Of a stretch of 64,000 nucleotides of DNA, positions 1-64,000 are shown one piece after another. Position 1 is the first letter of the stretch. Every line of letters begins with the position of its first letter. The translations under genes and the position numbers were made by a program. The DNA comes from Raja brachyura (Eukaryota), in the NCBI GenBank assembly GCA_963514005.1, contig OY740781.1, positions 34,286,001 to 34,350,000 of the forward strand. Direction: 5' to 3'. Below the pieces are notes generated by a model that was not told where the DNA came from, ran no database searches, and saw nothing but the letters and a program-made list of their open reading frames with translations.

Positions 1-27120: not shown

Positions 27121-29094
27121 AATAATCGGGCAGAAAAGGATAACCTGCCCTTTACAGAATTTTCTTTGTGTTTATTTTAATTGATTTCCATCAGTTTTGA
27201 ACTCTATTTGTGATATTTAAGTTAACATCAGGTGCTCACTGATGTAAACCTGCTACTTTCTACACAAAATACTTAAGGTTAAAGAAAATCAAATTTATAT
27301 TCTGCTGAACTTTAACTTTAGACTTAAAATAACAAAATATGCACTTTGAAATTACGTTTGATGTTTTTTAAAATCTCATTTTAATTGCTAACGCATGTAG
27401 CTGAGCAAAATCTGTTAATCAAATAGATCAAAGCTAAATTATTGTGGTGAATTTTACGTTAGTAACATACTATCATTGAATAGTTGATCCTAAACACATT
27501 TTAGATAATACAGAACACAATATTTTAAACTGTCATCCTTGTCAATTTTGTATAAACGAGAATGCTATTACAATCTAAACAGCCCCTTATCGCACCCAAA
27601 TATATTTTACAGTGCATCTCTTCTTTGAACTAGTGTACAACAGCGGAAACCTGTCAAAATGTTAAACATAATCTGTATTTATAATTTTGCTATTTTTACA
27701 CTTGATTTCGGTTGAAATGAAGTTGGTGAAACCAGGGCAACTAAACACGAAATTCAGGGCAGGAGTGTTTTGTATAACTGCACAACAAGCAAGAACCCTT
27801 ACAAATTAACCCTAGTATTAGGCATCGTTCACTCCCTTTTCTTTCAACAACATCTGGTCTCCTGGTAACTTGATCCACGCTTCCAACTTTTAATGTTAAA
27901 AAGTTATGCACAGCTTTACTGTTTGCTCTTAATTTTGTACTTTTTGAACTTATTTCCTCTGGTATTTGAACCATTGATGAAATTGAACAACCTAATTAAC
28001 CTCACTAATCTCTTTCATAATCCCGAGATTTTTAAATTAGGTTTCTCCAAAACTCTTCACCGATTTGACGTCCATTTTCAGTGTAACATAAAACAACAGC
28101 TCCTAAATCCAGCAATGATTCTGTAAATTGCAAACCAACATTTACCAAAAATGTTGATCATGATAATAAGAAACAAACTGTGGCAATCAACTAAACTAAA
28201 ATGAGTGAAATAAAAAATCAAATTAGATTCATGAGGATAAATAAGTAAACAAATGTGCTCAAGATCTGACAGTGTTCCTAGCAATGAAGGATGTTTTTGT
28301 TAAGACATTTCAGGCCGTTCCACAAATTCAAATGATCGCCTGTAGAATTGATCTACATCAAACATTTCATCTTCCCACCTCATCTATTTCTATAGCGTTT
28401 CAGACACCAAATCTAAGTTTACCACTTTATCAAATATTTCCTGTTTAAAGAAAAGCACAAAGACACTGAGAGTACACCAGAAATCATTGGTTAGTCAAGC
28501 TTTTATTAAGCAATCGGATCATTATTGTTAACATGCGCAATTAACATAACTGTAAATTGAAGGGTTAATTCTAACTAAAATGCATGAATTGGTTGCTAAT
28601 GGGGAAAAAAATGGAATTGAGTTTTCACAAATCAACAATGTCCCAATCAAATAAAAAGGGCAGGCCCCTTGTAGCCCGGCATTATGACCTGAATATCGTA
28701 CTTCATGTAGTACTCCAACCTCCAACTTCTAATGTTGGGTAGGATATGGTCATATCCAGCTCCTGCTGTCAGATTTCCTGCTGCTACATTCCCCCCACCA
28801 CACTCCACAACAATCCATAGATATGGAGATGCAGGTAAAATGTGCAGATGCACATCAGAGTGACATGCTGGAATCATTTTGGCCAGTAACAGGCGTAAAA
28901 TAAGGAGTTCCTGAAGGATGGGGAGTATTGTAGAGTCATACTGTGTAGAAACACCTTTGGCCCAGGTCATCCATGCTGACTGGGGGAAAAAGCAGAGAAG
29001 TAGCAGAGTATGTGTCAGAGAATGGAAAATGCTATGGAGTGGGCAGAGAGAAGGGGGGCAGATAGTGGAGCAGTCATACTGAAATAATGAAGGA

Positions 29095-29222
29095 GAGTCA
29101 TACAGCAGGGAAGCAGGCTCTTCAGCTCAACTCGTCGATACTGACCAAGATGTACCATCTAAGCTGGTCCCATTGCCCACATTATCCCATATTCCTCTAA
29201 ACCTTTTTCTATCCATGTACCT
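29095..29222 (-). mobile_element. CR1 3' fragment
   Basis: gagtcatacagcagggaagcaggctcttcagctcaac...ctatccatgtacct. Confidence 0.65.
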
Positions 29223-30851
29223 CGATAGAGGCAGTGAGAATGGAAAGAAAGAGTGCTGGAGGCATTTGGAAAAGGGAATTGAGAGGTTCAGGCAAAGGAA
29301 GGTGGTGTCTAGGAGAGGGAATTGTAAAATTACATAGAGAATGTTTGATCAGACGGAGATAGGATTTTGGATGTTGGAGTCGGAGAGATAGGTGTCGTCC
29401 TGGGTATCAGGAGGGGATTGAAAAGGGAGAGAGAGGATGGAGGAGCTTGGAGAGATCAGAAGAAGGTGGAGTCTGATGGAAGAGAGTTGGTAGGAGAGGT
29501 GGGAAAGGGGGAATTGAAAAGATGGTATGTAAACAACCAATCCAAATCACACAACCATGTGATAAAAATGTAGGAAACTTTTATTTAAAATTGCAATTAT
29601 TCAAGTTGCTATTTATAAGTAGTAACTGATTCAAGTTCAAATGTCTCATATCCAGGACAAAGCTGAGAAGCACAAATTTAACATTGTATTGATCACGGGA
29701 AACAGACGCAAAGTTTGAGGTAGAATGACAAACATTTGATAAACTATTACACTATTTATTATTTGTAATGAGAAATGCTTGCCATATGTGAATGAATTCT
29801 AAAATAAATACACACTAAACCCTAGCAATGGCACCAACAGCAGTGGTTTGGTCATTTAGCTGTACAGTTAATTCCAAGATGCCTTTTAAATCTCTGTGAC
29901 CAATGAAGAATGTCTGGTGCAGCTTGCTAAAGCCTTAGTCTTACGGGAAAAACAAAGCCTCTAGATGGCAGAATGACGACACTGACAAACTTTCATATCT
30001 ATTAACATCCAACTAAAAAATCCAAAATAAAAAAACTATGAAGTACACAATCCATTCAAAAATTCAACCCACAATGTTTCACGTCAATGAGTCAATATGG
30101 AGCACAGGGGAGGTTGGAATAAAGCACAAATTAAGGAGCAAAGTGCAGACTCTGAACAGGTCAAGAAGAATTTGCACTGGGGAGCAGAGGTAAAATTAAA
30201 TCTGATTTTAAGAAAATGCACTAATCACAGGTGAGTTCTCCATAGGCCCTGTCCTACAAATGTTTTTTTTCTCTATTTAATTGTCTCAACAGTTTTTATA
30301 TGTGTATCAAGCAGAATCAACTGCATAGATAAAAGATCTTTACTCATTCCTACATTCCAATACTCTGATGTAAATTCCACATGAAACAAATATTTTTAAA
30401 AAACGACCAGTTTCATTGAAGCAATATTTATGATCTGTTTTTACTATCAGAAACAGTACCACCTGTAAGGATTTGAGGATTAAATCCTTTGATTAAAGGC
30501 CTTTGAGGATTAAAAACAATCATGTCAATATTGTAGTGGTGTTTGGAATCAACCTAAGAGGATAGCAAGTGAAATATTTTCTATTCTTACATCTGTACAT
30601 GAATAACTGTCCTGATGATTTCAGTAATCACTAATGTGACAGCTAAATATGGATGTTTCTTAAAACTGCTTGAGACAATTGGCATTAATACAGGCATCTT
30701 TTGGAAATATATGTGCAATTCTGGCATCCCTCTTTAAAGTTCTTAAAAATTAAAGACGAATGATTACAGCACATGGGAACTGAAAGTAGAAAATACACTC
30801 AAAGAAATGAGCCAGTCTTCAACGAAGACGGCCAAGAGAGGACATGATCTA

Positions 30852-30965
30852 TGTGTAGAAAAGAACTGCAGTTGCTGGTTTAAATCAAAGCTAGACACAA
30901 AATGCTGGAGTAACTCAGCGGGAGCGACAGCATCTCTGGAGAGAAGGAATGGGTGACGTTTTGGG
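30852..30965 (-). mobile_element. Penelope-tail short element
   Basis: gtgtagaaaagaactgcagttgctggtttaaatc...gagaaggaatgggtgacgttttggg; ends inside the ribozyme-like stem. Confidence 0.75.
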
Positions 30966-31360
30966 ATCTAGTTACTTTAAAATATTGGAATGCACAGAAG
31001 CAAGCAGGGTATTAAGTAAACAAAGAATACAGGACGCAAGCACAAGATTATGAGGAAGTCAGAGAATGGAGTGAATTCTACACTCCACGTCAGCAAGTCG
31101 AGTAAACATATGGAACAGGTTCACTAAGTGAAGATCAATCAAATCCTTCACTCTAGCATGTCGCTGATCCACATAAATCACAGAGACCCAAAATTCAACC
31201 AGGATTCTTTGTGGCATTAGTTAATCTCAGTGAAGATGGGAAAGAGGAGTTCCTCCACCATCACCCACCAACACCCCCTTCCACCCCCCCCCCCGCCCAC
31301 TTGATCGACAATCATTGTTGTATTTTCGGTGACCAGTGACCAAGTCATCACTATTAAAAA

Positions 31361-31452
31361 TAACACAAAGTGCTGGAGTAACTCAGCACATCAGGCAGCA
31401 TCTCTGGAGAACATGAATAAGATGACGTTTCGGGGCAGGACCCTTCTTCAGA
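31361..31452 (-). mobile_element. Penelope-tail element with intact hammerhead-like core
   Basis: Reverse complement CTGAAGA-A-GGGtcctgcCCC-GAAACGTC at 31451-31424. Confidence 0.75.
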
Positions 31453-32816
31453 TACTATTCCCATACTTGAGAAAGATAGGAGCAAATATCATAGCTGTGT
31501 GGAATTATTTCCGAAGGAGCAATCAATGCTCAACGATGTTAAATGCTGTGATTAAACTGATGTTAAAACAAAACTCCTATAAACCCCATATACACAAACT
31601 ATAAACAACATGCAACAACCAATCTGAGAAAATGTTAATAACATCATTTTGGTATCTGAAACCCAACATATTAGTTTCAGTTCAGTTGGTAACATCTTGG
31701 TCCAATACATGAACATGCTTAAAACTAACTCTAGCAGTGGAGTACATAATCAATGTTTATGTTTGCCTTCTGGTGCAGCATTGAATGAGTGTTGTCCGAT
31801 TCAAGGTGTTTGCCTGTGGATTACATTAATTTCAGACCCCATCTTTATTATGTCAAGATAATTTGACAGCATATGATAACTAACAGCTCCAACTGTTCAT
31901 CTCTGAACCAACAACATGAAAAACATCTAATACTAATATAGTACCTGGGATATTTCAATATGCAAAATTAATGCTGCATTTGTTTACACAGAAATAGCAA
32001 ATTCAATTTACCGTGATAAATCATGGAGGACCATTTCAAAGATGTGATAGAAACCACGTAGAAGCAATTTTAGTTTTTATTCCTCAATGCTGACTATTCA
32101 TGAAAATTCAATTGTACAACTTTGAATTAAGTGCAGATGATTTTAGATATGCGCATGTTTAAACACACACTACAAATGGCTGCATCCACCCACAGACATA
32201 TCCACAGACACACACACGCTACACACAGATGCACGCACAGTTTTAACATCAGTTTAATCACAGCATTTGTCATGAATGCATAACATATGCAAAGAAAATT
32301 ATGTCTACATATATCGTGGATAAATTCTGGTTTGGAAATTCACGAGAAAAATGTGAACACGAATAATGATCCCATAATCGCACGTATAGAGTGTGGAAAG
32401 TGACAGAATTACAATGATATAGCCAATAATCTACTCTTTGGGATCAGAAGATCAGTGAAGGTAAATTCATGGAGGAAACAAAATATATATGTGTTTTTCT
32501 AATGTTTTCATCAAGCATCATAATGGTGAATTGATGTGAAGGTTGAACTAACTTAGGCAGTCACACAGAATGGAAACAACCCCAACCCCAATGAGTCTGA
32601 GTCAGCCGCCAAGCATCCATTTACACTAATCCTCCCTTAATCTCATTTTATTCCCACATTCTTGCCATCTCCCTATTTTACCAATCAGCTACATACTTGG
32701 GACGATTTACAATGGGCAATCAAGCCACCAATCTGCACACCGTCAGCATGTGGATGAAACCAGAGCAACGGCCGGAAACAAAACTGTGAATGTGCAATCC
32801 CGACCTGATGGTGTTA

Positions 32817-34419
32817 CAGTGCCCTCCATAATGTTTGGGACAAAGACTCATCATTTATTTATTTGCCTCTGTACTCTATAATTGTAGAGACTTGTAATAG
32901 AATAAATCAACGGTGGTTAAAGTGCACATTGTCAGATTTTATTAAAGGCAATTTTTATACACTTTGTTTTCACCATGTGGAAATTTCAGCAGTGTTTATA
33001 CATAGTCCCCCCATTGTAATTGATCAGGTGATCAATGCCTCCTTAATGCAGGTATAAGAGAGCTCTCAGCACCTAGTCTTTCCTCCAGTCTTTCCATCAC
33101 CTTTGGAAACTTTTATTGCTGTTTATCAACATGAGGACCAAAAGTTGTGCCAATGAATGTCAAAGAAGCCATTAAGAGACTGAGAAACAAGAATAAAACT
33201 GTTAGAGACATCAGCCAAACCTTAGGCTTACCAAAATCAACTGTTTGGAACATTATTAAGAAGAAAGAGAGCACTGGTGAGCTTACTAATTGCAAAGGGA
33301 CTGGCAGGCCAAGGAAACTCACCACAGCTGATGACAGACAAATTCTCTCCATAATAAAAAATAAAAAAAAAACACCTGTCCGACAGATCAGAAACACTCT
33401 TCAGGAGTCAGGTGTGGATTTGTCAATGACCACTGTCCGCAGAAGGCTTCATGAACAGAAATACAGAGGCTACACTGCAAGATGCAAACCACTGGTTAGC
33501 TGCAAAAATAGGATGGCCAGGTTACAGTTTGCCAAGAAGTACATAAAAAGAGCAAACACAGTTCTGGAAAAAGGTCTTGTGGACAGATGAGATGAAGATT
33601 AACTTATATCAGAGTGATGGCAAGAGAAAGGTATGGAGGAGTGAAGGAACTGCCCAAGATCCAAAGCATACCACCACATCTGTGAAACACCGTGGCGGGG
33701 ATGTTATGGCCTAGGAATGTATGGCTGCTGAAGGTACTGGCTCACCTAACTTCATTAATGAAAGAACTGCTGATGGTAGCAGCATAATGAATTCTGAAGT
33801 GTATAGACACATCCTATCTGCTCAATTTCAAACAAATGCCTCAAAACTCATTGGCCAGTGGTTCATTCCACAGCAAGACAATGATCCCAAACATACTGCT
33901 AAAGCAACAAAGGAGTTTTTCAAAGTTAAAAATTGTCCATTCTTGAGTGGCCAAGTCAATCACCTGATCTGAACCCAATTGAGCATGCCTTTTATATGCT
34001 GAAGAGAAAACTGAAGGGTACCATCCCCCAAAACACGCATAAGCCAAAGATGGCTGCAATACAGGCCTGGCAGAGCACCTCCAGAGAAGACACCCAGCAA
34101 CTGGTAATGTCCATGAATCGTAGACTTTAAGCAGTCATTGCATGCAAAGGATATGCAACAAAATACTAAATATGACTACTTTCATTTACATGACATTGCT
34201 GTGTCCCAAACATCCTGGTGCCCAGAAATGGGGGACTATGTATAAACACTGCTGTAATTTTTACATGGTGAAACCAAAATGTATAAATATGTCCTTTATT
34301 AAAATCTGACAATTTGCACTTTAATCACTGATTTTTTCTATAACAAATCTCAAATTGCGGAATAAGGAGGCAAATAAATAAATGATGGGTCTTTGTCCCA
34401 AACATTATGGAGGGCACTG
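32817..34419 (+). mobile_element. Tc1 (DD34E, IR/DR type) DNA transposon, inactivated
   Basis: TA TSD at 32815-16 and 34420-21; matching termini CAGTGCCCTCCATAATGTTTGGGACAAAGAC; left TIR lacks the inner DR; same family as 23453-25112. Confidence 0.95.
33131..34169 (+). pseudogene. Tc1 transposase pseudogene
   Basis: Paired-like HTH (TVRDISQTLGLPKSTVWNII), GRPRK, WTDEMK, QQDNDPKH, SPDLNPIEH spread over several frames. Confidence 0.9.
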
Positions 34420-34638
34420 TAAGTTTGAACAAGGATCACAGGAGCTGTCAGAAAGCAGTTCTACTAGCTATGTCATTGTATTGCATCAAGCAGGGATTAG
34501 GCTCAGAAGGAAGCACTTAAGATGAGAGAGTAGATACAAAAACTCTCAGAAAAAAAAGAAAAAGCATTAAAACATGGAATAGGAAGTAGTGAGACAGAAC
34601 TAGAGTAAGAGAGAATACTGCAAGATACTCTTACAGTG

Positions 34639-34786
34639 CATAGAGCTCTAGGGGCTGGTGGAGTCAAGGGATATGGGGAGAAGGCAGGCATTGATAGGGG
34701 ACGATCAGCCATGATCACAATGAATGGCGGTGCTGGCTCGAAGGGCCGAATGGCCTTCTCCTATACCTATTATCTATGTTTCTATC
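34639..34786 (+). mobile_element. CR1 3' tail
   Basis: RALGAGGVKGYGEKAG plus gatcagccatgatc...gaagggccgaatggcc tail. Confidence 0.8.
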
Positions 34787-35799
34787 TAAGTACAGATACA
34801 TACCACCAAGACAAATTACTAAACCATGGCATAACAAAGACGGCTGAAGAAAAGGCAGAAATGGGTTCGATAAAAATCCTGGAATCAAGGTTTTCAGGAA
34901 AGGCAGAGAGGGAAAGAAAAGAGAATGAATAGCATTATGAAGCATAGTGCAGGTAGAAACATAGAAACATAGAAAGGTAGTTCTACTATATTGTGTGTTT
35001 CCATAACTGTAATTAGATATAATGCAATTGATGAATAACGGTATTTGTATAATGCAAGCTGACTGTTGCAACATGATTTCAATCGGGAAATATAGAACTA
35101 TTAAAAGTTACTCAGGAAATTGATGAATAGGAAAAACGTTGGGTAAAAGGAAATATTTATGAACAAAAAGGAACTGTTTTCATGTAAATATTGTCACTTT
35201 AGAACATAATATCGCCGCAGGAGACCATTGAAATTGGGAATCAATCGCTTCTATTGATACTTGTGCAATGGTACACTACTAAACAATGTAACATACAGCC
35301 TTCAGTATTTTAAGCTGGCAGTGACAAAAAAAGACCTTTGTTTTTGAAAATCTTGCAGGAAAGACAATGTTATTATTGTAAGTTTGAAACTCTAGCCTCT
35401 AAGCCCCCTTTCCCCATTGACACAATTGGTTTTTAACATTGCGATTTTCTATAACTCAAGGTTTCTCACGAACACAACTATTGGATCATAGAAGAACTAT
35501 CTCTATTGCAGTTTTGGAGAGAAAAGATGTTCTTGAATGATCAAAGACAGAATGTTTACAGTTCAGGATCATTAAAGAAACCAAATCTTCTCATTCTTGT
35601 CACCACAATGGAGAAATAAATGGGAGGAACTAACTTTAAAAAAGAGTTCAAGAATAATGAGATATGAGCAAGATATGCAGAACACTGATTGAAGGTGGCA
35701 AGGCAGGTTCAGAAAGTGATTTAAAAAAAAGTGTTCAGGGCTTAATAAGTTGAGGCACAATGTACAAGAACAAGGATGTCATAATGAAATACTGATGCA

Positions 35800-35952
35800 A
35801 CCAGAACTGGGAAATGAGAAGCTAATGCTACTTGGGTGGGGAGGGATAGAGAGAGAGGGAATGCCGCGGCTACTTGAAGTGAGATAAATCAAGATTATTA
35901 CCATTGGGCTGAAAGCTGCTCAAGCGAAATACGAGATGCTGTTCCTCCAATT
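35800..35952 (-). mobile_element. Penelope-like element ORF C-terminus fragment plus 3' UTR
   Basis: 35952-35870 translates LEEQHLVFRLSSFQPNGNNLDLSHFK*, the end of a PLE GIY-YIG domain. Confidence 0.8.
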
Positions 35953-36902
35953 ATATTACATTGTTGATTTTCCTTTAACTTCAAGAATAAGCAACTGTAA
36001 ATGAGATTGGTATGAGAAGACGCACTCTCTTGAGCAAGGATCCAAGTAGATCAGCTCTCATCGAATGGAGCTGAATAAGAATCAAGGTTTTGAAGGGATT
36101 CAAGATAATTGTAATAGTGCAGCATGAAGTAAATTTTTAATATTTTGTAATAGTTATGGAAAAACATATTAGAAATGAATATTGTCTTTGGGCTTTTTGA
36201 TCAATCTTGGTCCTTCATGGACAAAATTAATTTTTCATAGCTGTTTCTACTTATAACAATTTGAAACCCAAATCTTGAATATTGGGCAGAAAATGCATGA
36301 TATCAATGACTAATTTTTCATTGCACATTCACACACACACACACTGCTCGGCTGTCTTAGCTAAAGACAGAGGTAATTGAATAGTTTATCTTTGTATGAT
36401 GGTTCCAGAACATTATGCCAAAGAAAATAGTAGTTGGAGAATTTATAAGGTAGGATGTATGAATAGAAAGACATCCTAAGGTTTTTCTTAATCTATTACT
36501 GAAGACTGGGAGGACACTTTGCAGGATCTTTCCTAAGATTAATCGGGTTTATGGAACAGAGCAAATGACTTGGGAAAAACAGTGTTTCATGGGCTGACCG
36601 GATTTTCTTTATGTTAACTTCTCAAACATTAATGTATGAATAGCAGTAACTATTTGGTTAGTTGTTTTATGTGAGGCTGTCAAATTCCTGTTTAAGTAGA
36701 AAAGTTTAAACTTTCCCAGTCGAACCCAGAAGGAAGAGAAAGCTAAGATTGAAGAAAATTCCTCATGATCTATCAAAGAGGAATGCAATGTGAGTGATAT
36801 GAATCAGCTACAATTCATATGGATGTTGATGCTACATAAATAACTGCTTCTCACTATGAAACTCCAAACATTTAGCTTTTTTGTACAGGTAACTATGAGC
36901 CT

Positions 36903-37126
36903 GTGTAGAAAGGTAATGCAGGTGCTGATTTAAACCGAAGATACACACAAAATGCTGGAGTAACTCAGTAGGATAGGCAGCTTGTCTGGAGAGAAGGAAT
37001 GGGTGATGTTTTGGGTCACGCTTCTTCAGACTGATCTGAAGTCTGAAGAAGGGCCTCAACCCGAAACGTCAACCATTCCTTCTCTCCAGAGATGCTGCCT
37101 GTCCCGCTGAGTTACTCCAGCATTTT
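36903..37126. mobile_element. Palindromic Penelope-tail element with hammerhead-like core and 14-bp TSD
   Basis: GTAACTATGAGCCT at 36889-36902 and 37127-37140; ~85-bp inverted arms; core CTGAAGA at 37043-49 and GAAACGTC at 37063-70. Confidence 0.85.
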
Positions 37127-37214
37127 GTAACTATGAGCCTCCCAGATTCCAATCAAATTTTAAATCCACGTTGCAGTTAATGTTGATATATCTCAGCTGT
37201 TGGTATTAATAGAT

Positions 37215-37545
37215 TTAGTTCCCAATGTTGGGCGAGTCCAGAACCAGCGACCACAGTCTTAGAATAAAGGGGAGGCCATTTAAGACTGAGTCGAGAAAAA
37301 ACTTAATTACCCAGAGAGTTGTGAATTTGTGGAATTCCCTGTCACAGAGGGCAGTGGAGGCCAAATCTCTGGATGGATTTAAGAGAGAGTTAGATAGAGC
37401 TCTAGGGGCTAGTGGAATCAAGGGATATGGGGAGAAGGCAGGCATGGGTTATTGATTGGGGACGATCAGCCATGAATGGCGGTGCTGGCTCGAAGGGCCG
37501 AAGGGCCGAATGACCTCCTCCTGCATCTATATTCTATGTTTCTAT
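37215..37545 (+). mobile_element. CR1 LINE 3' fragment
   Basis: SRTSDHSLRIKGRPFKTESRKNLITQRVVNLWNSLSQRAVEA...FKRELD plus ttctatgtttctat tail. Confidence 0.9.
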
Positions 37546-37644
37546 TTATATTCTTCAAATTTAACATTATCATCAATGCGGCATTGATGATAAGTGATAA
37601 CTAAATTCAATTGAGGCAAATGGGAATTATGACTTAAGAAAACA

Positions 37645-37860
37645 GACACACACGGAACTAAAGATCCTGGAACCTTAAGCACAACATAAGGTACTGAAGG
37701 AACTCAGCAGGTCAGGTGGCACCTGTGCAGGAATGGACAGATGATGTATTGGGTTGAGACCTTTCTTCAGACTGAAGAAGGGCCCCAAACTGAAACGCCG
37801 TTTGCTCATTCCCTCCACAATTGCTGACTAACCCATTGAATTCCTCCAGAACTTTGTTTG
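37645..37860. mobile_element. Older palindromic Penelope-tail element
   Basis: Centre ctttcttcag-a-ctgaagaagggccccaaactgaaacg with diverged inverted arms. Confidence 0.65.
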
Positions 37861-38019
37861 GCTTAAAAAGAGAGCGGAACTGAACTGAATGGGCTAGTGG
37901 GATCAGCCACTGGGCCTTGCGTTGTGCAAAGTGTAGCCTGGATGTCCTGTGTGAAGTATTAGTAGTTTTCAGCTGCCAAAGTGCTGTTGATCATGATATC
38001 AATAACCTTAATACTGGTA

Positions 38020-38205
38020 CTAACAGTGCAAAATCAAAGTCCGTGTGCATCCAAAGACACAGTCCATGGAAGTTCATAATAGCTGAGGTTAATGTTGTGT
38101 GGTGTTCAAGAGCCTGATGGTTGTTGTGAAGAACCTATTATTGAATCTAGTGGTCATGGTTTTCAGGCACCTGTGCTTTCTTCCTGATGGTAGGAGCAAA
38201 ATGGA
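38020..38205 (-). mobile_element. Rex1/Babar-like 3' fragment
   Basis: Minus frame LLPSGRKHRCLKTMTTRFNNRFFTTTIRLLN. Confidence 0.65.
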
Positions 38206-38856
38206 GCATCTGAAAAGGGATTCCATCCTGAAAGCCTATCCTCAGGCAAACAGGTGCAGCAAATGCCAAAATCAATATTTAATAAAATAAAATTTATAGG
38301 GAGTGCTGTCACCAGGTAAACTCAAGAAACTCAAGATTGTGCCCCATAACCATGCTCAAGGGCAATGAGGAATAGCCAACAATTATTAACTTTGCTAGAA
38401 ATCCCCATATCTTGTTAAAGAACACTACAAAATAAATCCACAGCTTGGGGTTCATACATCACAATTGATGCATAAAAGCTAATTTACAGAAATTATACGT
38501 TCAAAGTTTCCACATGGACGCTATTCTAACAAAAGCATTAATAGATTAGCTTCTGATCCTTTCTTTAAAATCAAAGTTTGATTTTAATTGGATTATAAAC
38601 TTTCCATGTCCTGTGTGCCCCTTTAGACATCACTCTGTAATCTTGCAATAAATATCATGAAAATATTTAGAATGCAATTGATATAAGATGAACTTTGCCC
38701 ATGGAAGGAAATAACATGCTTGTTTGTTACATTTAATCCAGGAGTTATGTAAGAGTTGGACTAATATTGCAAAGAAAGAGCAAATAACAAAGTGCCGGAG
38801 GAATCAGTGGGTCAGGTAGCATCTGTGCAGGTGTTTCAGGTCAGGGCCCTTAGTGC

Positions 38857-39325
38857 CATAGAGCCATACAGCGTGGAAATGGGGCCTTCTGTCCAACTTG
38901 CCCATGCCTGCCAACATGCCACACCTACACTCGTCCCATCTGGCTATGTTTGGCCCATATTCCTCTAAATCAATTCCACCTGTATCTGTCCAAGTTTCTT
39001 AAATATCGTGATAGTGCTTGCCTCAACTACCTCCTCCAGTAGCTCATTGCATATACCCACCACCTTTTTTGTGAAAAAAATTGCCCTCAGGTACCAAAGG
39101 TTGCCCTCAGGTACCAATCTGTCCCCTCTAACCTTGATTCCCCTACTCTGGGTAAAATACTCTGTGCATTTACCCTATCTATTTCTCTCACTATCTTAAG
39201 GGTCTCGACCCGAAACATTGCCCATTCCTTTTCTCCAAACATGCTGCTTGTCCTGCTGAGTTACTCCAGCTTTTTGTGTCTATCGTCACTATCTTATACA
39301 CCTCTATAAGATCACCTGCATCCTT
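38857..39325 (-). mobile_element. CR1 3' fragment interrupted by a Penelope-tail element
   Basis: Colinear with CR1 at 48205-48610. Confidence 0.75.
39199..39285 (+). mobile_element. Penelope-tail element nested in CR1, 11-bp TSD
   Basis: TCACTATCTTA at 39188-39198 and 39286-39296; starts agggtctcgacccgaaac. Confidence 0.8.
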
Positions 39326-39791
39326 TCCAGCTTAACAAAATCTTTCCTGCGTAAGAAAATGTCGATACCAGTAACCACTTAATAGGTTTATTTGTATGCC
39401 ATATTTATAAATTGATAATCAGCAGTTGACAAAAAAAAGAAAAACCTACAGCTCACATTGAATTCATTTATATTAATAAAATTAAAGCTTCAAACAAATT
39501 TTAAAAACACATGTCAACAATTTCTCAAACACCATTAATGCAAAAACAGTACAGATCGCCATTGGCTAATTCTTGTTCAGAAATAGAAGCATCTTTGAAT
39601 GGTTTTCCAAATTAAGCCACTCAGAAAGGCTAGAAATAAAGAATTTTCTCAAACATCCCAATGTCCTGTCTGAATGTATATTGGAAAATCTGTGATCACA
39701 GATCACACAGGATAGCAGCATTCTGGTGACAGTCATCAAGCAGTTTTCCACACCGGAGATGCTGTCTGGATAAAGATTAAGGTTCCCCAGC

Positions 39792-40071
39792 TTAGTTTCG
39801 TTTCAGAGATACAGCGTGGAAACAGATACTTCGGTCAACCAACAATCACCGAAACACTAGTTCTATCCAACATACTAGGAACAATTTACAGAAGCCAATT
39901 AACCTACAATCCTGCACACCTTTTCGATGTGGGAGGAAACAGGAGCACCTGGAGAAAACCCATGCGGTCATAGGGAAAACATACCAACTCCGTACAGACA
40001 GCACCCGTAGTCAGGATCAAACCCGGGTCACTGTAAGGCAGCAACTCTACCGCTGCACCACTGTGCTGCCC
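39792..40071 (-). mobile_element. tRNA-derived SINE (HE1/V-SINE-like)
   Basis: Reverse complement of the SINE family, including B-box-like gggtttgatcctg. Confidence 0.85.
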
Positions 40072-40509
40072 AAGTTTTGCTGCGATATCAACTGTTTCCC
40101 AAACAACTCTCACCAAGCCTGTCTTCCATTCCTGGATTTATATTGGTTTTAGTTTTCTGATCCTAGAAGCACAGTTGATTCAATACTTGACAATATGGCA
40201 AACAATTTGCTGGTATTAAATGTAAAAAAAGATTACAAGTGCAAATAACTACAGATACTCCCACCTTTGTAAACATAATTAAGGGGATATTTAGTCATCA
40301 GAACAGTGTTCAATTGAAATACTGTTGGATTTTTTTAGGTGTACAGATATATTCAATGGCATGCAGAGGGAAATAAGTTGTTTCAAAAAATGTTCTACCT
40401 GCACACCTTCCCTGCTATTGGATAGAAGGTTGAAGTAAAATTAACAATTTACAATTTAAAAAAAAAACCTTGGTTTACAAAGCCCAAAGTTGACTTGCAA
40501 TACTTCGAC

Positions 40510-40645
40510 TGGTACATGGATAGGACAGGTTTGGAAGGATCTGGACCAAGTGCAGGAAGGTGGGACTAGTATAGCTGGGGCATGTTGACCGGTGTGGGCA
40601 AGTTGGGCCAAAGGGCCTGTTTCCACACTGTATCACTCTATGACT
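40510..40645 (+). mobile_element. CR1 3' tail
   Basis: ggtacatggataggacaggtttgg...gggcctgtttccacactgtatcactctatgact. Confidence 0.75.
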
Positions 40646-41450
40646 GCTATTATGGTAATTGAACAAAGAATTGCTGGATTATTTGTCCATTGACCTGCAT
40701 ATCTAGTCTAACAAAAGTATCACCTTACTGAACTACCTCAGCATTCCTACCTAGATCTAGATATCTCTCACTCCATGAGATTTACATAAAAAGCAGGAGA
40801 TGCGAAGCCCACTCCGTTCCTTAAGGTCAGACTGCCAAATATATCTCTATTGTATCACAATATTCATCAACAAAGAGTGAGAAGGACATAATATCCTCTG
40901 AACATCTATTCCAAAGATTTGCTCTTTCTTTAATAGTATTGGATAAAACAATCAGTTGTTTTCATCCCATATACAGTCCACACTGGTGCGACTAGCAAAA
41001 GAGATCAACTATTATTCACAGGGAAAGGTAGCAACAAACGATTTAGTCAAGTTTGATGTATTATAACAATTTAGTCAAGTTTGTCACTTATAAGTACAAT
41101 AAGCTAAAATCTTTCTGAATATCTAAACTCAATCACCCCAAGAGTCAGCATGGAAGAAGATGCTTATGGGTATTTTAAATTTGTGCTGTCGGGTGCTCAG
41201 TGTAATTATCTTACCTAGCACTGTGCGTACAACATGGTGTTCAAGGTTAGGAAGGATGACCCATTCAATATGGACCAATATTAGAAAATGTTATGAAATT
41301 AGTTATTATGCATGATATGTGGTATTACATGAGCATTCAAATAGATAATTGCATGTCCACTGCAGGTTATTGACTTGTGAATCTAAGAGGACAATTCACA
41401 TTTTAAATCAGTAATTTTAATGTATATGCTCCTCATAATATGTGCCAACA

Positions 41451-41716
41451 ATAGACAATAGACAATAGGTGCAGGAGTAGGCCGTTCGGCCCTTCGAGCC
41501 AGCACCACCATTCAATGTGACCATGGCTGATCATCCCCAATCAGTACCTCGTTCCTGCCTTCTCTCCATATCCCCTGACTCCGCTATTTTTAAGAGCCCT
41601 ATCAAGCTCTCTCTTGAAAGCATCCAGAGAACCTTCTTCCACCGCCCTCTGAGGCAGAGAATTCCACAAACTCGCCAGTCTCTGTGAGAAAAAGTGTTTC
41701 CTCGGCTCCGTTCTAA
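41451..41716 (-). mobile_element. CR1 3' fragment
   Basis: FFSQRLASLWNSLPQRAVEEGSLDAFKRELD; (atagaca)n tail. Confidence 0.9.
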
Positions 41717-43389
41717 TGTTGCCAACATGTTGCCAAAACACACCAATGCTCTTCTGAATCAATTTGCTAGGAAATGTGTATCTGCAGTCAGGAGGGGTTG
41801 CTGTAGCTTCCAAATGAGGAGATCAAATTTAGTAAAAAATAATTCTCTAGATTGATGACCTCCTGTTTTGCTGAGTTATGACGCCAAGTATTAACGATTA
41901 GGCACCTTAATCAAGGCATCATGGTATGTAGCGCAGAACCATTTTAGATAAACTATCACAAAGTACTATCAAACAGCTTATTTTATCATACCTTCCATTT
42001 CCATTGTAGCGGTTTATTTGAGGAAGCTGTTAAAACTGGTTTCTGGTACCAAGGAATTTATAAGTGCGACAAAATGTGACTGCATATGACAAGGCTTCCA
42101 TCTCCTGTCACGCTGAATGAGAAGAGTGATAATTTCCCCTAATGACTGTCTTCAAGAACTATGCCCTCTGGTTTTAAATGTTTCTAATAGCTGCAGATCC
42201 ACCACCCTGTGTCATATAAACAGATTTTTCACTGGGTTGTTTATCCAAATTCTAACTCTATCCAGATTAATCTGATGGCCTCTCATTTTCTCTGTACAAG
42301 AATGTCAATGAAGAATAACTGGTCAGCTTCAACTGAAATCTGGGAACCACAGAACAAAATCTCCCACATTCTGGTCCAAACTGCATAATGGTACGGGGTG
42401 TGTTTCTGAGATTTAACAAATTGCTTAGATGTTAACATTGAGTATCCAAAATTAGAATCCTCCCAAGAATTATATTTTTCACATACATAGGCAATCCAAA
42501 GTGCATACTGATCCAGCCAGGGAGAGTTAAATTTAAGGAACTGCACTTTTTATATCCTCATACAAAATATAAGATGCATTTAAAAAAAGCCCCTGTTCAA
42601 GTTTAAAATCAGGCAAATAAAGACCCTTGTACAACTGATGTGAGGCACACTACATTTTAGAAACTACATTGTGGAATAATATGCATTTTTAAAGGCATGG
42701 CTTAAGACATCAAGCACAGATTTGTTAAAAGCAAGTCACGTCAAGTTTTTGGAGAATATAATGACATAGATGCATAGCATGTATTATCATCAAAGGTCAT
42801 TCACCAAGATATGAATAGAAGGTTTGCTGATAGAATGAAGCTGCTTGGTGTTAAAGTTAATGTCGTGGCTTTACTGTGAAATGCTTTACTAGAAAAAAGT
42901 GATCACACTCAATAATGACTGTTTTCTGACAGAGGGGCATATAAGCGGTGATGTTACCTATTATTTTCCCATGTACATCATACCCAAAACAAGATTGCAT
43001 AAAATCCAAGATAGTACATTACCGAAGAATAGGATAGATGCTTGATTGTGATGCGGAAACTAAACGGTTTCAGGTGGATTTATTTAAATTGCGAGATCAG
43101 GCAAACCAATATCAGATTAGAATTAACACCCAGGAAGCATGATAATAGGAAGAATAAAAGGTAACACATTCGAATAATATAGATATAGCAAGTTGAGATA
43201 CAAATGTTAATAAAAATGTGATAAAATATTGAGGCATGTAAGGTCTTAGAGTTTCTTATTAAAATAATTAAGGATAAAAATAAATAGATCTTTTTGGTTC
43301 AAATGCAATTAGAAAATGGCATCTACTTTATGGCATCCTTCTTTGAAGGACACAAATGCACTGATGTTGTATGCTTCAAGACCATGAGA

Positions 43390-43780
43390 TTTCCCAGAGC
43401 ACTTCACAAAAGCAACGGTCTGTAATGTGGGAAACTAAATATGCTTGCTATACTTGTGTCGCTTATTAACTTAGATATCATACCCATGAAAACTTAAATC
43501 TTAATTGCATTATGAGGATACAATTTGGTGGTAGCCAAACTGCATAAACAACAAACAAGATAATCTATTTTAGTGATATTAATTGGCGAATGAATATGGA
43601 CCACAGCACTAGTGAGAACCCATGTGTTCCCATCATGCTGCTTTTACATCGTTTGTTTAATTGCTCCTCTAAAATATGTCATCCTACTTATCGCACTGGT
43701 CCAATCCATGCAATGAAATGTTCCACATGTTAAGATCAAATTTCTCAAGTGTGGTACATGCTATGAACCACAAATAAGAT
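43390..43780 (-). mobile_element. Degraded Deu-domain SINE
   Basis: gataatctattttagtgatatt...atggaccacagcactagtgagaac...cttttacatc resembles the reverse complement of the Deu core. Confidence 0.4.
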
Positions 43781-44017
43781 GCAGAAGGGATTCATAAACT
43801 ACAAGTCTATTTCTACAACATGGAAATATGCCTTTGGCCTTATTCATCCTTGCCAACCAAGTTGCTTACCTGAGGTCCATTTGCCCATTGGCCCATATCC
43901 CTTTGCCATACTCTCTAAAGTAGTTTTAATTAGGTCAAGAAACCAATGAAATTTGAGCTCTTTTCAATGGAACAGAAATATTTAGAAGATTTAATACAGA
44001 GATGTTCCAAAGTTTTG

Positions 44018-44219
44018 TGTAGGAAGGAACTGCAGATGCTGTCTTAAACTGAAGGTGGACACAATATGCTGGGGTAACTCAGAGGGACAGACAGCATCTC
44101 TGGAGAGAAGGAATGGGTGAGGCTTCGGGTCAAAGAAGGGTGTCGACCTGAAATGTCATCCATTCCTTCTCTCCAGATATGCTGCCTGTCCCGCTGAGTT
44201 ACTCCAGCTTTTTGTGTCC
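44018..44219. mobile_element. Palindromic Penelope-tail element with 16-bp TSD (1 mismatch)
   Basis: ATG(T/A)TCCAAAGTTTTG at 44002-44017 and 44220-44235; arms invert at ~44132. Confidence 0.85.
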
Positions 44220-45221
44220 ATGATCCAAAGTTTTGATGGATCTTGACAAGGAAATTCAAGGTAAGTTGCTTCCACTGGGTTGAGAATTAATGTCTAGGGA
44301 ACGAGGGGAAAGGTTAATTTTAAATCCAAAAATAGAATTGTAGGCATCAGCTAACAAGGCGCAGAGTACCTAACCCGAAACAGCAGTGAAACCAGAAACC
44401 CTACAGCTTTTACAAGGGAAGTGGAATTTATTTAAATGATATGCAGGTGAATGAGACCGACCAGATAGCTCTCTCTGCGAGCCAGCACTGCTGCAGTGGA
44501 AGTAATTGCTTCCTTCTGCACTAAAGAATTCTAAGAATTGATGGCAACAAGGCTTGCTTCATTATTTTAGTAACCACAGAAGATAGATATTCAGTCCATT
44601 GTAACCATGCCAGCCATTTGTGAGGGAAAGCAAAATGTGGAATAGATGTAATATAATCTAATCAGGATTTGAGGGGACCTTGGATTACTAGCTCGTTAAA
44701 CTTTTTCAAACTGATAAATTTATGGTTGGTCCGATCGTAGCTACTAAAAACGCCAAAGTCAAAAATGATGAGTAAAGCAAACAAGTCAACTAATATCGTG
44801 TAGCATAACATTCTATGCATTGTGAATTAGCTGGCTCAATTTTCCAGAGGGTCCAAAGAAAAATAAACATATTTATCCTGGTCTTATGTTCAATAACATG
44901 TTGAATGCTTTGGAAAAAAAACCTCCGGATTTATGGCCTCCCAAATTGATTTCGTTTGGTTGAAAGAATGTTCAATGGGAGTGGCTTTTATTTTAAAGAA
45001 TAAGCTTATTCTGCTGTACAGCAATACATAAAATATATGAAAGTTCTTACAGTGATTCACGTAAATTGATAATTATAGCAATATGGTATTTATCAAATTG
45101 GAATATTCTGAAAAAGGGATTTGTAGAGGTTTTAACAAAATTGTTTAAAAAAAATTGATAAGCACACATAGCCAAGCTGAAAAATGTCAAATGGCAATTT
45201 AGAAAAAACATGAATGAAAAT

Positions 45222-45365
45222 CAAAAAAACTGCAAATGCTAGAAACCGTTAGCAGGTCAGACAGCATCCATGAAGGTCTGAAGATTCTTTGATTTGAAAC
45301 GTAAACTCCATTTCTCTTTCCACAGATGCTGCCTGGCCTGTTGAGAATATCAAATATTTTCTGCT
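45222..45365. mobile_element. Old palindromic Penelope-tail element
   Basis: agcaggtcagacagcatc ... gtctgaagattctttgatttgaaacgtaa ... gatgctgcctggcctgttgag. Confidence 0.55.
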
Positions 45366-46232
45366 CTTAATATTTAAAAAAATGTGCTTTGACAGAATTT
45401 CAAAAATCCAGCGGGCATGGAGGAAGAGACACAAACTATGATTGAATAAGGGCCAGTTGCCACCCATCAATGATCAGTGGTGGGAAGTTAACTGATTGGG
45501 TGAGGATGTGTACAGCAGAGTTTTTAGCTGGCTGATCACTGGGATGGTTTGAATGTATGATTAATGGATGGGCCCAAGTGATCAGGGGGTTGATGTTGCC
45601 AATGGGAATCCCCTTTAAGTCGCACAGAAGTAGGCTGTGAACTTTGTCGCCCACTGCAACGTGAGTACAAATCTTAGAAATGGCACCTAGCTAAGTTCCT
45701 GCATTTAGGAGCAACAAATCAGCTTTTCACTGTACCTCACGTTGTAATTCACAACGCATGCAATTCACAACTTTTACTCATTTTTTACTTCGGCAAATTG
45801 GATTGCCTGGCACGCAAAAAGCATGGCGATTCACATTCTAATTTCAAGGTAGTAATAACGTAACTGAAATTCATATATAATCTTAAAATGAAAGCATATT
45901 AACACCAGTTTTGTACTTCACACTCTCCCAAATAAATACAGAGACACCACCAAAAATTCCACAATTTTCGTGGATGTCTAACTTTAATTCTACCTCCGAG
46001 CCAAAATTGCTGAGATTACATTTGGGCTCCATCGACTAAAAAAAGATTTGGTAGTTTTCACTAACTATGCCGAAAGATAAAGATAACTATGCCGAAAGAT
46101 TCATGGGGGAATCACTGTTGCTTTTATTTGAATAAAGTGACTCTTCGCAGTAACATGAAATTATGTCCTTTTAAATGTGCAAGAGTTAAAGGCAAATCTT
46201 CACAGTATTACATCTTACTCATATTAATCGCA

Positions 46233-46425
46233 AAACCCATCTGGTTCACTAATGCCCTTTAGGGAAGGAAATCTGGCATCGTTACCCAGTCTGGCCTACA
46301 TGTGACTCCAGACACAGACACAGTTGATTCTTATTTCCCTCCTCTGTTTTCGGGCTACCATAGACAGATAACAAAGGACGGCATTACTAGCGATGACTAC
46401 ATCTCGATTGAATAAATAAATAAAA
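46233..46425 (+). mobile_element. SINE/LINE 3' fragment of a further family (A-rich tail)
   Basis: acccatctggttcactaatgccctttagggaaggaaatctg...gtctggcctacatgtgactccagac ending in (aata)n; family name uncertain. Confidence 0.5.
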
Positions 46426-48204
46426 GAACAATATGAAATCAATAATTTAAGTTTTTGCAGAAAAAATTGTCAATCAAACTGCACCAGTTAATTGCAAAAT
46501 CCAGATCTTCATACTGCATGTTACTATCTGAACCCAAAACTTAATTCTTGCAATGAGGCACGAATACAACACAACCATAGCACACTGGTCAAATGCTCCT
46601 TGCTTACCCAAGACTTATTGGAAAGGATAAGAAAGTGCTAATATTTAAAATTCTCCTGATTTGCATTTGTACCTCTTCTATTTCTATGATTGAACAGAGG
46701 TGGTAAAGTTAAAGAACATAACCTGCTGTTTGAGCGTTATTGACTGCCAAAAGATCACCACATCCCAAGGCTACTCCTCCATCTGAAGCCAACAATACTT
46801 CTAGAATACAATGCTAAATGTTTAAGTCCGAACTACATTCCACACTATAATGTTTCTATAAATCTAATGGGCATTATTTCTCGCTATCCATTTGTGAGTT
46901 CGAAGTGAGCTTCAAGAATGCTCTGGTTGAGATTTTAACCTTGGAATTTCACACTTCAGCTAATTTGGGGGTACTAAATAACCACATAGCGGTGCTGCTA
47001 CAATTTTAGTTGAGTTTAATGGTAAATTATAGTGCTGATAATTTTAAACTTTCTGAAAGATTTCAGCACACCATAAAAATGGATGAGTACAGTTGTTGTA
47101 CTACATTAATATGAACAGTGAAACAAGCTCGACAGTATAATTACAGACTTTGTCTTTCTAAACTTGGGTTTTATCTCAAGGGTGCATTTTGAGCTGCATA
47201 AAATTAGAGTGATGCACTAGTAATTATAGGACTGACGCATTTTGCGGTAACGGTGGGCAAAATTCGATATGCTGGATTAAGAAAATTATATAATATTGAT
47301 TCAAATCACTTTTTTTTACAGCATAATCATAACAAGCTAGCAATACAAATGGTCAGCTTTTACTTAAAACCACCCCAAATATTAAGGTGATTTTCTTCTT
47401 CCTGTTATATGCAATAAAAAAAAATGTCAATTCATATTTCTATCTTTTGATTTTTATTAAATCCTCACTAAAGATGTATTTAGAAATGTTAACTGTAGGG
47501 AATATTAACTGAAAAATTACTCAATATAGAATTCCTCTCACACTAACACTGGTCAACAATACTTCTATTGAAGCCCCACAGAAATCACACACATTTTGCT
47601 TTTATTATGTGACATAAAAAATACAGAAGGATAATCACCCTAAAAACCATATACAGCTACATTTCAATAGGATTCTCATTGGAGTTATAATCCCAGTCCT
47701 GAAGATACATTCTCGTTAAGTATCAAAATAAAGTCTTGCTGAATAGTTGAGTGTTAAAAAAAAACACTTTTCTACAATTATGTTTTAATCTATAAATAAA
47801 TGTTCCTAAACCTATTGGGATGCTAAGCATGTGATTCAGGCCAGGGATTAAAATGTGAATACATGAAGCACATCCATTGTGGATCAATTATTCGAGTTTC
47901 ATGCACTATGGATTCTATGAAACAAGAAATAAGTAGAAAATGCCACGTAAGCCTGTCATCACATTTTAAAAGTCCACAAGGGGGCACAAGAAACTGCATG
48001 AGAATGTCAAAAAGATAATTATTCATTACATAGCTTTGCAAGACTTTATTTTACATGTTTCCACCTTGCACTAGAGACTGTTCAAAAGTGGTGTACGTAA
48101 ATGTCATTACTATCCCCTCATGTGACTTTGACAAAACCACAAACACAAAGCATTGTGGCAATTAATTCAATACAGCTAGCTATTTGACATTTGTCTTTGT
48201 AATT

Positions 48205-49935
48205 TAGTCATACAGCCACAGAGTCACACAACATGACAACAAACATTTCAGCCCAACTTGACCATGCTGACCAACACGCCCCATCTACACGAGCCCCGCC
48301 TGTGTGCATTTTGCGCATATCCCTCTAGACCCATCCTATCCATGTACCTGTCTAAATGTTTCTTAAATGTTGTGATAGTACCTGCCTCAACTACCCCATC
48401 TGGCAACATGTTCCATATACAGTACCTACCACCATTTGTGTAAAAGGTTGCCCTTCAGGTTCCTATTTAACCTTTCCCCCCTCACTTTAACCTGATGTCC
48501 CCTGTTTTTCAATTCCCCTACTCTGGGCAAAAGACTGTGTGCATTTATCCTCTCTATTCCTCTAATGGTCTTGTACACCTCTAAAGGATCATCCCTCGTC
48601 TTCCTGCACTCCTAGCAGTCCTTTAGTCCTGTGACATCAGTCCTGAACAAAATGCTCAAAATGCAAACTCACCAATGTCTTGTAAAAATGTAATATGACC
48701 TCCCAACTTCTATACTCAATATTCTGAGTGATGAAGACCAATGGGCCGAAAGCCTTCTTGACCCCCTTTCTACTTGTGACACTTTCGAGGAACTATGTAC
48801 TTGCAATCCTAGATCCCTCGGCTCTACATCACTATCCAGAGCCCTAACATTTACTGTGTAGGTCATGCCCTAGTTATACTCCCCAAAATGCAACACCTTC
48901 CACTTCTCTGTATTAAATTCCATTAACCATTCATCAGCCCACCTGCCATGTTAATCAAGATCCTGCTGCATTTTTTGACAGCAATCTTTGCTATCTACAA
49001 TAGCCACCCAATTTAGTTATCATCTGCAAGTTTACTAATCATGCCTTGTATGCTCTCATCCAAATCATTGATAAATGATTGAGAATTAAGACATGACATG
49101 AGAATTAAGGGACAGAAGTTTAGGGGCAACATCAGGGGGAACGTCTTTACTCAGAGAGTGGTGGCTGTGTGGAATGAGCTACCAGCAGAAGTGGTGGAGG
49201 CAAGATCGATTTTAACATTTAAAAGTAAAGTGGATAGGTATATGGATGGGAAGGGAATGGAGGGATATGGTCTAAGTGCAGGTAGATGGGACTAGGAGAA
49301 AATAAATGGTAGGCACGGACTGGAAGGGCCAAGAGGGCCTGTTTCCATGCTGTAATTGTTATATGGTTATATGTTATATGATTATAAAGATGACAAACAG
49401 CAATAGACCTATCACCAAATTCTGAGGTACACCACTATTCTCAGCACTCCAAACCGAAAAGCAACCTTCCACCATCACCCTCTGCTTCCTTTAGTGAAGA
49501 CAATTTTCTATCTAATTTTCATATCCCTCAGAATACTTTCAGGTAACTTTCCGACCACAGATGTTAGACCCACTGGCCTGTAGTTCCCAGGTGTTTCCCT
49601 GCAACCATTCTTAAATAGAGGCACAATATTTGCCATCCTCTAAGTCTGCCATGATCAGCCATGATCATATTGAATGGTGGTGCAGGCTCGAAGGGCCGAA
49701 TGGCCTACTCCTGCACCTAATTTCTATGTTTCTATGTTATGGCACTTCACCTGTATTTAATGATGACACAGAAATCTCAGCCAGGGCTCCTGCAATTTCC
49801 TCGCAAGCTTCCCGCAGTGCCCTTGGAAATATATGGTCAGGCCCGGGAGATTTATCTACCTTCATACGCATTAGGACAATCAGATCCTCATTGACCATAA
49901 TACTGACTGCCCTAGAGACACTTCCATAGGCTGCC
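48205..49935 (-). mobile_element. Degraded CR1 LINE (RT region to 3' tail) with nested insertions
   Basis: DKSPGPDHIFPRALREACEEIAGALAEI, then NIVPLFK..GNYRPVGLTSVVGK, a KLADD-like motif and the CR1 3' tail. Confidence 0.9.
49095..49380 (+). mobile_element. Younger CR1 3' fragment nested antisense in CR1
   Basis: RIKGQKFRGNIRGNVFTQRVVAVWNELPAEVVEA; (gttatatg)n tail. Confidence 0.85.
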
Positions 49936-51699
49936 CCAAGTTCCCCGATCCTTGAAACAGAGAACCCAATGATAATATTTTGTATATTACAGTTGTTAAT
50001 TGACAAAGTTAGAGTGGAATTTAGAGCATTAAAATTGTGAAGCTGATAGTAGTTAAGTGACTCTAAAACTTGACTTTAAAAATGGTGATTAGAAAATGCA
50101 GTCCTATAGTCCTAATGCCAGTCCTATAGCCACACTCTTATTAAAGCCTCTCTGGGGTTTGGGAGGAGAGGGTAGGGGGACAAGTGCAGGGAAGAGAGAA
50201 CATGCATGAAATAGGTAAGAGAAATGAGTGAAAATACAAACATGAGTAGGAAAAGTTGGAAAAAAGAAAAACACGTCTGGGACCACTTAGTTGTACCTCT
50301 TGGTAGAACGATCAAAGCATGCAAGTCATGAAATCATGGAGATAGCTGCAGGCAAGCCTGTGGCACCATTCCAAGTGAGTTTTAAAAAATCTGGTGAGAG
50401 GAAATAATTTGGTGGGCGAGTACAAAAGTGCAAGAATGGTCACAACACAGAATAAAATTAGAAAATACTGCAACCCATTACAGAAGGTCATACTCCTAAG
50501 GTATAAGGAGGTTACACTGATGGAATTTTCTTTTGTGGGCAGATTTGTTATTAGGTGCAAATAAGTTAAGGACTGCATCATATATTTCAAAAGTTGGAGG
50601 GAATCTTATTCGGCCCATTTAAGCAAATTTGTTTCTAAGTGTCCTACACCGAGAGAGCTTTAATTAAACAATAACAACTTTGTAGGTCACATTAAAAACG
50701 GCAAAGCCACGCCGTAAATTAACTGGCACCTGGTGCAATACTGAGATAAATCTAAAGGTGGTGCATGAGCACATGTAAAACATTTCAATGTAAAAAATAT
50801 GAGGCCCTCTGTCTGTAAACTGCTTCTTATAAAACAGAATAAACTAAAACAGCCAACAGAAAACAAGCCATGTTAAAGTGCCAATTTCTGTAACACACAG
50901 GAAAAATGTCACCAAGTCACATTCAAAATGTGACCTTCAGTTTTACAGCACAGTATAATTTCTGAGATTTTTGCAGAAAGCTCATGTGTCGCAGTATAAA
51001 TATAACCATGCCTCTTGAATATCACTGTCCAAAGTACCATCCTCAAGTAAAACCACTCATTAGATTGAAGGCTAGCTATGAGATGTAAAACACAATGTAC
51101 TCTGTGTAATTTTAGCTCATTGTTAACAAGTTTTGGTATTCCAAGCATTAAAATAGCAGTTTAATAGATTAACACCATGACGATTATGCTTATAATTAAA
51201 AAAAAACACCAGCCTTTCTTCACAATAGTTTTTGCATTAAAAAAAGAGGATTAACTTCCCTACATTATGATATGCTCCCTAAATGATGGAAAGGCTAACT
51301 TTAACCAACATTTGTTAAAATGTAGATTTAAAATATTGTCATTAATCTTTGGCAAAATACATTCTAATTACCCTCTCCACTCAAATAGCCTTGTGACCGG
51401 CGTATATAAATTACAGAGAGTGAAGAATTTTTCTGCACAGTTTAACTCTCACAAATGTTCCCTGGAGTGAACAATTTTGGAATTCAGCAGCTGGATTTCC
51501 ATTACTTCATTCCACAAGATCTCTAGCTTCTCAAGGTCTGCTCTAGGAAAAACAAGTCCAAATCACTTTACTGTCCCAACCGTAACCCTTTATGCTAAAA
51601 TGTTCAAGACTTTTTGTGAGATGCATGCTTGTAGTTTTATAACCAGACTCTTCTTTTATCTGGACTGAAAAAACAACATGTTGAATTTAATAACAAATA

Positions 51700-52075
51700 A
51701 AAGTCGCTGCAAGGGATCGAATTAAAAACGCTATGACAAATTTTAACGGCGACAACTGGGAAGAGGCTGCTGAGGACCGGGGGAGGAGGAAGAAGAACCT
51801 CCAGGTGTCTATGAACACCATGACAGCATGGGGTTCAAGACCCTGGAGGTCAGGTGCCAACGCCCCATATTGGTCAATGGCAACAGCAACACACTTCCCA
51901 ATCTAATGGCCAGTGACAACTTGACTTGTGGAACCTGTGGGAGGGTCTGCCTGGCAAGGAAAGTCCTAGTCAGCCACAGCAGGAAAAACAAACCACTGAT
52001 GCATATTCCCCTCTCCAAGTGGGACAATGTCAAACCCGCACCTTCAGCTTTCGCAGATGGACGGATGCCACCAAT
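51700..52075 (+). mobile_element. RTE-clade LINE 3' fragment
   Basis: NWEEAAEDR motif, C-terminal CGTCGRVCLARKVLVSHSR zinc-knuckle-like motif, 3' end gatggacggatgcca. Confidence 0.7.
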
Positions 52076-52310
52076 TTTTAAAAAATCAAGGAGTGGGAAA
52101 GGAAATCATTAAAATTTAACACCATGAAATCATGGTTTGTATTTGTGAAAGAGTAACCAACTCCGACCTGCACAATTACAATGTTTGTCTCCTATTGTAA
52201 ACCAGCATCTACAAGTCATTATTTAATATTTCTGATATTCGGGCCCATATTTTGCACCTCTTACACTAATAATACCTCAGCTATAATAGTTTAATCTCTT
52301 TACAAAGATG

Positions 52311-52918
52311 GAACACAAAGTGCCGGAGTATCTCAGCAGGTCAGGCAGCATTCCTGGAGGACATGGATTGATAATGTTTCAGATCAGGACACTTCTGATT
52401 CCAGCATCAGCAATTCATTGTGTCTACTGTTTACAGAGATGGCTAATGCAAGCCAAAGCTCCTGAAGTGACCTGCTTTACTCTCAGTATTTCTCTCAGAA
52501 TCCTGCCTCCATTCCCTTCCACTTATAGCCCTCCTCCTGGCTTTACATTTCACTCCTCTTCTCCACTTATCTGACAACTGTTTGGCTCCATTTCATTTCT
52601 TGCATTTGTCCGCTCATTGGTCAATAAAATCACTCTCACCTGTATCCACATTATTTGCCAGGTTTTGTTCCACCTCCCACCTCCCTACCCACCCAAACTC
52701 AGCCTCCCCCACCATCTCCTCGCCTCCCCCCCACCATCTCTCCTCCCCCCAACCACCTCTCCTTCCCCCCCCCCCCCCAACCACCTCTCCTCCTCCCCCC
52801 AACCCCCTCTCCTCCCCCCCACCTCTTCTCCACCACCACCAACCCTCCCCCACTCACTACGCAGCCTGGCCCACTTAAGTACTCCAGCACTTTGCGTTTT
52901 AATCAAGATTCCAGCACC
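52311..52918. mobile_element. Degraded Penelope 3' region(s) containing a C-rich tandem expansion
   Basis: Tail motifs at 52311-52426 and 52860-52918 (tactccagcactttg...gattccagca); pyrimidine-rich UTR between them. Confidence 0.55.
52700..52845. repeat. Imperfect C-rich tandem array (~20-25 nt units; G-quadruplex-prone on minus strand)
   Basis: About 5 units of ccacc(a)tctcctcctcccccc(aa). Confidence 0.8.
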
Positions 52919-52959
52919 GGCAGTAGGAAAACCCTCTGATGAAGACATTGCCCCTGGGG

Positions 52960-53165
52960 TGGTGGCAATGGTGAGTGCCTGGAACATGCTGCATGGGGTG
53001 ATGTTTGGGGTAGACATAATTGTAAAATAATTTTAGATAGACATATGGATATGCAGGGGATGGAGGGATGGATTATGTGCAGGTAGATAAATGATGGTCT
53101 TGGCATCATGTTCGGCACATATGTTGTGTGTCAAAGGATCTGTTCTTGTCTTGTATTGTGTTAGT
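52960..53165 (+). mobile_element. CR1 3' fragment
   Basis: ggtgagtgcctggaacatgctgc...gatagacatatggatatgcaggg. Confidence 0.65.
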
Positions 53166-53264
53166 TATATCTATAGAAAATAATGCTTTTCACTGTACCT
53201 CGGTACGCATGACAATAATAAACCTAAAACTAAAAGTAAAGTTAAGATTCTGGTGACTTCCTGG

Positions 53265-53470
53265 ATGATTGATGATGATCATCAAATAATCTTCTTTTCA
53301 GTGACATAGGTTGAGTGATAGATGTAAATCGAGACACATGGGAGATCAGCCCTGCTCTTCATTTAAATGGGACAATTTGATCTTCCCTATGTGCTGCAGA
53401 ATGCAGACAGTTCCTTCATTCAACGTATCATTCAAAAGATGATAGTTTCTTCAGTACAGAATTATTTCAT
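53265..53470 (-). mobile_element. Degraded Deu-domain SINE
   Basis: aataatcttcttttcagtgacataggttgagtgatagat...cctgctcttc resembles the reverse complement of the Deu core. Confidence 0.4.
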
Positions 53471-54884
53471 TTCCAACATTGATTACCAATGATCCATGCC
53501 AACTACTCCTTGCTGGGACAAGCAGATTTTAAAGGAAGTATGGCCCTATCAGCGTCCTCTTCTGGAAAAACCCTTCTGCTGTTAAGGCAATAGATCACAA
53601 AATAAATGTATGAAACATTTTAACCGATTTATTGTACACCATTTCTGAACCAGAAAGTGCGAAATACATGCAGTAAAATAGCAGAAAGATGGAAGCCTTT
53701 ATGCAGCCCTGATAATTTTGAGATAACGAGAAAAAGCCAATTGGAGTTTAAAACCATTCCTTTTCCATGAGCACCATTACAGCTGAATGGTGACACAAGA
53801 GACTGCAGATGCTGGAATCTTCCCTGGTTAGCTCAGGTCTGAAGTTTCAATGGTTTCAAATAAAATTACGTGTTTCTCTCTGTTTCAGTAGTCGTATTTA
53901 AACACCCATGTGAACTAAAGCTTTAGTCTGTGGTCACTGGGAATAAATCCAAGAGCCTTTGCAGCTCTGACGCAAACCAATGGCATTGAGCTACTGAAGC
54001 AATTAATGTCTTGCTTACAGCGCGGTGCCCTTCACAGTAAATTTGATCAATGAAGTATTCAAAGCCCTGCCTAAATATCTTGACAGTAAAGAGAAACACA
54101 ATTTATCACACACTGTAAGTTCTAAATAAGAATAAGGCTTTCATTGTAGAAATGATGAAAAGACTGAAATCCAAGCATAATTGCCTATTTAAGGGATGCA
54201 ATATAGTTGGATTTGATTATTGAGATCTGTTACCAAAGTAACTCTGATGAAGTGGTTTATGGCTGCTAAAACCCCATCCATCATACTGAACAGGAAAAAT
54301 GTGTGCATAAAAAAAACACGCATATGAGAAGAAATGCTAAGATGTCAAATGACCAAAAGTATCGCAAACAACTAAAATGTTGACAAACAGGCAAGAAGCA
54401 ACAGGTTTGAGAAAAGGCATTGGAGGAAATGTATTGGAGGAAATGTATAGGGTACGACCAAAAGAGCTAAATGTTCTGTCAGTAGCGTTTGGAAAAGAGG
54501 TTTGAGTGGAAGAGCAAAGAGTTTGGGCTACAGCAAGTTGGGAACACGGGGAGGGATCATTCTGTGGAAAGATTCGTAAATTTAGCAAAGAATTTTGAAA
54601 TCAGCATACTGAGATTCAGCCATTCAATAGAAAGTAGTGTTGATTAAATGGGATGCTTGTTATAATGCAAAATGCTTTTTGTCTTTTCAAGTGGATGAAA
54701 TAGCACCTGCAGTTCATATTACACTGCCATTTACCCTGGTTGAAATGGTGAATTCTCATTCAACGTTCACTGAATAACATTCAGGTTACACTGCAGGAGG
54801 AGGTCATTCAATGCTAAGTGTATACCAATTGTATGTAAGAGCAAGTTAGGTAGCTCCTCTCTCCTGAACTCTCTCTGGATGAGG

Positions 54885-55098
54885 GAGTGAAAGGAGTAGA
54901 TTGGGTAAATTCACAGAGTCTCTTGCACAAAGTAGGGGAATCAAAAACCAGACATAGGTTTAAGGTGAGGGGGGAAAGATTTAATAGGGGTAACTTTTTA
55001 ACAGAAATGGTGGTGGGTATATGAAACGAGCTGCCGGAGGAGGTAGTTGAGGGAGGTATTATCGCAACAGTTAAGAAACATTGAGACAGGTACATAGT
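54885..55098 (+). mobile_element. CR1 3' fragment
   Basis: gtaggggaatcaaaaaccagacataggtttaaggtgagg...gagctgccggaggaggtagttgag. Confidence 0.75.
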
Positions 55099-55124
55099 TT
55101 AAGAGGTACATAGGTACATAGTTT

Positions 55125-55356
55125 CAAGTCGGCCGATCTGAGGGACCTGGAGGTGGTGTGGTGGGTAAGCAGACTTTTGATGTAGGTGGGGGCAAGCCCG
55201 TTAAAGGCTTTGTAAAAGATAAAGAAGGATCTTGAAATTTATTCAGAACCGCACAGGGAGCCAGTGGAGAAACGCCAGAATCGGGGTGATGTGGTCCCTT
55301 TATCGGGTGCCTGTCAGGAATCTCGCTGTGGAGTTTTGGACCAGTTGCAGGTGGGA
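55125..55356 (-). mobile_element. L2-clade LINE ORF2 C-terminal fragment
   Basis: Minus frame LQLVQNSTARFLTGTR*RDHITPILAFLHWLPVRF*INFKIL. Confidence 0.8.
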
Positions 55357-55479
55357 CAATCAGGCAGGTTCAGCAGGCAGAACAATCGACTAAGAATATA
55401 TCGAGGGAATTCAAAGCTAAATTCAATGCAACTGTGTAAGGAAACTAACCAGAAAAGTAGATGGCAATCTATCATTACA

Positions 55480-55773
55480 GTTCGCCACCTCTCTTCTTGC
55501 TACAGGAGGTACAGAAGCCTGAAGAGCCAACACCACCAGGATCAGGAACTGCTAATCTCCAATAACCATCAGGATTTGAACTAATCCTCACTCAGCAATG
55601 GAACACAATTGTCCACCTCCCATTAAACCATGGTCTTTTGTTCTTATTTTGCAATATTGTTATTTTTTTGCAGTCTTTTTTCTTCCTTCTGTCTTGCAGG
55701 ATGTATGTGTAATTTATAATGTAACATGGTTTTGGGTGCTGTCTGAATCTATGAGCCTGTGATGCTGTTGCAA
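55480..55773 (+). mobile_element. Rex1/Babar-like 3' tail
   Basis: RRYRSLKS..TTRIRN motif, same type as 38020-38205, followed by 3' UTR. Confidence 0.55.
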
Positions 55774-55865
55774 GATGGTAGATGACACAATGTTGTTGTG
55801 CGGCCATATGCCTATGACTAGTGGTGTCCCAAAAGGATCGGTGTTTGGACATTTGCTGCCTAATA

Positions 55866-57968
55866 GTGCACATGCGCAAGGTGGGGGGGAGGAGAGGGGG
55901 TTGGGGGGAGGAGGAGAGGCAGCAAGTCCTTGTAGCTCCGTGACTTGTTTAGTGCTTTAGTGTGTTTTTTGTGCGTTGGTTGGTGTTGTTGGGTAGTATT
56001 TTACAGTATGTGTCGAGTCGCGTATAGGAGTGACGAACTCCTTATGTGGCGACGGACAGCTTACAGAATAAAACACCCTATTCCGTCTGAGCTGAAGAAG
56101 CCGTTCCGTGGTTGCCATGCAGGTGCCAGGCTAAGGGCGTGGAGGTGGAGATACAAGCCGTTTCTGCCATCGATCCTTACGGGGAACGTCAACTCATTCT
56201 CTAACAAGTGTGAGGAGTTGGAGGCCCTCATGAAGAACCAGCGGGTCTACCGTGAGTCCAGTCTCAAGTGTAACGGACTACATCAACTTCTGCAGGGATG
56301 GTGTTGTGCCAGTAAGAACTGTTTGTTGCTTTCCCAACAACAAACCTCAAAAGCCTACTAAACGAGAAAAAGGAAGTTTTCAAGGTTGGTGACCGGGAAA
56401 AGATCAAGAGGGGACAGCAAGGCCTGAAAAGGAGGTTGAAGCAGGCAAAAGGGGACTTTAAAAGGAAGCTGGAGAGGAAACTGCAGCACAACAGCATCAA
56501 AGAGGTGTGGAGAGGAATGAAGAGCATCACTGGCTTCAAGGAGAAGAGAATCCAGCCGTCAGGAGACGTGGACAAGGCCAATGAGTTTAAACTGTTCTAT
56601 AACAGGTTTGATCTGGTATCCCCTCCCAACACTACAGCTGCAGCACCTCCTATGCCAGTATCTCCTCCTGAGACCACAAGTCCAGCACGCACTCCACCCA
56701 CTACAGTTTGCGTACCAGGAGAACATTGGTGTGGATAACCCAGTCCTATACATGCTGCACCGGATTTACTCCTTCTTGGACGAACCGGGTGGCTACGTGA
56801 GGATTATGTTCTTCGACTTTTCAAGTGTGTTCAACACCATCCAACCCCTGATTTTGAAAGACAAGCTTAAGAAGATGGGGGTGGATTCCACCTTTATCTC
56901 CTGGATATACAACTACCTGACGGGTCGACCACAGTTTGTTAAGCTGGGGGACTGTGTTTCCGGGGCAGTGGTGTGCAATGTTGAAGCCCCACAGGGAACG
57001 GTTCTGGCCCCGTTCCTCTTCACCCTGTATACTGCAGACTTCAAATATAGGTCTGACACATGCCACATACAGAAATATTCAGATGAAACAGCGATTGTGG
57101 CATGTGTAAGGAACGGACATGAGGAGGGATACAGAGACTTGGCCAGTGCTTTCTGTGTCTGGAGTAAAGAGATTTGTCTCATCCTGAAAACAACTAAGAC
57201 CAAAGAAATGGTTGTTATCTTTGGCAGGTCCAAGCTCCCACTTCAGCTGGTTAACACTGCAGGGGTGGACATTGAGGTGGTGCAGACATATAAATAACTG
57301 GGAGTGCACCTTGATAACAAACTGGACTGGTCAGTCAACACCGATGCCCTCTACAAAAAAGGACAGAGCAGACTCTTTTTCCTCAGAAGGCTCAGATCCT
57401 TCAATGTGCACAATGACATACTGTACCTATTTTACTATACTGGGGTTGCAAGTGTCATTTTCTACGCTGTTGTATGCTGGGACAACAACATCAGTGCAAA
57501 AAACAGCAAGAAGTTGGTCAAGCTGGTAAAACGAGCTAGCTCAGTGCTGGGGGGCGGGGAAGAGTGGACTCTGTGGGGGATGTGCTTGAGGGGCATATGA
57601 TGAGCAAGTTGCAGGCCATCCTCGATAACTCCGGGCACCCCCTCCATGAAATTCTGGAGGGTCAAAAGAGCACATGGAACAAAAACCGGCTCCTCACCCT
57701 GCGCTATAGAACGGAGCGGTTCAGGAGATCTTTCACCCCTACAGCCATTAGATTTGTATAATACTGACCGCTAGGCTGTATGGGGATGCTTTGCATTTTT
57801 AACGGTTAATTATAGGGTCTTTTTAAGTATTTATTGCTTTCAGGTATTGTCCATATTGTATTTTTTGTCTGCTTTCGTTCTGAATGTGTGGGTTTGTTGG
57901 TTGTTGGCTCTTGGACATCTGAATTTCCCTGAGGGGATCAAGAAAGTATTTATTATTATTATTATTAT
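55866..57968 (+). mobile_element. Rex1/Babar non-LTR retrotransposon, both ends present, internally deleted, inactivated
   Basis: N-term PSILTGNVNSFSNKCEEL; VTDYINFC; LQFAYQ; FFDFSSVFNTI; APQGTVLAPFLFTLYT; QKYSDET; C-term RTERFRRSFTPTAIR; (TTA)n tail; splits a CR1 RT relic with a TAATA duplication. Confidence 0.9.
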
Positions 57969-58107
57969 TAATATACATGAATTACCTAAATGTGGACATG
58001 GGAGACATGATCAGTTAGATTAGGTTATGTTTATCATTGTTACGTGTACAGTGAAAAGATATTATTTGCGTGCTATCCAAACAAATCAGACAATACTATA
58101 CAAGTTT

Positions 58108-58425
58108 AGGGCGGCACAGTGGTACAGCAGTAGAGTTGCTGCCTTACAGCACCAGTAGGCCCGGGTTTGATTCTGACTACGGGTGCTGTCTGTATGGAGT
58201 TTGTACATTCTCCCTGTGACCGCTTGGGTTTTCTCTGATATCTTCAGTTTCCACCCACATTCCAAAGACGTACAGGTTTGTAGGTTAATTGGTTTTGGTA
58301 AAAGCGTAAATTTTCCCGAATGTGTGTAGGATAGTGTTAAGGTGCGGGGATCGCTGGTCGGTGTGGACACGGTGGGCCGAAGGGCCCGTTTCTGCACTGT
58401 ATCTCCAAACTAAACTAGACTAAAG
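58108..58425 (+). mobile_element. tRNA-derived SINE (HE1/V-SINE-like), full length
   Basis: ggggcggcacagtggtacagcagtagagttgctgcc head, V-domain-like centre, (aaact)n tail. Confidence 0.85.
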
Positions 58426-59751
58426 TAAAATGCACAAATGTCCATGATCCTTCATAAGCATACTGTCAAATAACATTACATAAAACCTAACAGGATCAGC
58501 GATAATGCATGCTATAATCAAAATCTCCAGGACGAGTTATTAATAGGAAATATGGCATGAATTGTAGCACAATGTGCTTCTCATCCAAATCTTTACCAAG
58601 GATGCACTATTGTGAGGAGGGACGTAAAGCAACACAGGTGCAGGCAGCCCTTCAATATCTTACTCAGCTTGTTTTTCACAAGACCCTACGCACCTAATAC
58701 ATTGCAAAGAAAGCAGTTTTTTGTTGGCTCACGAGGGAATCGAGCAATAGTGCAGGAAGGTGACACCTAAGAAAAAGATTAGCCATGATCTTATTAAATA
58801 ATAACAGAGAAAACGTGAAGGCCTGAATGGCCAATACCTGCTTCTATTTCTTATATTTCTATGTTCTGAAGAGATGTAGAGAGTTCAAGGTTGAACCTGA
58901 ATTATGGACACTCATTCTCCATTAAATCCAGTTTGTTATCTGCAGCTGACACCAAAATTTGTACTTTGGGAAAAACAATGATTGGAACTTAACCATGCAT
59001 TTTATTCCCCCTTTTCATACTTCGGAGTGACTAGATTTCATTGGTGGTGGCCCCATTACCATGACTGGAATTATTGACTTCAGCACAGATTTGTCTTACA
59101 ATCTGGAACTGGCACTTTTGCTATGCATTGGCCAAAAGGTGGTGGCAGCTTTCAGTATGGACCACACTGAGTTCGCTTTAACTTGTGATTCCTAAGAAAA
59201 CACAAAGAATTCAGTGACCTGGGTGCACACCGAGAAAATCAAAGTTTGATGTGTGTTGAATGACACGAGTCATTGTGTTGACCTCATGGAATGAAGCGGA
59301 AAAGTCCACTTATTTTACTGATTTTCATTGTTTTGCTTGCTAATATTTCTTGGTGATTTTATGAATAGCATTTATTAGGAATAGAATTTATTAATAATAA
59401 TTCATAACATGCTAACAAATCTGATTACATAGCAATCTTAAAAGTTTTTGATTGTCTCTGATAGCTTTGATAGGAGAGAACATTCTGCCACAGTTTTGCC
59501 TATTGTCACAGGTTGTCATGGTGTTATGGGGAGAGCCCCGGACTCATACACTGCCTCAGCCGATTTACCACTAAGACCCCTTGGGATGCTTCTCAGATGC
59601 AGGAAGTTAGTTTACCCATTTAGAGGTCCACATCCAGTCCATCTGATCCACATCCAGTCCGTGCTCACACACCTCAGAGCGTGTTCGGAAGCATGATCGA
59701 AACTCACTATCATTTATTCAACATATCCCATATTGTTTTCTAGCTTAACTG

Positions 59752-59912
59752 ATGCATTCAAGAGAGAGTTAGATATTGTTCTTAGGGCTAACAGAATGAA
59801 GGGATATGGGGGGAAAAAGCAGGAATGGGGTACTGATTTTGGATGATCAGCCATGATCATGTTGAATGGCCGAATGGCCTACTCCTGCACCCATATTCCA
59901 TGTTTCTATTTC
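59752..59912 (+). mobile_element. CR1 3' tail
   Basis: ttcaagagagagttagat...gatcagccatgatcat...gcctactcctgcacc. Confidence 0.75.
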
Positions 59913-61110
59913 TAACTCAATACTTCACTTCTCAACCTTTACACGTTTGCCAATATACTTTCTGATCAAAACTTCACCTTGTGTTTTATATTAAAACAAT
60001 CATACAATGTTAACCAATGCTATTCCACACATGCAAATTAGATTTATTCTAATCTTCACACTTAGGACATATGAATCTTATATACATGAAATTACACCTA
60101 GAGAAAAGTGATATATATACTTTGACAAACCGTCAATTGCAGAAGTGTTTGTGCAGAAAGGGATATTGAAGACGGCAGTGATTTCAGAGGAATGAGAAAC
60201 TGCTACGAAAATACATTGCTCTCAGATTGTCAAATGCAGTTTGTCATGCAGTGTGACAAAACCACAGATATTTTTAAGCCAATAAACCACTGTCATGGAC
60301 CAGAGATAGCAATCTATGCAAATACATACATCCTGAGAAGCTCGCAGTTTCCTGAAATTATTTTTCATTCTTATTTTTAGAATTCTAGATAAATGCTATC
60401 TGAAGAAATAGCAATACAAGCTGAAGGGATAATCCTGTTTTACTAACTGGATCCCAAAATAAAACACACAAAATAAAGCAAAAATAGTTTCAGCAATTCA
60501 TTCACAAGTACATTTTCATGCATACTTCATAATTTATTGGAAACCTTACAGGTGTGTGTTAATTCATAAAATGTTCTTTTTTATTGAAAGCCAAGATAAG
60601 ATTAAATGTTTCCAAAATTATTGGCATGTGCCCATGGTGATTCTGCTCATATTAAGTTTAAATCTTAAATTCTATTTCACAATGTAACATGGAAATACCA
60701 GACTCTGTGTATGTCAAGGAAAATATCACCCCAATGAGGCATGGAGGAGAAAGGTAAATGTGACGGTGACCTTAATAAAACCTAGAACTTTGTGAAGTAA
60801 TTAGGTTTTGTTAGGGTCCGATTTTGGGAGGCGAGAGAACCCTTGAGAGTTCAAAATACTGCCCAATGTGACGGTGAAGCGTGCCAGACACCATGGCATG
60901 GCAGTACAGCACGAGCTTCGTGCATGCAGTGAACATCTGCAGCAATTATGCAGCACAGGCGTCAATCAGTGTACAATGCTGCCACTCAATGCTGCAGCCT
61001 AACACACTTTAACTACTATTGACAGCAATCGTATAGGTTAATTGTTGGTTGATTTCTTTGGGCTTTGGTTCTAACTTCCAATTTTTGGGTGCTTTGTGGA
61101 AGTTACTCAT

Positions 61111-61207
61111 CAGTCTGAAGAAAGGTCTCCACCCGAAACGTCACCTATTCCTTCGCTCCATAGATGCTGCCTCACCCGCTGAGTTTCTCCAGCATTTTTA
61201 TCTACCT
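61111..61207 (+). mobile_element. Penelope-tail element with hammerhead-like core
   Basis: CTGAAGA at 61115-21, stem, GAAACGTC at 61135-42, followed by family tail. Confidence 0.8.
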
Positions 61208-61486
61208 TTGTATGCTAGACAATGTAGGATAGCAAGATGTGCTTCCCAAATGAATGAGTGGGATTTTATGACAACCCTGTAGTTTCATGGACAACATCAT
61301 TGATAAAAGCTTTGAAAAATGCAATCCAGGTTTATTTAAGTAAATGCAAACGACTTAACTACAAGCGGGAGATTGGACCAATACACAAGGTCATTGGACT
61401 AGACTTCAGGATTGTTCATCCAGAAACATGTTCATATTGTTAATTGGCCACAATGTTAGCACTACAACTCCCTCTAGGCTACCACA

Positions 61487-61625
61487 GCCGCACCCGCCTC
61501 ACCTTGCATCGCCGCCGGACCGGGCCTACAGAGCATCGGCGCCGCACCCGCCTCACCTTGCATCGCCGCCGGACCGGGGCCCCCCGAACATGGCCGCCGC
61601 ACCGCACCCCACTCATCTCGCCGCC
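61487..61625 (+). repeat. 54-bp GC-rich tandem repeat at the 5' end of the Penelope ORF
   Basis: gccgcacccgcctcaccttgcatcgccgccggaccggg at 61487 and 61541; degenerate third copy at ~61600. Confidence 0.85.
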
Positions 61626-64000
61626 TCACCGGGCGGGCTGAACCTTGCTGCCCCACCGACCACTTCGCCCACCGGGACCACCCACGCATCGCCCGCCGAC
61701 CCCGACTTCACTGCCCGCGGACTCCTACCTTCGGGCCCGCCGACCCACGACACTCCACCGCCCTCCAGCAGCCCGCAGCCGTCGCCTCACCTACAGACTG
61801 GACAGTGCAGCGGGCCTGAAGCCTCCACGTTGCTCACTCCTCCCACCACTCTGTTGCTAACGGCACTGGGTCCTAGTGCCCGTCTCCCCAGCCCCGGTGA
61901 CCTCAGTGGCTATTCCACTGGGTCTTCCCCATTCCCCTCCTACCATGTAACCCCTGCTCTTTCACACCCACATCACAGCCCCCATATCCCCCCACCCCCT
62001 GACCACCCTCCACCCCCCCACCACACTACACCCCGTCCTCAGTCCACTCACCTGCCTTCCTCCAGCCACAACCCCCATCCCTGCCGTGTGTTCACCATCC
62101 CCCCGGATCTCCCCCTCTCCGACACCGAAAGGTCGGTCCTCAGCAGAGGTCTTACCTTTGTCCCCCTCCGTCCCCACCTCAATGAGTTCCGTGCCCACCA
62201 CGACTTGGAGCTCTTCTACCGTCGCCTCTGCCTCACAGCGTTTTTCCACGGGAACAAGTCCTCGCCCCCCACTGATGATCCCTTTTCCTGTCTCCCACGT
62301 ACCCCCTCCTCGTGGACCCCCCCTCGTGGCCCTCCAGCTTTAGAACTATTTATACAAAACTGCCGTCGGGACATCAACCGCCTCGACTTCTCCACTCCCC
62401 TGTCTCACTCCAATCTCTCCCCCTCCGAACGTACTGCCATCGACTCACTCCGCAACAACCCAGACTGGGTTATCAAACCCGCCGACAAGGGAGGTGCCGT
62501 GGTAGTCTGGCGCGTCGATCTCTACAAAGCAGAGGCCACGCGCCAACTCTCGGACACCTCCTCCTACTTACCCCTGGACCATGACCCCACTGACGAGCAC
62601 CAGGCCACCATCTCGAGCACCATAACCGGCTTCATTAACTCCGGCTCCCTACCCCCCCGAGCCTCCAACCTCATCGTTTCCCAGCCCCGCACAGCCCGAT
62701 TTTACCTTCTCCCCAAAATCCACAAACCCGACTGCCCCGGCAGACCCATTGTCTCTGCCTGTTCGTGCCCCACCGAACACATTTCCACATACCTTGACTC
62801 CATCCTATCCCCCTTTGTTAAATCCCTCCCCACCTATGTTCAAGACACCTCAGACACTCTCCGTCGGCTCCGCACATTCCGTTGTCCAGGCCCCCATCCT
62901 CTCATCTTCACCATGGACGTCCAGTCACTATACACCTGCATCCCCCACCAGGATGGTCTCAAAGCCCTCCGGTACTTCCTCGACCAGAGGAGCAACCCAT
63001 ACCCATCCACTGACACCCTCCTCCGCCTAGCGGAGTTGGTCCTTACCCTAAACAACTTCTCTTTTGACTCCTCCCATTTCCTCCAAACACAAGGCGTAGC
63101 TATGGGCACACGCATGGGCCCTAGCTACGCCTGCCTCTTTGTCGGGTACGTCGAACAATCTTTGTTCTCGACGTACCAGGGCCCCACCCCCGACCTTTAC
63201 CTCCGTTACATTGACGACTGCTTTGGTGTCACCTCCTGCACCCACGCAGAACTGACTGACTTTATCCATTTCACCACCAACTTCCATCCGGCACTCAAAT
63301 ATACTTGGACCATTTCCGACATTTCCCTACCATTCCTTGACCTCACCATCTCTATTGCAGGTGACACACTCCTGACTGACATCCACTACAAACCAACTGA
63401 CTCCCACAGCTACCTGGACTACTCTTCCTCCCACCCTGCTTCCTGTAAGGACTCCATCCCCTATTCCCAATTCATCCGACTACGCCGCATCTGCTCCCAG
63501 GATGACGTGTTCCACACCAGGTCATCGCAAATGTCCTCGTTCTTCAGAGAACGGGGTTTCCCCTCCCCCACTATCGATGAGGCTCGCACCAGGGTCTCCT
63601 CCATACCTCGCAACACTGCCCTCTCTCCCCATTCCCCCACTCACAACAAGGGCCGAGTCCCCCTGGTCCTCACCTTTCACCCCACCAGCCAGCGCATACA
63701 ACAGATAGTCCTCCGCCAGTTTCGCCACCTCCAACGTGACCCCTCCACTCGCCACATCTTCCCATCTCCCCCCCTATCTGCCTTCCGCAAAGACCGCTCC
63801 CTCCGCAACTCCCTCGTCAATTCTTCCCTTCCCTCCTGCTCCACTCCTTCCCCGGGCACTTTCCCTTGCAACCGCAAGAGATGCTACACTTGTTCCTTCA
63901 CCTCCCCCATCCACTCCTTTCAGGGACCCAAGCAGTCATTCCAAGTCCGACAGAGGTTCACCTGCACCTCCTCCAACCTCGTCTACTGCATCCGTTGCTC
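61590..64000 (+). CDS. Penelope-like element (Neptune-type) RT/GIY-YIG polyprotein, open frame, 3' truncated by the window edge
   Basis: Hand translation of frame +3 has no stop from 61359 to the window end. ATG in Kozak context at 61590 (alternative 61428). Motifs: IKPADKGGAVV, FYLLPKIHK..GRPIVS, TMDVQSLYT, QGVAMGTRMGP, YLRYIDD (YIDD 63207-18), YKPTD, CNRKRCYTC linker, TCTSSNLVYCIRC. Confidence 0.95.
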   Translation, partial: MAAAPHPTHLAASPGGLNLAAPPTTSPTGTTHASPADPDFTARGLLPSGPPTHDTPPPSSSPQPSPHLQTGQCSGPEASTLLTPPTTLLLTALGPSARLPSPGDLSGYSTGSSPFPSYHVTPALSHPHHSPHIPPPPDHPPPPHHTTPRPQSTHLPSSSHNPHPCRVFTIPPDLPLSDTERSVLSRGLTFVPLRPHLNEFRAHHDLELFYRRLCLTAFFHGNKSSPPTDDPFSCLPRTPSSWTPPRGPPALELFIQNCRRDINRLDFSTPLSHSNLSPSERTAIDSLRNNPDWVIKPADKGGAVVVWRVDLYKAEATRQLSDTSSYLPLDHDPTDEHQATISSTITGFINSGSLPPRASNLIVSQPRTARFYLLPKIHKPDCPGRPIVSACSCPTEHISTYLDSILSPFVKSLPTYVQDTSDTLRRLRTFRCPGPHPLIFTMDVQSLYTCIPHQDGLKALRYFLDQRSNPYPSTDTLLRLAELVLTLNNFSFDSSHFLQTQGVAMGTRMGPSYACLFVGYVEQSLFSTYQGPTPDLYLRYIDDCFGVTSCTHAELTDFIHFTTNFHPALKYTWTISDISLPFLDLTISIAGDTLLTDIHYKPTDSHSYLDYSSSHPASCKDSIPYSQFIRLRRICSQDDVFHTRSSQMSSFFRERGFPSPTIDEARTRVSSIPRNTALSPHSPTHNKGRVPLVLTFHPTSQRIQQIVLRQFRHLQRDPSTRHIFPSPPLSAFRKDRSLRNSLVNSSLPSCSTPSPGTFPCNRKRCYTCSFTSPIHSFQGPKQSFQVRQRFTCTSSNLVYCIRC

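Follow-up and report, generated by a model that had tools for sequence, protein, structure and literature searches.

How a short palindrome with ribozyme-like motifs facing away from each other came to lie between perfect direct repeats is the question raised by positions 36889-37140 of the 64,000-nucleotide stretch of Raja brachyura DNA analysed here (the window, C1:34286001-34350000). Very probably, the unit consists of two ribozyme-bearing ends of a Penelope-like element (PLE) joined head to head, and was made anew in a single insertion. An exact 14-bp direct repeat, present at 36889-36902 and 37127-37140 and taken to be a target-site duplication (TSD), encloses 224 bp. Two inverted stretches, one of 70 nt at 89% identity (36947-37016 and 37059-37128) and one of 12 nt at 100% (37021-37032 and 37040-37051), together give a stem of approximately 85 bp, while about 44 additional bases on the left arm (36903-36946) remain unpaired. 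The motif CTGAAGAAG faces outward on both strands, at 37043 (+) and 37029 (-). An earlier reading made from the sequence alone had described a 224-bp unit with arms of this length, exact 14-bp duplications and the outward motif, and the repeat and inverted-arm comparisons bear it out in each respect. The RNA fold predicted for the unit has an energy of -150 kcal/mol (z -18.1), a stability reached by 0 of 200 shuffles, and the two arms are 11% diverged from each other.

The long, tailed arm (36903-37032, minus strand) corresponds to the last ~130 bp of a PLE pLTR, running from where the hammerhead begins to the end of its tail. The short, tail-less arm (37040-37126, plus strand) corresponds to the last 87 bp of the same pLTR end, halts at approximately position 85 and has 2 nt of microhomology with the start of the TSD. 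Between them lies a 7-nt junction (37033-37039) built from short arm-start pieces. Sequence, fold and the motif definition given in PMC4209133 point to a minimal type I hammerhead core in the right arm (37043-37070, plus strand), composed of CUGAAGA, one extra base, stem II, GAAA, a palindromic ACGU in the position of helix III, and UC. Its helix I is mismatched and, in a read-through RNA, the core is predicted to be paired with the mirror arm. Ribozyme-like cores had been claimed for both sides of the centre; only the right one is intact, the hammerhead of the long arm (37004-37029, minus strand) being broken by a mutated GAAA box and a deletion in stem II. An Rfam scan of the 64-kb window gave 0 matches at the gathering score. 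The likeness to the minimal hammerheads of PLE pLTRs described in PMC4209133 extends to the core boxes, the extra base before stem II, the G-C closing pair and the palindromic ACGU replacing helix III. Unlike those hammerheads, helix I is only ~2 bp here, and the cores face apart, making a tandem dimer on one RNA impossible. In Schistosoma, dual minimal hammerheads are found on opposite strands, 100-700 bp apart (PMC4209133).

The identity of the parent element was approached with an arm profile made from 26 long arms taken from the top genome matches. Single arms found by this profile have a common upstream sequence that runs into GIY-YIG coding sequence, and older subfamilies likewise extend upstream into PLE 3' sequence. 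The window itself contains a young, 5'-truncated PLE of autonomous type (61481-64000, plus strand, continuing to ~64.6 kb), with an uninterrupted open frame of 970 codons (61359-64268) that carries RT and then GIY-YIG motifs. The arm in which this element ends lies just beyond the window (L149:520-616), belongs to a younger subfamily and is 82% identical to the right arm of the unit at 36903-37126; the 5' part of the element is matched at 40 other places with 92-99% identity. In L233, a full-length PLE, a 3.9-kb body with a 973-aa frame is flanked by one arm on each side (200-329 and 4240-4368); its Pfam matches (RVT_1, E 2e-4; GIY-YIG, E 1.4e-3) are both weak and below the curated cut-offs. 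L233 also has an additional upstream frame of 247 codons. The arms of the 36903-37126 unit are 74-82% identical to the pLTR end of the young PLE. Their subfamily is older than the intact PLE that was found, which is thus not their own autonomous partner. A Cys-rich, zinc-finger-like linker between RT and EN is the feature by which membership of the Neptune/Nematis clade was assessed; C-x4-C-x2-C is visible in the frame of the window PLE, and a pattern search on L233 gave no match. Another PLE, located at chromosome ends and accounting for the bulk of the GIY-YIG family search matches, was rejected as the partner, as it is without the arm. In all subfamilies, a pyrimidine tract followed by CTGAC or CTAAC and CAG, resembling a 3' splice site, directly precedes the hammerhead (e.g., L149:500-525 and L233:180-205). 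In the D. virilis Penelope, the end of an intron abuts helix I (PMC4209133).

A typical PLE insertion is an inverted, 5'-truncated copy with a tail on one side and a TSD (PMC8557442, PMC3846280, PMC2377424). Judged by its sequence, the unit at 36903-37126 joins, head to head, the terminal 87 bp and the terminal 130 bp of the pLTR of an endonuclease-containing (EN+) PLE: it has an inverted, 5'-truncated head-to-head copy, a one-sided tail of ~44 bp and a TSD around the whole. The EN+ PLE insertions described for Adineta vaga Pen2a (PMC3846280), in PMC8557442 and for D. virilis Penelope (PMC2377424) similarly combine a head-to-head inverted pLTR, a 30-40-bp tail at one end only, a TSD of ~9-14 bp and a palindromic junction. 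They differ from the pairs in this genome, where both copies are reduced to ~90-135 bp, lack ORFs and are present in very high numbers (estimated below). A literature search, thin on subscription journals and made without repeat databases, found no paper on ORF-less head-to-head PLE stumps in cartilaginous fish. As such the layout is not new, and the unit is ordinary as an element; it is useful as part of a large natural record of the PLE integration step.

Five further fold-backs in the window had been likened to the unit. Three are good head-to-head pairs, at 17077-17282 (earlier 17079-17282; same subfamily group as 36903-37126, z -11.8, TSD not found), at 23017-23173 (earlier 23031-23159; long right arm internally deleted, z -3.1, exact 14-bp TSD) and at 44006-44235 (earlier 44018-44219; z -12.8, TSD of 12 bp exact or 16 bp with one mismatch). 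The pair at 37654-37860 (earlier 37645-37860; z -3.5, TSD not found) is old and diverged. The candidate at 45222-45365 is weak, having z -1.7 and no convincing TSD, and the arm profile did not call a pair there. The long, variable TSDs ascribed to all of these sites are therefore found at three of the six, including 36889, and not at the other three. Two other repeats were seen in the window: an abundant short family at 37285-37550, between the 36889 unit and the old pair at 37654, and a 1.66-kb repeat at 23451-25112 and 32828-34421, in inverted orientation and 86% identical, with direct terminal repeats of ~215 bp.

Abundance was estimated from a blind sample of 166 stretches of 10 kb (1.66 Mb), placed at round coordinates on large contigs and leaving out the window, the top matches and 12 targeted picks (L149-L160). 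The sample contained 667 arms in 514 clusters, with 116 simple head-to-head pairs; the arm family makes up 3.9% of the sampled bases, and 377 of the clusters are single arms. Among 153 neighbouring arms at most 60 bp apart, 128 are head-to-head, 10 tail-to-tail and 15 tandem. Assuming that the sample is representative, extrapolation to the 2.7-Gb genome gives ~190,000 pairs (bootstrap 155,000-226,000) and ~840,000 loci. Four of the 116 pairs share flanks, representing one palindrome copied as cargo inside a DNA-transposon MITE. The carrier, presumably Kolobok-like, is a non-autonomous DNA transposon of ~690 bp with ~60-bp inverted ends, lying between TTAA-like sites (L059:6295-6980, L067:5955-6645, L095:3062-3750, L194:3000-3595). 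Non-LTR retrozymes (bioRxiv 10.64898/2026.07.22.740005) are likewise non-coding, pLTR-derived and equipped with a type I hammerhead, but as described there they form head-to-tail tandem arrays, in contrast to the head-to-head, TSD-flanked arrangement and the small share of tandem neighbours seen here. The pairs are not made of tandem head-to-tail units each with a hammerhead.

Do such pairs result from single insertions? TSD scores of at least 9 were obtained for 27 of 117 pairs, compared with 0-4 in ten shuffles. The duplications measure 9-18 bp, with a mode of 13-14, in 39 TSD-bearing pairs from the blind sample, the window and the top matches (one counted twice). About three in four pairs have no detectable TSD, which is assumed to reflect age. 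A young pair, L164:1271-1507, whose arms are 1% apart, provides an empty site: in a contig of organism D, position 1256 is followed directly by 1508, the unit and one copy of the TSD being absent. At the same locus, organism A carries the unit, a contig of organism C also departs at 1256, and organism B has little coverage. The insertion as a single TSD-flanked event is thus borne out by the TSD around both arms and by the empty site at this other locus. A search for the empty site of the 36889 unit among the four organisms compared found none; the left junction is present in all of them, so the insertion predates their split. There, each of the four has contigs that leave the unique flanking sequence and continue for 30-56 nt within the left arm. 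Looking for empty orthologous sites, as had been recommended, therefore succeeded for the whole young L164 unit, absent in organism D, and not for 36889.

It is extremely unlikely that the two arms were inserted independently, or that the unit is a MITE or an artefact of assembly. Arms are abundant singly and, among the contigs listed, none spans the centre of the 36889 junction; yet one TSD encloses both arms, head-to-head neighbours outnumber tail-to-tail ones by 128 to 10, and both arms are missing together from the empty site at L164. Arms that are 11% diverged and a left junction found in four organisms also speak against these readings. The pairs had been said to look like MITEs without being MITEs, and this description holds: their ends are unequal, their TSDs vary from 9 to 18 bp and their junctions are diverse, whereas fixed terminal inverted ends, a fixed short TSD and copying as a unit are not seen. 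The sequence-only reading had left two origins in play, a product of the inverted-5' integration of PLEs and a self-propagating hairpin retroelement, and had proposed that junctions be compared among palindromic copies. In the second case, the entire hairpin RNA would be reverse-transcribed in trans and its junction inherited. In the sampled pairs the junctions proved diverse, with 70 classes distinguished among the 79 pairs that scored well; junction filler consists of arm-start pieces. The very high copy number and the recurrence of some junctions (classes of 6, 3, 2 and 2) would suit a propagating hairpin, as would the four exact genome occurrences of the 25-nt junction of 36903-37126. These four, however, span two subfamilies, with the long arm on the left in three and on the right in one; the same junction across subfamilies and arm orientations argues for recurrence, not descent. 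Half of the largest class (3 of 6) belongs to the DNA-transposon MITE. Arm-specific common mutations, another property of an inherited hairpin, are absent: in a comparison of long and short arms from 89 pairs, 0 of 94 columns were diagnostic beyond chance (smallest p 0.02, uncorrected). No A-to-I imprint of a hairpin RNA template was found either, A>G versus T>C showing no skew between arms (39/68 vs 49/67). The hairpin retroelement is already largely refuted for the bulk of the pairs and must be considered very improbable, while an origin by inverted-5' integration of PLEs is supported by the pLTR identity of the arm, the junction diversity and the empty site.

Accepting that a PLE makes the pairs de novo, the mirror arm could be a fold-back copy, produced when the first cDNA or an antisense template primes itself and the centre is later trimmed; self-priming on an antisense template has been proposed for rotifer PLEs (PMC3846280). 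The arms of a pair are indeed alike. Both belong to one subfamily in 74 of the 85 pairs that could be classified (22.2 expected), their distance is 0.169 compared with 0.231 between loci (100 of 120 pairs scorable), and both carry the same rare variants in 24 of 345 cases (9.8 expected), with private changes common to both arms in L083. Part of this similarity could be owed to gene conversion between the two arms. The arm-start pieces in the filler would also fit a fold-back, and the short arm could nest in the long one in 47 of 83 pairs. Against it, the tailed arm is the more 5'-truncated in 36 of the 83 pairs (the reverse holds in 16, and 31 are similar), so that neither arm is a copy of the other, unless they were later trimmed; in L060 and L072 the tail-less arm has 108-139 nt of upstream sequence absent from the tailed arm. 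Such non-nested arms could alternatively stem from later central deletions of the palindrome, and a junction that falls within the quasi-palindromic stem II could belong to either arm. Tail-less ends are also found on lone copies (209 of 362 single arms, the other 153 being tailed), which indicates that the tail-less end represents an independent start site. Microhomology at the short ends argues in the same direction: 24 of 38 short ends are flush with the TSD, and of these 19 have at least 1 nt (p 5e-8) and 12 at least 2 nt (p 7e-9) of microhomology; long ends could be scored in only 5 cases. A fold-back origin of the mirror arm is therefore judged unlikely.

The explanation that we prefer, and hold to be probable, is that a single PLE complex uses each of the two cut target ends as a primer, after which the two short cDNAs are joined. 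The GIY-YIG nuclease would cut the two target strands ~13-14 bp apart, and each 3' end, pairing over 1-4 nt, would prime reverse transcription, the first at the start site of the tail end and the second at an internal start site ~40 nt upstream. Both primings would probably share one RNA template or occur inside a dimeric complex. Both cDNAs would usually halt within ~10 nt of the 5' edge of the hammerhead, probably at the RNA 5' end or a strong stop; their ends would be joined, with microhomology or a short templated filler at the join, and after repair a palindrome and a TSD would remain. A bolder version, put forward tentatively as a real possibility still short of probable, is that the ~190,000 stumps integrated as run-off cDNAs: both primings, at the tail site and at the internal one, would use a single RNA, which the complex would copy as far as the RNA start at the hammerhead before joining the two products. 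The combination of a tailed with a tail-less arm, which the preferred scheme describes, is found in 83 of 113 pairs (55.6 expected, p 1e-7), the exceptions being 8 pairs with two tailed arms and 22 with two tail-less arms; the agreement of the arms in subfamily and their small distance count in favour of this scheme too. The same layout can include PLE body: in L081, which has a 14-bp TSD, one arm contains 1 kb of it, and in L234 the head-to-head join lies deep within two long PLE bodies. Hidden inverted stubs are not a general feature of single arms (13 of 248, with 13-14 of 248 in the control).

Twin priming of LINE-1 offers a parallel. There, too, priming on the RNA takes place from each of the target ends with the help of short microhomology, and an inversion inside one TSD results; different parts of the RNA are copied. 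Dual priming is common to both cases; here, the same stretch is copied twice. A closer experimental counterpart is the Anolis Poseidon PAc, whose protein cuts and extends both strands in vitro and has two RT start sites bounding the tail (PMC11167929). A dimer is predicted for it, and hammerhead cleavage is dispensable (PMC11167929). Poseidon PAc belongs to another clade and another host, and that work does not account for the inverted copy or for the coupling of tailed and tail-less ends (PMC11167929). The rules seen in the stumps correspond to what was observed in vitro, namely two start sites and priming on both strands (PMC11167929).

An intact hammerhead core is found in 135 of 359 arms that cover it, both cores are intact in 7 of 116 pairs, and conservation is barely higher in core columns than in others (0.945 compared with 0.924). 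Most arms halt within ~10 nt of the hammerhead 5' edge; a minority of single arms continue upstream. No pile-up of copy ends was found at the predicted cut site in arm profile coordinates, and hammerhead cleavage as the origin of copy 5' ends was rejected, as starts cluster at positions 1-10 and not at 36. On present evidence the hammerhead is inherited cargo, whose predicted cut site does not mark copy ends. The initiator consensus is YYANWYY, and the sequence at the halt site, the Inr-like TCAGTCT, can be read both as an initiator and as a splice acceptor. A cap-G test for an RNA start at TCAGTCT gave G in 14 of 20 non-C cases in the sample; genome-wide, it gave 3773 RG, 3573 RA, 1497 RT and 5825 RC, with A as common as G. 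No common spliced first exon was seen upstream of the acceptor-like CAG among single arms.

The origin of the inverted and tailed ends of PLEs has been described as undefined (PMC8557442). The stumps supply countable rules: a tailed with a tail-less arm, non-nesting, 1-4-nt microhomology, a 13-14-bp stagger and stops at the hammerhead edge. If the reading as run-off cDNAs is true, one mechanism would account for the inverted pLTR and one-sided tail of all EN+ PLEs, and the genome would have been seeded with a reservoir of 85-100-bp dsRNA stems resembling that of inverted Alus. If transcribed, the hairpins may rank among the major sources of dsRNA; in Drosophila, siRNAs arise from PLE inverted regions (PMC3681739). 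Such units are also prone to mis-annotation as MITEs.

The PLE of the chromosome ends, rejected above as the partner, is a second EN+ element in this genome. Telomere-linked PLEs are described as endonuclease-deficient in PMC8557442, and a literature search found no paper on a telomere-targeting EN+ PLE; this element is possibly of greater interest than the palindrome at 36889. It is very young, with a 760-aa frame containing RT and GIY-YIG and a hammerhead-like motif of its own, and is 31% identical to the window PLE. At many chromosome ends its copies are arranged in tandem, interleaved with tracts of TTAGGG and in constant orientation relative to the end; the loci (L129-L148, L158-L160) include C1:187.42-187.44 Mb, C8:89.33-89.40 Mb and the ends of C14, C17, C19, C21, C23, C24, C29 and C31.
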